From a virus (lineage: Duplodnaviria; Caudoviricetes): a stretch of 64,000 bases of DNA. The translations under genes and the position numbers were made by a program. The notes under the pieces were generated by a model that worked only from the letters and a program-made list of their open reading frames with translations, made no database searches and was not told the origin of the DNA. The DNA lies in the IMG/VR virus record IMGVR_UViG_3300032295_003840, positions 102,913 through 166,912 of that record; one strand, given 5' to 3'. This document shows, piece by piece, positions 1 through 64,000 of this stretch (positions are counted from its first letter, which is position 1; every line of letters begins with the position of its first letter).

Positions 1-3000
1 GGCATAGCTACGATCATTGTTGACCAAGGGTCTGCCCAACATGAATCCGCGACTCATGGTGCCATGGCAGTTTACACAGTACAATGTAGTGTTCTTCTGA
101 TATACAGCTACACCGCTGCCCTGATAGGCACCACTGGCATAATGATAAATTGATCTACCAGTTTCAAAGGCCTTGCGATAGGCCGCGCCGCGAGCAGACT
201 GTGGCAGACGCAGCTCTTCCTGCTTGGGCACAATGGTTCTACGAACATACTGATACAGCTGTTGAGCGACCAGACTACTGCCCTTGCCTTTGCCGTTTCT
301 TTGTCTGACGTAGATAATCTTCCAGGGCTCATTGACAAAGCGACTCTCATACAGTGTACGCCACTTGGCCCACTGGTTACGGTCTGCCAAGGGCACTGTG
401 AAGTTCAGATTGGGTACAGAGTCAAAGGTGAATCGCATGGCACCCTGTACGTAGTCTCCCACAAACTCATCGTCAAAATACACATAGTGTTTGGTGTTGG
501 GCAGCAAACCACGCGCCACCATCAATATGGTGTTGGCGCGGCAGAATGGATTGACTCGGGAAGAAACTTCCTGATTCAATACCAATGGGATACTTCGTAC
601 TTCTACCTGTATAGGACGTCGTTCTCCAGTGGCTCGTAGTCTGGCTACTGCAGCATTGACATCGGCCTGTGTAAAGTTCTGACTGTCTGCAGTCGCCACA
701 GTTTTGTCAATGGTTGTTGTTGATTCCCAGATGTCACTGTCTGGTGACAGAGTCAGTTTGCCCAGGAAGTTGGCGTCCAGGAACGGCGCCACACTGATCG
801 ATGTAGTGGCCATGGTCTGCTGCAGAATCACGCTGGTAGTATAATTCAGCGTAATGGCGTCGCCTGTGATTCTATAATTGTCCAGGGCACGCGCAGCAAT
901 CACTGGATCCTGTTCCAAGCCGCTGACCACGGCACCACTGAAGTTAATCTTTTCTACAAGATCAAAATCGCGCAGAGCCACAGCAGGATTCAGTGTCTTG
1001 GAAACAGTTTCATTGCTGAAATTTGAATCGCTTTCAAGTTCACAACCGCTGTTGTCTACAAAATTATCAACAAAGAAACCAGTCTTGTAGCGTTCCAGAG
1101 TAGGATCGGCATTGTCACGAATCTGCAGGTTCTTGGTATTGGTTTCCAGCAGACTCAGCGACCCAATTTCTTCCAGAGCAGTAATACGTTTGTCCATGCC
1201 ACCGATGTCGGCCATGGTGTAGCGACGATATTCTTTTCGGCTCTGTGTCACGAAAGGTGCTTCACTGCCACGTGTATAGGGTTCCAGCGTCAGCGAATAC
1301 ATGTGCAGACTGGTGCTGTCCTGAGCAATTTCTGGATCACGTGGCGATGTAGACGGTGCCGATGGAATGTTGTAGAAACGTGCTCGGCGATCCAGCATGA
1401 TGACTTCTTTGCGACCCAGATAGTAGCTTAGGTCAGTCTGGAAGTTGCTGTCAAACCGCGGAGGATTGTTGCCTATCAGCAGATTGCTATCGCCGTCAAT
1501 TCTGGCACGGAAGTCCAGGAAGTCATTGAGGCTAAGTCCGCGATAGTCTGGTGTCTGCTCATAGGGAACCTGCAGACGGTTATAACTTTGTGCTGAGAAG
1601 AAGTCTCCCAGACCATGTTCAAAATAGTCGTACCAGACCTTGATGCTGCCAATGGGCACGGCCTGGCCAGGAAGAATTCTTAATTTTCCTAGATCATACA
1701 TGTTGGGACGCTGACCGTCATCCAGGGTATACTTGGCAGTTACATCCAGCGCCGAGGCCTGCACTGCTTCGGTCCAGGTGGTTACAAAGCTAGTAGACAT
1801 CAGTATTTTGTTCACACGATAGATGTCTGAATTGCTCAGAGTCAGGACACTCAGAGTAGCTTCTGAACTACCCAGATAGGTGTCTGTGGCATCGAAGGTC
1901 AGAGTCTTGGATTTAACGCCGCCCAGCACCGATGCACTGACCGCAGTACGCAGCACAGGATAGATTACACGAACTCGATCGCTCTGGAAGGGCTGATCCA
2001 CAATCAGCTGATATTCAACGTCGCTGTTGCCAGGTACAACATCGATTACAGTAGCTGGTCGCTGCAGATTACCAACAGCGTCTTCGGCTACTATGAAGGA
2101 ACTGGGCTGCAGGCTGGCCAGCTGTTCTGTGTTCAGTGTACCGCTGGCACCTGCCAGGGTAATGGTTACGCCGGTCTGGCTAATAACACCATCGACCTGC
2201 TGAGTTTGATAGACATAGTAACTGTTGTCTGTCATGTTGTTCAGAGCATCGGCAACCTTGAACAGCAGACTATTGTTCTCGGTTTCATAGAAACCATTGG
2301 TAATTTTTAGCAAGGGGAACTGTGCAGTGGTGCCAGTAATGCTTTCATCCATGCTGATACCGAACGCTACACTGTTGCTGCTAATGTGTGTAATGAAGAT
2401 GCGTTTGTCGTTGATTTTAACCAGATCGTTTTCACGCAGTTCCTGGGTAAATTTAGCAGTGCTGTCACCAACAATGCGCAGTGCGGTGTGTACTGCGGCT
2501 GTGCCAGTACTGCCATTGTAGTCCAGCAACTGATACTGGCCTGACAGACGACGTGCATTGATGCCCAGAGCAAAACTGTCAAACACCTCGGTGGCAAAGC
2601 TGGCAGCCACACCAGTATACCAGGTACCATAGGGCGATGAAATGGTAACACTGGTGCTGGCATTGATCAATGACAGGCTGGTATAGGCAGTCAGGCTAGT
2701 AGTGGCAAACTCCACATTCATGCGATTTTCATTGATGGCTCGACGCTGTCTGGTGGCATAGCTTTGGTTGGCTGTACCCAGATAGATGACCTGGTTGTCC
2801 AGAGTCTCGGTCTGGAATCTGGTGGACGTGCCAGTGCCAATGCCAAACACCGTACCCTGATTTACACGCACATAGGCGCTGGTCGATGCATCGGCCGGTG
2901 TGCCGCCTGCCTGTGGTACAGGATTGGCGCCAGTGCCACGCAACAGAACCACTATACCCGAACCTGCACTAATTACTGGTATATTACCGCCTACCAATGT

Positions 3001-5577
3001 AAGACCCTGACCATCAACACCCCAGGCTACCACCATGTAGGAACTTAGATTGCCTGCTTCGGCATAGCCACCATTGGCTGATTGATATCTAAATGGTTGA
3101 ATACGCAGGTTTTGGAACTGAGAAGCGTCACGGTAATTATATCCGCCCTCGGGTGGATGTGGATCGGTTTCTCTGAAATACGGAGCACCACCAAAAGTAC
3201 CTGCCAGGTTGGTGTTGCCAGCTGCGCTCCAGGGAATACCTGTGAGTGCATCGCAGAAGGCAACAACGCTGCCAATGCTGAGCTGCGAGCTAAAACCACC
3301 CCAGCCAGCGGCCCCAGTTGGAGCAGTAACATTGAAATAAACCGAGTTATTGCTGACAGTACCTGCGCCAATGGTAAGACCACTCAGAGCTCGGTTGGTC
3401 AGCAAACCTGTTGTGTTCAGTGAGCGCAGTACACCTGTGGTGCTGCCCACATAGGTACTCCAACCTGTGGAAACATAGCGATTGAACACTGGGCCACCAA
3501 TTACAGTCAGTGCAGTATTGCTGAGGATGCGTGAAACTGTCCAGCTACTTGTTACAGCGTTGCTGCTGCTGGCAATGGTAATGGTTTCGCCAACCAGTAA
3601 CTCTCTGGTGAACGCTGTGTTTACACCGCGTACTGTGAGATTAGAGCTGGCATAGGTACGCGAAGTTGCGCCTGTGCTGGCCTGATAATATGCACCAATG
3701 CCTGAATAAAAATTTCCATAGCCAACATAGGCCAGACCAGTTGTGCTGCTGTTGCCAAAACTTTGCCATAGTGCGTTGCGATTGCCACCCTGACCAAAGT
3801 ACAGAGTTGTACCAGGATTGCCAAAGCCATTGAGCAGATTTTCGGGGTCAAGACTTGGACTTAGATTGGGAATGAACTGTACAGCACCGCTGAGCTGAAC
3901 ATAGCTGCTGCCACCGCTGTCAGGACCAACATAGCGCATACCGCCAGTATGTTCGTAGCTTTTGGTTAGCACCGAACCTGCAGGATCAGGCACCAGAACC
4001 AGGTTGACGTCACGCTCGAAACTCTTGTTGCTGTTCATTACAATGTCGCTGAAACCAATCTTCAATGCACCCTGCGTGCCACCATCGATGTAGATGATGC
4101 GTCCAGTACCCACCTTGTTGCCGTAGCCAATGGGTATAGTAGTGTCGCCAATGATGCGATCATAGAATTCTACAATGGGACCGGCGCTGACATTGGGCAG
4201 ACCCAGAGTCTGTTGTGGGTCAAAGTAGGCATAGTTGCCAATGTTGGTGGCAATGGCCCGATTATTTTCAGCGCGTGTGTCGCGTGATTTGTCGATACGC
4301 AACGCTGTGCTGTTGAGTTTATCAATCTTGAAACCCTGAATATAGGCACGTCCTGCACCAAAGGTCAGCACCAGCTGACTGCTGTTGCCCAGCGTGGTTA
4401 CACTGGTGCCGACGTCGTAGTAGCCCTGGTTGCCCGCGGGGCGAGCAATGTAACGCCAGCGCACCGAACCATCGCTTAAACTCTGAGTTTCATTGTAGGT
4501 GGCAAACTCTGTGGGTTCGGTACCGTTGCCCGAGATGCCGGACTGAATGCAGACAAAATAACGTGTGGTGGATGCGTTAACGCGAACATAATCACCTACC
4601 TGATACTCAGTGTTGGCCAGCCAGGTGCCGCGATTGTTGCTGCGGCTTTCACGTATGTCAAAGTCAAAGTTACGAACTACATAGTTACCGCTTTCATCGA
4701 AGGTTCGTTCGGCCAGAGCTTCTTCCAGAATATTGTATTGCGATCCATTGATGAGCTGCTGCACTTCGCCGCTTTCGATGCGAATAAGTTCAAAGAAGTT
4801 TTCAGCGGCTTCTTCTAATCCAAGCTTGATAAAATCTGTGCTAATTTTATAGCGATCTGCACCCGGTGCAGCAACGTTGCTGGTACCTGCAGCATTATCC
4901 AGCAGACTAATATCTTCCTGATAGGTGGCAATTGATTCGGTATACTGAATACCAATTCGGCAATTGATGTTGGCTATGGCACTGACGTATTTTTCTACAA
5001 CCACCACAGTCTTGGGCACTGTGACAAAATAGCCGCCCAGATAGTACACACCGGCCTGCTGTGCTGCTATGGCGCTGCGTCCAGTGACATTATCGCCGCC
5101 CTGCACTGTCATGGTATAGTTGTTGTTGCCCTTGACATACAGTGTAGCATTGGCAGCAAATGTTTTTTCGTTGTTGCCAAAGTCGTCCTGATTGCCGCGT
5201 GTGTAGAGAATAACCAGTGTAATGGGATCGCCCGTGGCCGTGGCAGCGACGGCCTTGAGCACCGTGGCTTCGACTCCGCTGTCGCCAGTACTGTTGGTAA
5301 TGACCTGATCTTCCAACCAGGTCAGATCCTCACCCAGCAGGTTGGTGCTGGCCAGCTTGACAAAACTTACTTTGTCATTGTAGTTGACCTGACCAGGGAT
5401 GACCATGCTGCCATCTTTGAATACGTGATTACCAAATTTGGTGACCTGATTCTGCAGTATGGTCTGCAGCTGGTTAAGCTCACGAGTCTGAACAGCTACA
5501 CCGGGCTTGAACAGCACCTTGTAGTACTGTTTGTCCTCGTCAAAGTCGTCAAAATACGGTGCCTGATTGAAATTCAT
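1..5577 (-). CDS. Large virion structural protein, DUF4815/VrlC-like; partial (>1859 aa, runs off the left edge)
   Basis: Not in the ORF track, consistent with no stop inside the window. ATG at 5577 reads MNFNQAPYFDDFDEDKQYYKVLFKPGVAVQTRELNQLQTILQNQVTKFGNHVFKDGSMVIPG, the typical DUF4815 N-terminus. The frame is still open at position 1 (...PLVNNDRSYA). Follows gp8, as in T4-like aquatic phages. Confidence 0.9.
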   Translation of the reverse strand, partial: MNFNQAPYFDDFDEDKQYYKVLFKPGVAVQTRELNQLQTILQNQVTKFGNHVFKDGSMVIPGQVNYNDKVSFVKLASTNLLGEDLTWLEDQVITNSTGDSGVEATVLKAVAATATGDPITLVILYTRGNQDDFGNNEKTFAANATLYVKGNNNYTMTVQGGDNVTGRSAIAAQQAGVYYLGGYFVTVPKTVVVVEKYVSAIANINCRIGIQYTESIATYQEDISLLDNAAGTSNVAAPGADRYKISTDFIKLGLEEAAENFFELIRIESGEVQQLINGSQYNILEEALAERTFDESGNYVVRNFDFDIRESRSNNRGTWLANTEYQVGDYVRVNASTTRYFVCIQSGISGNGTEPTEFATYNETQSLSDGSVRWRYIARPAGNQGYYDVGTSVTTLGNSSQLVLTFGAGRAYIQGFKIDKLNSTALRIDKSRDTRAENNRAIATNIGNYAYFDPQQTLGLPNVSAGPIVEFYDRIIGDTTIPIGYGNKVGTGRIIYIDGGTQGALKIGFSDIVMNSNKSFERDVNLVLVPDPAGSVLTKSYEHTGGMRYVGPDSGGSSYVQLSGAVQFIPNLSPSLDPENLLNGFGNPGTTLYFGQGGNRNALWQSFGNSSTTGLAYVGYGNFYSGIGAYYQASTGATSRTYASSNLTVRGVNTAFTRELLVGETITIASSSNAVTSSWTVSRILSNTALTVIGGPVFNRYVSTGWSTYVGSTTGVLRSLNTTGLLTNRALSGLTIGAGTVSNNSVYFNVTAPTGAAGWGGFSSQLSIGSVVAFCDALTGIPWSAAGNTNLAGTFGGAPYFRETDPHPPEGGYNYRDASQFQNLRIQPFRYQSANGGYAEAGNLSSYMVVAWGVDGQGLTLVGGNIPVISAGSGIVVLLRGTGANPVPQAGGTPADASTSAYVRVNQGTVFGIGTGTSTRFQTETLDNQVIYLGTANQSYATRQRRAINENRMNVEFATTSLTAYTSLSLINASTSVTISSPYGTWYTGVAASFATEVFDSFALGINARRLSGQYQLLDYNGSTGTAAVHTALRIVGDSTAKFTQELRENDLVKINDKRIFITHISSNSVAFGISMDESITGTTAQFPLLKITNGFYETENNSLLFKVADALNNMTDNSYYVYQTQQVDGVISQTGVTITLAGASGTLNTEQLASLQPSSFIVAEDAVGNLQRPATVIDVVPGNSDVEYQLIVDQPFQSDRVRVIYPVLRTAVSASVLGGVKSKTLTFDATDTYLGSSEATLSVLTLSNSDIYRVNKILMSTSFVTTWTEAVQASALDVTAKYTLDDGQRPNMYDLGKLRILPGQAVPIGSIKVWYDYFEHGLGDFFSAQSYNRLQVPYEQTPDYRGLSLNDFLDFRARIDGDSNLLIGNNPPRFDSNFQTDLSYYLGRKEVIMLDRRARFYNIPSAPSTSPRDPEIAQDSTSLHMYSLTLEPYTRGSEAPFVTQSRKEYRRYTMADIGGMDKRITALEEIGSLSLLETNTKNLQIRDNADPTLERYKTGFFVDNFVDNSGCELESDSNFSNETVSKTLNPAVALRDFDLVEKINFSGAVVSGLEQDPVIAARALDNYRITGDAITLNYTTSVILQQTMATTSISVAPFLDANFLGKLTLSPDSDIWESTTTIDKTVATADSQNFTQADVNAAVARLRATGERRPIQVEVRSIPLVLNQEVSSRVNPFCRANTILMVARGLLPNTKHYVYFDDEFVGDYVQGAMRFTFDSVPNLNFTVPLADRNQWAKWRTLYESRFVNEPWKIIYVRQRNGKGKGSSLVAQQLYQYVRRTIVPKQEELRLPQSARGAAYRKAFETGRSIYHYASGAYQGSGVAVYQKNTTLYCVNCHGTMSRGFMLGRPLVNNDRSYA

Positions 5578-5593
5578 TTTTTACCTTTGAGTC

Positions 5594-7027
5594 TTAGAAA
5601 TTAACTACAATATTTATTTTCTCGTTTTGATTCAAATTGCGTGTAACCGGAGCACGATAATCCAGATACAATAATTCACCGCTGTAGTGCTGCAGCTCAG
5701 GTGCAACACTGGTAATGCTGCTGACTGCTTCGCTGTAGCCTGTGCCAGCAATGACGTCACCAGCAGCGATTTGTTTTAGACGCAGAGTATTTGATGTATC
5801 AATGCGACTCAGTTCTGTTGCAGAAACAACGCTGGTATCGCTGGCCACGGGCTGAATAAACTGCAGTCTGGTGGTGCTGGCGCTTTGGAATACTGCCAGC
5901 ACTGACGCACCCGCGGTGTTGCTTAGCAAGATGTCGTTGGTGGGCGCTGTAGTAGCAGTGCTGGTCATGACCAGGGTTCGTGCAACACGCACAGTATCTG
6001 CCACGGCAACTGTGGTGGTGGTATAGGCGGCTGACAATGTCTGATACACCAGAGGATTTTTAATCAGAGCCACGGTGCGGAAATCCTGATTTACTGGAAC
6101 GTCTTCGCCCTGATAGGCCTGTACACTGCCAACAATCATGACATTGTGCGCATTGCATTCTGAAACTAGGTTGCTGGCATGGCCACCGGTGGGTGCAATA
6201 ATGGCTACGGCACTGGCCTGAGACACCACTGACGCTGCGCTGAATTGAATCTTGGCCCAGGTATAACCCGATCCTGGATCCAGTATGGTGACACCTGCAA
6301 TGGCACCAGCACTGGTCACTGCCACAGCCTGGGCACCAGACCCATCGCCATAGATGACCACGGTTGGATTGCTGCTGTAGCTACCACCCCCGGTGACCAG
6401 TATGACATCCAGACCCAGTCGATTGCTGACCGAACTAACAGTGCTGGGCACTGGTATGTAGTTGGCTGTAACAAAGTCTGCGTCGCCTGCAGTAATGGTG
6501 TACATGTATTTCCAGATATAGCCATCGGCCGTGGTCTGGGGTGCAAAGCTGGTCGACGTTGGCGCAACGGTGCTGAGAACGCCTGTGGTAAAGGTGGCAT
6601 TGGCACCATTGTACAGACACTTGTAGACCGAACTGTTGCTGGTAACATAGACAATCATGTTGCTTTCGCTTAGATTGAATTTACCCGTGGCAGTTGATTG
6701 GGCTGTGCTGATGTCATGCCGATACATGTCATAGCGCGTGCCACTGATCCAGTTGTTTCTGGCTGTGCAGAGTCGAACATCGCCGGCGGTTACCCGCACT
6801 GCTGCCATGGCATCGCGCCATAGATTGTGTTCATTGATGTAGTTGTCTGTGGGCGTCGGAGGCTGCACATCGCTGGTGACTTGTCCGCTCTGAGCTGTGA
6901 AGTTTGCGCTCAGTGTATTATTCCAGCTCTGCGGGCGTGCCAGCATCATGTAGATGCTGTCTATGGCAAATCTGGTGGCGAAACCGCTGGCAGCGGCTAC
7001 GCGAAATTTGCTGGTTACTATGGCCAT
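5594..7027 (-). CDS. gp8: Baseplate wedge subunit gp8-like
   Basis: Motifs RNNWISGTRYDMYRHD, VYKCLYNG, DGYIWKYMYTI and C-terminal GELLYLDYRAPVTR...EKINIVVNF; synteny gp6-gp7-gp8. Confidence 0.9.
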   Translation of the reverse strand: MAIVTSKFRVAAASGFATRFAIDSIYMMLARPQSWNNTLSANFTAQSGQVTSDVQPPTPTDNYINEHNLWRDAMAAVRVTAGDVRLCTARNNWISGTRYDMYRHDISTAQSTATGKFNLSESNMIVYVTSNSSVYKCLYNGANATFTTGVLSTVAPTSTSFAPQTTADGYIWKYMYTITAGDADFVTANYIPVPSTVSSVSNRLGLDVILVTGGGSYSSNPTVVIYGDGSGAQAVAVTSAGAIAGVTILDPGSGYTWAKIQFSAASVVSQASAVAIIAPTGGHASNLVSECNAHNVMIVGSVQAYQGEDVPVNQDFRTVALIKNPLVYQTLSAAYTTTTVAVADTVRVARTLVMTSTATTAPTNDILLSNTAGASVLAVFQSASTTRLQFIQPVASDTSVVSATELSRIDTSNTLRLKQIAAGDVIAGTGYSEAVSSITSVAPELQHYSGELLYLDYRAPVTRNLNQNEKINIVVNF

Positions 7028-7052
7028 GTTGAATCCTTGAATTGTACTAGTT

Positions 7053-7059
7053 TATTTAT
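7053..7059 (-). promoter_or_regulatory. T4-type late promoter motif (ATAAATA) upstream of gp8
   Basis: The same motif lies just upstream of the DUF4815 gene (5611-5617), gp25 (15242-15248), gp4 (+, 21539-21545), gp2 (+, 22016-22022), plcP (32984-32990), tmRNA (33338-33344), FmdB (42286-42292) and the ORF starting at 43612 (43618-43625). Confidence 0.7.
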
Positions 7060-7063
7060 CGGT

Positions 7064-10000
7064 TTAACTGGTGCCTATGACACTGATATTTAAAAAGTCT
7101 GATGCCAGACTCTGCCAACTACCAGTCAGTCCTGTGCCTATGTCAATGCTGATGCTGGTGGACTGACTGCTGCTGATCAGCAGGGTAAATCTGCTGAAGG
7201 TTCCAGACCGTTTGACGTTGTAGGGAACCCAGATCCAGCTGGCAGTGCTGGTGACATCACCATGTGATACTGTGTTGCTGCTGATGCTGTTGCTGCTGTT
7301 CAGATATACTGATCCACGATATAGCTGGGTTCGGCCCTGTGCAATGTCCTTGTGATTTCTTTGTACTTCATCGTCGAATCCAACTACAAAGGTTCCTGTC
7401 GACGAAACTGCAATGGTCAGCTGGTTCAGAACTTCGTCGGCGCTGTCGGCCAGATCCTTGGTCCAGGTTACCAGCAGCAGTACACTGCTGCCCGCTGCGA
7501 CGCTGATGCTGGTGCTGAGCAGCGTGGTGCTGGTGCCCAGCGTCAGATTCGATGTAGTGTGATACAGTTCTCTGATCTGAGTATAATCTACATTGGCATC
7601 CTGTACTATCAGGCTTTCATCGTTGCTGATGGTGGCACCGGCCTTGTCAAAGCTGGCTCCACCAGGACGTCCCAGTGCTCGTGGTGGCTCGAATCCTCGA
7701 ATTCTGCGGAAACTTGTTGCTGTGGAACTCAGCAGAGCTGCTCGTATGGCCAGGCTGCTGACTATCAGGGTATTGTTATCAACAATGCTGATTACACGCA
7801 GCAGTTGCCCGCTGACATCCAGATAGCCAGTGCGTCGATCACTGAAATCAAATTCTGTGACTTCTTCGAAGACCTTTGTGGCTTCGCTAACCGTAACCGA
7901 GGTTGCAATGAACTGCGTGCCAGTTCCTACTATGGTGAGCTGACTGCAGTTGGCTGGGAATATACAGGCCATGGGAACATTGAAGAAATTGCCAGTAATT
8001 GCCGAACCAGTCACCAGTATAGATGAATCACTGAAAATACGCAGCACAGTAAAACTGCTGGTCTCTACAATCTCGTTATTTTCATCCAATGTATCCAATA
8101 CAACGGTAAGATCGTCTAGTCGAGTGCCATAGCCATTGCCCTGATCGTCTGTGCCTGGCAACCCATCGGTGGCCCAGCGTGTATTCAATGATGTGTTGAC
8201 AATGTTGTCGTCTGCACCATAGATCAGATAACCAGTCTGGCCGTCAATGGTAGTAGTGCGCGGTGTGGCAAATGTGGCTGTCTTGCCAGTAATGTTGGCA
8301 TAGATGCCGCCTCCGCTGACCTGAACGTCGTTGTCGTTGTTTACAGACACAATGGTGAATCTGCGATCTGCCTGCAGACCAGCTACAGTGGTGGATATTG
8401 TAATTGGTGCATTGAATCGGCTAGCACCAACAACGTTGCGCAACACCAGGCTGGTGTCACTCGGCACAGATTCAATGGCAAGTGCGCGTCGAGATACTCC
8501 AGAGCCAGCTCCGCCGCCCCAGACACGATTGCTGGTGCTGCTCCAGGCCGCAGTGACAGTCAGGGTAGTCTGATTAATCACACTATTAACGGTTCTTGTC
8601 TCGACAAAATTTAATTGAACATTGCTCAATGATACATCATACAGACCATAGCTGGTGGTGCCACCAGTGCTATAGCTGTTGATGCTGGCCTGATAGGGCA
8701 CCGATGTAACCGTACCCACGGGTCTGAGAACCAAATACTGATCTCCAAATATTGTTCGACGTCGTGGATCTTCGTCCACGTAGTAGTCTTCCAGCACCGT
8801 GGCTCCGGCCTGAGTACTGCGCACTGGCACTCGCACAACACTGCCGCTGGACAAAACGTTGCGATTATTGGACCGGGTTTCCGTGGGTATTGCTACAACG
8901 TTTATAAAGTTAATCAGATACTCACTGAGTCGCTGAGCTGCATTGCTGGTCTGAGTAGTAAAACTTTTTTGCCAGATCAACCAGGTCACCGATGTATTTT
9001 CTGTAGTTGTTATGTTTGCCGTGATTTCAAATGCATTGCCATAGTTACTGGTCATGCCATGCGGAAACGTTGCATTGGTTGGGGTCACCAATGCGCCCCA
9101 GCGAGTCCAGCCCAGTGCACTGGGAGTCTGACCTGCAGTAGGTGGCTGAGGATTGGGATTGGTGCTGTACCAGGCTTCCAAGTCCTGGCCAGTAAACACT
9201 GGTGCCAGCTCATTGTTGTAGTAACTGCTTGTGCCAACACCGCTGGATCCAGCGAATCCGCTTACATTCAGCCTATGTGTTCTGCCATACACTGGCACGG
9301 TCTGTAAAAATCTGCTGTGCACCGTGGCACTGCTGCCATAGCTGAACAGAATGCCAAATGCGGTTGTTCGATTATCATAATTGCCGAACCAACCGCTGCT
9401 AATAGTACCATAACGAGTACTGGTTTTTCTTATGTCCAGTGTTGGATTGGGGTTGCGATTCAAACTGGTAGCATTGTAACCATCCTGAGGATAGCGAGCA
9501 ATCACGCCAGTGCTGGTGCCAATAAGGTTGGTATCAAAGACAACATAGCTAAGAAAGAATGTATTATCAATAACAAGTCTGGCGTTATTGCCAATGTTGT
9601 AGTAAAACGCTCTTGCTGTGTATGATGTGGTCGGATTGAAAATATCTCCTTGGATGGCGTTCCAGGAACGCAGCAGTAGTCTGGAGTTACTGGTACCAGG
9701 TATGCTGGTGGTTATCGCCACACTGCTTGGAATTCTAGAAAAATTTACACGCAGGGTAGATGAGTCGTTGAACGCAATCCGCCCATCGGAAAAAATCAGT
9801 GTAGCCAGACCCGTGCGGGTTGATATACCGCTAACATCCGGAGGATAGAATTCAGACCATTCCAGGCTAGTAGCCCAAACTGGGTTGCTGGTATTGTAGG
9901 TACCAGTAGCATAGTTATATCTGGCATACGCCGCGCCTGGATTGCCATTGTCTGTGGATACATCACCACCTCTGAATATAACAGGACTGGCACTGTTTTC

Positions 10001-13000
10001 AGGAAAGCTTACTTCCCATTTTTGATTTGATGGTTGAGTAATATAAGCCTGTGTAAAAAATGGATATACACGTAGTTCGGGGTTAGAAAAATTAGCTGTA
10101 ACTAGTCCTGCAGTCACAGGAACATAGTAACCAGAATTCTGATCATAGACGTTGGGTGGAATATTATAAGTAGTATTATAACTGCGGGTATAGCTTACTC
10201 CGTCTTGATTTTCAGAAGACACAAGTAAACCAAAATAATTGCCGTAGGTGAGCCGTTCATAGGAAAACCCATAGACGTTATAGAATGTCGCTGGATTCTG
10301 AGCAGGATGACCAAAATGTACGGTTATACTGCTCAGATCTGACTCTTTGAATTCCAGTTCAAAGATATACTTTGAATTGCCTGCAGTAACAGTGCTGGTC
10401 TGCCAGTCGCCTTCGAATCTTACAATGTGACTTCGATTGGGTGCAGTACCCACGGTGGCCGAGTATATACGCTGCACCGAAGTTACATCGTTGTATTCTT
10501 GAGTGGAATAATTATAATCGAAAAACCCTGGATATAAATAGCCAGGATCATAGAGGCCTAAACCCTCCTGACCGGCAAAACTGGTAAGTCCATCGGTATC
10601 ACGTGGCGTATTGAATACTATATATGCACGATTTGAGACATGAATCGATGTAACTACTGTCCTACCAACCCAGATAGTCCAGGGTAAAGTCACACTAAAA
10701 TAACCATTGATCAGTGTTCCACTGGTGGGTGTGGTCAGTGCAGTGCCCAGTGCAGCAGCGCCTCGAATAGTCTGGGTAGTCTGAGCAACAAAACCAAAAG
10801 CAATTGTTGCCCCCGTACCGGCTCGACCCTTGCGTCCATTGTAGTGTATGGTGTAGTAACGGTTGGGCGCAGTACCAGAAACTCCATGATGCACAGAATC
10901 CAGTCTGTTTTCCACCGATGGAAAAACGCCTATGAAGGGTCCAGTATGGAAAGGCCTAAAAACTCCGAGGAAACTCGATGGAACGCTGGTGTCGCTGGCT
11001 ACGAATCCACTGGCATGAACATAGAGCTTGGTGGTCGATGTATTCAGTATCTGCACAGGAAACGGCAAGGGTATGTCGTAGCGTGTGCTGCGATCAGTTC
11101 CAAATGCAGTGGTACTGATGGCCGAATAGTTGCTGGTGGTCAGCGTAAAGGACAGCGTTGTTCCCGAAATTGTAGTGCCCAGAGATAGACTGGTCTGAAA
11201 TTCCCAGCTTTCCAGAACTGCTGGTATGCTGGTAACCTGTGACCAACGACCAAACAAGGGCTTGGTAACTGTCAAACTAGCAGAAACGGGATAGATTTCA
11301 CTGAGTAAAAAACTGTTGATGCCAACAACACTGGTGCTGCCCGAGGTAAAGGTAAGATCGCCAGCAAGTGCCAGATTGTCCAGATAGATTCGGGGCTCGG
11401 GTTGACCGTCTTCAATGGCAGGTATCGTGGTTTCAGCTGTAATGCCAGCGCTGGTGTTGACATTGGTAATCAGCAGATCTCGGCGAAAACGTGTATTGAC
11501 TCCGCTTACATAGATAAAGTAGTCTGGGGCAACAGGAGTCTGTGCAGCTATGGTCACAGTTCCTGTCACAGGAAGTTCTTGTATGGTCAGCACCGCAGGA
11601 TAGAAATTATATTCTGCAGTCTGTGCAATATTGCGTCCAGAAAATCTCCACCAGGTCTGTAGACTCGAAGGTATCAGTTCCGAAGAAAACTGCGTGCCTG
11701 TACCAGTAAAGGTAATTTCATCGCCGCCGGCCTGCTGCACTGCATTGATGGTGCCAGTGATGCTGGTCACGGGTGCGCTATAACGAACAAAATCGCGATA
11801 GAACAATCCAACGCCTGGTATGCTGTATCTCAAAGTCTGTCCTGTGGTCACAGGCACATCAACAGTTCCAGTGATGCTGGTAAAGGCAAATGATTCCTGA
11901 AAGACTGTGGCGCCGTCAATGGCACCCTGCAGAGCAAAGGTAACATTTTCGCCGCCATAGCTAAAGGCTGGATCAAAAACCACAGCACCGGCCGATGTAG
12001 TGGCGCTGGTACCGGTTCTGAAATTGGCCAGACGGTCCCAGGTAACACCAGGCACCAGATAAAAACTATTGGACGAAGTAAATAGTCGTACCTCGCTGAC
12101 GATCTGATTGGACTGCGAAAACTGTGTAGTAGAACTCACAGCCATGCTGGTTGAATTGTCCAGCAAAATTTCACCAAAAAGATTTCTGCCCGTGGGGTGT
12201 AGTTGTTCCAGCACGGCATCCTGCCAGCGACTCAGATCGGTGCGCGTACGTATCACATAGCTAAACTTTTGCCAGTAGATGCTGTCCTGTATGACCTGAT
12301 CTGAACTCAGCAGACTGGCACTGCCACGCTGACGACCCGGCAGTGTTTCTAACTCGTTGGTGTTAAGTACTGTTATAGTGCTGCTGACATTGTTGGCATG
12401 ATCATAGTATACGCCAGTAATGGTTTCTGAACTGTTAAAGGTTCCGATCAGACTTCGATTCTGCAGACGCAGATCCCAGGCGCCATAGGTGTTGACAACT
12501 TCTTCGACAATGGCCGTGGCATTGCTGCTGTTGCCTGTGATTTCAACTGCAGTCAATTGTCTGGGGTTGCCAGTGACGGCATTGACACGCAGTTTCTTTT
12601 CAACATACCAGTCAGCATCGGACGGTCTAAAAAGCTGCTCGCCTGGTAATTTTATGGTGATTTCATCGTCAAAGAATGCGCGGAAGAAGAATTTAAAACT
12701 TTCTTCGCTGCCTCGACTACGATAAAAATCGCGAAAATGTTTGACCAATATGGTGCGATCCAGTGCCGAGGTCTGTGGCAGATTGGGAGCATAGATTGAC
12801 ATAAACTTCGTGGCCAGACTGCTGGCCGTGGTGTCGATGTCAACGTTGAGTTGAACATTTTGAATTATGCTCTGCGGATTGCCTTCTTGTTCCAGCCACT
12901 CAAAATATTTGGTGACGAACACAACAAACAACGGATAAAATTCCTGAACATAGTCAGGAATCTGCGCTGGCAGCAGATCAGAAACTTTTTTATCTAGGCT

Positions 13001-13003
13001 CAT
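7064..13003 (-). CDS. gp7: Baseplate wedge initiator gp7-like, 1979 aa with large internal insertions
   Basis: N-terminus QIPDYVQEFYPLFVVFVTKYFEWLE, FYRSRGSEESFKFFFRAFF, IQDSIYWQKFSYVIRT, HPTG; lies between gp6 and gp8. Confidence 0.8.
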   Translation of the reverse strand: MSLDKKVSDLLPAQIPDYVQEFYPLFVVFVTKYFEWLEQEGNPQSIIQNVQLNVDIDTTASSLATKFMSIYAPNLPQTSALDRTILVKHFRDFYRSRGSEESFKFFFRAFFDDEITIKLPGEQLFRPSDADWYVEKKLRVNAVTGNPRQLTAVEITGNSSNATAIVEEVVNTYGAWDLRLQNRSLIGTFNSSETITGVYYDHANNVSSTITVLNTNELETLPGRQRGSASLLSSDQVIQDSIYWQKFSYVIRTRTDLSRWQDAVLEQLHPTGRNLFGEILLDNSTSMAVSSTTQFSQSNQIVSEVRLFTSSNSFYLVPGVTWDRLANFRTGTSATTSAGAVVFDPAFSYGGENVTFALQGAIDGATVFQESFAFTSITGTVDVPVTTGQTLRYSIPGVGLFYRDFVRYSAPVTSITGTINAVQQAGGDEITFTGTGTQFSSELIPSSLQTWWRFSGRNIAQTAEYNFYPAVLTIQELPVTGTVTIAAQTPVAPDYFIYVSGVNTRFRRDLLITNVNTSAGITAETTIPAIEDGQPEPRIYLDNLALAGDLTFTSGSTSVVGINSFLLSEIYPVSASLTVTKPLFGRWSQVTSIPAVLESWEFQTSLSLGTTISGTTLSFTLTTSNYSAISTTAFGTDRSTRYDIPLPFPVQILNTSTTKLYVHASGFVASDTSVPSSFLGVFRPFHTGPFIGVFPSVENRLDSVHHGVSGTAPNRYYTIHYNGRKGRAGTGATIAFGFVAQTTQTIRGAAALGTALTTPTSGTLINGYFSVTLPWTIWVGRTVVTSIHVSNRAYIVFNTPRDTDGLTSFAGQEGLGLYDPGYLYPGFFDYNYSTQEYNDVTSVQRIYSATVGTAPNRSHIVRFEGDWQTSTVTAGNSKYIFELEFKESDLSSITVHFGHPAQNPATFYNVYGFSYERLTYGNYFGLLVSSENQDGVSYTRSYNTTYNIPPNVYDQNSGYYVPVTAGLVTANFSNPELRVYPFFTQAYITQPSNQKWEVSFPENSASPVIFRGGDVSTDNGNPGAAYARYNYATGTYNTSNPVWATSLEWSEFYPPDVSGISTRTGLATLIFSDGRIAFNDSSTLRVNFSRIPSSVAITTSIPGTSNSRLLLRSWNAIQGDIFNPTTSYTARAFYYNIGNNARLVIDNTFFLSYVVFDTNLIGTSTGVIARYPQDGYNATSLNRNPNPTLDIRKTSTRYGTISSGWFGNYDNRTTAFGILFSYGSSATVHSRFLQTVPVYGRTHRLNVSGFAGSSGVGTSSYYNNELAPVFTGQDLEAWYSTNPNPQPPTAGQTPSALGWTRWGALVTPTNATFPHGMTSNYGNAFEITANITTTENTSVTWLIWQKSFTTQTSNAAQRLSEYLINFINVVAIPTETRSNNRNVLSSGSVVRVPVRSTQAGATVLEDYYVDEDPRRRTIFGDQYLVLRPVGTVTSVPYQASINSYSTGGTTSYGLYDVSLSNVQLNFVETRTVNSVINQTTLTVTAAWSSTSNRVWGGGAGSGVSRRALAIESVPSDTSLVLRNVVGASRFNAPITISTTVAGLQADRRFTIVSVNNDNDVQVSGGGIYANITGKTATFATPRTTTIDGQTGYLIYGADDNIVNTSLNTRWATDGLPGTDDQGNGYGTRLDDLTVVLDTLDENNEIVETSSFTVLRIFSDSSILVTGSAITGNFFNVPMACIFPANCSQLTIVGTGTQFIATSVTVSEATKVFEEVTEFDFSDRRTGYLDVSGQLLRVISIVDNNTLIVSSLAIRAALLSSTATSFRRIRGFEPPRALGRPGGASFDKAGATISNDESLIVQDANVDYTQIRELYHTTSNLTLGTSTTLLSTSISVAAGSSVLLLVTWTKDLADSADEVLNQLTIAVSSTGTFVVGFDDEVQRNHKDIAQGRTQLYRGSVYLNSSNSISSNTVSHGDVTSTASWIWVPYNVKRSGTFSRFTLLISSSQSTSISIDIGTGLTGSWQSLASDFLNISVIGTS

Positions 13004-14847
13004 GTATTAGTTCCTATGGTATTGATTCTAATACCATTATCCAAGGCAGCCACTGAATCATTGGTTGAATCGTCCAGCAGCAAAATTTCATTGTAGGTAG
13101 GACGAATGTCATCGTCGGTTTCTTGTTGCTCAATATTTATTCTCACGCTGGAGACTTGTCCAACATAGCCCACTATCTGCAGGGTATTGATGTTCATGGC
13201 ACCCGTGGCATAGTTAACTGTGCCAATGTTTTGTTCTATCACAGCACCGTTGGACATGTCAATCAATTGCAGAACTCCAGTGCCCAGAGGATTGGGCGGC
13301 ATCTCATTGGGCTGATCATGAATTTCCACGGTATAAGACACGGCTTCTTTGGTGGTTACAAATCTGGTGCTGCGTACTGTTCCTGGATTGATCCTCACAG
13401 GAAACAGCACTGGCCCAGTAAATACGTCGGTGCCAATGTTGGGCGTGATGCGTTTCTGCAGACGTTTAATGATGTTGATGCTGAGCAGACTATCGTCAAC
13501 ATCCATGAGCTGTTCATGCAGCTGTGATTCATAGTAGACCTGATTAAAACGTCGCAGATTGGCTTCAATAAAACTATTAATCTTGTTGTTGATCAACACG
13601 CTGATCTGCTGAGCACTGCGATTGGTTCGGGCTGTGCTGTAGCGTGCAGTAATTAAAAATCCAATGTAGGTATAGCTGGGATCAACAAAAGCATGTCGCA
13701 TGGTAACCAGACTATGCGGCTGCAGTATGTCTCGAATAATTCTGTTCTTTTCGTCGGTGGTCAGTACATAGCCAGTTTTAGGTGCAATGCTGATGTAGAC
13801 GATACCATATTCTGGCGGACTGTTGCGCTCGCCGCCCCAGACATTGACACTGCGTGCCGCTGGCAGTTCTCTGAGTATCAGATTGGCATAGTCTTGTTCT
13901 GTCACAGCACGATTCTGTGATGTATAGGAACTCAGTGCATTGAATCGTATGTCGTCGATGCTTTCTCGATCCAGTCCACCCACGGGTTTGCTGACAGTGG
14001 CAACGCTGCGATCGCCTGAACTTTCTCCGCCTATGGTCGACGTGTTCCAACTCAACGACAGATTACCAGGAACGTTGCCCACTGCACCGTCGCTGACCAG
14101 ATAAGAAATTTTAACAACGTCGCTGGCGCTGAGATTTTTACCAATGACATCATCACCAAAATAAATCTGATAGAATCCTTCGGTATTTTCTTCCAGGAAG
14201 AATACATTGGTGGTTGCAGTAATGTTGACAATGTTGTCAGCCGCAGTAAATGTCTGACTGAAACTGCTGGTGCCAGAGTATTGCACAGCAACCTGTATGC
14301 TGCGGGTGTCTACATTCTGATTGGGGATCACATACTTGTTGGCCGGAGAGCTGGTGGCACCCACGGTGTAGTAATACTCCAAAGCTCGACCCTGATATAA
14401 TTTTACATTCTCAAAGGTATAGACACCGTCCACTGGTGTAGCCACATAGGATTCTATGGTATAAAAGGGCAGGGTAACAGAGTCAACCACTGTGTTGAAT
14501 AGTTTGTATCGATCCAAGGTTACAAACGACGGCGTATTGGGTACATTTTGCAGTGTAATATTCACCAAGGCTTCGGCACTGCGTGCAGATCTGGGTGTGT
14601 AGCTTAGCTGTTTGGCCAGGCTTACAACACTGGCACGTTTCAAGGCTGTATCAATGAATATCTCGTTGCCCACCATGTTGGCCAACACAGCATTGTAGTG
14701 CGTGTTGTAGGCCAGCAGATCTACCAGAACGCTGAGGTTACTGGCATCAAAATCATAGTCAGTAAAGGCGCTCTGAGATCTCAGATAATCTTTTAGATTC
14801 TCCTTGATGGTATCAAAATCTAGTTCGGTTACTCTGATGTTGGCCAT
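13000..14847 (-). CDS. gp6: Baseplate wedge subunit gp6
   Basis: ELDFDTIKENLKDYLRSQ..FTDYDF..SNLSVLVDLLAYNTHYN, QNRAVTEQDY, VNVWGGE. Confidence 0.95.
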   Translation of the reverse strand: MANIRVTELDFDTIKENLKDYLRSQSAFTDYDFDASNLSVLVDLLAYNTHYNAVLANMVGNEIFIDTALKRASVVSLAKQLSYTPRSARSAEALVNITLQNVPNTPSFVTLDRYKLFNTVVDSVTLPFYTIESYVATPVDGVYTFENVKLYQGRALEYYYTVGATSSPANKYVIPNQNVDTRSIQVAVQYSGTSSFSQTFTAADNIVNITATTNVFFLEENTEGFYQIYFGDDVIGKNLSASDVVKISYLVSDGAVGNVPGNLSLSWNTSTIGGESSGDRSVATVSKPVGGLDRESIDDIRFNALSSYTSQNRAVTEQDYANLILRELPAARSVNVWGGERNSPPEYGIVYISIAPKTGYVLTTDEKNRIIRDILQPHSLVTMRHAFVDPSYTYIGFLITARYSTARTNRSAQQISVLINNKINSFIEANLRRFNQVYYESQLHEQLMDVDDSLLSINIIKRLQKRITPNIGTDVFTGPVLFPVRINPGTVRSTRFVTTKEAVSYTVEIHDQPNEMPPNPLGTGVLQLIDMSNGAVIEQNIGTVNYATGAMNINTLQIVGYVGQVSSVRINIEQQETDDDIRPTYNEILLLDDSTNDSVAALDNGIRINTIGTNT

Positions 14848-15236
14848 TATCGTACTCTGGTAAATGAGGTTGTAAACACACCGGGCTCATTGGTGTTGCG
14901 TATGCGATATTCTATCTGCACAAACATTTCATTGGCATCGGTGGCAGTAACTTGAACAAAGGTCAGTTCCACGCGTGGTTCAAATTTGGTTATGGCATCG
15001 CGTATAGCTCGTTCAGCTATGGTAAGACTTAGCGCATCGTTGGGCTCAAACAACAAATTGTGAATCTGACATCCTAACTCTGGGGCAAAGGGTCGCTCAT
15101 AGTGTCGGGTATGTATTAGATTGCGCAAGGCTCCGCGTATGGCATTGTCGTCACTCTTGGTGGCGACGTCACGTGTACGTGGAGTCAGCGAAAACGCTGC
15201 ATCTAGGTCGGTATAGCTTCGGGATTTTCTGGCCAT
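14847..15236 (-). CDS. gp25: Baseplate wedge protein gp25 (GPW/gp25 family)
   Basis: YTDLD..F, ERPFAPELGC..LLFEP, FEPRV. Confidence 0.93.
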   Translation of the reverse strand: MARKSRSYTDLDAAFSLTPRTRDVATKSDDNAIRGALRNLIHTRHYERPFAPELGCQIHNLLFEPNDALSLTIAERAIRDAITKFEPRVELTFVQVTATDANEMFVQIEYRIRNTNEPGVFTTSFTRVR

Positions 15237-15244
15237 TTTATTAT

Positions 15245-15535
15245 TTATCCTCCGCAGAACACATTGGTTGAACCTTCTGCCACGGCAGTGCAGGCTGTTA
15301 TGGCATCGCCTACTCGACCTGCGCCCTTGCCATTGACCCGCACAGTACTGGATCCTGCAGTTATGGGTGCAGCATGACCAGGGCAGGGCGACCCAGGCAA
15401 CAGATGTGCTGTATTGTTGTCACCCTGACGACTCCAGGGTCTGCCATTGACACGCACATTGGGCGAGCCCTGAGCTCTAGTCATTCCCGAACAATGTGCA
15501 ATGTCGGCATCGCCAACTCGGGTTGCAGCAGGCAT
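15245..15535 (-). CDS. PAAR spike-tip protein (gp5.4-like)
   Basis: MPAATRVGD, GSPNVRVNG, GSSTVRVNGKGAGRVGD, GSTNVFCGG; downstream of gp5. Confidence 0.93.
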   Translation of the reverse strand: MPAATRVGDADIAHCSGMTRAQGSPNVRVNGRPWSRQGDNNTAHLLPGSPCPGHAAPITAGSSTVRVNGKGAGRVGDAITACTAVAEGSTNVFCGG

Positions 15536-15544
15536 GTGTTCTCC

Positions 15545-15748
15545 TTATTGGCCGCGCTCTCGGCGCATGAGTTCTTGAAATCGTGGATACCACTTTTCAA
15601 TCTCTTCATGCTGTGCTTCGGTGTGCGGCGGATCGGGTATGTTGGGATTAAATTTAATCACATGATCAATTTTTTGTGGGATGTCTTCCCAACGGTTAAC
15701 GGTCATTATTTTACCATTAACCATTACTGTGAATTCTGATTTTTTCAT
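15545..15748 (-). CDS. Small hypothetical protein between gp5 and PAAR
   Basis: Likely start MKKSEF at 15748 (ATGA overlap with gp5 stop); WEDIP..DHVIKF.P.IPDPPHT..QHEE resembles small proteins at this locus in T4-like phages. Confidence 0.75.
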   Translation of the reverse strand: MKKSEFTVMVNGKIMTVNRWEDIPQKIDHVIKFNPNIPDPPHTEAQHEEIEKWYPRFQELMRRERGQ

Positions 15749-18540
15749 GGTCGGCTCAGATCGCATAAGTAGAGTTTTAACTGTCCATCGCCCGTGGTTG
15801 CAATCTTATGATCCATGAAGGTAGCAACCTTGGGATATCCTCTGGGTCCATTTACTGGCAATGCTGCACGATTACCATTGGGATTGAAACTGCAATGCAC
15901 CCAGCCCTGGAACACTCCGCTGAATGTTCCATATTCCAGCAGCAGCTGATCATAGGCTACATTGTCGCGAATCCACAGGGCAGCATCATATAGATTTGGT
16001 GCGGCTTTTCCGCCACCAAACTGCATGTCGGCGGCCAGGCCCTCACCATGCTGTGCCTCGCCAGGTCCTATGCGGAACACACTGGTCAGGCTCATCTGTG
16101 GGAAACGCTTCTTGATGGGTTCCAGCACATTGACACATAGTCCACGCAGGTTGTCCAGTATCTGTGCCTTGGTCAATCCATTGGCTGTGGGTATGCTGCT
16201 CTTGAAGAAAGCGCGCGCCTGGGTCGCCGTGGCAATATGCGATGGCAGAATATCGCCCAGAGTATAATTGGCACTGAGCTGTATGCTCAGTGGGAACTCC
16301 CGATAGCTATTGAACTCGCCGATCTTGTAGGGTGTGGGTGGTACAATGATGGCAATTTTGGTGTCAGATCGTTTGCAACCAGCACGGGCAATCTCTTTAC
16401 CACGGTCTACTTCTTCCTGAGTCTTCTTACCAGCAGCCACGTCTTTTTCCTGCTTTAGTGGATCGTCGCCGGCATCGCCAGAGCTACGGTCATCTGTATC
16501 CTGAGTACATTCAACACGATCTAGATCTACGGGTTTGTTGTTCGTGGGTGTGGCTGTGCTCAGCACTTCCAGACCTGAGTCGGCAGCCGACGCAGATTTG
16601 CCATCGTTAAAGTCAATGATGCTGCCATCCAGTGCCATGCTTCCACCGGACTTGATGTTCATGCTATTGCTGGCCTGCAGAAACATGCTGCCGCCGGCCT
16701 TGACATGAAAGTCCTGTTGCGCTTCCATGTAGATGTTCTTGGCCTGAGTCTTAAGATTGCCTGCCACGTTCAGTACTGCATCGTTTTTAACATTGATGGT
16801 GGTGTTGCCCCAGACTTCCACATCCAGTGTGTCGCGTATGAACACCTTGGCAGCATTTTCTACAGTAATGTCATAGCCGCCTTTGATGTAGACGTGATTG
16901 TTTCGGACATAGATGCCGTAGTGGTCGCCCTGTACGTGCTGATGATAGGTTCCGTTTTCGTCAATTTCCACAAAGGTACCAGTGCGGTGATACATGTGCA
17001 GACGCTGGTGTGCGGGTGTGTCATCCATTTCAATGACATGACCGCTTTCGCTTTCCACGACATGGTTATAGGGATACTTGCCGCAGAATGCTGGCTTGGG
17101 TTCACTCCAGCTACCACCATTGGCTGTGTCGACACTTACAACACGATTTCTTTCCTTGGCCTCTACAATGGTGCCCGAGGTATCGCCTGTGGCCAATTTA
17201 TTGGTGTCGGGACGATCAGTATAATCACAGGTAGGATATACACTGTTGGGATCTTTAAAGGCATCGGGACTGCCCAGCTTGGGATCGTTCAGAGTCTCAG
17301 TAGGCGGTGTTGTCTGAGGATCGGGCTGCGCAGTATTGGGTTTGGCCTGATCTGGCGGACGTGACGCAGGCTGACCCAGAAGTTCAGCAACCCTGGTACC
17401 ATTGGGGCTGGCACCCACAGTATAAGGAGGTGTAAAACTATTAACTATGCCCAGAATTTTTACGCCATAGCTAAATCTGCGAATATCACCGCCACCACCC
17501 ACCATGCTGGTAACCAATACATTGGCATCGGCCTGGTTCGTCGGTGGGTAATTTATACCTGTCAACCTCTGAGCAGTACCAGAATCTATGGACAGTCTCA
17601 TGAATGCCGCTGTAGCTTGTGCGGCATTGTCTGGGTCCAACAACAGGTCAGGATTGCTGACAAATCGTTCATCACCATAGGCCAGTTTACTGAGTCTGCT
17701 GTACAGGCTTTTACCTGTGAATTGTATGAAACCACGTCCACGATATTTAAAACCATCGCCAACCTGAAAGTGCTTGAATCCTTCGGGCTTTGATCTGTCT
17801 GCACAGGTCACGCCATACATGTAATCAAAAAATTGTATGTCATTTTGGCTTACGCGTTCCCATTCTTCTGGGGAAAGTATTGCGCATCGTCGTTGTCCAA
17901 ATACTTCGAGAATGCGAGGAAATTTTGTACCGCGATAACTGATTTCTGCCTTGGTGGTTCCACCGGCTTCTTTGAGAGCATTACCAATGACCGCTGCCAC
18001 AAAGTAATGATTGGTTATACCCTGTCGCTTGCAGGCCAGCACAATTTTTTCTAAATTTTCCTGTATCTTTTGATTTGTTGGTGCAGGCTTGGCTACAACT
18101 GAATTGTTCTGATCGGTTCGCACCGGATTGCCGCTGCCATCGCTGACCACGTTGCCGCTGCCATCACGCAGCACGTTGTTGTCACCTTTTGACTGATTGG
18201 CTTCCTGTGCACCACAGGCACGTGTCTTGTCGGGTAATCCACCCATGGTGCCCATGATCATGGGCTGCTGTTTGTCACGACCATCCAGGAAGAATCCAAC
18301 TACCCAGCTGCCTTCTAAGGGCCCAACTGGTGAGGATCCTTTGCCGCTGACACCTGCACTGGTGATGCTCTGCATGGGTATGGCCCAGGGCAGATCGCCT
18401 GTGGGCAGAACTTCTTTGTTGTCGATGTGATAGCCTAAAATGCGCACACGGCAACGTCCCAGTTTTTCTGGATCTTCGCGATCTTCAACGACGCCGATCC
18501 ACCAATAAAATCCGTCACGTCCAAAAATATTATCGTTCAT
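15745..18540 (-). CDS. gp5: Baseplate central spike gp5 with internal GH19-like glycosidase and C-terminal M15-like peptidase domains
   Basis: OB-fold N-terminus WWIGVVEDREDPEKLGRCRVRILGYH..LPWA; YPYNHVVESESGHVIEMDDTP; beta-helix repeats; internal GDGFKYRGRGFIQFTGK; C-terminal TSVFR..QHGEGLAADMQF..YDQLLLEY..WVHCSF. Confidence 0.92.
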   Translation of the reverse strand: MNDNIFGRDGFYWWIGVVEDREDPEKLGRCRVRILGYHIDNKEVLPTGDLPWAIPMQSITSAGVSGKGSSPVGPLEGSWVVGFFLDGRDKQQPMIMGTMGGLPDKTRACGAQEANQSKGDNNVLRDGSGNVVSDGSGNPVRTDQNNSVVAKPAPTNQKIQENLEKIVLACKRQGITNHYFVAAVIGNALKEAGGTTKAEISYRGTKFPRILEVFGQRRCAILSPEEWERVSQNDIQFFDYMYGVTCADRSKPEGFKHFQVGDGFKYRGRGFIQFTGKSLYSRLSKLAYGDERFVSNPDLLLDPDNAAQATAAFMRLSIDSGTAQRLTGINYPPTNQADANVLVTSMVGGGGDIRRFSYGVKILGIVNSFTPPYTVGASPNGTRVAELLGQPASRPPDQAKPNTAQPDPQTTPPTETLNDPKLGSPDAFKDPNSVYPTCDYTDRPDTNKLATGDTSGTIVEAKERNRVVSVDTANGGSWSEPKPAFCGKYPYNHVVESESGHVIEMDDTPAHQRLHMYHRTGTFVEIDENGTYHQHVQGDHYGIYVRNNHVYIKGGYDITVENAAKVFIRDTLDVEVWGNTTINVKNDAVLNVAGNLKTQAKNIYMEAQQDFHVKAGGSMFLQASNSMNIKSGGSMALDGSIIDFNDGKSASAADSGLEVLSTATPTNNKPVDLDRVECTQDTDDRSSGDAGDDPLKQEKDVAAGKKTQEEVDRGKEIARAGCKRSDTKIAIIVPPTPYKIGEFNSYREFPLSIQLSANYTLGDILPSHIATATQARAFFKSSIPTANGLTKAQILDNLRGLCVNVLEPIKKRFPQMSLTSVFRIGPGEAQHGEGLAADMQFGGGKAAPNLYDAALWIRDNVAYDQLLLEYGTFSGVFQGWVHCSFNPNGNRAALPVNGPRGYPKVATFMDHKIATTGDGQLKLYLCDLSRP

Positions 18541-19891
18541 TGACCTTTTCCTTGCGATATGAGTCTTTGACCAGTTCCATGATCATCATGTGTTTTTGTA
18601 GGGTTATTTTATGCCGTATGGCAGTTACCAGATAGAATCCACTGAACAACGGATCGCCACCGGTCTTGGAGGTGTCGCTCTGATCTCTGGGGCTGGCATC
18701 AGGGTAGTGTAGATACACCACTGATCCTACCTCGGCATCAGTGCGACCTGGTACGGTTATGACAACTTTAAAATTGCCCAATTCATTGATAGTACTGACT
18801 CGGCGTGGCAGAGTCTTGTCAATAATGTTGTTGGCATTGGTTTCCAGATCATTGAACAGTTTTTCGTGCTTGGGATAGAACTGTGTCAGACTGCTGGGAC
18901 CGCGCAGAGTAACATCGGAAAACGGAGCCTGGCCACCGCCGTTGATGTCTTCCAGATGTTTGTATTCTTTGTAGCTGGCTACATGATCATAGTCAATGAC
19001 TTCATATTTTCTGGACAAGATGTCCAGAGTAATCAGACGATTGGCATAGTATCCATTGTGCGTATTTTTAAAGGCATTGAAGGTTTCTACAACTTCCAAT
19101 TCTTCGACCTTGCTATAATCGCGTTCAACGTCTTTGCGATATTCTTCGCGTTTTTGATCACCAGTAAGGTTGGCGGGAACATAGTTATATTCGCGATAGA
19201 TTAACTTGTCCTGTGCGGCTATATCAATGATGGCTTCGACATTGGCAAAATAAAAGGCCTGAGTAGTTTCATAGAACAAATACGACGGAGCCTTGAGGTT
19301 GCGTGGCAGAGTACGAGCCGCCAACCAGTTGATGCAGTGTGTGGCGTGCCAGCCTGGACTGGTAAAGGATATTTCGTTGTCGGTTTCGCCAACAATGACC
19401 AAGGGTGTAACATCTTCGTCATTGCCCGAGTTTCGGGGCACGGCCAGACGATCTTTGTAGATCTGTGTTACTATGTCTGATACTGGACCACGGAAATGTG
19501 AATATACTGGTGCCAGCATGTCAATGAACAACTCAGTGCTGCAGAAGTGCAGAATATAGCTCTGTGTGTTGGTGTCCCTGATCATCATGCGATTGGTGAT
19601 GCTGTAGACTTTGAAGGTCTTGTAGATACGCTGATTTAACTGCGGTGTGCGTATCTGCAGACGAATGTACTCGTTGCCTACAATGGGGAACTTGCCAACA
19701 AAGTTGCCAGCGTCAATCAGCAGAATGTTGCCATATAGACCGTTTTTAAACATGTCTTCAAAGATGTTGATCTCGCCCACCAGCTGAAAGACGCTGAGCT
19801 CTTCGTTGTTCTCTTTGATTATAACAACTTCAACGACATTGACATCACCAGCAGTCTGTATGCCTTCTGGTGAATTTGCACTAGTTGCCAT
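18530..19891 (-). CDS. Baseplate hub/tail protein (gp27-like position)
   Basis: INIFEDMF..GNILLID, YLFYET..FYF, C-terminal SGFYLVTAIRHKI..MELVKDS; between gp53 and gp5. Confidence 0.75.
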   Translation of the reverse strand: MATSANSPEGIQTAGDVNVVEVVIIKENNEELSVFQLVGEINIFEDMFKNGLYGNILLIDAGNFVGKFPIVGNEYIRLQIRTPQLNQRIYKTFKVYSITNRMMIRDTNTQSYILHFCSTELFIDMLAPVYSHFRGPVSDIVTQIYKDRLAVPRNSGNDEDVTPLVIVGETDNEISFTSPGWHATHCINWLAARTLPRNLKAPSYLFYETTQAFYFANVEAIIDIAAQDKLIYREYNYVPANLTGDQKREEYRKDVERDYSKVEELEVVETFNAFKNTHNGYYANRLITLDILSRKYEVIDYDHVASYKEYKHLEDINGGGQAPFSDVTLRGPSSLTQFYPKHEKLFNDLETNANNIIDKTLPRRVSTINELGNFKVVITVPGRTDAEVGSVVYLHYPDASPRDQSDTSKTGGDPLFSGFYLVTAIRHKITLQKHMMIMELVKDSYRKEKVNER

Positions 19892-20381
19892 TTAGTAATC
19901 CAGTAAGATTATTAATAAAGACTGGTAAAAATTCAGGTTTAATTACGCTGATGCGACGCTTGGCTTCATTGATAGCCTCTTCGTACTGAAAATAACTTAC
20001 CGGAGTTTTAGAACCAGCATAGCTGCTGTGCACTACATCGCCATCGGAATTGATATAGTGTTTGACAGCGTCGACGTTTGCAATGCTGTATTTGCGTTTA
20101 ACAAAGGCAATCAGTTCTTTGTTGCCCAATGGCCAATCAAATCTGGGATCCAGTATGTTGTTGGTCAGCAAAATAACCCAATGATAGTAACTTTCATTGT
20201 AGAATTTATCGGCCACGATTTCCGGAGTTTCGCCGTCTAGAACATCGTAGTCATCATAGAAGGTACTGGTCTGCAGATTTGCGTCAAAGGATCGTACACG
20301 CCGAAAAATGTCGGCAATCTGAAAACTGGTCTTTCCATCGTCCAGACTATAATGTATTACAGGAAATGATTTGAAGTACAT
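19881..20381 (-). CDS. gp53: Baseplate wedge protein gp53 (LysM-like)
   Basis: MYFKSFP, DGETPEIVADKFY..HWVILLTNNI.DP.FDWP, YEEAINEAKRRI. Confidence 0.92.
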   Translation of the reverse strand: MYFKSFPVIHYSLDDGKTSFQIADIFRRVRSFDANLQTSTFYDDYDVLDGETPEIVADKFYNESYYHWVILLTNNILDPRFDWPLGNKELIAFVKRKYSIANVDAVKHYINSDGDVVHSSYAGSKTPVSYFQYEEAINEAKRRISVIKPEFLPVFINNLTGLLNGN

Positions 20382-20382
20382 A

Positions 20383-21540
20383 TCAGAATCCTTGGTTGAT
20401 GCGTTCTTTGGTCATTGTTTCTAGTTCAACGAATCTCAGCTTCATGTTGATTTCAGTAGCATAGCCACTTCTAAAACTACCAAATTGCTGACCGCCATAG
20501 TCCACGGTCATGTTTTGCAGAACACAGGTGCTGATATTGAACAACGTAGGATTGGGTACGTCGTTGAAATAATAAACTATGTTGAACTGACTGGGATAGA
20601 CATAGAACAGTCCTCCAGTGGATAGTTCTGGATGCATGTGAAACTTGAATGCCTGAATAATTTGCCAGACCTTTTCAGACTCTTTGCCACTGCGCGGAAC
20701 AAACTTGTAATTAAAGTCAAAGGTTCTGGGTTCCACATTCTTAAAAATTTGCTCACGAAATGGATTCATGGCTGTACCAGTACCCAGAGATGCCATGGCT
20801 TTAAGATCTATCTCTGACGCTCCTATGGCATTGGTAACGCCAGCTGGAATTTGAGCAAGATTAAGTAACATTGCTCGGGCAGCTTCACCACCGGCATCCA
20901 ACGCACCACTATCAATGGCCGACGTACCACCAGCTAAAAATCCTGCTAGGCTACCCATGTCCTGTTGTTGATAGTTTACACCATAGCTTACACTGGGTCT
21001 TTCCTGTACTGCCAGCATGATGGCGTCTGAAATTCTAAAAGTTTTATCAGGCTCAAAATAATTGGCTGCTATGGCACCCGTGGCAGCACCAACGAAGCCG
21101 CCGCCTATGGTGCCAATGGTACGTACTGCGCTGGGAACATTTTTAGAAAACAGTCCAGTCAATTTACTGATTGCACTGGCACCAACCTTGGCACCAACAT
21201 AGGCAGCGGCGCCAGTTAAAACTGCGTTGCTAGCAGTACCAAGTCTGTCTGTGGGAAGAGATTGTTCATCGGCTCGATTGACTTCCAGAGTTGTATAGCT
21301 GGCCTTGTATTTGCTTTTGCCGCGTATGTTGATGAAGAACCCAACATAGTGTTTCATGTCTGGAGCAACGCTGGTATTTTCGGGGTACATGTATTTGTTG
21401 ACGTTGTATTTAAATATAGCGCCCGCTGTTCCTGTGACCTGCCCGCCCGAGGCATTTAATCTGGTGGCATTGGCCTGATTGGCACTGTAGATGCCATTGA
21501 CCTGTCCGCCCTGTGCATTGCTTGGTGGTGCTGTAGCCAT
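20383..21540 (-). CDS. gp48: Baseplate tail-tube cap gp48-like
   Basis: NPFREQIFKNVEPRTFDFNYKFVPRS..E...II..FK.HMHPE, CVLQNMTVDY, F.ELE..TK. Confidence 0.85.
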   Translation of the reverse strand: MATAPPSNAQGGQVNGIYSANQANATRLNASGGQVTGTAGAIFKYNVNKYMYPENTSVAPDMKHYVGFFINIRGKSKYKASYTTLEVNRADEQSLPTDRLGTASNAVLTGAAAYVGAKVGASAISKLTGLFSKNVPSAVRTIGTIGGGFVGAATGAIAANYFEPDKTFRISDAIMLAVQERPSVSYGVNYQQQDMGSLAGFLAGGTSAIDSGALDAGGEAARAMLLNLAQIPAGVTNAIGASEIDLKAMASLGTGTAMNPFREQIFKNVEPRTFDFNYKFVPRSGKESEKVWQIIQAFKFHMHPELSTGGLFYVYPSQFNIVYYFNDVPNPTLFNISTCVLQNMTVDYGGQQFGSFRSGYATEINMKLRFVELETMTKERINQGF

Positions 21541-21570
21541 AAATAGTTTTGCTCCGTTATTTTAGTTTCT

Positions 21571-22023
21571 ATGTATACTCGCCAGACCTACAAAGGACGT
21601 TATCGCGTCATCAATGCCAGCAAATATGTTGGCAATCCCACACAGGTTGTTTATCGCAGTCTGTGGGAACTAAAGTTCATGAAGTGGTGCGACAACAATT
21701 CCGCTGTGTTGGAATGGGGTAGCGAAGAGATCATTATACCTTATTTATCGCCTGTGGACCAGAGAATCCATAGATATTTCGTGGATTTCTATGTCAAAAT
21801 ACGCAGTCAGGATGGCAAAGAACAACGCTATCTCATAGAGATCAAACCCGCCAAGTTTGTTCGACAGCCTGAAAAGCCCAAGCGCATGACGCCGCGGTTC
21901 ATCGATGAAGTTCGTACCTGGGGTATCAACCAGAGCAAATGGAAGTCAGCCACAGAGTTCTGTGAAAGTCGGGGCTGGCGCTTCATGATACTTACAGAAA
22001 ACGATTTGAATTTAGATAAATAA
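21571..22023 (+). CDS. gp4: Head completion nuclease gp4 (TnsA-like fold)
   Basis: KYVGNP..VYRSLWELKFMKWCD..WGSEE..PY.SPVD..HRYFVDF, EIKP, NQSKW. Confidence 0.95.
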   Translation: MYTRQTYKGRYRVINASKYVGNPTQVVYRSLWELKFMKWCDNNSAVLEWGSEEIIIPYLSPVDQRIHRYFVDFYVKIRSQDGKEQRYLIEIKPAKFVRQPEKPKRMTPRFIDEVRTWGINQSKWKSATEFCESRGWRFMILTENDLNLDK

Positions 22024-22027
22024 CGCT

Positions 22028-22600
22028 ATGGCGAACTACAATCCCTTTAAAAATCTCACGGTACGTGCTGGGGATATCGAGCGCAGCGTGAACTGGTATC
22101 AGTCACAGGTCAAGAATCTGCGGGGTCTGAACAGCAACGTCAGCAACATGATGGGCGGGTCAGCTGGCATGCGCAGTCGAGTCTATCCTGGCGGACTCTA
22201 TATGTTCTACTACGATGCCAAGCACAAGGACACCTTACCCTACTGGGATCAGATGCCCCTGGTGTTTCCCTTCAGCACAGTCAAGGGCGGGTTCCATGGA
22301 CTGAACCTGCACTACCTGCCCTATGGTGCGCGCTTCAAACTCATGGGAGCTCTGCTGGAGGTAACGCACAAGCATACTGATCCCAAGATGCGTGCTCAGA
22401 TCAGCTGGAACATCCTGAATTCAGGATCCAAGTTTCCAGGCGTAGGCGCCTGTGTAAAGCATTACCTAAACGATCATGTCAGGAGTCGTTTCATGGACAT
22501 ACCACATGATCAGTGGCTGGCTGCCAGCATGATGCCCATAGAAAAATTCCAGGGCGCCAGCAAAGAAGCTGTCTGGCGAGACAGCAGAAAACATATCTAA
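22028..22600 (+). CDS. gp2: DNA end protector protein gp2
   Basis: YMFYYDAKHKDTLPYWDQMPLV, GLNLHYLP, CVKHYL..HVRS. Confidence 0.95.
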   Translation: MANYNPFKNLTVRAGDIERSVNWYQSQVKNLRGLNSNVSNMMGGSAGMRSRVYPGGLYMFYYDAKHKDTLPYWDQMPLVFPFSTVKGGFHGLNLHYLPYGARFKLMGALLEVTHKHTDPKMRAQISWNILNSGSKFPGVGACVKHYLNDHVRSRFMDIPHDQWLAASMMPIEKFQGASKEAVWRDSRKHI

Positions 22601-22609
22601 GGAACCGCC

Positions 22610-23434
22610 ATGGCAACAAGCAGCAACAGAATTTTTTCAAATGTCAGCCCAAATCCAGTAAATAGCGACGGCACACGCGAGGGCTATGTGTTGATGCCCA
22701 AGGCCAAGTATAAACTTGACGACATACTGGCCGAAGTTGGCGGTCGTGGCATGGCCAAGGCCAATCGTTTCGAAGTGTTTATTACTGCGCCACCGTGTTT
22801 ATATGACTATACTGTCAATGAAACCATAAGCCAACAAAACACTGGCGGCAGATATCGAACACAGAACATGATCAACCATGATGGTGTGGCCAAACGACTC
22901 AGTGTATTCTGTGAAAGCGCCAGTCTACCACCCACCAGAATTATTACTACACGACAGCAGATTTTTGGACCGCCCAGTTTCCATCCCATAGGCGCAGACT
23001 ACGGTGGTGACAACCTTAGCCTTACCTTTGCTCTGGATAAATGGTACACCATGAAAGAGTTCTTTGATATCTGGGTAGACAGCATTGTGGGAAGAAACAA
23101 TGGTCTGGTAAGCTATTCCTCAGATTATCTTTCACAGGGCATGACCATTTCACAACTGGACGAAGAAGATCGAACACATTATACCGCAGTATTTGAAGAT
23201 GTGTTTCCCATAGCTGTGAACCCCATACAACTGGACAGCAGCATGAGCAACACTGTAAGTAAAATGTCGGTAACCTTCTGTTATCGTCGTTGGAGAAATA
23301 TCAGCATGACTGTCAATGATAGACCAGTAACACAACGCGCTGAAACGGTCCGTACTGGTTTTAATGATCGCAGACAGCCTTCTAATAAAATCGGAGCTGT
23401 TGCGGGTTCAGGTTACAAATTTCCTGGACTTTGA
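22610..23434 (+). CDS. gp54: Baseplate tail-tube initiator gp54 / tube-fold protein
   Basis: GMAKANRFEV, CESASLP, FFDIWVDSI, ISQLD, DVFP, VTFCYRRW; synteny gp4-gp2-gp54-gp26. Confidence 0.75.
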   Translation: MATSSNRIFSNVSPNPVNSDGTREGYVLMPKAKYKLDDILAEVGGRGMAKANRFEVFITAPPCLYDYTVNETISQQNTGGRYRTQNMINHDGVAKRLSVFCESASLPPTRIITTRQQIFGPPSFHPIGADYGGDNLSLTFALDKWYTMKEFFDIWVDSIVGRNNGLVSYSSDYLSQGMTISQLDEEDRTHYTAVFEDVFPIAVNPIQLDSSMSNTVSKMSVTFCYRRWRNISMTVNDRPVTQRAETVRTGFNDRRQPSNKIGAVAGSGYKFPGL

Positions 23435-23451
23435 ACTACAAGGAGAATTGA

Positions 23452-24147
23452 ATGTCTTTACCATTATTTACTACACCCAAGCACAGAGTTCGTCTGCCCA
23501 GCAATGGAGCCGATGTTGAGTTTCGTCCATTCCTAGTCAAGGAACAGAAACTGTTGCTCATGGCTACCAATGGCAGTCCTGAACAGCAGGCACATGCACT
23601 CAACGAAGTTATCAATGCCTGCACCTTTGGCAAGGTCAATGCGCAGACACTACCAGCCTATGACGCAGAATTTTTGTTTTTAAATATTCGTGCACAGAGT
23701 GTAGGAGAAACTGTGAATGTGGTCATGACCTGCAGCTGTGAAGCCAAGCAGGATGCCAAGCTCGATGTCACTGCCATCAAGGTAGACAAGTCGGAACGAC
23801 ATCGCGACATCATTGAAGTTGACAAAAATCTCAGCATACAGATGCGCTATCCTACTCTGCTAGAACTACAGGGCATTGACGGCAGCAACGATGTAGACAA
23901 CATCATTGGGCTGATTGCCGGCAGCATAGACAGCATCTGGGAAGGCGAAGAAAAATTCGATGCCCGAGATTATAGCAACGCAGATCTGGTAGAGTTTGTA
24001 GAAAATCTCAACCCAGCTACGCTGGAAAAACTAGAAGAGTTCTTTGCCACCATGCCCGTGCTGCGTCATACCATGGACTGGGACTGCAAAGAATGCGGAA
24101 AACACAACACTGTTGTCATGGAGGGCATGAACAGTTTTTTCGCCTAG
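23452..24147 (+). CDS. gp26: Baseplate hub assembly chaperone gp26
   Basis: MSLP, FRPFLVKEQKLLLMA, EFLFLNIRAQSVGE, FFATMP, CKECG, ends GMNSFFA; AAGGAG RBS. Confidence 0.93.
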   Translation: MSLPLFTTPKHRVRLPSNGADVEFRPFLVKEQKLLLMATNGSPEQQAHALNEVINACTFGKVNAQTLPAYDAEFLFLNIRAQSVGETVNVVMTCSCEAKQDAKLDVTAIKVDKSERHRDIIEVDKNLSIQMRYPTLLELQGIDGSNDVDNIIGLIAGSIDSIWEGEEKFDARDYSNADLVEFVENLNPATLEKLEEFFATMPVLRHTMDWDCKECGKHNTVVMEGMNSFFA

Positions 24148-24332
24148 TCCTTTCTCATGAAAGTTTGTTTGGTTATTATCAGACAAATTTTAATTTAATG
24201 CAGTACCATAAGTACAGTTTGTCTGAATTGGAAGATATGTTGCCATGGGAAAGGGAAATTTATATCATGTTGTTGGTAAAACACCTAGAAGAAGAGAATC
24301 AACGTTTACAACAACAGCAAGGAGGCCGATGA
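24135..24332 (+). CDS. gp51: Baseplate hub assembly protein gp51-like; first non-overlapping ATG at 24198, possibly reached by -1 frameshift from gp26
   Basis: LSHESL..YYQTNFNLMQYHKYSLSELEDMLPWEREIYIMLL matches gp51-like proteins; the similarity appears to start upstream of the ATG at 24198, close to T-TTT-TTC (24135-24141). Confidence 0.85.
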   Translation, partial: FFRLVLSHESLFGYYQTNFNLMQYHKYSLSELEDMLPWEREIYIMLLVKHLEEENQRLQQQQGGR

Positions 24333-24667
24333 TGGCAACAGCAGGAACTAGCAAAGAAGATTGGATGCAGAATAAATGGCGTCCAGCCATGGGATGGATG
24401 TACATGATCTGCTGTCTGGCAGACTTCGTAATTTTCCCAATCATGTTTACCATTGTACAATTCTGGGAAACTCAGGCGGCCAACGACGCATTCCGTCAGT
24501 GGATGCCCATCACTCTGCAGAATGGCGGGTTCTTCCACATCGCCATGGGTGGTGTTCTGGGTGTGGCAGCTTTTGGTCGTACCAAGGAAAAGCTGGCCAC
24601 CACCGAAGCACAAAGCAAGAACAACAACGATGACGACGACAATCGCGTCTATACACCCAAAGAGTAA
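24329..24667 (+). CDS. Putative holin (3TM/GTA-type holin family)
   Basis: KWRPAMGW motif, hydrophobic segments, LGVAAFGRTKEK; AAGGAGG at 24319-24325 precedes ATGATG (start 24329 or 24332). Confidence 0.75.
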   Translation: MMATAGTSKEDWMQNKWRPAMGWMYMICCLADFVIFPIMFTIVQFWETQAANDAFRQWMPITLQNGGFFHIAMGGVLGVAAFGRTKEKLATTEAQSKNNNDDDDNRVYTPKE

Positions 24668-24670
24668 ACC

Positions 24671-26881
24671 ATGGCCAAGAAATCCGCACCCCTGTCACTA
24701 GAAGAACTTCTGGAAGGCCAGAAGCAAATGCTGACGGCCAGCAATCTCACCGAGGAACAGCGCAAGCGAGCCGAGGATCAGATTGCCAAGCTGGAAGAAC
24801 TGCGTGCTGCTACAACCAAAACGCAGGATATACAGCAGGAGGTGCTGGATCAAAGTCGAGTTATGACCAAAGCCAAGGGTGACTCTAAAAATGTTACCCT
24901 TGGCGATGTGCGCAACGAACTCAAAGAACTACGCAAAGACATCAAGGCCGATCCAAATCGACGGCCCTTGCCACGACCCAAATCAGACGACGTCATCGAT
25001 GTAGATGTCAAAGAGGTCAGCGGCAAAAAGGACAACAAAGAACGCATTCAGAAGCTCACCGACATTGGTGCCACCTTGGGTGAGAAAGCCGAGCTCTATC
25101 AGAAGGGCGCTGGCAAAGAAACAACCGTAGCCAAGAACACTGAAACATTCCAAAGATTCGTGGCCGAGACGCAGAAAAAAGACGAGCTGCTCAAAGATGC
25201 CACAGACGACCAAATCAAGTTATTTGAACGTCTGGAAGATACACTGATTAAATTGCGTGACTCTGACGCCAAGGACAGCGCAGAGCTGCGTAAGGAGCTG
25301 GCCAAGATAGCTGGCGAGCTAGAAACTACCGAGGATACTGCTGCCAAGAAGTCTGTGAGTGGTGTGCTGGAAAATGCACGCAATCGTGCGCGCAGCGGTG
25401 CGCGAGGCGATTCTGGTACCCTGGGTGATGCCTGGAGTGTGCTGACTGGCAAACAAAAGGTGTTAAAAGAAGGCTATGAATTTGATCCTCGTCTAAAGGG
25501 CGATGGTGTTCGTCGTACAACAGAAAATGAATTTGGTAAAAAAGGCGAGATACCAAAGAAGGGCGAAGTTTTCAGCATGGGCCGTGTGGCTGGTGCAGCC
25601 AAGATAGCTGGCAACTTCCTACGTGGCAAAGTCGAAGACTACAATGCCACAAATGCCAGCAACGCTGGCAGCAATTTCTTGGACCGTACTTTTGGTGGTA
25701 ACCGTCTAGAAGAAGATCGAGCTCGTCTAGGCGCACGCGCCGAGGCTCTGATCAACAATCGTGGAACATCACCACGAGCTCAGGTAATGCCCATGGCCAC
25801 GCCCGCAGGCCGAGGCGGCAGCGCTGGCACCATGAACATCACGGCTACATCGGTCAATGTTCGTGGCCCTATTAAACTAACTGGCTCACAGCAGGGATCC
25901 GGTTGGTCAGCTGGCAACGCTGGTGCCAATGCTGGCAAAGACTGGCCTCCTAAATCCACGGCCATGGTTGCTGCAGCACCTGCGGCTGCCACAGCCGCAG
26001 TCGCACCCAAGGAAGAAGGTCCAGGACTGGGATCCACGCTGCTGGATCTGGGCGGAGATTTGCTGAGTCGTGGCAAGGGGCTGGGTGGTCGTGTTGCTGG
26101 CGCGGGCAAAGGCATACTGAATGCCGGTAAAAATCTGCTGGGCAAAGTTCCAGGTGGCATGCTCAAAGGCGGCATAGCTGGCATAGCTGGTCTGGGACTA
26201 AGCTATGGCGGTGACAAGTTAAAAGAAGCTGGTTACGAAAAAACTGGTGCTGCTCTGGATGTAACAGGACAGGCCGCGAGCTGGGGTGGCACTGGTGCCA
26301 TGCTTGGATCGATGATTGCACCCGGTGTTGGTACTGCCATAGGTGCTGGCGTGGGCGCTGTGGCTGGCGGTGCCTATGGACTGTATAAAAACTGGGGCAG
26401 CTTGTTTGGTGGCAAGAAGTCTGAAAACGGTCAGGCCACAGTCACACCACAAAGCAACGCAGCACAACCCGCGGTGGCCAATCCCAGCGCGGCCACCAAG
26501 GCTACCATGATAGCCAATGAACCTGTTGTTCCAGGGCAAGCTCTGTCTGAAAAACAGATGGCTACCATTGGCATGTCCAAGTCCATGGGCAACAGTTATT
26601 CAGCCGATGTAGAAAAACAATACCAACAACAATTGGCCAAATCGTCGGTCACACCTGCTGCTCCCACCGGTACAGCAAACAAGAATGTTACCATAGAGAA
26701 TCTGAGCAAGAACAATGCCGCGGCCAAGGAAGGCAACAACAAGCCCATAGTCATCAACAATTCCCAGCCCGCTCCTGCGGCGCCAGCACCAGCACCCCAT
26801 GTCATGATGCCACGCGGTCAGGTACGCAGTTCTGAAAGTGCCATGGAGCGTTACAGCGCACGCAACGCGCACTTCTACTAA
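24671..26881 (+). CDS. Tape-measure/gp29-like tail protein (736 aa)
   Basis: N-terminal coiled coil, Gly/Ala-rich hydrophobic central repeats (GAMLGSMIAPGVGTAIGAGVGAVAGG), C-terminal PIVINNS; follows gp26/gp51. Confidence 0.55.
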   Translation: MAKKSAPLSLEELLEGQKQMLTASNLTEEQRKRAEDQIAKLEELRAATTKTQDIQQEVLDQSRVMTKAKGDSKNVTLGDVRNELKELRKDIKADPNRRPLPRPKSDDVIDVDVKEVSGKKDNKERIQKLTDIGATLGEKAELYQKGAGKETTVAKNTETFQRFVAETQKKDELLKDATDDQIKLFERLEDTLIKLRDSDAKDSAELRKELAKIAGELETTEDTAAKKSVSGVLENARNRARSGARGDSGTLGDAWSVLTGKQKVLKEGYEFDPRLKGDGVRRTTENEFGKKGEIPKKGEVFSMGRVAGAAKIAGNFLRGKVEDYNATNASNAGSNFLDRTFGGNRLEEDRARLGARAEALINNRGTSPRAQVMPMATPAGRGGSAGTMNITATSVNVRGPIKLTGSQQGSGWSAGNAGANAGKDWPPKSTAMVAAAPAAATAAVAPKEEGPGLGSTLLDLGGDLLSRGKGLGGRVAGAGKGILNAGKNLLGKVPGGMLKGGIAGIAGLGLSYGGDKLKEAGYEKTGAALDVTGQAASWGGTGAMLGSMIAPGVGTAIGAGVGAVAGGAYGLYKNWGSLFGGKKSENGQATVTPQSNAAQPAVANPSAATKATMIANEPVVPGQALSEKQMATIGMSKSMGNSYSADVEKQYQQQLAKSSVTPAAPTGTANKNVTIENLSKNNAAAKEGNNKPIVINNSQPAPAAPAPAPHVMMPRGQVRSSESAMERYSARNAHFY

Positions 26882-26883
26882 TC

Positions 26884-26908
26884 AAAAAAAGGGGGACCGA
26901 AGTCCCCC
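26884..26908 (-). terminator. Rho-independent terminator after gp32, at the convergence of the two transcription units
   Basis: Minus strand GGGGGAC-TTCG-GTCCCCC-TTTTTTT: 7 bp stem, cUUCGg tetraloop, U7. Confidence 0.93.
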
Positions 26909-26928
26909 TGGCTCAATAACACGGCCAA

Positions 26929-27837
26929 TCAATCATCGGCAGCTAGCTTGGCAAAATAGCTAATGCTGTCGTCATCATCTTCATCCATGCTTGGTTCAGG
27001 TGCCTTGGCTGCGGGCTTGCTTGCCGCGGGCTTGCTGACTCGCGGTGCATCTAGGTCCACAGCTTCGGCACGAGCCGCAGGAGTTCCACTGGCATTCAGT
27101 ACCTGCTCCAGTTTGCGCTTGAGTTCATCATAGCTCTTGAAATGACGCTCATCCATGAAGTCGGCCAGGCTGTGTTCAGCTGACCAGATAGATTCAATTT
27201 CAGCATCATCTTCACTGAGTGCTGCTGCACTGGCAAACTCAGACTTGTCATAGTTACGATAACCCTCGACATTGCGGATCTTGATCTTGAAGTCTGCACC
27301 CTTCCAAAAGTCAAAAGGATTCAGAGGCTCTTCATCCTGGAACTGAGGCTGCATTACATCCTTGATTTTATCAAAGATCTTTTTGCCAAACTTGAACAGC
27401 TTGACCTTGCCTTCGTTGCTGGGATTAGACGGATCAGATACCACATAGACGTTGCAGACATAGCTCAGACGGCGTTTCTGCTTGCGGGCGATTTCCTTGT
27501 TGGCTTCACTGCCACTGTTCCAGAGCTCGTTGTTGAGTTCGCTGACAGGGTCAGGTTTACCAATGGTGGTCAGGCTATTCTCAATGTACCACTTGCCAGT
27601 AGGACCTTGAAAGCCATGATTCCAGATACGTACCCAAGGAAGTTCTTCACCACGGGGAGGAGGTAGAAAGCGAATTACGGCATAACCGTTGCCAGCCTTG
27701 TCGACTGTTGGTTGCCAGAAGCGATCATCTTCTTTGCGTTCGCCACCTGCGGGTTGACTGATTTTGTCCACTTCCTTCATCAGGGCGTCAAAACCACCGC
27801 GGGATTTTCTAAGATCGGATAGACTATTAAATGCCAT
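26929..27837 (-). CDS. gp32: Single-stranded DNA-binding protein gp32
   Basis: DDRFWQP..DKAGNGYAVIRFLP, HGFQGPTGKWYIENSLTT, FGKKIFDKI, YRNYDKSEF, acidic tail SYFAKLAADD. Confidence 0.97.
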   Translation of the reverse strand: MAFNSLSDLRKSRGGFDALMKEVDKISQPAGGERKEDDRFWQPTVDKAGNGYAVIRFLPPPRGEELPWVRIWNHGFQGPTGKWYIENSLTTIGKPDPVSELNNELWNSGSEANKEIARKQKRRLSYVCNVYVVSDPSNPSNEGKVKLFKFGKKIFDKIKDVMQPQFQDEEPLNPFDFWKGADFKIKIRNVEGYRNYDKSEFASAAALSEDDAEIESIWSAEHSLADFMDERHFKSYDELKRKLEQVLNASGTPAARAEAVDLDAPRVSKPAASKPAAKAPEPSMDEDDDDSISYFAKLAADD

Positions 27838-27848
27838 TTGTATGCTCC

Positions 27849-28052
27849 TTATTTGCGTTGTATAAACCGAGTATGGTTGGATTCATCATCAATGTTGTCA
27901 TCAAACTCATCATAATCGGCATCCTCATTTACTGGGGATGCTTTATTATATATATGTTTCTTGTACTTTTCAATGCTTTTTTCTGCTCTAGTTGCCGTTT
28001 TATTTTTACGGCCCCGACTCTCGTCGCGCATGTTACGAAAGGTCTTGCCCAT
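27849..28052 (-). CDS. Small hypothetical protein (basic N-terminus, acidic C-terminus)
   Basis: Fills the gap upstream of gp32; 67 aa. Confidence 0.7.
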   Translation of the reverse strand: MGKTFRNMRDESRGRKNKTATRAEKSIEKYKKHIYNKASPVNEDADYDEFDDNIDDESNHTRFIQRK

Positions 28053-28272
28053 GATCCTTGACTACTCTAATAAATGGCCAGTGAGAAATATATTCGTGAA
28101 TACGATTCTGTGCATGTCCGATCTTGATGCTGAACTCCTGAGTCTTGCGTAATCGCTCATTGAGTTCATTGATCAGCAGGCTTAGATTTTGAATGTCGGC
28201 GTCAAGTCTGCATACCATGTCCTCCAGATTATCAATGCGTTCATCAACTGTTATTGTAGATTCTTTGGTCAT
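28033..28272 (-). CDS. Hypothetical coiled-coil protein
   Basis: Operon-like overlap with both neighbours; likely start MTKES at 28272. Confidence 0.6.
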   Translation of the reverse strand: MTKESTITVDERIDNLEDMVCRLDADIQNLSLLINELNERLRKTQEFSIKIGHAQNRIHEYISHWPFIRVVKDHGQDLS

Positions 28273-28849
28273 AGATTTCTTTGAATACCGCAGCATCAAA
28301 TTTTAAAAATGGTCGGTACTTGCGAATCATTCTGCTGGTATCGGGCCATAAAAAAGTCTTGCTCATAGTCTGATCATAGTCAGCACAGAAGCCCAGCAGG
28401 GTGTCCAGTATCACCAGAGTCTCCAGACAGATGTGCTTGCCCAGATAGGCTCGCAGTATCAGTGGATGACGACCCTCGGTAAAGCTGGTCAGATCGCATT
28501 GTTCTTCTTCGGACATGGTCTGTAGCTTGTCCAGGTCCTGTGAAAATATGTATCTCAGACTCTCAATGCGACGCTGCCAGTTCTTGTATTCACGATGTGC
28601 ATTGACATCAAATACTCCGCCCCAGTGATCGCCCGCTGTAAAGTTGGCCACCATGAAGTCACAGACTTCCTTGTCCTTGTACTGGCCAACAAGTTTTCGT
28701 AGTTCAAAACTCTTGCCTGACCCTACAAAGTTTTTATAGCTGGCTCGTATGTGACCGCGCTGTTCTATGACATTATACTTCTCAGTCTGAAAGTGCGCCT
28801 TCAAAGCCAGGTACATCTTGTAGGCTTCATAGTCTGTCATGTTCATCAT
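28244..28849 (-). CDS. gp59: Helicase loader gp59
   Basis: YKMYLALKAHF, F.VANF, W.RRIESLRYIF..DL, HPLIL..YLG..I.LETLVILD, KYRPFL. Confidence 0.92.
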   Translation of the reverse strand: MMNMTDYEAYKMYLALKAHFQTEKYNVIEQRGHIRASYKNFVGSGKSFELRKLVGQYKDKEVCDFMVANFTAGDHWGGVFDVNAHREYKNWQRRIESLRYIFSQDLDKLQTMSEEEQCDLTSFTEGRHPLILRAYLGKHICLETLVILDTLLGFCADYDQTMSKTFLWPDTSRMIRKYRPFLKFDAAVFKEIYDQRIYNNS

Positions 28850-29199
28850 AGCGGTAGTCGGGCGCTGCGGCGCATTAAGTTGGCTTCTTCGGCTTCGGAA
28901 CGAATACGTTCTTTCAGCACCTGATTGATCAGAGGAGCCACGGCTTCAATGTCTATGTCCTTTTCTGTGCAGTAGTTGATGATGGTGTCCATGCAACTAA
29001 TCTGGTCCAGACGTGACTGAGCCTGCACCCAGGCACTGAATTCATTGGCACTGCTGAATTCTCGGGTAATAACATATTCATTGGTCAGCGTTTCACCCTG
29101 TGGGTCCACGGTCTTGTTGACCTTGACCTCACCATTGGGTCCGGTGAGTACCAGACCCAAGGTGCTTTGACTACGAATACGATCATTGATGCCACTCAT
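28846..29199 (-). CDS. gp33: Late transcription coactivator gp33
   Basis: MDTIINYCTEKDIDIEAVAPLINQVLKERIRSEAEEANL..SARLPL; synteny gp33-gp59-gp32. Confidence 0.88.
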   Translation of the reverse strand: MSGINDRIRSQSTLGLVLTGPNGEVKVNKTVDPQGETLTNEYVITREFSSANEFSAWVQAQSRLDQISCMDTIINYCTEKDIDIEAVAPLINQVLKERIRSEAEEANLMRRSARLPL

Positions 29200-30122
29200 T
29201 ATGCCACCCGGGCTTCAGGTACAGATCCACTAAAGCCTGCAGGCGCTGCTGGCACAGGCTGTGGTTGCATCCACTGAGCTGTGGCCAACAGGTCACAGAC
29301 ATACTCATAGGTACCAACGTGTACTGTCTTGGTCCAGGGAGCCAGGAATACCTGACCACCGATCTCACGCCAGCGCTTGCAGAAGGTAAAGTCTTCTGAG
29401 GTATAGGCCCGTGTAGCTGCATCGATGCTGACATCAAAGTAGGCATGAGACTCGCGCGGAGCATCGGCAGTGCGTGTCATGGTCTTGGGATCCATGGTCT
29501 CGGACCCACCACTGATGATCTTGATGTCGGGCAGCTTGTCTGCCATCTCAGCAAACACTCGACGATTGATCAGCATCATGCCAGTGGCAATGCTTTCTAC
29601 TTCCACAGGCTCATTGACATTGAAGGTCAGACTGTCACCCACGGGCTTGAAGGTTGATTCCGCAATCACAGCATTGATGGCATGCGGAGGAATATCAGGA
29701 CGAGTAGCAACCACGTGCTTTACCGCATCCCAGTTCATTTTCTTCTTGGCATACTGTCCACCAATCAGATCCTTGTCGGCATGAATCATGCGAATAATAT
29801 CATCGCCATCAAAGCCCAGGTCGGCGTCCAGGAACAACATGTGAGTGCACTGACTGCGAAGGAAGCCTTCTACCAGAATATTACGAGCCTTGGTAATCAG
29901 GCTCTCATTGGCTGCTACTTCGAACATGGCAGGAATGCCAGCCTGACTTAGCTTGGTCAGCAGATTGATCAGGCTAATCATGTACATGTAATTGCAGTTG
30001 CCGCCAAACATCGGAGTAGCAATAAACACCGATTTTTGTCTGGGCGGCTCGGCCTGTCGATTGATGAACAGGGGGTTGACTTTGCTTTGCGCCTTGACTG
30101 GCGGCTTGAGTTTATTACTCAT
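29199..30122 (-). CDS. Putative GT-A fold glycosyltransferase-like protein
   Basis: IATPMFGG, ESLITKARN, THMLFLDADLGF (DxD), ATGMMLI.R, SEDFTFC.RW, H.G. Confidence 0.7.
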   Translation of the reverse strand: MSNKLKPPVKAQSKVNPLFINRQAEPPRQKSVFIATPMFGGNCNYMYMISLINLLTKLSQAGIPAMFEVAANESLITKARNILVEGFLRSQCTHMLFLDADLGFDGDDIIRMIHADKDLIGGQYAKKKMNWDAVKHVVATRPDIPPHAINAVIAESTFKPVGDSLTFNVNEPVEVESIATGMMLINRRVFAEMADKLPDIKIISGGSETMDPKTMTRTADAPRESHAYFDVSIDAATRAYTSEDFTFCKRWREIGGQVFLAPWTKTVHVGTYEYVCDLLATAQWMQPQPVPAAPAGFSGSVPEARVA

Positions 30123-30185
30123 GTTGAATCATTCTCCGTTTCAGTTTAAATAATACAGTTCAAGTTCACTGCACTTGTATATATC

Positions 30186-30214
30186 AGTATAAGGCAATTT
30201 TTTCAAGGTGTCAA
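30186..30214 (-). promoter_or_regulatory. Sigma70-type promoter for the GT-gp33-gp59-gp32 unit
   Basis: TTGACA-N17-TATACT. Confidence 0.75.
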
Positions 30215-30768
30215 TAGAATATATGGTTACCAATCTTGGCCTTGGGTTGTTTATTCCAACCAGGACTGACATAGGTAGCATGAAAGTACTTGGCACCCTG
30301 TAGTTCAGGCAGTCTGACACCATCGATCAATACTTTGCGAGCCACACGCAGACTCTCTTCATAGAGATGTGGTGCACGTATATGCAGCTTGCCTTCGCAG
30401 ACCCAGCTAAACTGACATACGGTCTGACCTTCATAGTGAGTCTTCTGATGCACTACGCCGCAGATCGATGCTGGAAACTGACCACTGTGTACACGGTTCA
30501 GCGTTACCTGAGCCACGGCAATCTTGCCTTTGATGGGTTCGCTGGCACTTTCAAAATAGATGTTGCGAGCCAGGCAGGTTAGTTCGCGATTGAGCTTGGC
30601 TTGTTCAATCTTGGCTCGCTGTTGTTCCATGGCAATGCGTGCGCTCTCACGAGCCTGCAGTTCACGAGCCTGAGCCTGTGTCTGATGCAGTATACTGGCG
30701 CCAGCAACAACAGTTGATACCAAAGTGGCTGCTACAAAAATTCTACGAACAATGTGTTTGTTCAGCAT
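30211..30768 (-). CDS. Cell wall hydrolase, SleB/Hydrolase_2 family, with N-terminal signal/anchor
   Basis: CLARNIYFES, AVAQVTLNRV, FPASICGVVHQ, CQFSW, YFHATYVSPGW, IGNHIFY. Confidence 0.93.
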   Translation of the reverse strand: MLNKHIVRRIFVAATLVSTVVAGASILHQTQAQARELQARESARIAMEQQRAKIEQAKLNRELTCLARNIYFESASEPIKGKIAVAQVTLNRVHSGQFPASICGVVHQKTHYEGQTVCQFSWVCEGKLHIRAPHLYEESLRVARKVLIDGVRLPELQGAKYFHATYVSPGWNKQPKAKIGNHIFY

Positions 30769-30786
30769 TAATGTTCTCCTTGTTAA

Positions 30787-30810
30787 GATGGTGCGCCGAA
30801 GCGCACCGTC
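30787..30810 (-). promoter_or_regulatory. cUUCGg hairpin immediately 5' of the hydrolase RBS
   Basis: GACGGTGCGC-TTCG-GCGCACCATC followed by TTAACAAGGAG; no U-tract. Confidence 0.6.
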
Positions 30811-30815
30811 CCCCG

Positions 30816-31085
30816 TCAGGCAGATTTTTTGCTTACTTTATCTGTGGGTGTATTGGAAACGAAACCATTCAAGGACTGTGCCTTGTTGATGATGTCGGTT
30901 TCTGAGGGGTAAGATGGAAATGCAGGATGCTCTGGAATGGATTGCCCATTGAGTTTGGCTACATCGACCTTGACGTGCCATTCCTGCTGTAGACGATCTT
31001 TTGCGGAATAATATTCTTCCATCAAAAGCTCTTTCGCCATTTTTAGAAGTTCAAGGCGAATCTCGAACGGTGTCAGATTAGACAT
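30816..31085 (-). CDS. Small phage hypothetical protein
   Basis: MSNLTPFEIRLELLKMAKELL...P.YP.E.DII.KA..LNGFVS, a pattern I recognise from T4-like phages. Confidence 0.85.
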   Translation of the reverse strand: MSNLTPFEIRLELLKMAKELLMEEYYSAKDRLQQEWHVKVDVAKLNGQSIPEHPAFPSYPSETDIINKAQSLNGFVSNTPTDKVSKKSA

Positions 31086-31116
31086 GGTGCTACCTTTCTG
31101 TGTTGTGAGTGATGTG

Positions 31117-31145
31117 CGCTGGTTTTATGCAGCTCCAGCAACTGC
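31117..31145 (-). promoter_or_regulatory. Predicted compact H-type RNA pseudoknot in the 5' leader of 30816..31085
   Basis: GCAGTTGCTGGAGCTGCATAAAACCAGCG: stem 1 GCAGU/GCUGC, stem 2 (U)GCUGG/CCAGC(G), AUAAAA linker. Confidence 0.55.
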
Positions 31146-31175
31146 TATTATTATATATCTATACTAAACTGTCAA

Positions 31176-31250
31176 TTAGCGATTTGCGATATACATGGTG
31201 ATTTCAAAACCAAAACGCATATCCTGAGCTGAGGGTGTGGTCCACTTCAT
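31176..31250 (-). CDS. pqqA: Pyrroloquinoline quinone precursor peptide PqqA (24 aa)
   Basis: Hand translation MKWTTPSAQDMRFGFEITMYIANR*: W-x-x-P leader, RFGFE and the E-x-x-x-Y core; AGGAGA RBS upstream. Below the ORF-track size cut-off. Confidence 0.95.
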   Translation of the reverse strand: MKWTTPSAQDMRFGFEITMYIANR

Positions 31251-31334
31251 GATGTTTCTCCTAGGTTATGCAGGCAAGTGCCTACATTATATCTATGCCG
31301 CAGGCCGCTACAGAAAAACATTAAAATTGCCTAA

Positions 31335-32054
31335 TTACTTCCAATACCGATCATGATCCAGACTGTTCCAGTGCTTGGCATTGTTGCGATTTAAAAAGTT
31401 TTTAATTAAATACCAGGCCATGCCAAAGTATCCCATCTGTTGAAATCTACGACTATCCTGACCAAAATAGTGCGGCATCAGTCTGAATTTTTTCACATCA
31501 TACATCTTTGAAAGAAAAAAGTCTTCGCTGGTTGTATATTTGTTTGAAAACCCACCCAACTCCTGAAATTTATCGCGCCGTGTCAGCATGAATGCACCCA
31601 CGGCAAAGGGTGTCCAGTGTTTCATTACACTGTTGACTGCATTGAATATCATGAATGCCAGCTGTGCTTTCACGCTACCGTCATAGCATTTTATATACAG
31701 TCCAATTAAATCCAAATTGTGCTGTTCAATTTCACGTACACAATCGGCAATGGTTGTCGTTGAAAAGAATCTTACATCGCTGTCAATGAATAAAATATAG
31801 GGCGTGGTTGCAAGTCTGGCGCCGTTGTTCTTGGCCACAGAAACTGCACCACCTTGGATGACTTCTATGTTTAAATTTTTACCGTGCTGACGTATGACAT
31901 CGCGCGTACCATCCGTGGATGCATCGGCAACAATGATTTTAGTGTTGCCCAGGCCCTGCAGTTTTAAATGATCCAAAAGATGGCCTATGTAGTTTTCTTC
32001 GTTTTTACACGGAACTACAATGGTTATTTTATCTTCTAATTTGATTTCTGGCAT
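31335..32054 (-). CDS. Glycosyltransferase family 2
   Basis: TIVVPCKNEE, IIVADASTDGT, AKNNGA, ILFIDSD, GGF..SEDF. Confidence 0.92.
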   Translation of the reverse strand: MPEIKLEDKITIVVPCKNEENYIGHLLDHLKLQGLGNTKIIVADASTDGTRDVIRQHGKNLNIEVIQGGAVSVAKNNGARLATTPYILFIDSDVRFFSTTTIADCVREIEQHNLDLIGLYIKCYDGSVKAQLAFMIFNAVNSVMKHWTPFAVGAFMLTRRDKFQELGGFSNKYTTSEDFFLSKMYDVKKFRLMPHYFGQDSRRFQQMGYFGMAWYLIKNFLNRNNAKHWNSLDHDRYWK

Positions 32055-32209
32055 CGGCCTTCTACCTTAAAGGCATCAAATTTCAAGGAATATGTCATGG
32101 TCTGCAGAACTTGTTCACACTGTTGTTGTGTCTGAAACTGCAGCGTGATCCGACCTGGTATGTCCCTTGGATCGTTTATGTGGACGGCCATCAATATCAT
32201 CAGCCACAT
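32036..32209 (-). CDS. Small hypothetical protein (57 aa, hydrophobic N-terminus, two Cys)
   Basis: Hand translation MWLMILMAVHINDPRDIPGRITLQFQTQQQCEQVLQTMTYSLKFDAFKVEGRCQKSN*; overlaps the non-conserved tail of the upstream gene; AGGAG upstream. Confidence 0.65.
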   Translation of the reverse strand: MWLMILMAVHINDPRDIPGRITLQFQTQQQCEQVLQTMTYSLKFDAFKVEGRCQKSN

Positions 32210-32960
32210 CGTCTTTCTCCTGTGTCCAAGTTATGATTTCCCAATGTCCATCATGATGTTCCACCAGTGCAGAACAACTTTCAACCCAGTCACCGTCATT
32301 CATGTATACAACACCATCTATTTCTTTGATCTCTGCATGATGTATGTGACCACAGATCACTCCATGGAACCCACGTTTCTTGCAGTAGCCTGCTAGGTTT
32401 TGTTCAAATTGAAAAATAAAGTCTATGGCCTTTTTTACGCGGTGCTTAAGAAAACCGCTAAGGCTAAAATAACCAATACCAAATCTATGTAGGATCCAAT
32501 TAAATTTATTATTAACTGATAAGATGCAATCATATGCTCGATCTCCTAAAAAACTTAGCCAGGGTGCTAGTCTTGTGATACCATCAAATAAATCTCCGTG
32601 TATTACCAAATAACGTCTACCGTCTGTGCCAACATGCTCGCATTGATTGGTCATTTCCACCATGCCAAAATTTAAATTATATTGCAAGAACGGTCTAAAA
32701 AATTCATCGTGATTGCCCAACACGTAGATTACACGAGTGTCGCGTTTGGCATGGCCCAGTATGCGTCGAACAACATTGGTATGACTCTGCTTCCAGCGCC
32801 ATTTGTTTTGTTTTATCTTCCAGCCGTCGATGATGTCGCCTACAAGATACAGAGTCTTGCAGGTATTGTGCTTGAGAAAATTATTTAAAGCTTCGGCTTT
32901 GCAGTCCTTGGTGCCGAGATGAACGTCGGAAATAAAGATGCTGCGATAGGTTTTTTGCAT
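32115..32960 (-). CDS. plcP: PlcP-type (LpxH2-like) metallophosphoesterase / phospholipase C
   Basis: ISDVHLG, LVGDIIDGW, GNHDE, IHGDLFD, LGDRAYD, GVICGHIHH, GDWVESCSALVE..G.WEIITW; collinear with PlcP as I recall it; has GNHD rather than the GNRD of enteric LpxH. Confidence 0.8.
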   Translation of the reverse strand: MQKTYRSIFISDVHLGTKDCKAEALNNFLKHNTCKTLYLVGDIIDGWKIKQNKWRWKQSHTNVVRRILGHAKRDTRVIYVLGNHDEFFRPFLQYNLNFGMVEMTNQCEHVGTDGRRYLVIHGDLFDGITRLAPWLSFLGDRAYDCILSVNNKFNWILHRFGIGYFSLSGFLKHRVKKAIDFIFQFEQNLAGYCKKRGFHGVICGHIHHAEIKEIDGVVYMNDGDWVESCSALVEHHDGHWEIITWTQEKDDVADDIDGRPHKRSKGHTRSDHAAVSDTTTV

Positions 32961-32995
32961 GTTATTGTTATAGTAATCAGTAATATTTATTGATC

Positions 32996-33023
32996 GCAGT
33001 ATTACCGTTCAATTACCATTACA
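32996..33023 (-). promoter_or_regulatory. 11-bp-period direct repeat (Pho-box/OmpR-family-like) upstream of plcP
   Basis: TGTAAT-GGTAATTGAAC-GGTAATACTGC; GGTAAT at 33017-33012 and 33006-33001, then ATAAATA 10 nt after the second hexamer. Confidence 0.4.
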
Positions 33024-33024
33024 A

Positions 33025-33333
33025 ATAAAAATGCCGGGTTATTCTGTTACGAGGAAACCCGACGAAACCCTAAGCAGCGTTTAGGCTGCTAATGCATAAC
33101 TTTCGTCATTTGCATTTACTTGTTTTGCTTGATTTACGGTCATCGCCTACCGTGTTGTCCATATCCTTACTCATTGCCCTGTCGAAACCATGTCTGGCCC
33201 ATCAGAAGCATATTCTGTCGTCGTTTTTGCTACGCAGGTAACGACCAAGACCTCAAAGAATATGCTTTTGGTGGACCAGGCGGGAGTCGAACCCGCGTCC
33301 AGAACACCTTTCATTCTACTTCATACAACAATA
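33025..33333 (-). ncRNA. ssrA: Circularly permuted (two-piece) tmRNA
   Basis: The acceptor piece with T-arm GCGGG-TTCGACT-CCCGC and CTGGTCC-A-CCA (ends 33269) comes first. A 68 nt intervening segment follows. The coding piece starts GGGCCAG (33200); the 7 bp acceptor stem has G3:U70. Tag ORF 33113-33081 = ANDESYALAA*. Outer ends approximate. Confidence 0.93.
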
Positions 33334-33340
33334 TCTTTAT

Positions 33341-33775
33341 TTATGGATTTTCTGCGTCAAAGGCATCCAGTGCTTTCTTGAAGCGACCAGCATGACTGCG
33401 TTCTGCCTTGGCCAGGGTCTCAAACCAGTCGGCAATCTCGTCAAATCCTTCGTCACGCGCTGTCTTGGCCATGCCTGGATACATGTCGGTGTACTCATGA
33501 GTCTCACCTTCGATGGCGCTGTGCAGTGCTTCCTTCACAGTCTTGGCTGCCAGACCAGTGCCTGGATCGCCATGACCGCCTTCGATCAGATACTCCATGT
33601 GTCCATGTGCATGACCAGTTTCGCCTTCGGCTGTGCTGCGAAACAGTGCTGCCACATCAGGAGCGCCCATGACGTCGCAGGTGTTGGCAAAATACAGATA
33701 GCGACGATTGGCCATGCTCTCGCCTGCAAAGGCTTCTTTCAGACATTCCGCGGTGCGGGTACCTTTTAAATTCAT
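33341..33775 (-). CDS. Rubrerythrin (short form, no rubredoxin domain)
   Basis: [48 protein letters not shown]. Confidence 0.95.
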
Positions 33776-33783
33776 AACAACTC

Positions 33784-34368
33784 CTACTCGTAGTGTAAAT
33801 AGCCACCGATGATGTACTTGTCATTGCTTATGGGTGGCAGTCCAGCATGCAAGTATTGCCAGGTCACAGGGAACATGATTAACCGTCCCTGTCGGGGTTT
33901 AATGGCCAAAGGTTTCTCCAGCCGATAAAAAACTGTTTCACCGCCCTCGTCTACATCGTTCAGATACCAGAAATATACTAAAAATCTACGACTGGTCTGC
34001 AGATCCCAGACATCATTGTGAGGGCGAAACTGTTCGTCAGTGCCCTTGAGATAACGTTTCATGCGTATCTCTTCCCAACTGTGTTTTGGATTGATCATTA
34101 AATCGTTGATGCCGCAGTCTAACCAGTATTGACGACGATATTCCAGAGCCAATTTCATTATGGGTTCCAAAAACCAGTCAGCCTGTACAATGTTGACTTC
34201 TGTGAACTGCATGACATCGTTACGTCGTTCTATGTGATGAGCTGTATCTGACTCAAATCTTAGCTGCAGTTCATGACATAGTTCAACTGGCATGCTGTTG
34301 TCATAGACACGAACATATTCACTCAAGTTCATGTTGCGATGTAATTTACTATAATTGTCTTGTGTCAT
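33784..34368 (-). CDS. 2OG-Fe(II) oxygenase
   Basis: HND (HxD), WYLNDVDEGGET, GRLIMFP, YLHAG, KYI. Confidence 0.92.
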   Translation of the reverse strand: MTQDNYSKLHRNMNLSEYVRVYDNSMPVELCHELQLRFESDTAHHIERRNDVMQFTEVNIVQADWFLEPIMKLALEYRRQYWLDCGINDLMINPKHSWEEIRMKRYLKGTDEQFRPHNDVWDLQTSRRFLVYFWYLNDVDEGGETVFYRLEKPLAIKPRQGRLIMFPVTWQYLHAGLPPISNDKYIIGGYLHYE

Positions 34369-34395
34369 AATCCTACCTGAAGCGGGTACACGTAC

Positions 34396-34424
34396 ATTGT
34401 AGACTAACTGTCTATGGTTGTCAA
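34396..34424 (-). promoter_or_regulatory. Sigma70-type promoter at the head of the accessory island
   Basis: TTGACA-N17-TACAAT. Confidence 0.72.
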
Positions 34425-35099
34425 TAGGTTGTTCTTCGTTTCATAGCTGTTGCGCCAGAACAACAATTCCTTGGTCCAGTTGTCACGGCGTTCAATAAAC
34501 ACCTGTGGCTCGGGTTCTTCCTCCACGCTGACCAACACTACTAGCTGCGTTATGGGTATGAAGGTCAGTTCTTCATACATGATGGCATAGGCAGCGCACT
34601 GCATGAAGTAGGTGGAGATCCAGTCCTTTTGCTTGGGGCGTGTGCTGGTCTTGAAGTCTATGACGCTGAGCCGACCGTTGTATTCGGCTATGCAGTCCAC
34701 AGTACCAGCTAGCCGCAGATGATGACTAAACAGTCGGGTTTCCTGAACATGAACATTGTTGATCTGATCCAGCTGAGGACGCAGATTACCGAACATCTCC
34801 TGTATCAGAGGAGAGTCCAATTTTACTGGTTGATTTTTTAGATAGTGTTCTGCAGCATTGTGCAGGCTGGTGCCACGACCAGCAGCCACACGACTAATGG
34901 TGTTGGCTGTTTCTGGTCCAACACGATTGCGCCATTGCTGTATGGCCTGCCGACCTTTTTCTGCCAGCACAGTTGTCACACTGGGATAACGTTGGCCCGA
35001 TGGTGTGTTATAAAATCTAACTCCATCGGGCGCTGTATATTGCTCAAGCACGGGCAATGGTCTTTTTCCCAGACCAAAGCCCACATGATTAAATGTCAT
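34404..35099 (-). CDS. PD-(D/E)XK exonuclease
   Basis: YPSVTTVL, RGTSLH, AGTVDCIAEY, IDFKTS, YFMQ..AYA. Confidence 0.9.
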   Translation of the reverse strand: MTFNHVGFGLGKRPLPVLEQYTAPDGVRFYNTPSGQRYPSVTTVLAEKGRQAIQQWRNRVGPETANTISRVAAGRGTSLHNAAEHYLKNQPVKLDSPLIQEMFGNLRPQLDQINNVHVQETRLFSHHLRLAGTVDCIAEYNGRLSVIDFKTSTRPKQKDWISTYFMQCAAYAIMYEELTFIPITQLVVLVSVEEEPEPQVFIERRDNWTKELLFWRNSYETKNNLLTTIDS

Positions 35100-35101
35100 T
35101 T

Positions 35102-35971
35102 TTATCCCATCATCTTTTCATAGGTTTTAGGACCAACGATGCCATCGGCAGTCAGACCATTGGCGGCTTGCCATTTCTTTACAGCGGCTTCGGTACCAGG
35201 ACCAAAATCACCGTCGGCTGTCAGACCCAGCTTGGCCTGTATCGCGGCCACGGCAGCGTTCTTAACACCCTTCTTCAGAATGCCTTCCAACACGGGTGCT
35301 GCCACGGCCTTGACTACTTCTTTTACCACGGCCTGGGTTGCTGAACTGCCACCAGAGCTTAGATATTCAACATAGTGATTAAAATGATCGGTGCGCTCCT
35401 TGAGCCCTAGATCGCCGCCGTTGATCTTTTTAGTAGCAGCCTTCATGTCACGTGCATCGGCCTGATCATTGAGCTTGTTGTTCTTCCAGAACCAGCAGGC
35501 ACTCTCAATGGCACCAGCCAAAGTTTCAACATAGACAATGGCTTCATCCAGAGTCTTGCCAATGTCCTTGGCAAAGCGTGAATAGTTGTCCTTGCCAGTA
35601 AGCTGTATGGCACCGCGGCCACGATACTTCCAACCTTCGCCGCTGGCTTCGGGTCCGTTGCCCATGCGATCCGAATAGACCTTGTTGGCAATCTTTTCAG
35701 GGTTGCGTTCATAGGGCTGAGCACTCTCCAGGGTAGGAAAGCGCTTGGGCCAGGTACCATGCAGACCCTTGGCACTGTAGTTTAGATTTTCCTTCAACAC
35801 ACTGAAGTCCACACTCTCATGACCACACTGAGCCATGAAGGCAGCTACACGTTCTGGTGTATCGATATTATACTTGGGCAGCACCTGAGCCAGGGCTTCG
35901 TAGAGCTCACCAGGATTTTTATTGCGTGGTGCGCATTTTGCGATTTGTTCTTTGGTAAAATTGAATGTCAT
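35102..35971 (-). CDS. Endolysin: GH19 catalytic domain plus C-terminal peptidoglycan-binding domain
   Basis: AFMAQCGHES, ENLNYSA, GWKYRGRGAIQLTGKDNY, TKKINGG; C-terminal DGDFGPGTEAAVKKWQ..GLTADGIVGPKT; AAGGAG before ATG 35971. Confidence 0.95.
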   Translation of the reverse strand: MTFNFTKEQIAKCAPRNKNPGELYEALAQVLPKYNIDTPERVAAFMAQCGHESVDFSVLKENLNYSAKGLHGTWPKRFPTLESAQPYERNPEKIANKVYSDRMGNGPEASGEGWKYRGRGAIQLTGKDNYSRFAKDIGKTLDEAIVYVETLAGAIESACWFWKNNKLNDQADARDMKAATKKINGGDLGLKERTDHFNHYVEYLSSGGSSATQAVVKEVVKAVAAPVLEGILKKGVKNAAVAAIQAKLGLTADGDFGPGTEAAVKKWQAANGLTADGIVGPKTYEKMMG

Positions 35972-36765
35972 GCCAGCTCCTTTACATAGAGTTTCTGATA
36001 ATGTTCTACTAGATTGGGATGGCGATCCCATTGATGTATGACCGCTGGAGTTTTGCCATAGACACTGACTCTACCATCTTCCAGAATTTTAATCTCGTCA
36101 GGATGTGTCAGACATATTGTGGCTACACCGTCACCATTTTCCTGCTTGGTGTGTGGCAGCTTGTCTTTATGGAAGATATAGTTGTGTGGTCCTTGCTCGT
36201 CGGGAATACCGCCAGCCTTGACCATCTTCTCCAGACCACGCTCGTTCATGAGCGTGACAATGTAGCGTATGATGTCTTCGGATCCACCCAAAGTAGTTCC
36301 TGAACAGATGATGCGTTTGTCAGCAAATTCTGCGGCTACTGCTTCTCCATAGTTTGTGGTCAGAATGTATTTATTGAAGCGTTCGTCACAGGTCCAGGCT
36401 GGATCTTCCATGAAGCAGTGCAGTCCTGGTGTAGTAATTTCTGCGAATACATCGCCCTGCAAAGCCACGTCACGAACATCGGTTAGAAATACACGATCAA
36501 ACTTGCCACGATTCTCCAGCAGTATGTCCAGGTATTTAAAGTAACGGGTATTGTGTATGGCGCTGGGAACGAAATATCCGGCTGTGAAGAAATGAACATC
36601 CACGCCCTGCTTCAGCAGCCAGTCATATTTTTCCTGCTTGACATCGGGTTCTACCAGCAGCACGAGTCTGGTATTGCTGCAGTACTTCTTCCAGCTCTCA
36701 ACAAATACTGCAATCTGATCAATTTTATAACTCCAGGCAGTGCCCAGTATAACATTCTGTTTCAT
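35968..36765 (-). CDS. Putative glycosyltransferase-like protein
   Basis: VFLTDVRDV..Q, ICSGT..G, DEQGPHN, HQWDR pattern of GT-A-like phage proteins. Confidence 0.55.
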   Translation of the reverse strand: MKQNVILGTAWSYKIDQIAVFVESWKKYCSNTRLVLLVEPDVKQEKYDWLLKQGVDVHFFTAGYFVPSAIHNTRYFKYLDILLENRGKFDRVFLTDVRDVALQGDVFAEITTPGLHCFMEDPAWTCDERFNKYILTTNYGEAVAAEFADKRIICSGTTLGGSEDIIRYIVTLMNERGLEKMVKAGGIPDEQGPHNYIFHKDKLPHTKQENGDGVATICLTHPDEIKILEDGRVSVYGKTPAVIHQWDRHPNLVEHYQKLYVKELA

Positions 36766-36772
36766 AATTACC

Positions 36773-37531
36773 TCAATCGTAGACTAATGATACATTGGGA
36801 CCCAGTGTGCCGAACAGATGTGTGTTGTCCAGTTCTATGGCCTGTGTAGGACCTATGTGCTTGTACAACAAATGCTCCATGTCTATGTAGTGATCTGTGC
36901 TGAGCTCAATCATGTCATCCATGGCAGCCTGCAGACGTTCCTGTGTGTTGTCCAAGAGTCCGATATCAAAACTCCAGAGACGACTGCTGAATCCATGATC
37001 GGCGCCTATGGTATGACAATGATCGGCATCCATCCAGCTGGCTTCACGACGTTTGAACACATACTTCATACCAGCATCTTCATACACAGACGCATCAAAC
37101 AAGGGACTGAGCTGATAGCGACCGCTGATCTTAAAAATGCGATCTACCTGACGTGCTGGCACCATGTCGGGATGATTGTTGATGGCATCCAGAGCATTGA
37201 GCATCAGAGTAAGTTCGGCCACGGTCTTGGCCAGACCGCTGGTGCCGCCCATTTCATGTTTATTATTGACATGACTAATAACATTCTGTTGCAGATGCTG
37301 AATCTGATCATTGTTGGTCATGTCCATGAATACATGCACCATTTCAAGTAACTGTTCCCACAATGGCGACGTTGGTAGACGACTGCCGCCTTCGACCAAC
37401 ACAGTCTTGGCATCAGGATAGAATTTATAAATGCTGCGTACGGTATCCATGGTCTGCAGGATGCGTACATCCCTGGGCAGCGGGCCCAGACTAGTTTCTA
37501 TGGCACTGGTTATGATAAAAGTTGGAGTCAT
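36773..37531 (-). CDS. Hypothetical protein of the glycan cluster
   Basis: FIITSAI, R..QT..T..SI, IFKISGRY motifs; likely start 37531. Confidence 0.65.
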   Translation of the reverse strand: MTPTFIITSAIETSLGPLPRDVRILQTMDTVRSIYKFYPDAKTVLVEGGSRLPTSPLWEQLLEMVHVFMDMTNNDQIQHLQQNVISHVNNKHEMGGTSGLAKTVAELTLMLNALDAINNHPDMVPARQVDRIFKISGRYQLSPLFDASVYEDAGMKYVFKRREASWMDADHCHTIGADHGFSSRLWSFDIGLLDNTQERLQAAMDDMIELSTDHYIDMEHLLYKHIGPTQAIELDNTHLFGTLGPNVSLVYD

Positions 37532-37532
37532 A

Positions 37533-38468
37533 TTACACCATGATGTGTTGCATGCCAGTACGCCCAACAGATTGTCCGTTGAGTTCGCGTACCAGTATGT
37601 TGGTTATAAGTCGATCATTGGTTTGATCGCAGAATTTAAATTGTGCTGGAAATTCCAGTCCAGCGTTCAGACAGTCTGTGAGTAGCTTGCCAAAGCAAAA
37701 GAAGGTATGATCAATCTGCATATTCTCATCAAAGCAGCAATAGCTAAATGGTCCGCTGTTTTTACCTACAATGAGCTTGGCACGTTTGCTGAGATAGGCA
37801 ATTTCATTGAGATCGGACTTCTTGTAGAATTCGTGAGTAGTATAGAAAACATTGGGCAGTTTAATTCCTACGTCGTGCGTGGCTACAAAGACATGATCCT
37901 TGAATTCTCGAGCCAGGTAGTCTATGCTGTATTTAAAGTCGCCCACGGCACTCTGACCACTGTTGGCTGGTCCATTGCAGAACAAAACCAGGGGAGCAGA
38001 TTGAAATTTACCAACAACAACATCATCCACCATTTTGGTATCATAGTATGAGAAGTCTATGAAGGGCAAATAGTCATGAGGATTGTTGCTCTGTGTTACT
38101 GGACGTCCCAGAATACTGCTGAGTTGTTCACAGTACATTTCATACATTCTGTGCTGTATAATGTAATTGCTGTGCTGATGATATCCAAAGAGTTCTCCCT
38201 GAAAAGCACCGCACCAGGTGTTGATGAACAGTGTGCCGTCATCGTCCTGTGCAATGCGCACCATGCGATCAATCTGTGGAAGTTCGCTCAGAGGAATATG
38301 ACGGCATCCCAGATCCTTGATGATGTCTGCATGGTTGGCATGCGCATAACTGAAATTTAAATCGGGCAGTTGACGCATAATGTTGCGTATCCACCCTTTG
38401 CCCACAAAGCAATCACCATTGTGATACTGGTTAAAGAATACTATGTTTTTAACCATTGTGTTTCCCAA
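37533..38468 (-). CDS. Hypothetical protein, possibly GT-B fold
   Basis: FFNQYHNGD (H.GD) and DLNEIAYLS...IVGKNSGP resemble GT9-like motifs. Confidence 0.55.
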   Translation of the reverse strand: MGNTMVKNIVFFNQYHNGDCFVGKGWIRNIMRQLPDLNFSYAHANHADIIKDLGCRHIPLSELPQIDRMVRIAQDDDGTLFINTWCGAFQGELFGYHQHSNYIIQHRMYEMYCEQLSSILGRPVTQSNNPHDYLPFIDFSYYDTKMVDDVVVGKFQSAPLVLFCNGPANSGQSAVGDFKYSIDYLAREFKDHVFVATHDVGIKLPNVFYTTHEFYKKSDLNEIAYLSKRAKLIVGKNSGPFSYCCFDENMQIDHTFFCFGKLLTDCLNAGLEFPAQFKFCDQTNDRLITNILVRELNGQSVGRTGMQHIMV

Positions 38469-39678
38469 TCACTTCGAAACTAGGACAGGGCACAATGAAT
38501 TTGCCACCGCCATCCAAAAATGCTTTCTCACGCTCCAGGAACTCATCGATGAAGTGCCAGGGCAGCACCAGCAGATAGTCTGGAGGATTGGCTCGCATTT
38601 CTTCTTCGCTGATGATGGGAATGTCAGTACCAATGGTGCGCAGACCAAACTTATAGGGCGATCGTTCTACCAGGGCGCCGATGTCTTCCTTGGTTAAACC
38701 AAAAGTCTGTAACAGAGTATTGCCCTTGGTGCTGGCTCCATAGCCGTAGATGGTCTTGCCTGCAGCTCGTTCATCACGAATAAAGCTCACCACATCGTCA
38801 CGCAACTGCGACAACTCCTGAGCAAAGTCGGCCCAGAGCTCTACATTGTTTACCGAATACCAGGACTCTAATTCCATCATGCCCTGGATGCGCATATTGC
38901 AGACATCACGGAAAGGTGCAGTTCCAAAGACTCGACGATTGCCAGTTTCTTTCTGCAGATAGATTCGGAAGCTACCGCCATTGGTGTCGTTCAGGCTGGC
39001 ATCCACGATGCGGAATCCATGTTGTGAAAACAGATTGTGTATGCTGCGCAGGTCATAGTAATAGACATGCTCATGACAGATGTTGTCGAAGGCCATCTGC
39101 TCCATCATCAACGGTGTATAGCTCATCTGCAGCACAACAATGCCATCGTCATCCAGACACTCAGCCATGTCCTTGACAAATGGATGTGGATCGTTCAGAT
39201 CATAGAACATGGCGATGCAGGTTATTACCTTGGCCTTGACATCGCTGACCTTGAAGAAGTTTTCCTTGTTGAAGTAATCCTGTACAATGGTACCATGCTT
39301 GCTGCTTTCTGCCAAATAGCTATCGTCACAGGGATCAATACCAATGCGTTTCAGTTTGCTGGGAACATTGCTTAGCAGAGTACCGTCATTGCAGGCAATG
39401 TCCAACCAGACGTCGCCTTCTTGCAGATCCATGCGATCGGTAATTTCCTGCACAATTCTGCTGAGCTCTCGACGCATGCTGACATTGATGCCGCTGCGAT
39501 ACCAATAGGTGCCCCACATGGTGTTGTGTGGTGCCAGAGCATCGGGATGCAGACGTACTGCACCTAGCTCTTCATCCAGATAAAGATCCAGATTATATTT
39601 TTTTCTGTCAGCAGGCTGTTCTTTGACAAAATCACTGACATATAGATCACCCATGTCCAATACTTTTTTCACGTTCAC
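38449..39678 (-). CDS. NDP-hexose C3-methyltransferase
   Basis: Y.YRSG, LDIACNDGTLL, FDNICHEHVYYY, NGGSFR, YGYGASTKGNTLL, LVLPWHF, GGKFIVPCP. Confidence 0.9.
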   Translation of the reverse strand: MNVKKVLDMGDLYVSDFVKEQPADRKKYNLDLYLDEELGAVRLHPDALAPHNTMWGTYWYRSGINVSMRRELSRIVQEITDRMDLQEGDVWLDIACNDGTLLSNVPSKLKRIGIDPCDDSYLAESSKHGTIVQDYFNKENFFKVSDVKAKVITCIAMFYDLNDPHPFVKDMAECLDDDGIVVLQMSYTPLMMEQMAFDNICHEHVYYYDLRSIHNLFSQHGFRIVDASLNDTNGGSFRIYLQKETGNRRVFGTAPFRDVCNMRIQGMMELESWYSVNNVELWADFAQELSQLRDDVVSFIRDERAAGKTIYGYGASTKGNTLLQTFGLTKEDIGALVERSPYKFGLRTIGTDIPIISEEEMRANPPDYLLVLPWHFIDEFLEREKAFLDGGGKFIVPCPSFEVIGKHNG

Positions 39679-40061
39679 TCCTTGTATGATTTAACCTCAT
39701 TGATTGCTGAATTATATGTTGTATTTATCAGTGCCTTGACACGCATTCTGCTGTCGTTGGTTTTGTGTATGGCCTGAGCAGTGCGAATAAACTGTTCGCC
39801 AGTATCATTGGCATGAGTGAGTTCGCGAATCTGATCTTCTAGATGCCAGAGACTGCTGTTGACTGTGTTGAGTCTGGCCATGAGATGAATATAATGTATG
39901 TTTCGATCAATCTTCATTTCCTGAACTATGAGCAACAACTTCTGTAGTTCAATCATGACGATTAACTGCTTCTGTTCGTCAGTGATATACTTTTGCTTGA
40001 GACGCAGTATGCTGATCTTGTCCAGCAGTTCTCCCACGCTAACTGGTATATGAACTATCAT
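39675..40061 (-). CDS. DUF6165-like protein
   Basis: [36 protein letters not shown]. Confidence 0.8.
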
Positions 40062-41092
40062 GGTGCTGTCCTTTCATGATGAGCTAACTTGAAGTCATGT
40101 TCACACATATCGGCCACCATGTCGGAAAAAGTCATTTCAGGTTCCCAGCCCAGTTGTTTACGAGCCTTGGTGGCATCGCCCAGCAAGAAGTCTACGTCAG
40201 CTGGCCGATAAAACTCTTCACTGATCTCAATCAATTTACGACCTGTCTTTCTGTCTGTGCCAATCTCATGCACACCACGTCCACTCCAGACCAGATTATA
40301 GCCATGCCAACGACAGGCAGCTTCACAGAAGGTTCTGACACTCTGCGTCTGTCCTGTGGCAATCACATAGTCATTGGGCTTGTCCTGCTGCAGCATCAAC
40401 CACATGGCGCGAACATAGTCACGGGCATGACCCCAGTCACGTTTGCTGTCTATGTTGCCCAGCTTGATGACTTCGTTGCTGCCTGCGGCAATGCGGCCCA
40501 GCGCTCGGGTAATCTTACGAGTCACAAATGTCTCACCGCGACGTGGACTTTCATGATTGAACAAGATACCATTGCTGGCATGTATGCCATAGCTCTCGCG
40601 ATAGTTGATGGTGAGCTGATGTGCAAATACCTTGGCACAACCATATGGACTACGAGGATAGAACGGAGTACTTTCTCGCTGCGGTGTCTCCTGCACCAAA
40701 CCAAACATCTCAGAGGTGGATGCCTGATAGTAACGTATCTTATGACCTAAATTCAGATAGCGTATGGTGTCCAGTATTCTCAGCGGACCCAGAGCATTGA
40801 CGTCGGTGGTATATTCAGGCAACTTGAAACTGACCATGACATGACTCTGTGCTGCCAGGTTATAGATCTCATCGTATTCATTCTCACCAATGATGTTGCG
40901 GAGATTGTTGGCGTCGCCCAGATCCGAATAATGCAGCTGTAGCTGATCTCGAATGTGACGCAGATGTGCGGGATTTTCGTTGGTGCTGTTGCGACGAATT
41001 AGGCCATGTACTTCATAGCCCTTGCTCAGCAACAACTCACTTAGGTAACTACCATCCTGGCCATTGATGCCAGTAATTAGGGCTTTCTTCAT
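40058..41092 (-). CDS. gmd: GDP-mannose 4,6-dehydratase
   Basis: [75 protein letters not shown]. Confidence 0.97.
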
Positions 41093-41112
41093 GCTATTCC
41101 TCATCAAGGATA

Positions 41113-41140
41113 ATAATACAAGGGCGGGTTTCCCCGCCCT
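41113..41140 (-). terminator. Probable terminator/hairpin after phoH
   Basis: AGGGCGGG-GAAA-CCCGCCCT then TGTATTATT (weak U-tract). Confidence 0.65.
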
Positions 41141-41142
41141 GG

Positions 41143-41898
41143 TCAGGCTACGTGCTTGGCTTCGTACTCCATGCGTGCAAGTATATATTCCCTGACAATG
41201 TCACTGCGTACAATGTCGTCAACATCAAACTCCACGCTGCGGAAGCTGGGCATCATGTCGGCTATGGCCATGAACTTTTTAAGTCCACTCATGTCGCCTT
41301 TCTTGTACAGATCGGTCTGACGGAAGTCTCCACAGAAGATGATCTTTGAGCGATCACCAACACGAGTCATGATACTGTTCAATTCCATGTCGGTCATGTT
41401 CTGACATTCATCGACAATGACAATGCTGTCATCCAGGGTAATACCGCGTACAAAGCTAGTGATCATAAAGTTAATGACCTTCTGTTCCTGTAGTCTTTGA
41501 AACGCATCATGGCGATTATAGAATAGTCTGTGACAGATGTCAATATAGGGGGCGGTATATACTTCGGTTTTCTCCTTTTCATCGCCAGGCAGGTGACCGA
41601 TGTCGCGGCTGGGCACAGCACTGCGAACCAGAACTACCTGCTGTAGTCTGTTGCTACGATCCATTACTTCTTCCAGAGCTTTGTACAAAGCTATGAAAGT
41701 CTTACCTGTTCCTGCTACGCCATGTAGCAGCATACACTGGGCTCCTTGTTGATACAGTTCAAAAAATTTATTTTGATTTTCAGTCAGAGGATCAAAAGTT
41801 GCCAAATCATCGATGTTAAGTTTTAACTTCTGATGATTGCTTTTGAGCGTGACTGCGGGGGCTAGCTGAAGAGCTTGTTGTGTATTCTTTTTTGCCAT
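41143..41898 (-). CDS. phoH: PhoH-family ATPase
   Basis: [52 protein letters not shown]; likely start MAKK at 41898. Confidence 0.95.
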
Positions 41899-41939
41899 GA
41901 TTGCCCTTTGTTTCTTCTTCTTGGTTGGAGTTTCAGTCA

Positions 41940-41986
41940 AAGAAAAACCCCCAAGCAGTGCCGCGCGGCGGCTAGCTGGTGGGGGC
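41940..41986 (-). terminator. Extended GC-rich hairpin plus U-tract in the phoH leader
   Basis: CCCCCACCAGCTAGCCGCCGCGCGGCACTGCTTGGGGG-TTTTTCTTT. Confidence 0.55.
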
Positions 41987-42016
41987 CGTGGTGTTCTTTG
42001 TCTGGCTGTCAATTCA

Positions 42017-42280
42017 TTACCATTTTGAATTCAGTGTTGACTTTTTGCCATTGGCGGCGTGAATTCGTTGGAGGACCTCCTTGAAACCTCCGTCTATCTT
42101 TCTAAGACCTAGACGAACTGGATCACCCATGGGAGGGGCACCTGTGATAGTTTTGATAACTGTTCCTTCTCCCTGGCAGCTGGGGCAAGGCTTGGTCGTA
42201 GGTAGGTGCATGTCCGCGATGCGGTGAAACTCTTCAAAATCGTGATTGCACTTCTCGCACTTGTATGAGTATGTCGGCAT
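42017..42280 (-). CDS. FmdB-family zinc-ribbon protein
   Basis: MPTYSYKCEKC..FE..PCPSC. Confidence 0.9.
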   Translation of the reverse strand: MPTYSYKCEKCNHDFEEFHRIADMHLPTTKPCPSCQGEGTVIKTITGAPPMGDPVRLGLRKIDGGFKEVLQRIHAANGKKSTLNSKW

Positions 42281-42288
42281 ATGTTTAT

Positions 42289-43308
42289 TTATGTAACTAG
42301 TTGTTTGACGAGCTCATCTCTGGCTAGATTTTTTGCCTTGCTCTCGCACTGAATGTCAAAGTCAGGACTGAAGCTCAGCGCCCAGTCGTTGACTGCGGTG
42401 TTCCAGTAGAAGTCCGAGTGAGCTCGCAGCTTGCCACGAGCGATCCCCGAGGCCAGCAGACGTTCAAGGTCGGGGCGGGTAGTTGTGTCATGTCCGGCCA
42501 GTACGTCTTCTCGAGATACGGAATAGTGCATAGCAGGGCGAACGCCACGCCAGCTACTTTTAATACGTGCAACACGTTCGTCATCTGGTTCAAGGTATTC
42601 TCCTGTGCGTACCCAATGGTGGTGGATGTCTAACACCAGAGCGCAATGGTCGACGAGCTCGAGGCTGGCGTCGACACCGTGCTTGGTTTCGTCGTTTTCA
42701 ATGGTGATACAGTTTCTTGCTTCGGGGCTGAGACGTTGCAGAGTGTCTTTGATGCCATCGGCACCGCGGCGACCGCTGATGTGGACGTTGATTTTAAAGT
42801 CCTGAAATTTCTGACCGTAGCCCATCCAACGTGCCATGTCTGCATGATATTCAAACTCCTCTATGCTGCGTTCTACAATGCTGTCATGATGGCTGGCCAA
42901 GACACAGAACTGACCAGGATGGAAGCTGAGCCGCACACCCTTGTCGCGAGCCAGGTCGCCCACAGGTGCAAAGTTACGTTCACAGTAGTCACGAACATCG
43001 GTGCGCTTCCAGAAATAACTCCAGGTGGGTTCAGTATACACAGGCAAGATGTCACTGCCCAGCCGCACCATCTTGCGTCGTTCATCCAAGCCACCGACTC
43101 GTTCTACCAGTCTGTGTATGCTTTGAATATTGTGTACCATGAGATCCCAGAGCCGTTGTTCGGCATCGTCCTGTGTCTGACGGTTAAGCCAGGCCACGGT
43201 AGTGACTCGGGTATTGAGAGCTCGAGCAGCGTCGTCTTTACCAAATCCATCGATCTGTTCGACGTTGTCGATCCATTTGCAACAAAAACCAATTTTAGGA
43301 GTATTCAT
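42289..43308 (-). CDS. uvsE: UV damage endonuclease UvsE/UVDE
   Basis: IGFCC, RLGSDILP, RLSFHPGQFCVLAS, INVH, TIENDE, LDIHHHW, HYS, AHSD, CESKAK; likely start 43308. Confidence 0.93.
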   Translation of the reverse strand: MNTPKIGFCCKWIDNVEQIDGFGKDDAARALNTRVTTVAWLNRQTQDDAEQRLWDLMVHNIQSIHRLVERVGGLDERRKMVRLGSDILPVYTEPTWSYFWKRTDVRDYCERNFAPVGDLARDKGVRLSFHPGQFCVLASHHDSIVERSIEEFEYHADMARWMGYGQKFQDFKINVHISGRRGADGIKDTLQRLSPEARNCITIENDETKHGVDASLELVDHCALVLDIHHHWVRTGEYLEPDDERVARIKSSWRGVRPAMHYSVSREDVLAGHDTTTRPDLERLLASGIARGKLRAHSDFYWNTAVNDWALSFSPDFDIQCESKAKNLARDELVKQLVT

Positions 43309-43314
43309 GATATA

Positions 43315-43343
43315 ATTATAGCACACCTTACATTTGCTGTCGA
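43315..43343 (-). promoter_or_regulatory. Sigma70-type promoter, probably leaderless, for uvsE
   Basis: TCGACA-N17-TATAAT with extended -10 TG; ATG begins 7 nt after the -10. Confidence 0.7.
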
Positions 43344-43612
43344 ATGTTTATATGCTCAATGCTAGCCAAAATGCTACAAGCAAGGCGCCGAGCTCGAGTA
43401 CTAAGTAGTTCATTGATGCTAGCCTGACGCAGACAGAGCTCCACACTCTCTGCATCCAGGGTCGAAAGAGAATCAGCTGTAATCCGAACCATATGGGTGC
43501 CATGGAGATTGACTGCTGCAACTGTGATATTAATTTCTTCATCGGTGTATAGGCTTATGACCAGAGCCTCGCGGATTCTGGGTCGTTGTGGAAAGTTCAG
43601 TATGGTAGCCAT
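43328..43612 (-). CDS. Hypothetical protein
   Basis: 94 aa ORF preceded by TATAAATA (43625-43618). Confidence 0.7.
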   Translation of the reverse strand: MATILNFPQRPRIREALVISLYTDEEINITVAAVNLHGTHMVRITADSLSTLDAESVELCLRQASINELLSTRARRLACSILASIEHINIRQQM

Positions 43613-43627
43613 ACTGATATTTATAGA

Positions 43628-43987
43628 TCATGATTTGTGTACTCTCAGCAGTTTGACCTGATCGTTGGGTGCCAGATAACAACGTATGGCCACAGTCTTG
43701 CCGAATCTCGTGGGAGATTGCATCACAGTTGTTTCACATAAGTTGTTGTAGAGAATATACTCACCCAGCTTGCGTGCCAGCGAGTCCCTGATGTGCTTTC
43801 TCCAGAGTTCATCGGTCATGTGAACAGCATCGGCATCAGAGACCTCATGACGTATGGTTATCATTTTGCCGCCTATGGCATATTCCTCTTCTGAGACTGT
43901 CTTGGGATCAAAACTCAGAGGCTCATCACACAGGCTACCCATGCCGCGGCTTGATACACCCCAAGGGTTGTCGGGCATCTTGGCCAT
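43628..43987 (-). CDS. Hypothetical protein
   Basis: 119 aa, abuts the ligase stop. Confidence 0.7.
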   Translation of the reverse strand: MAKMPDNPWGVSSRGMGSLCDEPLSFDPKTVSEEEYAIGGKMITIRHEVSDADAVHMTDELWRKHIRDSLARKLGEYILYNNLCETTVMQSPTRFGKTVAIRCYLAPNDQVKLLRVHKS

Positions 43988-43988
43988 G

Positions 43989-45320
43989 TTATTTTATGTC
44001 TTTCGAGCTGTCTGCCACACTCTTGTCGTTTCTGAATTCCACGAACACGGGCAGAAATAAACTTGCAACGCTGGATGTCTTGTCTGTGATCCTGGCGTTG
44101 TATTTGACGGATACGATTCGTCCGACACTGTTATCAGCAGTAATGCCAGCGCGATCAGCATCGCTAAAGCCCGTACCCACATTGACTCTGACACCACCAC
44201 AATCAGACTCAAGCACCAAAGCACCAAGACGACCCACATTTTTACCGGTCCCTTCTTCCCAATCCACGACACGGAGGTCGCATTCTAGCTCGCCCTTGAA
44301 CTTGATCAGGGACTTGCTGCGCTTATTTTCCCACACACCATCTCGTGTCTTAAGAATGATGCCTTCCTGACCCTGAGCCAGAAAAGTTTCAAACATACGA
44401 CGTGCTTCGTACTCATTGTTAACCTGCTTGCTCTGCACCATGTCAACATAGTGCGCCAGATGAGTTAGACGATTGTTAAGATCACTGATGCAGTTACAGA
44501 GCTTGGCCAGTCTATCTTTATAGGCTTCTTTTTCTATACCGGCCTGAAAAGCATCCAGTGTGATGGCATCCCAGAGCGTGGCACGAACCATCACAGCCTC
44601 GGCAGTGCTCATGGTACCCTTGACTGCTTTGTTCAGTATGCCATTGCCTGTCTTGCGATCCAGCATCTGGCCTGCAGCATCCACCACCATGAGCTCGCCA
44701 TCGAACACCATGTCTATACCATAGAAGGCTGCCATGTGACGGAACGGTGCCTCGATGTTGGGATCAGGGATGCTGATCTCTTTGCCATTGCGACTGCGAA
44801 ACTCTACCTTGTTGTTCTTGACTATGGCATTGAAGCGCATACCATCCATCTTGACCTGAGCAATGGCTGGCCAGGTGATACGATCCACGAGTTTCTGATC
44901 ATAGGCACTGGCCAGCATGCAGGGATATTCAGGAATCAGGCCTGGCCAGATCTTGTTCACGGTTGCGTCGCTCACACCACAGCGCAGATCCTTGGCAATG
45001 ATGCGTTCAATGACCAGGGCATCGGCTGGGCTTACACTGCCCAGCACAATGCGGAGATGCTCAATGCCAGCATTGCCTGTCAAGGTACGGTTACTGAGCA
45101 GGCTCAGACGATTCATGGCATTGTCCAGCGTGTCCTGATTCTTGACATTGAGGTTCGGGGTATAGTCTGGTATCTTGCGAATATAGAAATTCGCGAAGGG
45201 GCTCAGAGCCAGCGTCAAAACTCGTTTCAAGGTCTCATTGTTCTGATTCAAGCTCAGAATCTTTTCTTTGTAGAGACGGCTGTTGTTGCTGGCCAGGTCA
45301 TCCAAAATGTCTTTGATCAT
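43989..45320 (-). CDS. gp30: ATP-dependent DNA ligase (gp30)
   Basis: KDLRCG, QVKMDGMR (KxDG), FDGEL, EGIILK, WENKRSK..IKFK, VGTGFSD, LFLPVF..R.DK; likely start MIKDI at 45320. Confidence 0.96.
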   Translation of the reverse strand: MIKDILDDLASNNSRLYKEKILSLNQNNETLKRVLTLALSPFANFYIRKIPDYTPNLNVKNQDTLDNAMNRLSLLSNRTLTGNAGIEHLRIVLGSVSPADALVIERIIAKDLRCGVSDATVNKIWPGLIPEYPCMLASAYDQKLVDRITWPAIAQVKMDGMRFNAIVKNNKVEFRSRNGKEISIPDPNIEAPFRHMAAFYGIDMVFDGELMVVDAAGQMLDRKTGNGILNKAVKGTMSTAEAVMVRATLWDAITLDAFQAGIEKEAYKDRLAKLCNCISDLNNRLTHLAHYVDMVQSKQVNNEYEARRMFETFLAQGQEGIILKTRDGVWENKRSKSLIKFKGELECDLRVVDWEEGTGKNVGRLGALVLESDCGGVRVNVGTGFSDADRAGITADNSVGRIVSVKYNARITDKTSSVASLFLPVFVEFRNDKSVADSSKDIK

Positions 45321-45457
45321 AGCGAGCTCCCGTACTTGACTAGCTGGCGACGCAGATGTTGCAGGACATAGTTCCAATACTGCTGGGCCCATTCACTGCG
45401 AGCCGATTCCAGCACTGCCTCGACTCGTTCCATGCGCTGTATAGTCAATTCAATCAT
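45317..45457 (-). CDS. Small hypothetical protein
   Basis: MIELTIQR..SEWAQQYW; GAGGAG RBS; directly behind a strong promoter. Confidence 0.7.
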   Translation of the reverse strand: MIELTIQRMERVEAVLESARSEWAQQYWNYVLQHLRRQLVKYGSSL

Positions 45458-45490
45458 ATATTCGCTCCTCAATGGTATCGTGGAGTCATC

Positions 45491-45519
45491 ATTATAGCAA
45501 AAAAATTCGTTGTTGTCAA
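45491..45519 (-). promoter_or_regulatory. Consensus sigma70 (early) promoter
   Basis: TTGACA-N17-TATAAT with TGc extension. Confidence 0.88.
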
Positions 45520-45716
45520 GCATTACTGCCTAGTGCGTGACTGTATCGATGTGCGCGCACTTCACAGTTTAATTGTGACCGAATGTCCTGTGTCATTTGG
45601 TCTACTTCGTCTTGACTTCTTGCCACACCACCGTATTGCCAGCTGTGCAGACGACCTATGCTGTCCTGACGGGCATATTCTAAAATCCAAAACACGTCGC
45701 TGAATCTGTTGTGCAT
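45516..45716 (-). CDS. Small hypothetical protein
   Basis: Fills the gap after dsbA; 66 aa. Confidence 0.5.
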   Translation of the reverse strand: MHNRFSDVFWILEYARQDSIGRLHSWQYGGVARSQDEVDQMTQDIRSQLNCEVRAHRYSHALGSNA

Positions 45717-45718
45717 GA

Positions 45719-46060
45719 TCAGTCCAATTCTCCGCCTTCGGAAATGTCTGCTGGTTCATAGACATGGTTGGTATTGCTGCGCGTTACCTTGGTAGGCGCA
45801 ATCGTGGCAGTATTGGTAATGGTCTCGTACATGACTTCGAACTGTTCGTGTTCTGCTACTTCTTCGTTGAAGTTACGACGATGATAGACCTTGGCCATGC
45901 GTCGGAAAATCTTTTTGTCAAGTTCAAACTGTTCACAGGTTGTCTTGATGATGTCCTTGATTAGATCACGCTCAGCTTCAGACCTTGTCAGACTGTTGCT
46001 GATTTCCTGCAGTGCCTGCTCGATCTTTTTTCGATCCGCTGGGTTGCTTGGTATGTTCAT
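45719..46060 (-). CDS. dsbA: T4 DsbA-like double-stranded DNA-binding protein
   Basis: QEISNSLTR.EAERDLIKDI...RRMAKVYH..NF.EE..E.E.FE..YE. Confidence 0.8.
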   Translation of the reverse strand: MNIPSNPADRKKIEQALQEISNSLTRSEAERDLIKDIIKTTCEQFELDKKIFRRMAKVYHRRNFNEEVAEHEQFEVMYETITNTATIAPTKVTRSNTNHVYEPADISEGGELD

Positions 46061-46229
46061 TATGTGTGTACTCCTCTATGCTATGGATAGGCCAAAAAAT
46101 ACGTACTGGTTTCCAGTAACGCGATACAATGATGTTGATTGATACAATGCCTGCTGTGATGACAATTAATCCCAGCATCACCAGAATTGAACCAACAAAA
46201 AACATGGCAGCGTCAGCTATGGTCATCAT
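45978..46229 (-). CDS. Small membrane protein
   Basis: One long hydrophobic segment; GGAG RBS. Confidence 0.6.
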   Translation of the reverse strand: MMTIADAAMFFVGSILVMLGLIVITAGIVSINIIVSRYWKPVRIFWPIHSIEEYTHNEHTKQPSGSKKDRAGTAGNQQQSDKV

Positions 46230-46378
46230 GAGGTCTCCAGGTCAGGCTGATTGCGAGACTTCTTTTCACGTACTCTGATCTCACTGGCCAGTTGCGCCTG
46301 TATGGTCTGACGTTTGAGCTCACCGCGGCGATGTGGATCTAGCTCATTTTGAAACATCCATTTAAGATGCTTCTTCAT
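46226..46378 (-). CDS. Small basic hypothetical protein (50 aa)
   Basis: Hand translation MKKHLKWMFQNELDPHRRGELKRQTIQAQLASEIRVREKKSRNQPDLETS*; ATGA overlap with the next gene. Confidence 0.55.
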   Translation of the reverse strand: MKKHLKWMFQNELDPHRRGELKRQTIQAQLASEIRVREKKSRNQPDLETS

Positions 46379-46404
46379 ACGAAATGCTGCTGTGGGTCTT
46401 AACA

Positions 46405-46782
46405 TTAACCTCTCCTCATGGTAGAAATGTCCTTGGCTTCTTGATCGCTGAAGATTGGAACCATGTTGCTCTTGTGCATGGTGCCAATGCCCACCATCTT
46501 GTCGCCAGTATAAACCTTGACAGGCACTGCTGCGGTACTGCCGCCTCCAGTGTCCAGGCTGGGTATATGTCGAGTGCTGCGTTCATGATTAAGATTGACC
46601 GGAGCAATCGACGTCTTCTTGGCCAAGGCTGGTACTTTCTTGGCCGGATACTTCTTCAACAATGCCTGCCAGTCAGCCTCGAGCTCGCGAGCGCGGGCGG
46701 CCTCATCGGCATTGCGGAACTTACGCTTACCTTTTTTCTTGCCCTGCATGCTAAGCCAGGGACCTTCGAGATGCATGCTCAT
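46405..46782 (-). CDS. Phage hypothetical protein
   Basis: HIPSLDTG, YTGDKMVGIGTMHKSNMVPIFS..EAKDISTMRR, a pattern I recognise from T4-like phages. Confidence 0.85.
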   Translation of the reverse strand: MSMHLEGPWLSMQGKKKGKRKFRNADEAARARELEADWQALLKKYPAKKVPALAKKTSIAPVNLNHERSTRHIPSLDTGGGSTAAVPVKVYTGDKMVGIGTMHKSNMVPIFSDQEAKDISTMRRG

Positions 46783-46982
46783 TTTAAAGACACCGCAGAG
46801 TGAAAGAATGCATGCAGTATAATTACTGATGTCCAGTTTGTCAAGCTAAATTCAATGTTCAGACCAAACAGAGTATTCAGAGCTTGAATCACCAGCAATG
46901 GTCCAAGCACAACCATCAAGACAGCAAACACTACAACAAATATCAAATTCCAGTTCGTGGGTTTCAAATCAATCTTCATCAT
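46779..46982 (-). CDS. Small membrane protein
   Basis: Two hydrophobic segments, GPLLVIQALNTLF; AAGGAG RBS. Confidence 0.75.
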   Translation of the reverse strand: MMKIDLKPTNWNLIFVVVFAVLMVVLGPLLVIQALNTLFGLNIEFSLTNWTSVIILHAFFHSAVSLK

Positions 46983-46991
46983 GACAACTCC

Positions 46992-47309
46992 TTAGTTACA
47001 GATGCTTTGAGTGGCTACGGCTACACCGATGTTGTTGTACAGATACTCAGTGCGGCATTCTGGATAACGATAGAACCAGGTAGTGGGTGGCGGTGCACCA
47101 TACTGTGGTGCTGGCACGGGCTGTGCAGGACGTTGCTGCAGCTGCACACCCGCAGGATAGATTGGCGCAGGCTGAGCCGCACGATTTAGTTTGTCATAGA
47201 TCCAATATCCAGCCACGCCTGACACCACGCCTTGCTCGAAGGCGCCCCAGGCCAGGGCCTTGGTACTGACCATGGTCAGCAATGCTGCTGTTAAAAGATA
47301 CTTCTTCAT
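46992..47309 (-). CDS. Secreted/membrane hypothetical protein
   Basis: Likely start MKKYLLTAALL (47309) after AAGGAG; signal-peptide-like; Pro/Gln-rich. Confidence 0.75.
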   Translation of the reverse strand: MKKYLLTAALLTMVSTKALAWGAFEQGVVSGVAGYWIYDKLNRAAQPAPIYPAGVQLQQRPAQPVPAPQYGAPPPTTWFYRYPECRTEYLYNNIGVAVATQSICN

Positions 47310-47320
47310 GATGTTGCTCC

Positions 47321-47485
47321 TTAGAAAGATGTTACTGTGCAGTCGCTGGGACGGCGTGCCTTGTTCAGCAGTCGGCGCAGACCGCGGCCAACCTTGGCAC
47401 TGGTTTCGCGTTTCTGTGCTGCTTTGCTCAACGGCTTCGCCGGAGCTGGTTGCGATTTTGGTAGTGTGTAAACTTTGCCAGCCAT
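47321..47485 (-). CDS. Small basic hypothetical protein (54 aa)
   Basis: Hand translation MAGKVYTLPKSQPAPAKPLSKAAQKRETSAKVGRGLRRLLNKARRPSDCTVTSF*; AAGGAG RBS. Confidence 0.7.
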   Translation of the reverse strand: MAGKVYTLPKSQPAPAKPLSKAAQKRETSAKVGRGLRRLLNKARRPSDCTVTSF

Positions 47486-47499
47486 GTCTATCTCCTTGA

Positions 47500-47688
47500 T
47501 TAGAAACCTTCGGATGTAGGCGCACGATCGTTGACCGGTACCTGCTTGGGTGCATTGGCAGCCTTGCTGGCCTCACGAACAGCACCTTGCAGGAATCGCA
47601 CACCCTGGTCTGCTTTCTGCGCCATGGTGCTGAATCCAACTGTGCAGGCCGATACACCTAGAACGAAACCTATGATCAAGTTACCCAT
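47500..47688 (-). CDS. Small membrane-anchored hypothetical protein
   Basis: MGNLIIGFVLG..TVGFS; AAGGAG RBS. Confidence 0.75.
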   Translation of the reverse strand: MGNLIIGFVLGVSACTVGFSTMAQKADQGVRFLQGAVREASKAANAPKQVPVNDRAPTSEGF

Positions 47689-47719
47689 TTGATGCTCCTT
47701 TCCCATTTAACGTACCACC

Positions 47720-47748
47720 ATTATAGCAAAAAAGCACCGTTTTGTCAA
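47720..47748 (-). promoter_or_regulatory. Consensus sigma70 (early) promoter
   Basis: TTGACA-N17-TATAAT with TGc extension. Confidence 0.88.
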
Positions 47749-47807
47749 GCCTTTTATCACCTTCTTTCGCCTTGATCTGCTTGGCTCTGCGTTATATTAG
47801 CAAAATA

Positions 47808-48266
47808 TTAAGACTTTTCTGCCTGTTTTTCAGGCAGAATTTCGGGAAAAGCACGGCGTACCAGCCCCTCGGTCAGTCCCTTGTACTTCTTCTGCAGAGC
47901 CTTGTCTTTTAGAGCGATCAGCATGTCAGCCTCGATGCCATTGATGCCCTCCAGCATCTGGATAAAGATGTTCTCGATCTGTATGCGTTTGATGTTCTTG
48001 GGGCGGCGTGGATGGTTCTTGATCAACAGATATAGACGCTTGCTCTCAGCATAGAAGTTGGTCTCGGCCATGTTCACAGGATGTGGCGACCGCTTGTAGG
48101 GAGGCTCACCCTTGGGCAGATCAAATTCATGCTGTGGATCAAAGTTCAAGGCCAGTACATACTTCAGTGTCTGACCATTCTTGTGACTACGCAGTAATTG
48201 AATTCGTTCTTCTTCGCTCTTGGTCTGAGCAATCTGTTCAAAGAGTTCTGGTAATAGTAGATGCAT
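47808..48266 (-). CDS. Conserved phage protein (DUF6433-like)
   Basis: NFDP..FDLPKGEPPYK, E.IFIQMLEG, KDK.L..KY.GLT..V..AFP; commonly follows rnh. Confidence 0.8.
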   Translation of the reverse strand: MHLLLPELFEQIAQTKSEEERIQLLRSHKNGQTLKYVLALNFDPQHEFDLPKGEPPYKRSPHPVNMAETNFYAESKRLYLLIKNHPRRPKNIKRIQIENIFIQMLEGINGIEADMLIALKDKALQKKYKGLTEGLVRRAFPEILPEKQAEKS

Positions 48267-49165
48267 TAAAATTCTCCGATGTGTTCCATCATGTTCTTCA
48301 TGCGGTGTTCCATGAAGTAGTTTAGTAATTGGCTGCGGTCTTTCTTGACACGACCAATCCAGGCGTTCAGCACGTTGTCACGCACTGCATCGGGTATGTA
48401 GTCAAAATCAATGAGATAGCGATTGCGCTGAAAGTTACGCGCCACTTCCACGGGCACATGGCTATGAAAGTCATCCATGGGGATTGTCTCCCATTCGGCC
48501 ATGCGCTTCTTGGTAATGGGCTTCTGACGGCTCTCGGTGACGAAGGTATCGTCGGCGCTGAGAATATTGGGAATGCCATCGCCCTTGTCGCCATTGACAA
48601 TGTGCTCCAACAGATAGCTTTGCACACTGCTGTCAGGACGGACCCACTTCTTGTGAATGGGACTATACTGCTGCACATTCTTATACTTCTGCAGCTGAAT
48701 GAAGTCATGGTCGCCGCTCAGCACCAGGAATGGGCGCGGCACTTCTTCGCCAAAGGCTCCGTCTTGCTGCAGGTCATTGGTCTGACTCCAGGCTGCCAGT
48801 ATGGCAATGACATCGTCTGCCTCGGCACCGTCGACATCGATCACAGCATAGGGGAAGAAGGTGCTGAGCTCGGCGCGGATCTCACTCAGAGTGTCAAAGA
48901 TCAGCTTCCAGTCAAAGCCTGAGTCGGCTCGAGCCTTTTTACGACTGGCCTTGTAGTAGGGGAATTTATCCTTGCGCCAGTAGTGGCGGTTGTCACAGGC
49001 AATGACCAGTTCGCCAAACTCAGCACCAAATTTTACTTTATAGCTGCGTATGGCATTGATGATCATGTGGCGGATCAGATCCTTGCGAATCTCCACATCG
49101 GTTCGGCCTGCCAGTTCGGCCATGAGCGTACTAATGGCCGTCTGGTTAAAGTCAACAACAATCAT
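48266..49165 (-). CDS. rnh: T4-type RNase H / 5'-3' exonuclease
   Basis: MIVVDFNQ, IACD..YWR..FPYYKASR, EADDVIA, SGDHDFIQLQ, GDKGDGIPNILS. Confidence 0.95.
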   Translation of the reverse strand: MIVVDFNQTAISTLMAELAGRTDVEIRKDLIRHMIINAIRSYKVKFGAEFGELVIACDNRHYWRKDKFPYYKASRKKARADSGFDWKLIFDTLSEIRAELSTFFPYAVIDVDGAEADDVIAILAAWSQTNDLQQDGAFGEEVPRPFLVLSGDHDFIQLQKYKNVQQYSPIHKKWVRPDSSVQSYLLEHIVNGDKGDGIPNILSADDTFVTESRQKPITKKRMAEWETIPMDDFHSHVPVEVARNFQRNRYLIDFDYIPDAVRDNVLNAWIGRVKKDRSQLLNYFMEHRMKNMMEHIGEF

Positions 49166-49194
49166 TTTGAGTCCTTGAAAATTATGGTAACACC

Positions 49195-49223
49195 ATTATA
49201 TATGATCTGCGCACTGATGTCAA
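49195..49223 (-). promoter_or_regulatory. Consensus sigma70 promoter for rnh
   Basis: TTGACA-N17-TATAAT. Confidence 0.85.
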
Positions 49224-49241
49224 GCACTCTGAACCGTTTCA

Positions 49242-49511
49242 TCATTCTTCATGCTGCTTTTCCCGTTGTTCGAAACGCTGCTCCTGTATGGTCTTTTCTT
49301 TGGAGACCTTTCTGGGATTGGCACACATATAACAACGGGGATTGCCGCAGTTCAAGATATGCTTCTTATGATTGCGATGCGGTTGTTCGATGTATCGCCA
49401 TTTGTTTCTGTGCATGCCATAGTCTTTGGCAATCTGCAACTGCTTGTCAATGGCCACCTGATCTTTGTGTAGTCGGCGGCTATGCTTCTTTTTGTCGTCT
49501 TCGTGGCTCAT
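49242..49511 (-). CDS. Small basic Cys/His protein
   Basis: CGNPRCYMCANPRK..TIQEQR. Confidence 0.8.
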   Translation of the reverse strand: MSHEDDKKKHSRRLHKDQVAIDKQLQIAKDYGMHRNKWRYIEQPHRNHKKHILNCGNPRCYMCANPRKVSKEKTIQEQRFEQREKQHEE

Positions 49512-49512
49512 G

Positions 49513-49929
49513 TTAAATTAGATGATGTCTTTTGTATTGCTCTTGACGTTCAGCTTCATGATGATCGCACAGAGTACGGATCCAACCTCCATGTCTGAGC
49601 TGTCCTGGTACACCACATTCCTCGCAGGTATATCCTGCCCAGGCCTCGGCCATCTCCACCATGCCACGAATACGTTCATCGCCACCTTCATAGTAGAAGC
49701 GAAGCCCGCCAAATTTTTCCTTGATCTGCACTACACGCACAGGCTCTACAAGCTGCTCATCGCGATTACGCCACTTTAGATAGTGGCTGATGCTGCCACA
49801 CAGGCTTTCTATGATGGGCCACCAGCCAGCACCAGTGGCTACTCCACCGTAGGATTTGCTGAACATATCAGCATGCTTGGTCTCTAGACGCTGTATGAGT
49901 GCGTCATATTCTTGTTCATTCCAGGCCAT
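49513..49929 (-). CDS. Phage hypothetical protein with C-terminal Zn-finger-like motif
   Basis: GWWPII, QIKEKFGGLRFY, TCEECG.PG, GWIRTLC..H. Confidence 0.85.
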   Translation of the reverse strand: MAWNEQEYDALIQRLETKHADMFSKSYGGVATGAGWWPIIESLCGSISHYLKWRNRDEQLVEPVRVVQIKEKFGGLRFYYEGGDERIRGMVEMAEAWAGYTCEECGVPGQLRHGGWIRTLCDHHEAERQEQYKRHHLI

Positions 49930-50065
49930 ATGAATACTCCATGATGTAGATCAGCACCAATATTAGTACGATCCACTCCATTATAGTGAATTGCTGCAAG
50001 AAAGTCAAAAGCCTAGGAGCCTTTTTGTGAATCCAAAACTGTAGTCGTTCTAGGGGACTGATCAT
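49916..50065 (-). CDS. Small membrane protein
   Basis: C-terminal hydrophobic helix; start uncertain. Confidence 0.5.
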   Translation of the reverse strand: MISPLERLQFWIHKKAPRLLTFLQQFTIMEWIVLILVLIYIMEYSYGLE

Positions 50066-50327
50066 CTTTCTGGTCCTTGGGTATGTTATACTCTCTGCCA
50101 TACTGTGAATGGTGTCCTTGTACCTCTGGCCCAGCATACTTTACATTGCCTTCTACTGGCAGACCAAATCGTCGACGAATGTTGCGCATGTCGGCCTGTG
50201 AGCCACAGCACCGTGCACATTCTTCGACGACGGCTTCTGCAAACCGTCGTGCAGTGCCAGTCCAGAGATTACTCATGTAGATATTGAAGTGAGTGTCTTC
50301 TGCTAGTTTACGAAACGGATCGTTCAT
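50013..50327 (-). CDS. Hypothetical protein
   Basis: RFAEAVVEECARCC..IRRRFG pattern of small phage proteins. Confidence 0.7.
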   Translation of the reverse strand: MNDPFRKLAEDTHFNIYMSNLWTGTARRFAEAVVEECARCCGSQADMRNIRRRFGLPVEGNVKYAGPEVQGHHSQYGREYNIPKDQKDDQSPRTTTVLDSQKGS

Positions 50328-51400
50328 AGTACCCTCAGCAGCAAAGTATCTTCGTTGATGCGACCATTGAGCTGAGTCTCAGTGGTAGTCAGGTCTGGCA
50401 GAATCTTTCTCAGTGCCACCTTGCCTGCGGCCATCATCTTAGGAATGATGACATCGGGTTTGCGCAAGGTACGCTGCACACTGGTGTCGGGATCATAGCC
50501 CTGCAGGCTAGTACCTTTAACACTGAAGCCACTGGCACCAACTGCATTGTACACGCCCAGCTTCTTGTTCTTGATGTTGTAGACCCAGAGCTGCTGTGCA
50601 CCAACAATGCTGGGCGCACTCACACTCTTCAGAGCTTCATGTTCCTTCAAATACTTGAGCCTGGCTACCTGCTCACCCGCAGGCTTGGCCTTCTTGGCAC
50701 GTGGCTTGCGATTGGCCTTCTTGAAGTTCTGATAGCGGTCAGCGTCTTCGATCAGACTCTGCAGGAACTCTTTGAAGGCACGGACATCACGTTTGCCCAG
50801 ATGAGTCCAGGCCTCGGTAACCTGAGCATCAGTGCCAATCAGCTCTAGCTCATCTAGTTGCCGTCTGCAGATGGGCTCGACGCCTGCGAGGTATTGCTTG
50901 GCGACGTTGTGGGCCTGACAGTACTTGTACAGGTTGTAGCCAGTAGGCTTAAAGGAATTAAGAATAAAATTATCAATCTCGCCATCTATGGCTTCTCCCA
51001 GAAACTCGGCCTGCTTCTCCAGCATGGCATCCTGAATGCTGCGCTTGGGTGTCACAGTTGCCACCACTGCAGGTTCTTCTTCTCGCACACTCTGGGCCTG
51101 TGTCAGCAGATCACGAAAATGATCCTTGAGACGCTGCTGTACTGCGTCTTCAAACACAGTACCATTCATCTGCATGCGTGCAATCCAACCATAGGTGCGG
51201 CTAAACTTGTCTTCGTCAATCTTGGCCCAGAATTTATATTCAGCAGGCCAGTTCTTTTTAACCCAGGCACCAGCATAGGCCAGGGCGTCTTTCTTGTCCT
51301 TTTCATAGTTGTACCAGTTCATGGCCTGCATGAACTTGCCCTGATTGTCCTGGTCAAAGGATTCATACTTGGGCTCACCAGAAACGACAGATTTAGACAT
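50324..51400 (-). CDS. Conserved T4-like-phage hypothetical protein (358 aa)
   Basis: NWYNY, LKYLKE, SIVGAQQLWVYN.K.KKL, FSVKGTSL, RTLRKP, NGRINEDTLLLRV. Confidence 0.85.
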   Translation of the reverse strand: MSKSVVSGEPKYESFDQDNQGKFMQAMNWYNYEKDKKDALAYAGAWVKKNWPAEYKFWAKIDEDKFSRTYGWIARMQMNGTVFEDAVQQRLKDHFRDLLTQAQSVREEEPAVVATVTPKRSIQDAMLEKQAEFLGEAIDGEIDNFILNSFKPTGYNLYKYCQAHNVAKQYLAGVEPICRRQLDELELIGTDAQVTEAWTHLGKRDVRAFKEFLQSLIEDADRYQNFKKANRKPRAKKAKPAGEQVARLKYLKEHEALKSVSAPSIVGAQQLWVYNIKNKKLGVYNAVGASGFSVKGTSLQGYDPDTSVQRTLRKPDVIIPKMMAAGKVALRKILPDLTTTETQLNGRINEDTLLLRVL

Positions 51401-51719
51401 GCAGATCTCCTAGATTAAAACTGAATTCTCGAACACTGTCCCAACGAAAACTACGCCAGGCCTGTTTGTCAATGTCCCAGACACTCTGTGCGGCTTCACT
51501 GATCTTGCGTTGCGGCGCTTCGGTCTTTTCAACTATGGGTACAAGATCGGGGTTCAGAGTGCAGTGCAGCCAGCGTTCGGTGCCATCGGCTTTGATAAAG
51601 CAGACATTGACTCTTTCGTTGCGCAGCACACCCCGCATCCAATCGCGAAATTTCGCGCGTTCATCTTCCGTGGCTGTGGCATACCAGCCAGTATTCCATG
51701 TACCATAATCAAAACTCAT
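51393..51719 (-). CDS. SH3-like (WYL_2-type) small protein
   Basis: V.F.KADGTER..CTL, VWDIDKQAWRSFRWDSV. Confidence 0.85.
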   Translation of the reverse strand: MSFDYGTWNTGWYATATEDERAKFRDWMRGVLRNERVNVCFIKADGTERWLHCTLNPDLVPIVEKTEAPQRKISEAAQSVWDIDKQAWRSFRWDSVREFSFNLGDLHV

Positions 51720-52126
51720 TTTCTTTTCCTTTCACCGGTTCTAAGTTGACGATAATCTCCAGCGAGTCTGCCTTTCATTTTATGACACAGTGGGCATAGC
51801 TCGTCTAAATTGGCTTTTCTATTATCGGTATGATCACCATTCTTATGGTCCATTTCTACCATACCAATAAACGCTGGATTCTTTTTATAGTCGATTGGAC
51901 ATTTAAATCCCAGATGCGAATCCTGATTACTACACTTACCTGTCTTAAATGGAGTCACTCCAGGCTTGTATGGTTTACCTCCGTAGTTGGCAATCTGGCA
52001 CGCCGAACAATATGGACGCCAACGTGGATTGGCGTCAGTAATCTTGCCTGTTACTGGGACTACTGGACTATTACACCCATGATTGATGCAGATAGGACGT
52101 TTAGGCATTTGGAGAACGTTTCCCAT
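51716..52126 (-). CDS. HNH endonuclease-like protein
   Basis: EMDHKNGDHTDNRKANLDELCPLCH. Confidence 0.82.
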   Translation of the reverse strand: MGNVLQMPKRPICINHGCNSPVVPVTGKITDANPRWRPYCSACQIANYGGKPYKPGVTPFKTGKCSNQDSHLGFKCPIDYKKNPAFIGMVEMDHKNGDHTDNRKANLDELCPLCHKMKGRLAGDYRQLRTGERKRK

Positions 52127-52356
52127 TACAGATACCTTTCACAGATATGACGCTTGGCGTCTCGGGTTGAACGGTATGTCACATCGTCTATTCTAATAGA
52201 TCTGCCAGTAATAGTCAAGCAGAATTTATCGTTCTTGAACACATAGGCCTTCTTACCACGCACCAATTCTTTGGTACATTGATTGTTCAGGCCAGCAAAG
52301 AACAGAGTGTCGGCTAGTTCTTCGCGATGCTGCATGGCTATGAATGCGTCGTTCAT
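52126..52356 (-). CDS. Hypothetical protein
   Basis: 76 aa, stop/start overlaps on both sides. Confidence 0.7.
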   Translation of the reverse strand: MNDAFIAMQHREELADTLFFAGLNNQCTKELVRGKKAYVFKNDKFCLTITGRSIRIDDVTYRSTRDAKRHICERYL

Positions 52357-52664
52357 TGTAGTCGGAACTTCTTCAAATATTCGTTGGCCTTGGCATAGGG
52401 GTCTTCGTTGTCAGCCGCAATATTGGCTTCGATGTTGTTCAGCACCTGATCGAAGTGCGCCAACATAACCATCTTGACCAGATTTTCTACCTGAACCTGA
52501 TCTACTTTGTCCAGACTAGCGGCCCAGGCTTCTAGATCTTCCATGTCATTGAACTGCCACATTCGGTCCAGCAACTGCACCTGATGCCTGGTTAGACCGT
52601 CTATGGTCAGTCCATGGCCCAGACGATCTTGACGCATCAGACGTTTGCTCTGAAAGCCGCTCAT
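52353..52664 (-). CDS. Hypothetical protein
   Basis: 103 aa; LT..QV.LLD.MW; ATGA overlaps. Confidence 0.75.
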   Translation of the reverse strand: MSGFQSKRLMRQDRLGHGLTIDGLTRHQVQLLDRMWQFNDMEDLEAWAASLDKVDQVQVENLVKMVMLAHFDQVLNNIEANIAADNEDPYAKANEYLKKFRLQ

Positions 52665-52831
52665 TGTTGCTCCTGATAAGCTGCACCCAGCGCCATGAGC
52701 GCAAAGCCAGCCAGGGTAACGCCCAGATACTGCAGAGCCTGAACAAAACCGATGTCAAGGTTGTTCTCGATGCCACCAACGACACCCATGACCATGACCA
52801 GGCCAGCAAAGAAAAATGCTGCTGCTTTCAT
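52661..52831 (-). CDS. Small two-TM membrane protein (56 aa)
   Basis: Hand translation MKAAAFFFAGLVMVMGVVGGIENNLDIGFVQALQYLGVTLAGFALMALGAAYQEQQ*; GAGGAG RBS. Confidence 0.75.
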   Translation of the reverse strand: MKAAAFFFAGLVMVMGVVGGIENNLDIGFVQALQYLGVTLAGFALMALGAAYQEQQ

Positions 52832-52959
52832 ACTGTCTCCTCATCTAGAACAACAACGGTGTACTCAAACCCTGCTTTAAGACCATACTCCTCGGCAGCA
52901 GCTCGGGTATCGAACTCTCGGTAATAACCAATGTTATAAAAGTAGCAAAGGTATCGCAT
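52828..52959 (-). CDS. Small hypothetical protein (43 aa)
   Basis: Hand translation MRYLCYFYNIGYYREFDTRAAAEEYGLKAGFEYTVVVLDEETV*; TAATG/ATGA coupling. Confidence 0.7.
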   Translation of the reverse strand: MRYLCYFYNIGYYREFDTRAAAEEYGLKAGFEYTVVVLDEETV

Positions 52960-53105
52960 TATGCTGACTCCATCTCAATGAGTTGAATCATGATCCGACG
53001 ACGCTGAGCGTCAATACGGGCATTGGTTTCTTCGTCAAAGCAACCAGCCTGTTCGTCCAGCATGGCAAGCTCTTCATACAGTACATCCATCAGTGTGGTT
53101 TCCAT
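52959..53105 (-). CDS. Small acidic hypothetical protein (48 aa)
   Basis: Hand translation METTLMDVLYEELAMLDEQAGCFDEETNARIDAQRRRIMIQLIEMESA*; AAGGAG RBS. Confidence 0.75.
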   Translation of the reverse strand: METTLMDVLYEELAMLDEQAGCFDEETNARIDAQRRRIMIQLIEMESA

Positions 53106-53114
53106 GATATCTCC

Positions 53115-53432
53115 TTAGGCCCAAGTAAGTTCTTTTGCAGGGAACATAATCTTGCCGTCATACTCCAACTGGTCACGCTCATACTGGGTTAGATAATCAT
53201 CATCAACCAACTCCCAGTCAATGATTGTCTCGGTCCAATAGTCCGTGGCTTTCTCGATCTGATCACGCAGAGCCATTACAGCGGTAGTGGCTTCTTCTTC
53301 GTCCCAGATACCAGTAACTACATACTCATCACCACCCTTGGCCTTCCAATAAGCATCTGCACCAGTACCGATGGTGCCGTCTTCGTTCCAAGCATAGTTT
53401 TCATAAACCTGAGTATAAATGACTACTTTCAT
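53115..53432 (-). CDS. Acidic phage hypothetical protein
   Basis: TQVYENY, YWKAKGG.EY, T.YE..QLEYDG; AAGGAG RBS. Confidence 0.85.
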   Translation of the reverse strand: MKVVIYTQVYENYAWNEDGTIGTGADAYWKAKGGDEYVVTGIWDEEEATTAVMALRDQIEKATDYWTETIIDWELVDDDYLTQYERDQLEYDGKIMFPAKELTWA

Positions 53433-53459
53433 CTTTGTCTCCTTATTTACTATACTTCG

Positions 53460-53487
53460 ATTATAGCACCATGAACCAAAATGTCAA
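53460..53487 (-). promoter_or_regulatory. Sigma70 (early) promoter
   Basis: TTGACA-N16-TATAAT with TGc extension. Confidence 0.82.
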
Positions 53488-53804
53488 GAACTTTTTCTGC
53501 CAGTGTGGTTAAGAGCAGGATCGTAGATTGCGATCAATTCGCGTTCTAGATCGTGTGCTGCCTGCTTGCCACGAACCACAGCATAGATGCCATAGGTGTG
53601 AGCTACGGTGCCATACTTGACTATGCTGTTGCACAGAGCCCAGCCCTTGTCTTCGTTGAAAGCACGCCAGACATGCTTCTGGACTCGGACTCTGAGTTCC
53701 TTCTTGCTGCGACCTGCTGTGATGCCCACATACTTCTCACCAGTAACGTTATTAGTAATAACATATACTATGTGGCTTCTGTCGCTTCGTTTCTTTCTCA
53801 TCAT
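53484..53804 (-). CDS. Short GIY-YIG nuclease-domain protein
   Basis: RKKRSDRSHIVY.ITN..TGEKYVGIT, R..KH, AH..ERELI, P.LN. Confidence 0.8.
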   Translation of the reverse strand: MMRKKRSDRSHIVYVITNNVTGEKYVGITAGRSKKELRVRVQKHVWRAFNEDKGWALCNSIVKYGTVAHTYGIYAVVRGKQAAHDLERELIAIYDPALNHTGRKSS

Positions 53805-53810
53805 ACTACC

Positions 53811-53838
53811 ATTATAGCACCACGATGCAAATGGTCAA
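53811..53838 (-). promoter_or_regulatory. Sigma70 promoter, probably leaderless
   Basis: TTGACC-N16-TATAAT with TGc extension; ATG begins 7 nt after the -10. Confidence 0.78.
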
Positions 53839-53853
53839 GCAGAACCAGTAGAA

Positions 53854-53928
53854 ACCCTACGCTTCGGTAGGGTATTCTGTAAGTCATTGATTTCATTGAT
53901 GTTTTTCTTCAATGTTATCAATGGGTTA
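53854..53928. repeat. Intergenic palindrome cluster
   Basis: ACCCTAC-N6-GTAGGGT (53854-53873); CATTGA at 53885 and 53894 facing TCAATG at 53909 and 53918. Confidence 0.75.
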
Positions 53929-53956
53929 GCAACGGGCTGAAATTATTATAAAAATG

Positions 53957-54928
53957 CTAAGATTTTGGCTTGGCATGCGGGTGCTCGGGGCGTGGCCCTG
54001 GCTTGTTGAATACCCGATCCAGTATCTCGGGCGGAATGTGGTGTACATCCTTTTTATGCAGTTTTACTTCGTCGGCATCTACTTCTTCCTGCACTTCTTC
54101 ATACTGGAATACTGCAGGTGTGGTGTCAGGCATGATGACGTCGGCTTGAGTCACAGGCGTGGCGGTATTGAGTACGCGCTGGCGTTCCATGAGGCTCATG
54201 TTGCCTGCAATGACCAGCAGGATAGCCATGGGATCGAATACAAAGATTAAACACATGATGATGAGCCGTACTGCCTTGCCAATCATGTCTTCATTGCTCT
54301 CACCATAGATTAGCTCAGCCACATACTTGATGGGACCTACTTCAGCTTCAATCTTCCGGACATCTTGCGCCACTGGAGCGCGCTCCTCATTAAGCTGACC
54401 AATAGTTTTCTGGTAGGCTTGGATTTCCGTCTGTAGGCGATCACGCTCTTTCTGTTGTGAGCGCCGAATACTAACTGCCCTTTCCGCACCCTTTTCTGAG
54501 TCACTGCGGCCCATGACCTGATCCACAGCCTCATCGAGCTGTTTAAGCGCCTTGCGATTGGCATCGATGTTCTCCCTCTGAGTTTGAATCTTCTCGTCAA
54601 TGATGGATAGCTGGCCAACACTCTGACCTGTGACCGCGGCCTGGTCTAGGTGTGCTTTCGATAGGTAACCAAAAATGCCCAGGCTCGTAATGATGCTAAG
54701 AATAACAACTGCGGCAGTAAAATAATAGCGGAGAATACCAGGAGCGGTGCTCCAATTACGATATATCCAGCTGGCCGCAACCAATTTAGCAAGTTCAAGA
54801 CTACCTCCCATTAATCCAGTGGCCAGAGGCGCACTACTAAAAATACTGATCAAACCAGCGACACTGAACCAGGCGGCACAGGCGCTGACTGCAAAGGCGC
54901 TGAAGAAAAGTAGTCCTATGAATATCAT
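53957..54928 (-). CDS. Multi-TM, coiled-coil phage membrane protein
   Basis: FSVAGL, LELAKLVAASW, TSLGIFGYLSKAH, coiled coil, AEVGPIKYVAELIYG, VFDPMA. Confidence 0.85.
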   Translation of the reverse strand: MIFIGLLFFSAFAVSACAAWFSVAGLISIFSSAPLATGLMGGSLELAKLVAASWIYRNWSTAPGILRYYFTAAVVILSIITSLGIFGYLSKAHLDQAAVTGQSVGQLSIIDEKIQTQRENIDANRKALKQLDEAVDQVMGRSDSEKGAERAVSIRRSQQKERDRLQTEIQAYQKTIGQLNEERAPVAQDVRKIEAEVGPIKYVAELIYGESNEDMIGKAVRLIIMCLIFVFDPMAILLVIAGNMSLMERQRVLNTATPVTQADVIMPDTTPAVFQYEEVQEEVDADEVKLHKKDVHHIPPEILDRVFNKPGPRPEHPHAKPKS

Positions 54929-55320
54929 AATTTTAAATGTCGTCGATGTGTTCGAACCATGATCCAGTTATTATAAAAATCATTGGGATGACGCAGCACA
55001 TCGAGATCAAATTGAACCTTGGCTTCCATGTAGTTACATTCACCCTTGCTAGGACATAAGTATAGTATGACTCTGTGAAAATTGTCAATGCCTGACTTTT
55101 CGATGTCAGCCTTGAGCTCGTCGTTGCTGCCCCAGTAGTCACGCCAATCGGATTCCACCAGGCTGCGTTTCTTTTTACCCTTGACTTGTCGAGTCTTTCG
55201 GTTCCAGAAAAGTTTCTTGCCTATGTAGCGTCGGCCTGTGATGAGATTGGTAATGCAGTAGACGAAGCCATAGTCCCCATCGCCAGGACCAGTAAATTCA
55301 TTGTCTTGATATGACCACAT
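54925..55320 (-). CDS. GIY-YIG nuclease-family protein
   Basis: YGFVYCITN..GRRYIGKK, ESDWRDYWGS, F.R.IL, Y.EAK.QF, FYN; likely start MWSYQ at 55320. Confidence 0.85.
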   Translation of the reverse strand: MWSYQDNEFTGPGDGDYGFVYCITNLITGRRYIGKKLFWNRKTRQVKGKKKRSLVESDWRDYWGSNDELKADIEKSGIDNFHRVILYLCPSKGECNYMEAKVQFDLDVLRHPNDFYNNWIMVRTHRRHLKL

Positions 55321-55355
55321 CAGATACTCCCGTATAATAGGAATATCTATCGACG

Positions 55356-55514
55356 TTATTCTTCGTCTTCTTCCTGGTCGAAGCTTTCTTCTTCCTCGAG
55401 TTCTGTTCCACAAAAAGGACAGGTCTTGACCTGATAATAGTCGGCATCCAGGTCGTGTATGATTTTAAATACTGCGTCACAGCTATAGCACTCTATGTGT
55501 TTCTTAGTCCCCAT
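55356..55514 (-). CDS. Small zinc-ribbon protein with acidic tail (52 aa)
   Basis: Hand translation MGTKKHIECYSCDAVFKIIHDLDADYYQVKTCPFCGTELEEEESFDQEEDEE*. Confidence 0.8.
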   Translation of the reverse strand: MGTKKHIECYSCDAVFKIIHDLDADYYQVKTCPFCGTELEEEESFDQEEDEE

Positions 55515-55950
55515 TTTCCTTTTCTACTTTTTCTATGTGAACGCCGCCCTGTTGTAAAAATTTAATGCCGGCATCATCGCGATACACATCACGATAGTAT
55601 ACATGGCTTATTCCCGATACCAGTATAAGTTTGGCGCATTGTGCGCAGGGCGCGTGGGTTATAAACATGCTGGCGCCTTCGCCACTCTCATGACTGCGTG
55701 CCAGCTTGGCAATGGCATTCTCCTCGGCATGAATAACCTCGGGCTTGGTTACCAGATCGACTCTGCCCACGGGCTGATGTATTTCATGCTCGCAGTTATT
55801 GTCCCAGCCTGCTGGAGTACCATTATATCCAATACTTATAATTCTGTCATCTTTGACGACTACTGCACCAACCTTGAGACGACGAGCATGACTGAGTTCA
55901 GCGTACCTGGCTGCAACATCCAGGTGAGCTTGGAGTATATTTGCTTTCAA
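55504..55950 (-). CDS. cd: dCMP deaminase
   Basis: KVGAVVV, GYNGTP, HAEENAI, THAPCAQCAK; start uncertain (TTG 55950 chosen). Confidence 0.93.
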   Translation of the reverse strand: MKANILQAHLDVAARYAELSHARRLKVGAVVVKDDRIISIGYNGTPAGWDNNCEHEIHQPVGRVDLVTKPEVIHAEENAIAKLARSHESGEGASMFITHAPCAQCAKLILVSGISHVYYRDVYRDDAGIKFLQQGGVHIEKVEKENGD

Positions 55951-56113
55951 CGATTTTTTCCCATTTAGGAGGATCCAGAGGACACTCCTGATCTTTAAAA
56001 CTGGTCTTGGCTGGCATGAAGCAACCACAGACCGTGCATTGTTTTGTCATGGCGCGATAGTGTTCGCAGCTACGACAAATCTCCATGCGCTCTTTGCTGT
56101 ACTGAGTAAACAT
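55898..56113 (-). CDS. Small Cys-rich protein (DUF6171-like)
   Basis: R..IC.SCEH, C.VCGCFM.AK, CP...KW. Confidence 0.75.
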   Translation of the reverse strand: MFTQYSKERMEICRSCEHYRAMTKQCTVCGCFMPAKTSFKDQECPLDPPKWEKIVESKYTPSSPGCCSQVR

Positions 56114-57063
56114 TACCAGACAAAATTCTTTTGATAGTAGTCCACAATACCTGGCAACTCATCTTTAAAAACTCTGCGTGGCTGCCAGCCCAGAGACTTT
56201 AATTTTAGATCATCGATGCTGTAGCGTACATCGGCGCCGGCTCGCTGGTAATCAAAGTCTATGTGATCCTCATGATCAGTGGTCAGCATCATGTTGTCGA
56301 TGATCTGATGTACCACGTCCAGGTTGCTGGTTTCATAGTTGCCACTGATGTTGTAGATCTCGTTTACCACACCTGCATTGATGATGTGTACAATGGCATC
56401 CGCAGTATCTTCGACATGCAGCCAGGTGCGGCGCGGCGTACCGTTCATGTGCAGAGGCACCTGACGACCCAGACTCAGATATTTAACTGTCTTGGGTATG
56501 AGCTTTTCTGTGTACTGTCCTATGCCATAGTTGTTGGTAGGCCGCACAATGACCCAGGGCACATTGTAGGTACGAGCCCAGGCACTGATCAGCATGTCGG
56601 CTGCTGCCTTGGTGGCACTGTAGGGGTTACTGGGCTTCAATAACTGTGTCTCGGTAAAGCTGCCAGTGTCAATGTCGCCATAGACTTCGTCGGTGCTGAA
56701 GTGCAGCAGTATGGGCTTGCGTCCTGTGCTGTGACGCAGCAATTCCAGTAGATTGTGTACGCCGTCGATGTTGCTGCGTACAAAGTCTGCACTCTTTTCT
56801 ATGCTGTTGTCTACATGAGTCTCGGCCGCAGTATTGATGATGTAATCACAATACAGGATCTTCTTCATGTCATTGATGTCAATTTGCTCAAAACGAAATC
56901 TGTCATAGCTCTGTAGCTTGGGCAGCAGAGCCCAGTTGGCAGCATAGGTGCCTTTGTCAATACCATACACATACCAGCCAGCATCCAGACATCTGCGGGC
57001 CACATGATAGCCAATGAATCCCAGACAGCCTGTAACATAGACAACCTTGATATCATCCATCAA
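56113..57063 (-). CDS. rfbB: dTDP-glucose 4,6-dehydratase-like enzyme
   Basis: VTGCLGFIG, AAETHVDNSI, STDEVYG, PSNPYSATKAAAD, NNYG..Q..EKLIP, R.WLHVED. Confidence 0.9.
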   Translation of the reverse strand: MMDDIKVVYVTGCLGFIGYHVARRCLDAGWYVYGIDKGTYAANWALLPKLQSYDRFRFEQIDINDMKKILYCDYIINTAAETHVDNSIEKSADFVRSNIDGVHNLLELLRHSTGRKPILLHFSTDEVYGDIDTGSFTETQLLKPSNPYSATKAAADMLISAWARTYNVPWVIVRPTNNYGIGQYTEKLIPKTVKYLSLGRQVPLHMNGTPRRTWLHVEDTADAIVHIINAGVVNEIYNISGNYETSNLDVVHQIIDNMMLTTDHEDHIDFDYQRAGADVRYSIDDLKLKSLGWQPRRVFKDELPGIVDYYQKNFVW

Positions 57064-57866
57064 TATTTCTCCACACTTTGTTGTAACCCCAGTAGGTCCA
57101 AATTCAAACTAGCCAATCGTTCACCGCTACCAGTATAATTTAGTTCACTGGTACTGTCAATTGTAAAGCTGTCATAGCCAATACCGCGTACATTGCACAC
57201 CAACTTGAGCATGCCAGACAATTTAACCTTGTTGGCGTATACACAGTTTACATCGCGCGACCATTTAAGTCTGTGATGATTTTCTTTGCTGTAATAACTG
57301 ACCACGGTATATAGATCATCGATGCCAAAGAAATCAAAGTAACGATCATTGATGATGCGAAACTGTTGTTCACTGTTTAAAAATCTGGCAATCAGACGAC
57401 TGGGTTGCTCACCAGTACCAAAGCAATTAAAGATACGCAGATGATAGAAATTTTCTCGTTCCTGGCACAGACGCCCCTTGAGGTTTTGTCCAAAGCCATA
57501 GCTGTCTGCTGGCCAGCGACGAAATAATTCCGACTCCAGGACATTGTCAATGTTCAGACTACGATCAAATTCTGCTCCGCTGCCTGTGTCAATGAATCTA
57601 CCCAACAGATGTGCATTGTGGTAGAAGTTCATGAAGATGCCCACGTTGTTATGAGCATCGGCCACGTTGCCATTGTTGGTCATTACAGCCGCGGCATTGA
57701 TGACGATGTCTGGGCGATTATTCTCTAACCAGTTTTTTACCGCCGCAGGATTCAACAGATCCAGTACATCGCGATTAAGACACAGTACCTGGTTTCCAGC
57801 TTCTTGGAATCTTTGTGCTAGGTTACGCCCAACAAATCCTCGACTGCCCAGTATAGCTATCTTCAT
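57060..57866 (-). CDS. NAD-dependent epimerase/reductase
   Basis: ILGSRGFVG, GSGAEFD, LRIFNCFG; the catalytic motif reads YGFGQ rather than YxxxK. Confidence 0.8.
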   Translation of the reverse strand: MKIAILGSRGFVGRNLAQRFQEAGNQVLCLNRDVLDLLNPAAVKNWLENNRPDIVINAAAVMTNNGNVADAHNNVGIFMNFYHNAHLLGRFIDTGSGAEFDRSLNIDNVLESELFRRWPADSYGFGQNLKGRLCQERENFYHLRIFNCFGTGEQPSRLIARFLNSEQQFRIINDRYFDFFGIDDLYTVVSYYSKENHHRLKWSRDVNCVYANKVKLSGMLKLVCNVRGIGYDSFTIDSTSELNYTGSGERLASLNLDLLGLQQSVEKY

Positions 57867-58759
57867 TGTTTAACTCCTACAATGGCATAGGCTGGACTAA
57901 AATCCTTGTACACACTGTCATATCTTAGATCAAAGGTCTGCAGAGGTCTGACGTTGTTGCGTTGCATCAGCGCTGTCAAACTGTTGACATAAAAAATATT
58001 GATATGCTCGTGAAAATGCAGCATTTGTTTGGTATCGGCATGATTTTCTACCATGGCGGTTTCATTGGGTACTTCAAGATACAACAAACCACCGGGTTTG
58101 AGATAACGCAGCATATCCTGTACCAGGTCATTGGGCCAGCTTACATGCTCCAAGGTATGACAACAGGTCACCAGATCCACGGGTTCGCAGTCTTCTGGAC
58201 TGGCTACAGGAACTACACCATCTACAAAATTCCGTTCTTCAATCTCTACTACATGACGACGAATGTTTTTAAATTCATCGGGTATATATTGTCCCAGATC
58301 TCCACCATAGTCCAGCACCGATGTTATGGCATTGACATCGGTGTATCGAGCAATACAACGCATCACTGAATCTTTTCTTACTTCCTTGTAGGTCGAATTC
58401 TCATAGGCCAAGGCCAATTTAAACCAGTCATTCCCTTCGGTTCGTCGGCGATGAAATACATAGCTTCCGTGCTGACGGCCGCCGGCTGATGGTTGAATGA
58501 GCATGTAGTCTTCATAATAACGCTGCATTTGCTCATCGGTAAATCTAAATGCCGTGGCAATGTAACCACAATCTCGGCACTGTATTGCCTGCGTCAACCA
58601 TTTGTCTAGCTGCACACGATCCAGCATTCTTTCCATGACAAATGCTGCCATGGTAGCGTCAGCAACAATGGTATTTTTGCTGCCACAGCAACTACAATCA
58701 TAGTGCTGTGGAATAGATTTAGCTTGTTCAGAAACTCGCTGGTCAACATAGGCTTTCAT
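57863..58759 (-). CDS. Class I SAM methyltransferase with N-terminal Cys motifs
   Basis: CSCCGS, CRDCG, VLDYGGDLG, HTLEHV, LKPGG.LYLEVP, HEHIN.F. Confidence 0.85.
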   Translation of the reverse strand: MKAYVDQRVSEQAKSIPQHYDCSCCGSKNTIVADATMAAFVMERMLDRVQLDKWLTQAIQCRDCGYIATAFRFTDEQMQRYYEDYMLIQPSAGGRQHGSYVFHRRRTEGNDWFKLALAYENSTYKEVRKDSVMRCIARYTDVNAITSVLDYGGDLGQYIPDEFKNIRRHVVEIEERNFVDGVVPVASPEDCEPVDLVTCCHTLEHVSWPNDLVQDMLRYLKPGGLLYLEVPNETAMVENHADTKQMLHFHEHINIFYVNSLTALMQRNNVRPLQTFDLRYDSVYKDFSPAYAIVGVKQ

Positions 58760-60531
58760 AGTTTAACAATCATCTCTCTGTCAAGCTCGGCCTGACTTAG
58801 GAACGGTGCCATGTCGTGCAAGGTACCCTGGGCGCCGTCGGGTTTAATGGCCTGTGCAGGCAAGACATCCAGGAAGTTCTGGCTCATGAATTCTACAATC
58901 ACAGGATAGTTTTTACGCATCAGTCCTGGCATATGCAGATCTAGTTGTTCATTGCTATCGACCTTGTAGTAGGCCAAGTCAAAGGCAGCAGCCACCTTGG
59001 CAATGTCGGCAAAGTAGACTCCTGTGCTGGCACTGACGCCCCAACGACGACTGCCAAAGAATTTATCCTGTGTCTGTTTAATGCTCATGTAGCCATCGTT
59101 GTTGACGACAAAAATCTTTACTGGTATGTTGTACTGTTTAATCACAGCCAGTTCCTGCATGTTGGTATAGAAGCTACCTTCGCCTATGACTACCACAATG
59201 TTTAGATCAGGATCGGCAAAATGTGTACCAACACTGGCAGGTATGGCATAACCCATGTCGCCCTGCGCAGCCTGCGCCAGGTAACGACAGTTGGGTTGGT
59301 ATTTACCATTGGTGCTCAAAATGTAGCAGGGCTGTCCTGCGTCTACAATGAAGCAGTCCTTGGGCGACATGTTGCGATTTATACTCTCTACAATTTCGTA
59401 GAGATTCAATCCACCTTCATCGGATCTGTGCACTGTCTCGTTGTAGATGGGCCAGAGTTCCTTCCAATGCAGACATTGCTGACTCCAGTCTGTAGCGCGA
59501 TATCGTTTAGGATAGGTCTTGGCTATGTCGAAGAATTCGTTGACGTCGCCAACAATGGGCATGTCTACTTTGAAGATATCCTTGCCTAATTCATTGGCGT
59601 CAATGTCAATCATGATCTTCTTGCTGGCTGGGCTGAATGACTTGGCATCATAGCCAATATGAGTCACATTCATGCTACAACCCAGAATGATCAGACAGTC
59701 CGCATTCTGTAGAGCAAAGTTGGCGCAGCGATTACCTTTGATGCCCATCATGCCCAGATTCTGGGGATGATCATATTCAATGAGATCACGACTCAGGAAT
59801 GTTGTGACAAATGGAATATGATGTGCGTCGACAAATTCGCGCAACTGATGACGTGCCTTGGCCAGGTTAATACCATTGCCTGCCACAATTACAGGGCGCT
59901 GGGATTTTGCCATGACGTCTATGGCAACATGAAATGCCTTGTAGTTGGTGCTCTGTGCTTCCTTGGGTGGCACAAACTGCTGATAGGCCACGGGTATTTC
60001 TGCGGACTGCAGATTGCCTGGAATGTCGATCCATACTGGACCAGGACGACCCTGTTGTGCTGTCCAGATGGCTCGTTCCAATTCATAGGGTACACGATCT
60101 GCACGTTCTATGGCCACGGCATACTTGGTTAAATGTTCTACAGTACGATGTGCATCCAGATCCTGTATGCCATACTTTCTAATGTTGATGTTCTTTTCGC
60201 GATTGATATACTTGGCCTGATTGCTCATGGCAGTGTTGCCGCTGATGAACAGCACTGGTGCGCTTTCCTCCCAGGCATTGAGCAGGCTAGTCATGGCATT
60301 GGTTACACCACAGCCTGCGGTAACATTGCACACACTGATGGCATTGGTGACACGAGCCGCGCCTACTGCGGCATGGCCTGCACCCTGCTCATGATGAAAT
60401 GCCACAAACTCAATGTCAGGGTGGCTAATAAATCCGTCGTTGATGCCAGCAGTGCTGCCACCCACCAGTCCATAGACCTGACGTATTCCTAGCTCGTGCA
60501 GACGTTTGGCGATATAATCACAGACACGCAT
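58756..60531 (-). CDS. ThDP-dependent enzyme (acetolactate synthase-like; YerE-like context)
   Basis: HHEQGAGHAA, GRPGPVWIDIP, G.MGYAIPA, GEGSF...VVNNDGY (ThDP-binding motif), SIKQTQ. Confidence 0.9.
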   Translation of the reverse strand: MRVCDYIAKRLHELGIRQVYGLVGGSTAGINDGFISHPDIEFVAFHHEQGAGHAAVGAARVTNAISVCNVTAGCGVTNAMTSLLNAWEESAPVLFISGNTAMSNQAKYINREKNINIRKYGIQDLDAHRTVEHLTKYAVAIERADRVPYELERAIWTAQQGRPGPVWIDIPGNLQSAEIPVAYQQFVPPKEAQSTNYKAFHVAIDVMAKSQRPVIVAGNGINLAKARHQLREFVDAHHIPFVTTFLSRDLIEYDHPQNLGMMGIKGNRCANFALQNADCLIILGCSMNVTHIGYDAKSFSPASKKIMIDIDANELGKDIFKVDMPIVGDVNEFFDIAKTYPKRYRATDWSQQCLHWKELWPIYNETVHRSDEGGLNLYEIVESINRNMSPKDCFIVDAGQPCYILSTNGKYQPNCRYLAQAAQGDMGYAIPASVGTHFADPDLNIVVVIGEGSFYTNMQELAVIKQYNIPVKIFVVNNDGYMSIKQTQDKFFGSRRWGVSASTGVYFADIAKVAAAFDLAYYKVDSNEQLDLHMPGLMRKNYPVIVEFMSQNFLDVLPAQAIKPDGAQGTLHDMAPFLSQAELDREMIVKL

Positions 60532-61552
60532 ACTGCTCCTTGAAATTCTTCATTAAGTTGGTTATTTCCGTGACCAGATTGTCATCATTGACCAATCCAA
60601 TCTTTTCAATTTTACCCAGTTTGGGCATGATGATGTTGACCTTGCCTGCGGTGTTCTTCTTGTCATGGTTCATGGCTTTGATGACTGCATCAATGTCAAT
60701 GTTGATACGCAGATAATCAGCATATAGATGACTCAGTATACCATGATAGCGTGCAAAGTTATCACCTCCGTGCAATTGATCGCTGTATAGATTGGCAATG
60801 TCCATGCCCATGGCTACGGCTATGCCGTGTGGTATGGCATAGTCAGTGGCACTCTCTATGGCATGGCCGAAGCAATGTCCATAGTTTAGCAGATTTCTGG
60901 GCCCTTTGTCAAATTCATCTTCTTCAATATATCTGCGCTTGATCATCAGAGCATCGCGCAAGGCACCATCCAGGTCCTGCAGGTTTTGTTCGATCAACGC
61001 AGGCTCATAACCAGCAATGATCATGAGCTTGACAATCTCTGCAGTACCACTGCGTATATCGGATTGACTCAGAGTGGTTAAAAAGTTTCGATTAATTGTA
61101 ACCACCTTGGGTGGATAAAAGGTACCCAGCAGATTTTTATGTTTGCCAAAATTAATAGAGCTTTTACTGCCAATACAGCTGTCGGCCTGCGCCAGCAGAG
61201 TGGTAGGAACAAACGTCCACTCAATGCCTCGCATATAAGTGCTGGCTATCCAACAGCCTATGTCCTGTGTAATTCCGCCGCCAATTACCACCAAGCGGCT
61301 GTCGCGACGCAGACGCATATCGATTAGACGGTCAACCAGAGTAATGATGTTGCGATATTCTTTTTGTGTTTCCGTGGCATCAATGACCACTAGATTGGGC
61401 ACCCAACCTCCCAGATGTTCCAGCACATTGGCATCCACCAAAAAATGTGTACCCATGCTGGCATAGTCTTTGAACGTCATGTCATGATTAAAATCTACAC
61501 GATATGAACCACCCGTGGCTCGTTGGCTTTCAATATGAAAATGATCAAGCAC
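60518..61552 (-). CDS. AroB-related sugar-phosphate cyclase (3-dehydroquinate synthase family)
   Basis: IGGGITQD, PTTLLAQADSCIGSKSSIN, KNLLGTFYPP, LNYGHCFGHAIE, HGIAV, DKKN. Confidence 0.85.
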   Translation of the reverse strand: MLDHFHIESQRATGGSYRVDFNHDMTFKDYASMGTHFLVDANVLEHLGGWVPNLVVIDATETQKEYRNIITLVDRLIDMRLRRDSRLVVIGGGITQDIGCWIASTYMRGIEWTFVPTTLLAQADSCIGSKSSINFGKHKNLLGTFYPPKVVTINRNFLTTLSQSDIRSGTAEIVKLMIIAGYEPALIEQNLQDLDGALRDALMIKRRYIEEDEFDKGPRNLLNYGHCFGHAIESATDYAIPHGIAVAMGMDIANLYSDQLHGGDNFARYHGILSHLYADYLRINIDIDAVIKAMNHDKKNTAGKVNIIMPKLGKIEKIGLVNDDNLVTEITNLMKNFKEQYACL

Positions 61553-62246
61553 TGGTAAATCCTCCGTCTATGACAATGTTCTGTCCTGTAATATATTGAC
61601 TATGCACCAGGTTATACACAGCATTGGCTATCTCACGTGGATTGGCCAGACGACGCATGGGCACACGCTCCAGTATCTTTTCAATGCCAACCTCACCTAA
61701 ATTCTGTCTGGTTAAATCGGTATCAACGAAACCTGGACTGATGCAGTTCACGCAAATGCCATGCACACCAAACTCAGCAGCCATGGCCTTGGTCATGCCT
61801 TCCAGAGCAAACTTGTTGGCACTGTAGGCAGCCCGACCAGTTTTACTGATGCGACTCCACACACTGGCTATGTTGACGATGTGACCGCTTCCACGCTCCA
61901 TCATGCCTGGCAGCACTGCCTGACTAAGTCTGAAGGGAGCATAGACATTGACACTGTGCTGCTCCATCCAGTCTTTTCTGGTGATGTTCTGAAAATTGCG
62001 TATATGATTTATTCCAGCATTGTTGATCAACACATCAATGTCCAGATTCAGAATCTGATGTGCCAACCAATCAACATCGGCTTCGTCGGTAAAGTCGGCC
62101 TGATAGTATTCATCCAGATAGGGTTGTGTGGGTATGAATGTCGTTGGCATGGTACCTGTGCCTATGACATAGTGGTTGTATTCGTCGAAGTATTGGGCGA
62201 TGGCCTGCCCAATACCCCGAGTAGCGCCTGTTACCAGTACGCGCAT
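61545..62246 (-). CDS. Short-chain dehydrogenase/reductase
   Basis: TGATRGIG, LINNAG, YSANK (YxxxK), PGFVDT, ITGQ..IDGG. Confidence 0.93.
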   Translation of the reverse strand: MRVLVTGATRGIGQAIAQYFDEYNHYVIGTGTMPTTFIPTQPYLDEYYQADFTDEADVDWLAHQILNLDIDVLINNAGINHIRNFQNITRKDWMEQHSVNVYAPFRLSQAVLPGMMERGSGHIVNIASVWSRISKTGRAAYSANKFALEGMTKAMAAEFGVHGICVNCISPGFVDTDLTRQNLGEVGIEKILERVPMRRLANPREIANAVYNLVHSQYITGQNIVIDGGFTSA

Positions 62247-63049
62247 TACTGCCCCGACAGAACCTTCCAGCGCGCATCCAACATCTGAATGCGCTTGTCA
62301 TCCTCGGTATGAATAGCACCATAGTAGTCACGTTTGTTCTGTAGCCATAGCAATTCAAAGTGTACGGCATTCAGCAGGCCCTGACTAATGCTGGGCACCT
62401 CAACAGCACCGCCATCAAAGACTACCTTGCGTGTCTCAAATCTAGATAATTTTACTGCGCGAATTTCTTTGAGTACCTGAACACTGTCAGAACTAACACC
62501 GCCACCAACAACGATGTCCTGATTGTGCTCCTTGGCCATTTCAGCTACCTTGATGACACATTCAGTTACCTTGGGCAGATTGATGTCATCACGACTCCAA
62601 CCGCTGTGACTCATGCTAAAGTCAACACGACCAAACACTACACCGTTGACACCGCCCTGTACCTTGGCCTGTTCAAACATGCCCCAGCGATTGTCATAGC
62701 CTGTCTCGGTCTCCATGTTGTAGAGAAATTCCGTGTCCTGTTGTTCATCGATGCCATAGACTTTATTCTTGGAATCAATGAACTTCCACAGAGCATAGGG
62801 AGTTTCAATCATGGGACCAATGACATAGTCCACTCCAATCTGCTTGGCAACCATGAGATCGGTCATGGCTTCGCAGCCACCAATCTTCAGAGCCAGTTTG
62901 AGATCGGCCCTGCGCGCCAGTTCAACCAGACGCAGCAATTCATCTACACGAGTTCCTTCGGCCTCAAATTCTGCTTTGCAGGCCACGTAGCCAAACTCGT
63001 CGCGGCCACGTTTTAGTAAATCCAACATCTTTCTTTCTTTTGTGTTCAT
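62246..63049 (-). CDS. HpcH/citrate-lyase-like aldolase family protein
   Basis: [34 protein letters not shown]. Confidence 0.7.
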
Positions 63050-63064
63050 ATCACTTTCCTTTGT

Positions 63065-64000
63065 TTATGCACCATAGCGTTGCATGAATTGATCTACACA
63101 TTCGCCAATATAATCGATTTGTTCAGCTGTGATAACTGGACTGGTTCCATGGAACAGCGTATTCATTGTAGCATAAGTAGCCACAGGGAATCGATTAATG
63201 GCATTCTCAGCTTCGGGCAGATGTGTATAGGCTGGCTGAAGCATGATGTTGCCGGCAAAATATGGACGTGTCTGTATCTTACAATCCTCCAGGTAGTCAA
63301 CGAATTGAGTTCTCGTAAATGGCGAACCGCTTCGTATCGTCAATGGAAAAGCAAACCAGCTAGGATTGCTGTATTGCTGTGCTCGGGGTAAATGGAAATA
63401 GGCTTCATACTTCTCATATATTTTAAACAGTCTAGCATAATTCTCACGCCGACGTCGATGGATCTCAGGCAATTTATTGATTTGAATCAGTCCCATGCTG
63501 CCCTGCAGCTCAATGGGTTTAAGATTGAACCCAATCTCATCATAGACATACTTGTGATCAAAGATCTGACCAGGCAGGCTAGGCAACCATTCACTGAAGC
63601 GTTGCTTGCAGGTACCACACTTGAGCTTGTTGGCTTCAGGGCCTACACAGTAGCAACCACGACCCCATTCACGGAACGATGTAAGTATGGTAGCAGTATC
63701 TTTGTCCTTGGCAACCACAAATCCACCTTCGCCCATGGTCATGTGATGTGCAGGATAGAATGAACAGCTGGCCATGTCACCGAAGCTGCCCAGAGGCTGA
63801 TCGCGATAGGTACTGCCCAGAGCATCGCAGCAGTCTTCTAACAGCACCAGGTCATGGCGTTTGACCAGATCCATGACCCAGTCCATGTTGGGTGGATTGC
63901 CTAGTACATGTGCAAAGGTAATGACACGAATGTCATGTTCACGAATCAGTTCTTCGGCACGAGTCAGATCAATGTTCAGTGTGTCTAGTTCGATGTCTAG
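63065..64000 (-). CDS. rfbH: RfbH/DdhC-type NDP-4-keto-6-deoxyhexose 3-dehydrase (PMP, 2Fe-2S); partial, start outside the window
   Basis: FAHVLGNP, LEDCCDALGS, SFYPAHHMTMGEGG (His at the Lys position, diagnostic of E1), WGRGCYC, CG.C, DHKYVY; frame open to 64000. Confidence 0.92.
   Translation of the reverse strand, partial: LDIELDTLNIDLTRAEELIREHDIRVITFAHVLGNPPNMDWVMDLVKRHDLVLLEDCCDALGSTYRDQPLGSFGDMASCSFYPAHHMTMGEGGFVVAKDKDTATILTSFREWGRGCYCVGPEANKLKCGTCKQRFSEWLPSLPGQIFDHKYVYDEIGFNLKPIELQGSMGLIQINKLPEIHRRRRENYARLFKIYEKYEAYFHLPRAQQYSNPSWFAFPLTIRSGSPFTRTQFVDYLEDCKIQTRPYFAGNIMLQPAYTHLPEAENAINRFPVATYATMNTLFHGTSPVITAEQIDYIGECVDQFMQRYGA

Follow-up and report, generated by a model that had tools for sequence, protein, structure and literature searches.

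A candidate programmed −1 frameshift links gp26 to a gp51-like domain in an uncultured T4-like phage

Results

The gp26 ORF and its −1 continuation

The window, by which we mean the whole 64,000-nucleotide stretch of phage DNA analyzed here, encodes a gp26 homologue whose 3′ end overlaps a gp51-like reading frame, and this overlap sits among tail genes on the same strand.

22610–23434, + strand: tail-tube-like gene, 274 aa (phrog_45 'tail tube', 1.6e-28), directly upstream of gp26
23452–24147, + strand: gp26 ORF, zero frame, 231 aa, predicted short product (TAC-N), TAG at 24145–24147
24135–24141, + strand: slippery heptamer T_TTT_TTC in X_XXY_YYZ phase, read directly
24141–24332, + strand: −1 frame continuation, gp51-like C domain, 63 codons and TGA at 24330–24332
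24329–24667, + strand: gene for a small three-transmembrane (3-TM) protein (PF11351 GTA_holin_3TM, 28.6 bits with a cut-off of 24.8; phrog_3427 holin, 9.5e-8)
24671–26881, + strand: tape-measure-like gene, 736 aa, so called from position and composition only

Direct reading of the 3′ end of the gp26 ORF gave AAC AGT TTT TTC GCC TAG, in which the zero-frame codons within the heptamer are TTT and TTC. This is the phase needed for tandem tRNA slippage and confirms the in-phase T-TTT-TTC that a first-pass annotation of this DNA had placed at the end of gp26. An open −1 frame extends from 24093 to 24332, and its translation past the slip site begins FFRLVLSHESLFGYYQTNFNLMQYHKYSL; the +1 frame at the junction closes after 3 codons. 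A −1 shift at the heptamer would yield a predicted gp26-gp51 fusion (TAC-NC) of 230 + 63 = 293 aa with the junction NSFF-RLVLSHESL, in agreement with the lengths of 231 and roughly 293 aa originally put forward for the two products. The first ATG of the −1 frame beyond the slip site lies at 24198 and, as the first-pass annotation had remarked of its ribosome binding site, we found no Shine-Dalgarno (SD) sequence associated with it. The other candidate start, ATG 24093, had been dismissed as implausible, and this judgement holds, since the 14 out-of-frame gp26 residues it would give are not conserved.

In profile searches the gp26 ORF matched Pfam family PF12322 (T4_baseplate) at 1.8e-62, with residues 9–231 on profile positions 2–219 of 219, and phrog_150 (baseplate hub) at 1.6e-63. 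The −1 ORF matched phrog_634, the gp51 family labeled 'baseplate hub assembly catalyst', at 5.8e-29, and it also matched the final 55 positions, at the C-terminus, of the phrog_150 profile.

The heptamer is retained in phase across sampled relatives

We assembled gp26 relatives in two sets, which together hold 170 related loci and 154 unique junctions. Set 1, the window's own set, combines 80 viral contigs, one with a gp26 74% identical to that of the window and the others at 33–39%, with nine cultured phages (P-SSM4, S-WAM2, S-CAM1, S-SRM01, HTVC008M, Cr30, Vibrio F86, phiM7 and S-CRM01), giving 89 usable loci and 87 unique junctions. Set 2 comprises cyanophage-type relatives with 67 unique junctions. 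At 33–39% protein identity silent sites are saturated.

Aligning gp26/gp51 junctions across relatives had been proposed as a check on the frameshift, and in this comparison T_TTT_TTN is present in the same phase in 154/154 unique junctions. All 89 usable loci of set 1 have a gp26 ending in NNT TTT TTN with a stop 0–2 codons on and a −1 frame that stays open 55–67 codons further; HTVC008M, Cr30, Vibrio F86, phiM7 and S-CRM01 also carry the in-phase heptamer. Among the sampled relatives the T6 run and the −1 phase are thus kept from cyanophages to Pelagibacter, Caulobacter, Vibrio and Sinorhizobium phages. The homopolymer is 6 T long in the window and 6–8 T, mostly 6, in relatives, and T13–T18 are invariant columns in the ungapped alignment A1.

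Synonymous positions at the junction show constraint. The first Phe codon is TTT in every set 1 junction, whereas TTT makes up 75% (698/931) of the other Phe codons of these ORFs. For independent junctions the probability of this outcome would be ~1e-11, a significance that is overstated because the relatives are not independent samples, as holds for all codon statistics given here. The codon before TTT always ends in T (Ser AGT or TCT, Asn AAT, Asp GAT or Thr ACT). The seventh base of the heptamer is free (C 46, A 19, T 18 and G 4 across the 87 junctions), which leaves Phe or Leu in the zero frame and an invariant FF in the −1 reading. Across these alignments, retention of the heptamer in phase is far beyond chance.

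The −1 frame is conserved from the heptamer onward

Conservation of the −1 frame starts at the heptamer itself, with FF followed by L at +5, S at +6, H at +7, L at +10, N at +12, YY at +13/14 and NF at +17/18, and the earliest common Met of the segment falls at +20/21. Of the 87 set 1 junctions, 53 lack ATG, GTG and TTG alike in the −1 frame as far as +6, so that the conserved first 20 residues of the segment have no possible start there. These observations uphold the earlier suggestion that gp51-like sequence starts about 20 codons before ATG 24198. Upstream of the heptamer the −1 frame of relatives is open for just 0–28 codons, with an ATG in 6/87 junctions and a −1 stop immediately upstream in 5/87 (set 1).

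Between the gp26 stop and the Met, column entropy at −1 codon positions 1, 2 and 3 was 0.95, 0.69 and 1.35, respectively, a pattern characteristic of a coding −1 frame. Mean column identity was 63% in the C domain and 48% in gp26. A search with the C domain returned 982 cluster representatives at E<=1e-3, and tblastn with the −1 product returned 716 phage records that span cyanophages, Pelagibacter, Methylophilales, Caulobacter, Vibrio, Rhizobium and Sinorhizobium phages and Klebsiella Straboviridae. The comparative pattern indicates that translation of the −1 segment starts at the heptamer, not at its Met.

Variable phase or independent start codons among homologues had been named in the first-pass annotation as signs against a frameshift. 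The phase never varies; 55 of the 67 cyanophage-type junctions, however, do have an ATG just past the gp26 stop, and the in-phase T6 run is still kept in this set. Databases use this post-stop ATG as the start of the annotated cyanophage gp51. A free C domain could be made in cyanophages in addition to the frameshift product.

An upstream Shine-Dalgarno-like element with biased codon usage

We observed one candidate stimulatory element upstream of the heptamer and two hairpins downstream of it.

24120–24125, + strand: SD-like GGAGGG, candidate upstream stimulator, 9 nt 5′ of the heptamer
24150–24163, + strand: weak 5-bp hairpin CUUUC-ucau-GAAAG, 8 nt past the heptamer, a possible local stimulator
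24160–24191, + strand: 14-bp lineage-specific hairpin, beginning 18 nt past the heptamer (MFE −12.7 kcal/mol, z −2.47)

Across the family an SD-like GGAGG lies 9–10 nt before the heptamer and derives from conserved Glu-Gly codons. The predicted duplex with the anti-SD sequence has an energy of −9.8 kcal/mol in the window, and the means are −7.2 kcal/mol in set 1 and −8.3 kcal/mol in set 2. Background windows taken from these ORFs average −1.2 kcal/mol, and the fraction of them that reaches the median energy is just 2.8% in set 1 and 0.4% in set 2. At the conserved Glu, GAG is used in 47/70 junctions of set 1 and 57/66 of set 2, and other Glu codons in these ORFs are GAG in 23% and 31% of cases. 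The GAG bias is seen in two independent sets of loci. The element cannot be a gp51 ribosome binding site because it is too distant from any gp51 start codon. The spacing matches that of the dnaX stimulator, which Larsen and colleagues are said to have defined in 1994. The SD-like element is probably a translational, rather than a transcriptional, candidate stimulator of the slip.

Downstream, the helix at 24150–24163, when extended to 8 pairs, could be paired in 61% of cells versus 59% in shuffles and is not conserved in the family, and the helix at 24160–24191 could be paired in 49%, equal to shuffled alignments. RNAalifold on the family junctions returned no consensus structure and predicted no pairs. 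We accordingly rejected a conserved downstream stimulatory hairpin, as pairing was no better than in shuffles and RNAalifold gave no consensus; the 14-bp hairpin probably lies outside the signal. The nearby zero-frame stop may also contribute to the slip.

The modeled gp26 N-terminal domain resembles tail assembly chaperones

An AlphaFold2 model of gp26 (pLDDT 88, pTM 0.82) was compared with 48,161 PDB representative chains. The top three matches were 3fgx (Z 7.6), 2ob9 (Z 7.3) and 3klu (Z 6.5), all below the Z of 8 under which the tool warns that matches can reflect a common arrangement only, and the next match had a Z of 4.9. These three structures, 2OB9 (HK97 gp13), 3KLU (YqbN) and 3FGX (Rbstp2171), are phage tail assembly chaperones (TACs; PMC9603447). 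They cover residues 1–93 of the gp26 model, with 84–85 residues aligned at an rmsd of 3.8–3.9. Foldseek of gp26 against the PDB gave no match at E<=0.001 and placed 2ob9 at rank 36 with a probability of 0.18. The appearance of the only three solved TACs at ranks 1–3 is nevertheless hard to ascribe to chance, suggesting a TAC-like fold for the modeled N-terminal domain.

Residues 85–230 of the model gave weak matches to small zinc-ribbon proteins, and a Cys4 zinc ribbon is a probable component of the extra domains of gp26. The C domain is modeled by AlphaFold2 as three helices (pLDDT 87), for which Foldseek found no structural match in the PDB. Searches of PDB sequences with gp26 and with the C-domain profile returned nothing significant. 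Rows for HIV gp41 in the PDB sequence search (E 0.06 or more) were set aside as chance helical matches.

Gene order places this pair between a tube-like and a tape-measure-like gene. Genes syntenic to the tube-like gene are annotated as tail tube in HTVC008M, Vibrio F86, phiM7 and S-SRM01, and genes syntenic to the 736-aa gene are annotated as tape measure in HTVC008M and Cr30. Apart from glycine zippers, the 736-aa protein itself belongs to no Pfam or PHROG family, and BLASTP against the annotated HTVC008M tape measure protein (TMP) was not significant; Atlas feature matches to tape-measure clusters scored 0.84–0.88, which is below 0.9 and serves as a lead only. The first-pass annotation had put a tape-measure-like gene just downstream of the overlap. 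Such a gene is present, but not immediately, as the 3-TM gene intervenes. The 3-TM gene starts with an ATG that shares bases with the TGA ending the −1 ORF and is preceded by AGGAGG, and a small gene occupies the equivalent position in HTVC008M, Cr30 and phiM7. The resulting order of tube-like gene, gp26/51, small 3-TM gene and TMP-like gene is the same in HTVC008M and Cr30.

T4-type phages encode the same domains in two separate genes

We examined the T4 arrangement in Klebsiella phage KP179. Here gene 26 (209 aa) and gene 51 (252 aa) are divergently transcribed, and the two products each span PF12322 end to end (1e-59 and 3.3e-52, respectively). A profile of 87 predicted fusions aligned to KP179 gp51 over residues 122–251 with no gap across the junction (E 1e-14). 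In the alignment with the fusion profile, KP179 gp26 stops 3 residues beyond FF. KP179 gene 26 ends in GAA TTC TTT AAG, without the T6 run and with the −1 frame closed. By tblastn, the −1 product of the window matched Klebsiella Straboviridae gp51 with 38% identity over 50 aa (E 4e-3).

Tested on KP179, T4 genes 26 and 51 resemble the window in encoding homologous proteins, with gp51 consisting of a gp26-like body and a C domain, and differ from it in being two divergently transcribed paralogues, of which gene 26 ends without a T6 run. The window instead has a single PF12322 gene with a −1 extension, which is the same family under another expression strategy. By this homology, T4-type gp51 is the long form, a gp26 paralogue with a C extension, and T4-type gp26 is the short form, separately encoded. 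The first-pass reading of gp26 and the fusion as a chaperone pair gains support from this paralogy, together with the TAC fold match and the gene order. Assignment of gp26 as TAC-N and of gp26-gp51 as TAC-NC is supported, with the N-domain fold taken from a model and the fusion a product predicted from the DNA.

Discussion

Proposed mechanism

The 231-aa and 293-aa forms are very probably a pair produced by programmed −1 ribosomal frameshifting. Most ribosomes would terminate at the gp26 TAG at 24145, yielding the 231-aa TAC-N. A minority would slip back by one base with tRNA-Phe on UUU in the P site and on UUC in the A site of U_UUU_UUC, such that both tRNAs re-pair on UUU UUU. A slipped ribosome would then read 63 codons of the −1 frame to the TGA at 24330 and complete the 293-aa gp26-gp51 fusion, TAC-NC. 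The rate of slipping is probably raised by the SD-like GGAGG 9–10 nt upstream, as at dnaX, and by the zero-frame stop one codon downstream, and perhaps by the weak local hairpin. TAC-N and TAC-NC would together form the chaperone pair for the tape measure and the tail tube, equivalent to lambda G/GT, and T4 would obtain the same pair from its separate paralogous genes 26 and 51. We infer from the sequence signals and the homology that slippage occurs, that it is ribosomal and how often it takes place, and likewise what the two domains bind.

We also put forward a more specific reading of the signal, to which we give slightly less than even credence. The GGAGG 9–10 nt upstream, kept by synonymous selection for GAG at the conserved Glu-Gly, would stimulate the gp26 frameshift of non-T4 T4-like phages in the manner of dnaX and without a conserved downstream structure, and dependence on the slip would differ by lineage. 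In the freshwater lineage of the window the slip would be the sole route to the C domain, and cyanophages with a post-stop AUG could also make a free C domain.

Alternative routes to the C domain

Transcriptional slippage would arrive at the same protein. If RNA polymerase added an extra U on the T6 run, U7 mRNAs would encode the 293-aa fusion in one frame, and because the protein product is identical, comparative protein data cannot tell the two mechanisms apart. The signal is indeed a homopolymer run, of 6 to 8 T, and protein databases hold a few in-frame fused forms (P0054, P0064 and P0004). However, the runs are mostly just 6 T, and bacterial slippage sites, in work credited to Baranov and colleagues in 2005, are reportedly usually 9 or more. 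The run invariably starts on the third base of a codon, the phase that tandem re-pairing of tRNAs demands, and the conserved SD-like element at dnaX-type spacing with its GAG bias fits only a ribosomal mechanism. The sole RNA-library contig over the site (190 nt, 24076–24265, depth 12.6, from one freshwater metatranscriptome) shows unedited T6 with no indel, which counts weakly against slippage given that contigs hide rare variants and that this contig attests presence in an RNA library only. As for natural in-frame fusions in the marine and freshwater group, P0064 differs from 93% identical relatives by a local frame change alone; all three look like indel errors, and 81/81 relatives fetched with P0064 and P0054 need a −1 shift. 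A further candidate, P0001, the one match in a search for longer homologues, was rejected as a fusion, since it starts at an internal Met and continues downstream. We regard transcriptional slippage as improbable.

A second family of explanations dispenses with the fusion altogether. Gp51 could be a separate small protein initiated at one of the two ATGs (24198 or 24093) or at a non-canonical codon, with the T run merely encoding Phe-Phe, and this agrees with the databases, which annotate a separate 45–62 aa 'baseplate hub assembly catalyst' in many relatives, and with the ATG right past the gp26 stop in most cyanophage-type junctions. It is difficult to reconcile with the 53 junctions that offer no start codon before the conserved first 20 residues, with ATG 24198 lacking an SD and with ATG 24093, which is not conserved and whose upstream counterparts are rare or cut off by a −1 stop. 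Nor does a Phe-Phe requirement account for the invariant TTT, the preceding wobble T and the tolerated change from Phe to Leu in the zero frame, and T4-type gp51 has its C domain fused to a gp26-like body. We consider independent initiation without any fusion highly improbable. Ribosomes that end at TAG 24145 might alternatively restart nearby in the −1 frame without slipping, and stop-start overlaps (TAATG and TGATG) do occur in Cr30, Vibrio F86, phiM7 and S-CRM01. The window and most of its set nonetheless have no start codon near the stop, and reinitiation leaves unexplained the in-phase T6 run and the conserved −1 frame residues FF-R/L upstream of the stop, making it an extremely improbable account of this locus. 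For most of the window's set, the absence of start codons excludes a free gp51 from either route, independent initiation or reinitiation; such a product may coexist with the frameshift in cyanophages.

Relation to known frameshift systems

The programmed ribosomal frameshift proposed here has its closest counterparts in lambda gpG/gpGT and P2 E/E+E′ (Xu, Hendrix and Duda 2004), which like the window have two overlapping ORFs; in lambda and P2 these lie between tube and tape measure genes, and in the window between a tube-like and a TMP-like gene. As in lambda G/GT, a heptamer stands shortly before the first ORF ends, and the second ORF lacks an independent start; lambda makes its short product in excess over the long one, the pair also predicted for the window, and the modeled N domain of gp26 has a TAC-like fold. 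In frameshifted chaperones of the lambda type both products are required to assemble the tail and neither is part of the virion. The differences are that gp26, with its extra domains, is roughly double the size of a typical TAC-N, that the heptamer is U_UUU_UUC rather than the G_GGA_AAG of lambda, that a small membrane-protein gene separates the chaperone from the TMP-like gene, and that the gp26/gp51 of the window has no sequence similarity to lambda G/GT.

Escherichia coli dnaX (A_AAA_AAG) shares with the window an internal SD-like element about 10 nt 5′ of the heptamer, apparently under selection in the window's family, and a zero-frame stop close behind the site. It differs in having a downstream hairpin, whereas testing for a stem-loop 5–9 nt after the heptamer revealed no conserved one in the window's family. 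The heptamers also differ, and the dnaX frameshift truncates its product, whereas the gp26 frameshift would lengthen it.

Implications for T4-like phages

The first-pass annotation had anticipated that a frameshifted pair would recast these 'hub assembly' genes. This is supported but is not new. According to papers citing their work, Vladimirov, Gautam and Davidson (Virology 2022;566:9-15, doi 10.1016/j.virol.2021.11.003) identified gp26/gp51 as the TACs of T4-like phages, described poly-T slippery sequences in TAC-N genes of these phages and noted that some T4-like phages carry one short and one long fused gene. As so described, the T4-like TACs belong to the same gene family (PF12322) and form the same short and long pair as in the window, and the present tests of KP179 homology, the fusion profile and the TAC fold agree with them. 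On those accounts the chaperone role of gp26/gp51 is already known, and the window, from an uncultured lake phage, supplies a further example. Three points may go beyond Vladimirov et al. 2022 as the citing papers present it: the candidate SD-like stimulator and its GAG bias, the lack of any downstream structure conserved in the family, and how many loci the census covers.

The window therefore adds one instance and detail of the signal to a published concept, and its practical value lies mainly in annotation. Public records give gp51 as a free 45–80 aa 'baseplate hub assembly catalyst' or omit it (S-WAM2 and S-CAM1); since the long form is thereby split or lost, annotation pipelines should join both ORFs. 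On the reading proposed here, T4-like phages would conform to the pattern general among long-tailed phages, in which one locus yields both a short and a long TAC, and genes 26 and 51 of T4 would be explained as the same TAC pair split over two genes.

Predicted fusions and a strain variant across the slip site

Three protein-database entries predicted from metagenome contigs (P0054, P0064 and P0004) are gp26-gp51 fusions read in frame, and they might be taken for natural fused genes. At the DNA level, however, every one of P0064's nearest relatives (93% identical) requires the -1 shift, and the sole difference is a local frame change. The in-frame entries are thus more probably products of homopolymer indel errors than genes fused in nature.

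In a freshwater metatranscriptome (run X1), a 190-nt contig spans the slip site (24076-24265) with ~98% identity to the window; it has A in place of C at 24110 and C in place of T at 24114. At the residues that correspond to these positions, the 79-aa database protein P0002 departs from the -1 ORF of the window, and together these matching differences indicate that a close strain variant is in circulation.

The C-terminal part of gp26 and neighboring genes

Beyond the TAC-like N domain, the gp26 model (residues ~85-230) gave weak matches (Z 3.1-3.5) to zinc-ribbon proteins, namely ZitP, LysW and the DnaJ zinc-finger region. The gp26 sequence also holds CxC and CxxC motifs. Together these point to a Cys4 zinc ribbon as the probable identity of this part, a feature absent from lambda-type TACs.

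Two neighboring genes were assigned as follows:

21571-22023, gp4-like head completion protein gene (phrog_218, 1.1e-59)
24329-24667, small 3-TM protein gene (PF11351 GTA_holin_3TM, 28.6 bits; phrog_3427 holin)

The gp4-like product has a second match, to the Tn7 TnsA-like endonuclease N-terminal domain (Pfam PF08722, 4.3e-21). The 3-TM gene separates the chaperone gene from the TMP-like gene, and its product may act as a holin or as an accessory to the tail or the tape measure. Its ATG (24329) shares bases with the TGA of the -1 ORF, its AGGAGG falls within the final codons of that ORF, and HTVC008M, Cr30 and phiM7 each carry a small gene at the equivalent position.

Annotation and conservation of the gp51-like C domain

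RefSeq annotates zero genes across the conserved gp51-like -1 ORF in the cyanophages S-WAM2 (L002 1516-1695) and S-CAM1 (L003 1515-1700); in other records it is named as a free 'baseplate hub assembly catalyst' of 45-62 aa. Among relatives, identity to the window is 50-70% for the 63-aa C domain (24135-24329, -1 frame) versus 33-39% for the gp26 body (23452-24144), with mean column identities of 63% and 48%, respectively. That the C domain is far more conserved than the gp26 body suggests that it binds a partner that is itself highly conserved.

Follow-up and report, generated by a model that had tools for sequence, protein, structure and literature searches.

The pqqA gene and its place in the phage record

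The window, that is the whole stretch of 64,000 nucleotides which we analysed, carries on its minus strand a short reading frame which starts with ATG, ends with TAA and translates into MKWTTPSAQDMRFGFEITMYIANR (Table 1). The peptide scores 39.5 bits with the Pfam model PqqA (PF08042, cut-off 21.1, E 5e-10), all 19 positions of which are matched, and 38.4 bits with the NCBIfam equivalog TIGR02107 (cut-off 20). It comprises 24 amino acids (the family has about 20–40) and contains the E-x-x-x-Y pair intact as Glu16 and Tyr20. This Glu and this Tyr of PqqA are cross-linked and become PQQ. The W-x-x-P leader ahead of the core, which is the part recognised by PqqD, is also present (W3 and P6). A Shine–Dalgarno sequence precedes the start codon, and relatives of the gene have an AGGAG-like site at the same place. 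By both curated family models the reading frame is a genuine PqqA. The first-pass annotation had claimed a pqqA gene with a good ribosome binding site and an ExxxY motif at this locus, and this is borne out in all three respects, the intact reading frame reaching about 39 bits with two curated models. A six-frame search gave this single PqqA match (E 8e-10) in the whole 166.9-kb record.

Table 1. Positions of pqqA and of the features around it, numbered as in the window
Feature	Position	Strand	Remarks
307-aa glycosyltransferase-like ORF	29199..30122	(-)	weak Anp1 match
89-aa ORF	30816..31085	(-)	directly downstream of pqqA; adjoins pqqA also in viral contigs L188 and L194 (73–76% nucleotide identity)
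Sigma-70-type promoter TTGACA-17-AATAAT	31147..31175	(-)	overlaps the pqqA stop codon, faces the 89-aa ORF; at the position of the relatives' terminator
pqqA coding sequence	31176..31250	(-)	24 codons and TAA; E16/Y20 pair; leader W3 and P6; basis: sequence, PF08042, TIGR02107
Shine–Dalgarno AGGAGA	31257..31262	(-)	6 nt 5′ of the pqqA ATG
Leader hairpin	31270..31285	(-)	6-bp stem (31285–31280 with 31275–31270), 4-nt loop; predicted with ViennaRNA
-10-like box TATAATG	31285..31291	(-)	lacks a TTGACA at -35; an early-class promoter that is weak or partial at best
Segment of lower GC	31200..33400		glycosyltransferase, phosphoesterase, tmRNA
Late-type box ATAAATA	32984..32990	(-)	precedes the phosphoesterase gene
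Circularly permuted tmRNA	33013..33383	(-)	Rfam beta_tmRNA, 142.5 bits; ARAGORN tag ANDESYALAA
PhoH-like gene	41143..42012	(-)	10 kb from the phosphoesterase/pqqA segment; adds to a phosphorus-stress theme in this genome arm

The window corresponds to bases 102913–166912 of a linear IMG/VR record of 166,912 bp with a GC content of 48% and a CheckV completeness of 92%. The pqqA gene is located at about 134.1 kb of the record, more than 30 kb from both contig ends. On one flank there are gp32, gp59 and a gp33-like late coactivator, followed by the glycosyltransferase-like gene, a cell-wall hydrolase and the 89-aa ORF, for which neither a Pfam nor a PHROG family was found. The other flank consists of a family-2 glycosyltransferase, a metallophosphoesterase, the permuted tmRNA, a rubrerythrin and a 2OG-Fe(II) oxygenase, and beyond the oxygenase an exonuclease, an endolysin, PhoH, an endonuclease and a DNA ligase are encoded. 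Directly upstream of pqqA are thus the glycosyltransferase and the metallophosphoesterase. Across the segment with these two genes and the tmRNA the GC content is only 0.39–0.42, against 0.48 in the genome, which suggests that the segment was acquired from a source of lower GC.

The rest of the PQQ pathway is missing. We found no match to pqqB, pqqD or pqqE anywhere in the 166.9-kb record. There is also no match to pqqC in the record, but this negative is weak as the PqqC model was without a match in any control genome. Bacterial PqqB-E queries in tblastn likewise gave nothing in the window; the same queries match 39 of the 120 cellular loci listed. The first-pass annotation had stated that the window is free of pqqB-E and had suggested a check of the remaining genome for pqqBCDE; its statement holds and extends to the whole record, with the reservation on PqqC. 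Adjacency to pqqBCDE, which is a criterion for PqqA, is therefore not seen here, but it is not a strict one, since 60 of the 99 assessable cellular copies are also orphans. The search of the whole record for a PQQ-dependent alcohol dehydrogenase or a PQQ beta-propeller and for a tyrosine integrase was negative as well. Thus, pqqA stands truly alone in a T4-like phage of the lytic type, and it lies far from the contig ends.

Could the host-like sequence be an attP-like homology for integration or recombination, or simply the result of a host–phage chimeric assembly? In phage Venkman the frame occupies the antisense strand of a gap between genes, and attachment sites can be arranged like this. 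However, the record belongs to a T4-like phage and lacks a tyrosine integrase, and the nearest host DNA among the matches listed is 80% identical without an exact core. A chimeric assembly, which had been raised in the first-pass annotation as a caveat, is contradicted by the phage genes on both sides of the locus, by its position over 30 kb away from both contig ends and by independent assemblies from other samples in which the gene recurs beside the same neighbours. We reject both explanations on these grounds and consider them extremely improbable.

Expression signals of the gene

The TATAAT noticed earlier upstream of pqqA is indeed present (31291–31286), but its role as a promoter is doubtful. 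The early promoters of the phage are nearly identical modules of the form gCTTGACA-N17-(tgc)TATAATGGt, and unlike these the box has no -35 element; a scan for two-hexamer promoters did not report it. Modules of the early type are found at the window positions 47725, 53816, 45496 and 49200 (-) and at the genome positions 28632–30851. Several of them are followed by a near-identical leader with the end GAGAAAGGAAA in front of the ATG; it looks as though a single promoter–leader cassette had been copied ahead of many early genes.

The late motif of the phage is ATAAATA(A) (ATAAATAA), and 13 of its 16 copies are just 5′ of genes. One such late-type box stands before the phosphoesterase gene, and we found no terminator-like hairpin between this box and pqqA. 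Therefore pqqA may be the last cistron of a unit driven by the late-type box.

The predicted leader hairpin abuts the -10-like box. As a consequence a transcript begun at this box would be without the 5′ arm of the hairpin, and a combination of an own promoter with a 5′ hairpin is incompatible in the window. The relatives have a hairpin at the same place of the leader, with a different sequence. The unit is cleaner in L131/L170, L155, L178 and L220, where 6 nt separate the -10 box from a hairpin beginning with ACATAC, and where AGGAG, the reading frame and a canonical intrinsic terminator follow. Behind this terminator, L170 and L131 have a tRNA-like sequence on the other strand, and in Melnitz pqqA is likewise next to tRNA genes. 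In the window a strong sigma-70-type promoter of the 89-aa ORF stands at the position of the terminator (Table 1).

Among the 122 viral copies listed the leaders are more structured than shuffled sequences (mean z -1.3) and a terminator-like hairpin is found in 55. Cellular copies of pqqA, orphan and operonic ones, show the same structured leaders and terminators. By these features the phages carry the mini-cassette design of the host, that is a structured leader, a Shine–Dalgarno sequence, the reading frame and often a terminator.

Occurrence, relatives and selection in other phages

A PqqA search across phage genomes, which had been proposed in the first place, yields homologues in multiple cultured phages and, within IMG/VR, in at least 120 contigs. 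In GenBank phages tblastn returned complete pqqA reading frames from four Melnitz myophages, from Venkman, P19250A and MEP301, from the Zobellviridae MEP401/402 and from the metagenomic ctXG6705. Each of these homologues has an ATG, a Shine–Dalgarno-like site, a stop codon and an intact E-x-x-x-Y, and every cultured Methylophilales phage group which was returned carries a complete stand-alone pqqA. None of the homologues is annotated as such. Venkman, P19250A, MEP301 and MEP402 have no annotation at the position of the gene. In Melnitz (MZ577097) a hypothetical CDS at 5967–6170 is given in GenBank on the strand opposite to the real pqqA frame, and the gene is situated between tRNA-Arg and tRNA-Leu. 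That all the cultured Methylophilales groups returned have the gene without an annotation is unrecognised in the literature that we searched. Homologues of the 307-aa glycosyltransferase-like ORF adjoin pqqA in at least 10 Venkman-like small-phage contigs and in ctXG6705; this ORF is a second gene common to unrelated pqqA-bearing phages. We dismissed the two matches labelled "Acinetobacter phage MD-2021a", since these contigs are bacterial and contain pqqABCDE and ppk. One of them, CAKLQF020000010.1, is a bacterial contig of 144 kb, and such labels are a trap for surveys of auxiliary metabolic genes (AMGs).

IMG/VR was searched with a degenerate DNA pattern for the core M-R-F-G-F-E-[IV]-T-M-Y, which gave at least 120 viral loci; the same pattern gave at least 120 cellular loci in species-representative genomes. 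No PqqB-E was found by tblastn near pqqA in the 120 viral loci listed, in six isolate loci or in the window. Single-linkage clustering of the viral contexts was dropped, since it linked phages that are unrelated into a single group of 74. With a strict rule for shared neighbours we obtain, as a rough count, at least 14 groups with more than one member and 28 singletons. Thus, pqqA is carried in many different viral contexts.

The analysis of selection is based on the 127 viral copies among the matches listed, which had been identified by means of a search pattern with a fixed PqqA core. They consist of 115 different DNA sequences, which encode 52 peptides, the commonest peptide being encoded by 18 different DNAs. 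The leader W and P, both outside the search pattern, are invariant in the 115 distinct viral DNAs listed, though four codons are used for P. For the free codons, pN/pS is 0.21 with 198 synonymous and 151 non-synonymous changes, counted along a minimum spanning tree and not on a phylogeny. The corresponding value for the free codons of the cellular copies listed is 0.155. A pN/pS of 0.11 over all codons was set aside, since the search pattern had fixed ten of them. From these codon counts we conclude that purifying selection acts on the viral copies.

The nearest relatives of the window gene among the matches listed are viral. The copies of L170, a contig of 166 kb, and of L131 agree with it in 23 of 24 residues and in 61 of 69 nucleotides, and the PqqA of L178 (148 kb) is identical in 23 of 24 residues. 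Overall, relatives with a nucleotide identity of 79–88% retain 20–23 of the 24 residues. A Gp23-type capsid is encoded by L170, by L178 and by the 356-kb L153. The nearest cellular DNA among the matches listed is identical in 55 of 69 positions only. Directly ahead of the core, A-Q-[D/E] is found in 9 of the 127 viral and in none of the 127 cellular copies listed. These nine include the window, the marine Melnitz, L170 and L153, and several are in myophages. The neighbourhood is reshuffled but partly common: the 89-aa ORF, pqqA and the tmRNA occur together in L188 and L194, pqqA and the tmRNA in L155, pqqA and the rubrerythrin in L178, and the phosphoesterase, the tmRNA, the rubrerythrin and pqqA in L220. 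The close viral relatives, the kept neighbourhood, the virus-only A-Q-[D/E] and the distance to cellular DNA indicate that a myophage lineage has long carried the gene and did not capture it recently.

These data also bear on the idea that pqqA is a mere passenger, a tiny host cassette which was caught by chance, has not yet been lost and is without benefit to the phage. A gene of 75 nt has a minimal carrying cost, and the DNA similarity of L170 and L131 to the window extends only from the ribosome binding site to the stop codon, as for a mobile mini-cassette. A passenger, however, should not be under purifying selection, nor be retained across relatives which have diverged to 79–88% nucleotide identity. 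The virus-only signature common to the window and Melnitz, the presence of the gene throughout the cultured Methylophilales phage groups returned and the nearest cellular DNA listed, which is too distant for a recent capture, speak against it as well. We regard a passenger as quite improbable.

Alternatively, the peptide could act as a decoy or regulator which floods PqqD/PqqE or the processing peptidase, or has some other activity, and so perturbs the metabolism of the host. That some leader positions, namely A-Q-[D/E], are virus-specific would agree with such a role. But all 127 viral copies listed preserve the complete core with its reactive Glu and Tyr, though the search pattern required this, and the window peptide matches the Pfam model in full. 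Moreover, among the matches listed, the viral and the host copies share their two most frequent peptides, and such identity is needed for a substrate and not for a decoy. A decoy is in our view very improbable.

Proposed role, possible hosts and comparison with known systems

PqqA is used one-for-one in PQQ synthesis, whereas PqqB-E act catalytically (Zhu and Klinman 2020, as cited in PMC9851590). For this reason the simplest assumption is that the phage would replenish the only input of the pathway which becomes exhausted once host transcription falls. We think it likely that the gene is a functional phage-resident pqqA, an auxiliary gene which would supply the consumed substrate to the host PqqBCDE. 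This is also the interpretation of the first-pass annotation, which is supported as far as sequence analysis can go.

We suggest that this supply would proceed in the following steps. The 24-residue PqqA peptide would be made by the phage during infection. The host PqqD/PqqE could then cross-link Glu16 to Tyr20, and a host peptidase, PqqB and PqqC would complete the conversion to PQQ, with one peptide used per PQQ. The catalytic enzymes would outlast the shut-off of host transcription, whereas the short peptide and its mRNA would need renewal. In this way a gene of only 75 nt could keep up or raise the supply of cofactor to the periplasmic PQQ-dependent dehydrogenases and thereby provide respiratory energy for phage production. 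The expression during infection, the processing by the host enzymes and the benefit to the phage are what we infer from the sequence. PQQ is a stable cofactor, and we assume here that there is a need for new synthesis within one infection.

The idea of supplying a substrate rather than an enzyme fits the published biology of pqqA in methylotrophs. According to PMC9851590 and the work cited there, methylotrophs have pqqA in several scattered copies, which differ widely in expression, and a cell-free extract turns added PqqA into PQQ at 70–80%. The same paper states that overexpression of pqq genes often lifts PQQ only modestly.

The position of the gene allows a second use of the cofactor to be considered. 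In a phosphorus-stress island the extra PQQ would serve glucose dehydrogenase, with release of gluconate and solubilisation of mineral phosphate, and not the oxidation of alcohol or methanol. Consistent with this, pqqA follows directly on the glycosyltransferase and the metallophosphoesterase, PhoH is 10 kb away, L220 and L227 keep a phosphoesterase near pqqA, and viral pqqA is placed among phosphate-solubilising AMGs in PMC13188868. The linkage is loose, however. In L188, L194, L155, L170 and L131 no phosphoesterase adjoins pqqA, and the neighbours in Melnitz and in the small phages are unrelated. In our judgement planktonic cells also have no obvious gain from the solubilisation of mineral phosphate. 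A role confined to phosphorus thus appears unlikely, and we prefer the supply of substrate for PQQ-dependent respiration.

Which host would use the peptide? Among the matches listed, the cellular peptides closest to the window peptide (21 of 24 residues) come from operons of Rhodoferax, Limnobacter, Tepidimonas and Albidiferax. Of 301 sampled genomes of the Rhodoferax family, 67 have a PqqA match, nearly always as a single copy and with at most 88% identity over the 24 residues. In a sample of Methylophilaceae all 201 of 201 genomes have a match, with 1–12 copies each, many of them orphans; their identity to the window peptide is 74% at best (17 of 23) and typically 65%. We also tried the tmRNA as a host marker. 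BLAST against five candidate genomes, from Methylopumilus, Methylotenera, Rhodoferax, Limnobacter and Albidiferax, gave no match beyond a conserved stretch of about 30 nt, and in none of them does a beta-type permuted tmRNA exceed the Rfam cut-off. For these two reasons the assignment by tmRNA was dropped. We conclude that the host is probably a PQQ-making betaproteobacterium and go to no finer level, although the peptide makes a host outside the Methylophilaceae plausible.

A functional PqqA would be an auxiliary gene which supplies a consumed substrate and not an enzyme, at a cost of 75 nt. The window adds to the known genes a Rhodoferax/Limnobacter-like variant and the virus-only signature, and this type of gene may extend beyond the phages of obligate methylotrophs. 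It is conceivable, though rather doubtful, that a general phage strategy is seen here, with an old T4-like lineage marked by A-Q-[D/E] (Melnitz and the window phage), hosts of the Rhodoferax/Limnobacter type and possibly an island for phosphorus or energy stress. Standard gene callers miss pqqA, and surveys of viral metabolic genes will therefore under-count it. Cultured pairs of phage and host, such as OM43 with Melnitz or Venkman, make the idea directly testable.

Neither viral pqqA nor the idea of substrate supply is new. A viral PqqA has been named in the T4-like phage population VP_266 of Lake Baikal, with the same role proposed (Coutinho et al. 2020, Microbiome 8:163, PMC7678222), and a virus-encoded pqqA is given in a paper of 2026 (PMC13188868). 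As in the window, the Baikal gene is a PqqA gene of an uncultured freshwater T4-like phage and was read as auxiliary for PQQ-dependent metabolism. The Baikal phages, however, have 35% GC, were assigned to Methylophilaceae hosts and are reported with a methanol dehydrogenase (PMC7678222), whereas our record has 48% GC, no PQQ-dependent dehydrogenase and a peptide nearer to the Rhodoferax/Limnobacter types. P19250A is stated to have none of these AMGs (PMC7678222); contrary to this statement tblastn finds a complete pqqA there. In the Melnitz paper PQQ is mentioned only as a medium supplement. The medium published for OM43 has PQQ at 1 nM (PMC9004378).

The pqqA genes of the cultured Methylophilales phages resemble the window gene in being stand-alone, complete reading frames with a ribosome binding site and the E-x-x-x-Y pair and without any other pqq gene. 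The Melnitz peptide in addition shares the length of 24 residues, the start MKW and the A-Q-[D/E]. The identity to the window peptide is 18 of 24 for Melnitz and 64–68% for the small phages. They differ from the window copy in the C-terminus, which is VMNK, the Methylophilaceae type, instead of IANR, and in the neighbouring genes. Cellular PqqA belongs to the same family by PF08042/TIGR02107 and has the same design as a mini-cassette; orphan copies are common among the cellular genes, and the window copy is virus-encoded.

The classic auxiliary gene for a component with fast turnover is psbA (D1) of cyanophages. There a structural subunit is encoded, and expression and benefit have been measured, whereas the pqqA of the window would provide a consumed substrate and is known from its sequence. 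What both would have in common is that the phage replaces the one part which is consumed or has the fastest turnover and the host supplies the rest.

Follow-up and report, generated by a model that had tools for sequence, protein, structure and literature searches.

What does a T4-like phage gain from a metallophosphoesterase gene that is joined by a short overlapping frame to a glycosyltransferase gene? Here we examined such a cassette in a 64,000-nucleotide stretch of DNA (the window) from a 167-kb IMG/VR record of a lake phage, 92% complete. From the letters of the window, a sequence-only reading had taken the first gene for plcP, coding for a phospholipase C that is often mis-annotated as LpxH, and had proposed that the phage mines phosphate from the phospholipids of the host membrane. 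We asked which enzyme the gene encodes, what its two partners are and whether the cassette is linked to phosphate.

A three-gene cassette in a T4-like phage

All three genes are on the minus strand, in the overlapping arrangement and at the coordinates given initially. plcP (32115..32960) codes for a metallophosphoesterase of 281 aa, assigned below to the PlcP family of phospholipase C type, orf57 (32036..32209) for a conserved small protein of 57 aa and the last gene (31335..32054) for a GT2-family glycosyltransferase of the GT-A type with 239 aa. orf57 shares 95 nt with the 3' end of plcP and 19 nt with the start of the GT2 gene. Genes for a T4-type baseplate wedge, baseplate hub, tail and a DNA ligase are located in the same window; plcP, a metabolic gene of host origin, is thus situated in a genuine phage genome and counts as an auxiliary metabolic gene. 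The block had looked more AT-rich than its flanks, and it is: its GC content is 0.412 compared to a genome mean of 0.483 ± 0.024 in equal-sized windows, only 0.36% of which are as low. This suggests that the source phage acquired the cassette from a relative of lower GC content. The tmRNA of the phage matched best, in parts only, those of two small Burkholderiales genomes (2.0-2.3 Mb; 78-81% identity). A search for amoC in these two genomes, run without a positive control, did not find the gene; the source phage has no amoC either and could thus not be tied to the published amoC-phages.

PlcP or LpxH

The plcP product contains the complete set of metallophosphoesterase motifs together with LGDRAYD, GVICGHIHH, GDWVESC and GNHD, just as initially listed. 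It matches the Pfam Metallophos families PF00149/PF12850 above cut-off, and the metal-binding and catalytic residues D12, H14, D42, N83, H84, D85, H121, H205 and H207 are invariant in 33 homologues. The conserved core comprises approximately residues 1-250; the poorly conserved tail (251-281) is the part that overlaps orf57. The protein is 53% identical (E 1e-91) to the PlcP orthologue of Pseudomonas aeruginosa, whose gene immediately precedes one for a family-1 glycosyltransferase, which in turn abuts cyaB; we take this pair to be PA3219 and PA3218. Identity to the Sinorhizobium meliloti orthologue, encoded near sinR/sinI and presumably SMc00171, is 47% (E 1e-85). Among themselves, validated PlcPs are only 46-47% identical. 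Sebastian et al. (2016) identified PlcPs by a BLASTP E-value below 1e-40 to a validated PlcP, in their case that of Phaeobacter MED193. With the P. aeruginosa and S. meliloti orthologues as references in its place, the phage protein is well inside this limit.

JGI, GenBank and KEGG-based annotations call the protein LpxH (K03269), i.e. a UDP-2,3-diacylglucosamine pyrophosphatase that might boost or alter lipid A/LPS synthesis during infection. Both proteins belong to the calcineurin-like superfamily and share DxH, GD and GHxH and, between the H and GHxH motifs, an extended insertion; LpxH, too, has a diacyl lipid phosphoester as its substrate. Yet the similarity is weak (21-24% identity, 31% in one match of 42 residues) and covers only the first 120-155 residues or so, the score in the NCBIfam LpxH equivalog NF003743 is 35.6 bits versus a cut-off of 134, and phmmer against the PDB gave no match at E <= 1e-3. 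The GNHD of the window protein recurs in 80/80 PlcP homologues from bacteria and 17/18 from viruses, whereas 8/8 LpxH references have GNRD. Bacteria keep both genes: seven genomes code for a true LpxH (228-340 bits) and a PlcP paralogue, and the paralogues scored 42-57 bits (six of them found in the same search). A phylogeny with both sets of references, suggested earlier as a check, places the phage protein with PlcP. In the maximum likelihood tree (IQ-TREE, 53 rows) a branch of 2.7 substitutions per site, supported at 100/100, divides LpxH from PlcP, and a viral PlcP clade (100/99) nests between the PlcPs of S. meliloti and P. aeruginosa. The closest bacterial-labelled PlcP (59% identity) is from a contig of 348 kb (L086) that otherwise shares almost nothing with the phage. 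An LpxH function is thus highly improbable. As judged from its sequence, the metallophosphoesterase of the window is a PlcP-family phospholipase C homologue and not LpxH, and the suspected mis-annotation is borne out. Its validated homologues imply that it would act on phospholipids.

orf57 and the glycosyltransferase

The start codon of orf57 is preceded by AGGAG at a distance of 7 nt. In 66 distinct variants the frame begins with Met and stays open, and the variation at third codon positions tracks it; therefore, orf57 is a real gene rather than a fortuitous frame. Its translation is coupled to that of both plcP and the GT2 gene. A beta-beta-alpha-beta fold with two invariant Cys residues was predicted for its product. 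Foldseek against the PDB gave no convincing match (best E about 1), the best VIA-align hit (Z 5.8, a PurS-like half ferredoxin fold) was under the stated noise level of the tool, and an Atlas search returned unnamed clusters only. orf57 was found exclusively in phage cassettes; no homologue was present beside plcP in 80 bacterial loci. Mosig_00121, a small ORF which overlaps the 3' end of plcP in the Pelagibacter phage Mosig, was considered as a homologue and rejected (hhalign probability 0.1). Because orf57 is kept with plcP whichever glycosyltransferase follows, its protein most likely acts together with PlcP.

The third gene product matches Pfam Glycos_transf_2 (PF00535; 76.4 bits, cut-off 23.3). 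Its DxD motif, D91-x-D93, is invariant and the AF2 model (pLDDT 90.6) has a GT-A fold. The best Foldseek matches, the GT2 enzymes TarS, WrtF and TarP, are generic for GT-A and uninformative on the acceptor. A second Pfam match with 41 bits is to GT21, a lipid-acceptor family which includes Pgt. With the GT2/GT21 lipid glycosyltransferases, such as the processive Pgt of Mesorhizobium and Agrobacterium or the TIGR04283-like and CrtQ-like enzymes, the protein thus has in common the GT-A fold, the DxD motif and a short, single-domain build, and lipophilic acceptors are used by its nearest named clusters. It differs from them in that it reaches no NCBIfam equivalog cut-off (best TIGR04283, 73 bits versus 182) and in that its identity to characterised members does not exceed about 30%; the best bacterial match is 30% identical as well. 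No full-length match was found in isolate phages. Pfam detected no GT4 domains in the enzyme, which accordingly is not of the Agt type (Glyco_transf_4 plus Glycos_transf_1).

The cassette is widespread. No fewer than 595 contigs of IMG/VR contain it, and plcP is also represented by thousands of metagenome proteins. Surveying the linkage of plcP and GT2 in viruses, as had been advised, we obtained 73 distinct viral loci, 31 with a GT2, 35 with an Agt-like GT4 and three in which plcP and orf57 stand without any glycosyltransferase. GT2 and GT4 take the same slot downstream of plcP and orf57, where most of them begin 900-927 nt from the start of plcP, and on the plcP tree the two were swapped at least 8-10 times. 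The GT4 of sister phages shares 39% identity with Agt1 of P. aeruginosa (E 1e-79). In bacteria a GT4 gene is directly downstream of plcP in about 52 of 80 loci. Because the GT2 occupies the same position as the Agt-like GT4, it may likewise glycosylate diacylglycerol.

Proposed link to phosphate and possible purpose

In many relatives pstS and a Porin_O_P (OprO/P porin) gene immediately adjoin the cassette, and in Mosig plcP is beside pstS. The source phage record, at 92% completeness, has neither pstS nor an OprO/P porin gene. A Pho-box-like direct repeat, YTGTAAY-N4-YTGTAAY, is present in 79 copies in 823 kb of viral loci compared to about 8 in shuffles; 34 copies precede plcP by 37-53 nt and 19 precede pstS by 49-97 nt. 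The repeat in the window, TGGTAAT-N4-CGGTAAT (33001..33018, minus strand; 58 to 41 nt before the start codon of plcP), is a degenerate copy of this phage consensus with two mismatches at the orthologous position. There, a copy with at most two mismatches is present in 44 of 74 distinct relatives versus 1% of background 65-nt windows. Genome-wide the window repeat is not significant (12 matches with up to two mismatches, 11.75 expected). It is located just after the tmRNA hairpin and a T-run; a sigma-70 -35/-10 pair was not found at the repeat. The 7+4+7 architecture of the phage repeat is shared with TGTCAY-type boxes upstream of pstS in two Burkholderiales genomes. The E. coli Pho-box consensus had 9 matches in the window (10.3 expected), none of them upstream of plcP. 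PhoB may bind the repeat and the cassette may be under Pho control.

Taken together, the cassette probably is a phosphate-starvation auxiliary pathway which leads from phospholipid via diacylglycerol to glycolipid and derives from bacterial PlcP-Agt lipid renovation. Under phosphate starvation of the host, the repeat would be bound by a PhoB-type activator, which would drive transcription of the three coupled genes. PlcP, in the cytoplasm at the membrane surface, would cleave glycerophospholipids into diacylglycerol and a phosphorylated head group. Host phosphatases and central metabolism would then free the phosphorus for nucleotides and phage DNA. The GT2 would glycosylate diacylglycerol to a phosphorus-free glycolipid, and the membrane might thus hold until lysis. 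The pathway proposed at the outset stands as far as a PlcP in a phage, its overlapping unit with a GT2 and, in relatives, the pstS and porin genes next to the cassette, the Pho-box-like repeats before it and, in about half of them, an Agt-like GT4 in the slot of the GT2 are concerned. The absence of pstS and porin genes from the source phage, its degenerate repeat and a GT2 that has no characterised close relative speak against it.

The same enzymes may serve another purpose. Remodelling of the inner-membrane lipids of the host might alter surface or membrane properties, e.g. to exclude superinfecting phages, to withstand grazers or antimicrobial peptides, or to time lysis, and phosphorus would not be harvested. 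The degenerate repeat and a source phage devoid of pstS and porin would fit, and in bacteria lipid renovation is reported to change phage attachment, grazing and polymyxin sensitivity (PMC9938194, PMC9457565 and a P. aeruginosa preprint). However, we consider this unlikely given that bacterial PlcP-Agt is a Pho-regulon pathway and that in relatives the cassette is tightly linked to pstS and the phosphate porin, with the same upstream repeat. Alternatively, PlcP acts as described and diacylglycerol is left to host enzymes, while the GT2 uses a different acceptor such as polyprenyl phosphate, the O-antigen (in a GtrB-like seroconversion), a lipid of the carotenoid or hopanoid type, or some component of the phage. 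A weak PHROG match to GtrB-like O-antigen conversion (29.6 bits) points in this direction, as do the nearest named clusters, TIGR04283-like and CrtQ-like GT2s, the absence of a window-type GT2 within 6 kb of plcP in all 80 bacterial loci and the three viral loci that do without a glycosyltransferase. Against it, the GT2 start overlaps orf57 exactly like that of the Agt-like GT4, the two types alternate repeatedly on the plcP tree, and GT2/GT21-type enzymes that glycosylate diacylglycerol do exist, cyanobacterial MgdA being one of them. Pgt is cited as another in PMC4796936. A different acceptor is thus quite doubtful.

The preferred reading, phosphate-starvation lipid renovation, can be extended, albeit tentatively. 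Possibly a complete, Pho-controlled lipid renovation pathway is brought along by a large and widespread clade of T4-like and jumbo phages from freshwater, with orf57 as a small subunit or regulator so far unrecognised and a new, GT2-type diacylglycerol glycosyltransferase. If so, hosts which possibly have no PlcP of their own would gain the pathway and phosphorus of membrane phospholipids would end up in the DNA of virions, which would be an as yet undescribed way for viruses to acquire phosphorus. A bacterial cell contains roughly millions of phospholipid molecules. With about 3.3e5 phosphorus atoms required per genome of 167 kb, membrane phosphorus would be equivalent to tens of phage genomes. 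The repeated swap of GT2 and GT4 nominates a new type of diacylglycerol glycosyltransferase, and the orf57 protein, restricted to phage cassettes, is a candidate for a new pathway component. We found no description of a phage PlcP in the open-access papers searched, in agreement with the sequence-only reading which knew of no characterised phage version. Viral surveys count plcP as the LPS-biosynthesis gene lpxH/K03269 (PMC9611531, PMC10653327). Therefore, tallies of lipopolysaccharide auxiliary metabolic genes may in part reflect lipid remodelling.

Comparison with bacterial lipid renovation and phage phosphate genes

Bacterial PlcP-Agt systems comprise SMc00171, MED193_17359 (Phaeobacter sp.), PB7211_983/960 of SAR11 HTCC7211, PA3219/PA3218/PA0842 and BCAL2364-2366 of B. 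cenocepacia. The window PlcP falls inside the clade of two validated members, with 47-53% identity to them, plcP is directly upstream of a glycosyltransferase gene, a direct repeat of Pho-box architecture is further upstream, and sister phages have a genuine homologue of Agt as their glycosyltransferase. In contrast to the bacterial systems, the cassette is encoded by a lytic-type T4-like phage, the overlapping orf57 is wedged between the two enzymes, an unrelated GT2 replaces the GT4 Agt in the window, and the half-site is TGTAAY in phages (GGTAAT in the window) instead of TGTCAY. Among phage genes the closest parallels are pstS and phoA of T4-like cyanophages, which are controlled by the host PhoBR and are likewise host-derived Pho-regulon genes in T4-like aquatic phages, and oprP in freshwater amoC-phages (bioRxiv 10.64898/2026.06.18.733297), a comparable phosphate-stress auxiliary gene. 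In relatives the cassette adjoins pstS and oprP behind a Pho-box-like element. Those genes import external phosphate, whereas the cassette would mobilise phosphorus that is locked in the host membrane.

Gene layout and identity of the metallophosphoesterase

The window is the final 64 kb of a 166,912-bp IMG/VR virus record (completeness 92%, CheckV), a T4-like myovirus with baseplate wedge subunits, a baseplate hub/tail lysozyme, a tail protein and an ATP-dependent DNA ligase (PHROGs). ORF translation yielded three minus-strand genes: plcP, coding for a 281-aa metallophosphoesterase (32115-32960), orf57, coding for 57 aa (32036-32209), and a GT2 glycosyltransferase of 239 aa (31335-32054). The sequence-only reading had described an overlapping three-gene unit and this was borne out: orf57 shares 95 nt with the end of plcP and 19 nt with the start of GT2. 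AGGAG is located 7 nt 5' of the orf57 ATG and GAAGG just 5' of the GT2 ATG. The AT-rich character noticed for the block was likewise real, with a GC content of 0.412 compared to a genome value of 0.483 +/- 0.024; only 0.36% of windows of the same size reach so low a value. In lower-GC relatives the GC content of the cassette matches that of its flanks. Because the cassette is low in GC here but matches its flanks there, it was probably acquired by the window phage from a lower-GC relative.

The neighbourhood of a gene for a SleB-like cell-wall hydrolase (30211-30768) contains a 307-aa ORF whose sole Pfam match is a weak Anp1 (mannosyltransferase-like; 29199-30122, -) and two ORFs of 264-265 aa without a Pfam family (35968-36765 and 36773-37567, both -). 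These three could be further envelope-modifying genes.

Databases label such a metallophosphoesterase gene as LpxH, a lipid A pathway enzyme. With the LpxH equivalog NF003743 (NCBIfam) the window protein scored 35.6 bits, below the cut-off of 134; phmmer against all PDB chains gave no match at E <= 1e-3. Seven beta- and gammaproteobacterial genomes, chosen as holding a homologue of the window protein, all contain a true LpxH (228-340 bits), and for six this search also returned a separate paralogue (42-57 bits) akin to the window protein. In BLASTP the latter was 50-54% identical to the paralogues over about 245 residues (E 1e-92 to 1e-96), versus about 21-24% to LpxH over the first 120-155 or so residues only (31% in one 42-residue match). 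The P. aeruginosa and S. meliloti references were chromosomal pieces mislabelled within a 'plasmids' collection. The P. aeruginosa homologue (53% identity to the window protein, E 1e-91) lies directly 5' of a family-1 glycosyltransferase gene which abuts cyaB; we take this pair to be PA3219-PA3218 next to cyaB (PA3217). The PA3219-PA3218 operon is described in the P. aeruginosa PlcP study (preprint). The S. meliloti homologue (47%, E 1e-85) is near sinR/sinI-type LuxR and AHL-synthase genes, a neighbourhood which fits SMc00171. Validated PlcPs are themselves only 46-47% identical (P. aeruginosa preprint), and the published operational PlcP cut-off is E < 1e-40 (PMC4796936).

All motifs quoted in the sequence-only reading were found in the plcP translation. 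GNHD is present in 80/80 bacterial and 17/18 viral PlcP homologues, GNRD in 8/8 LpxH. A PlcP versus LpxH phylogeny, proposed with that reading as a check, separated both families in a maximum-likelihood tree (split 100/100, branch length 2.7 substitutions per site). Viral PlcPs from freshwater form a clade (100/99) whose sister group is the Pelagibacter phage Mosig plus one 348-kb contig; gammaproteobacterial PlcPs including PA3219 come next (100/99), with the S. meliloti PlcP at the base. Judged from its sequence, the window metallophosphoesterase is very probably a PlcP, and we regard this identity as secure. Coordinates, motifs and placement in the PlcP clade confirmed the reported association of a PlcP-type gene, a 57-aa ORF and a GT2. 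The 348-kb contig (JBCCBQ010000005.1, 'Pseudomonadota MAG', 12.7 kb examined) carries the closest bacterial-labelled PlcP, at 59% identity. It may be a mis-binned phage because its size resembles that of jumbo phages bearing the cassette.

The glycosyltransferase slot and orf57

At least 595 IMG/VR contigs code for a PlcP 73-89% identical to that of the window, and a metagenome protein search returned at least 8000 candidates, all with E <= 0.001. Some relatives of the cassette are on phage-like contigs of 350-367 kb. Among 73 distinct loci the downstream glycosyltransferase is a GT4 (Glyco_transf_4 plus Glycos_transf_1) in 35 and the window-type GT2 in 31. Genes of either type overlap orf57 and begin in most cases 900-927 nt past the plcP start. 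On the plcP tree 10 changes between GT2 and GT4 are required, at least 8 of them forced by strongly supported branches. With P. aeruginosa Agt1, which is validated as a monoglucosyl-diacylglycerol synthase (P. aeruginosa preprint), the phage GT4 shares 39% identity (E 1e-79). A homologous GT4 is directly 3' of plcP in about 52 of 80 bacterial loci, whose PlcPs are 45-59% identical to that of the window; a window-type GT2 or orf57 was found in none of the 80.

Domain, motif and fold model mark the window glycosyltransferase as a genuine GT-A/GT2. A further Pfam match is to GT21, the ceramide and diacylglycerol glycosyltransferase family (41 bits), and among named clusters the TIGR04283-like and CrtQ-like enzymes are closest to the window GT2. 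The closest full-length bacterial homologue (30% identity; Photobacterium sp. DA100, locus NZ_CP119424.1 708872-719525) is flanked by genes for an alpha/beta-hydrolase and a VTT(DedA)+LssY_C membrane protein, a 'lipid-flavoured' neighbourhood which may represent a so far uncharacterised operon for modifying membrane lipids. As hints on the acceptor, these are leads only. From the slot common with Agt we infer that the acceptor would be diacylglycerol.

The sequence data mark orf57 as a real gene. Its offset is constant in essentially all relatives, its frame is open and its Met conserved in 66 distinct variants, and a Shine-Dalgarno sequence precedes it in 72/74. Nucleotide diversity by codon position tracks its frame (0.27/0.18/0.42 in the plcP-overlapping part, 0.32/0.29/0.53 in the non-overlapping part). 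The PlcP tail (residues 251-281) is variable, with an amino-acid diversity of 0.55 versus 0.13 in the core, and PlcP homologues stop near residue 248. AlphaFold2 confidently predicted a beta-beta-alpha-beta fold (pLDDT 93.7); structure searches with this model gave no convincing relative.

Phosphate genes, upstream repeat and host

Many relatives have genes for PstS (PBP_like_2) and an OprO/P porin directly 5' or 3' of the cassette; one has Porin_4 instead of the O/P porin, and in Mosig plcP is divergent from pstS. Viral loci totalling 823 kb contain 79 copies of the direct repeat YTGTAAY-N4-YTGTAAY (<=1 mismatch), versus about 8 in shuffles; 34 copies are 37-53 nt 5' of plcP and 19 are 49-97 nt 5' of pstS. 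The repeat has the 7+4+7 architecture of the Pho box; compared with the TGTCAY boxes 5' of pstS in two Burkholderiales genomes, each half-site deviates at one base. The window copy, TGGTAAT-N4-CGGTAAT (33001-33018, -), has two mismatches. Copies with <=2 mismatches are at the orthologous position in 59% of relatives versus 1% background; genome-wide, the window-type repeat was not significant. No sigma-70 -35/-10 pair was found 5' of plcP, as would be expected of a promoter that depends on an activator. Neither pstS nor an OprO/P porin gene was found in this 92% complete record; phoH (41143-42012, -; PF02562, 158 bits) lies some 8 kb away from the cassette. In one relative (L044), phoH takes the place that the glycosyltransferase occupies in others. 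In another (L034), a 230-aa ORF without a Pfam family (7933-8625, +) lies between GT4 and pstS with the same Pho-box-like repeat 5' (at 7895); this ORF may likewise belong to the phage phosphate module. L045, L063, L078 and L080 have similar sites about 1.9 kb past the plcP start.

A betaproteobacterial tmRNA gene (33013-33383, -; RF01850 142.5 bits, RF04321 144 bits; ARAGORN tag ANDESYALAA), complete and of the two-piece (permuted) type, lies directly 5' of plcP. Its end, just ahead of the plcP repeat, is marked by a hairpin and T-run, and its Rfam range overlaps the final 43 nt or so of a rubrerythrin ORF. The rubrerythrin and 2OG-Fe(II) oxygenase genes (33341-33775 and 33784-34368, respectively, both -) are 5' of the tmRNA and preceded by a near-consensus sigma-70 promoter (34424-34396). 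This oxygenase and the one encoded 3' of plcP in Mosig share 41% identity, and rubrerythrin also adjoins the cassette in the 350-kb relatives. Among 301 Burkholderiales genomes the best tmRNA matches were in two small ones of 2.0-2.3 Mb (G255 and G075; loci L184, L185, L194, L195). Both have LpxH and a pstS with TGTCAY-type Pho boxes; protein and family queries found no PlcP-like gene in them. If the host is of such a lineage, it may be without lipid renovation, and the phage may supply a pathway which its host does not have.

A probable phage version of a bacterial pathway

The best explanation, which we hold with some confidence, is a conversion of phospholipids via diacylglycerol to glycolipids. 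Under phosphate stress PlcP would release diacylglycerol from host phospholipids and the glycosyltransferase would convert it into glycolipid. Within this pathway the GT2 acceptor, Pho control and a role of orf57 are steps that we infer. Viral surveys class 'lpxH/K03269' as an LPS gene (PMC9611531, PMC10653327), and a 2026 preprint reports phage oprP, not PlcP (bioRxiv 10.64898/2026.06.18.733297). In the open-access literature we found bacterial work on PlcP only and no description of a phage PlcP; the cassette would be the phage form of an already known bacterial pathway, without a published account there. Since a GT4 follows plcP in most of the 80 bacterial loci and both GT2 and orf57 are absent from them, the phage cassette is in essence the bacterial plcP-agt operon, from which it differs by the insertion of orf57 and the repeated exchange of Agt for GT2.
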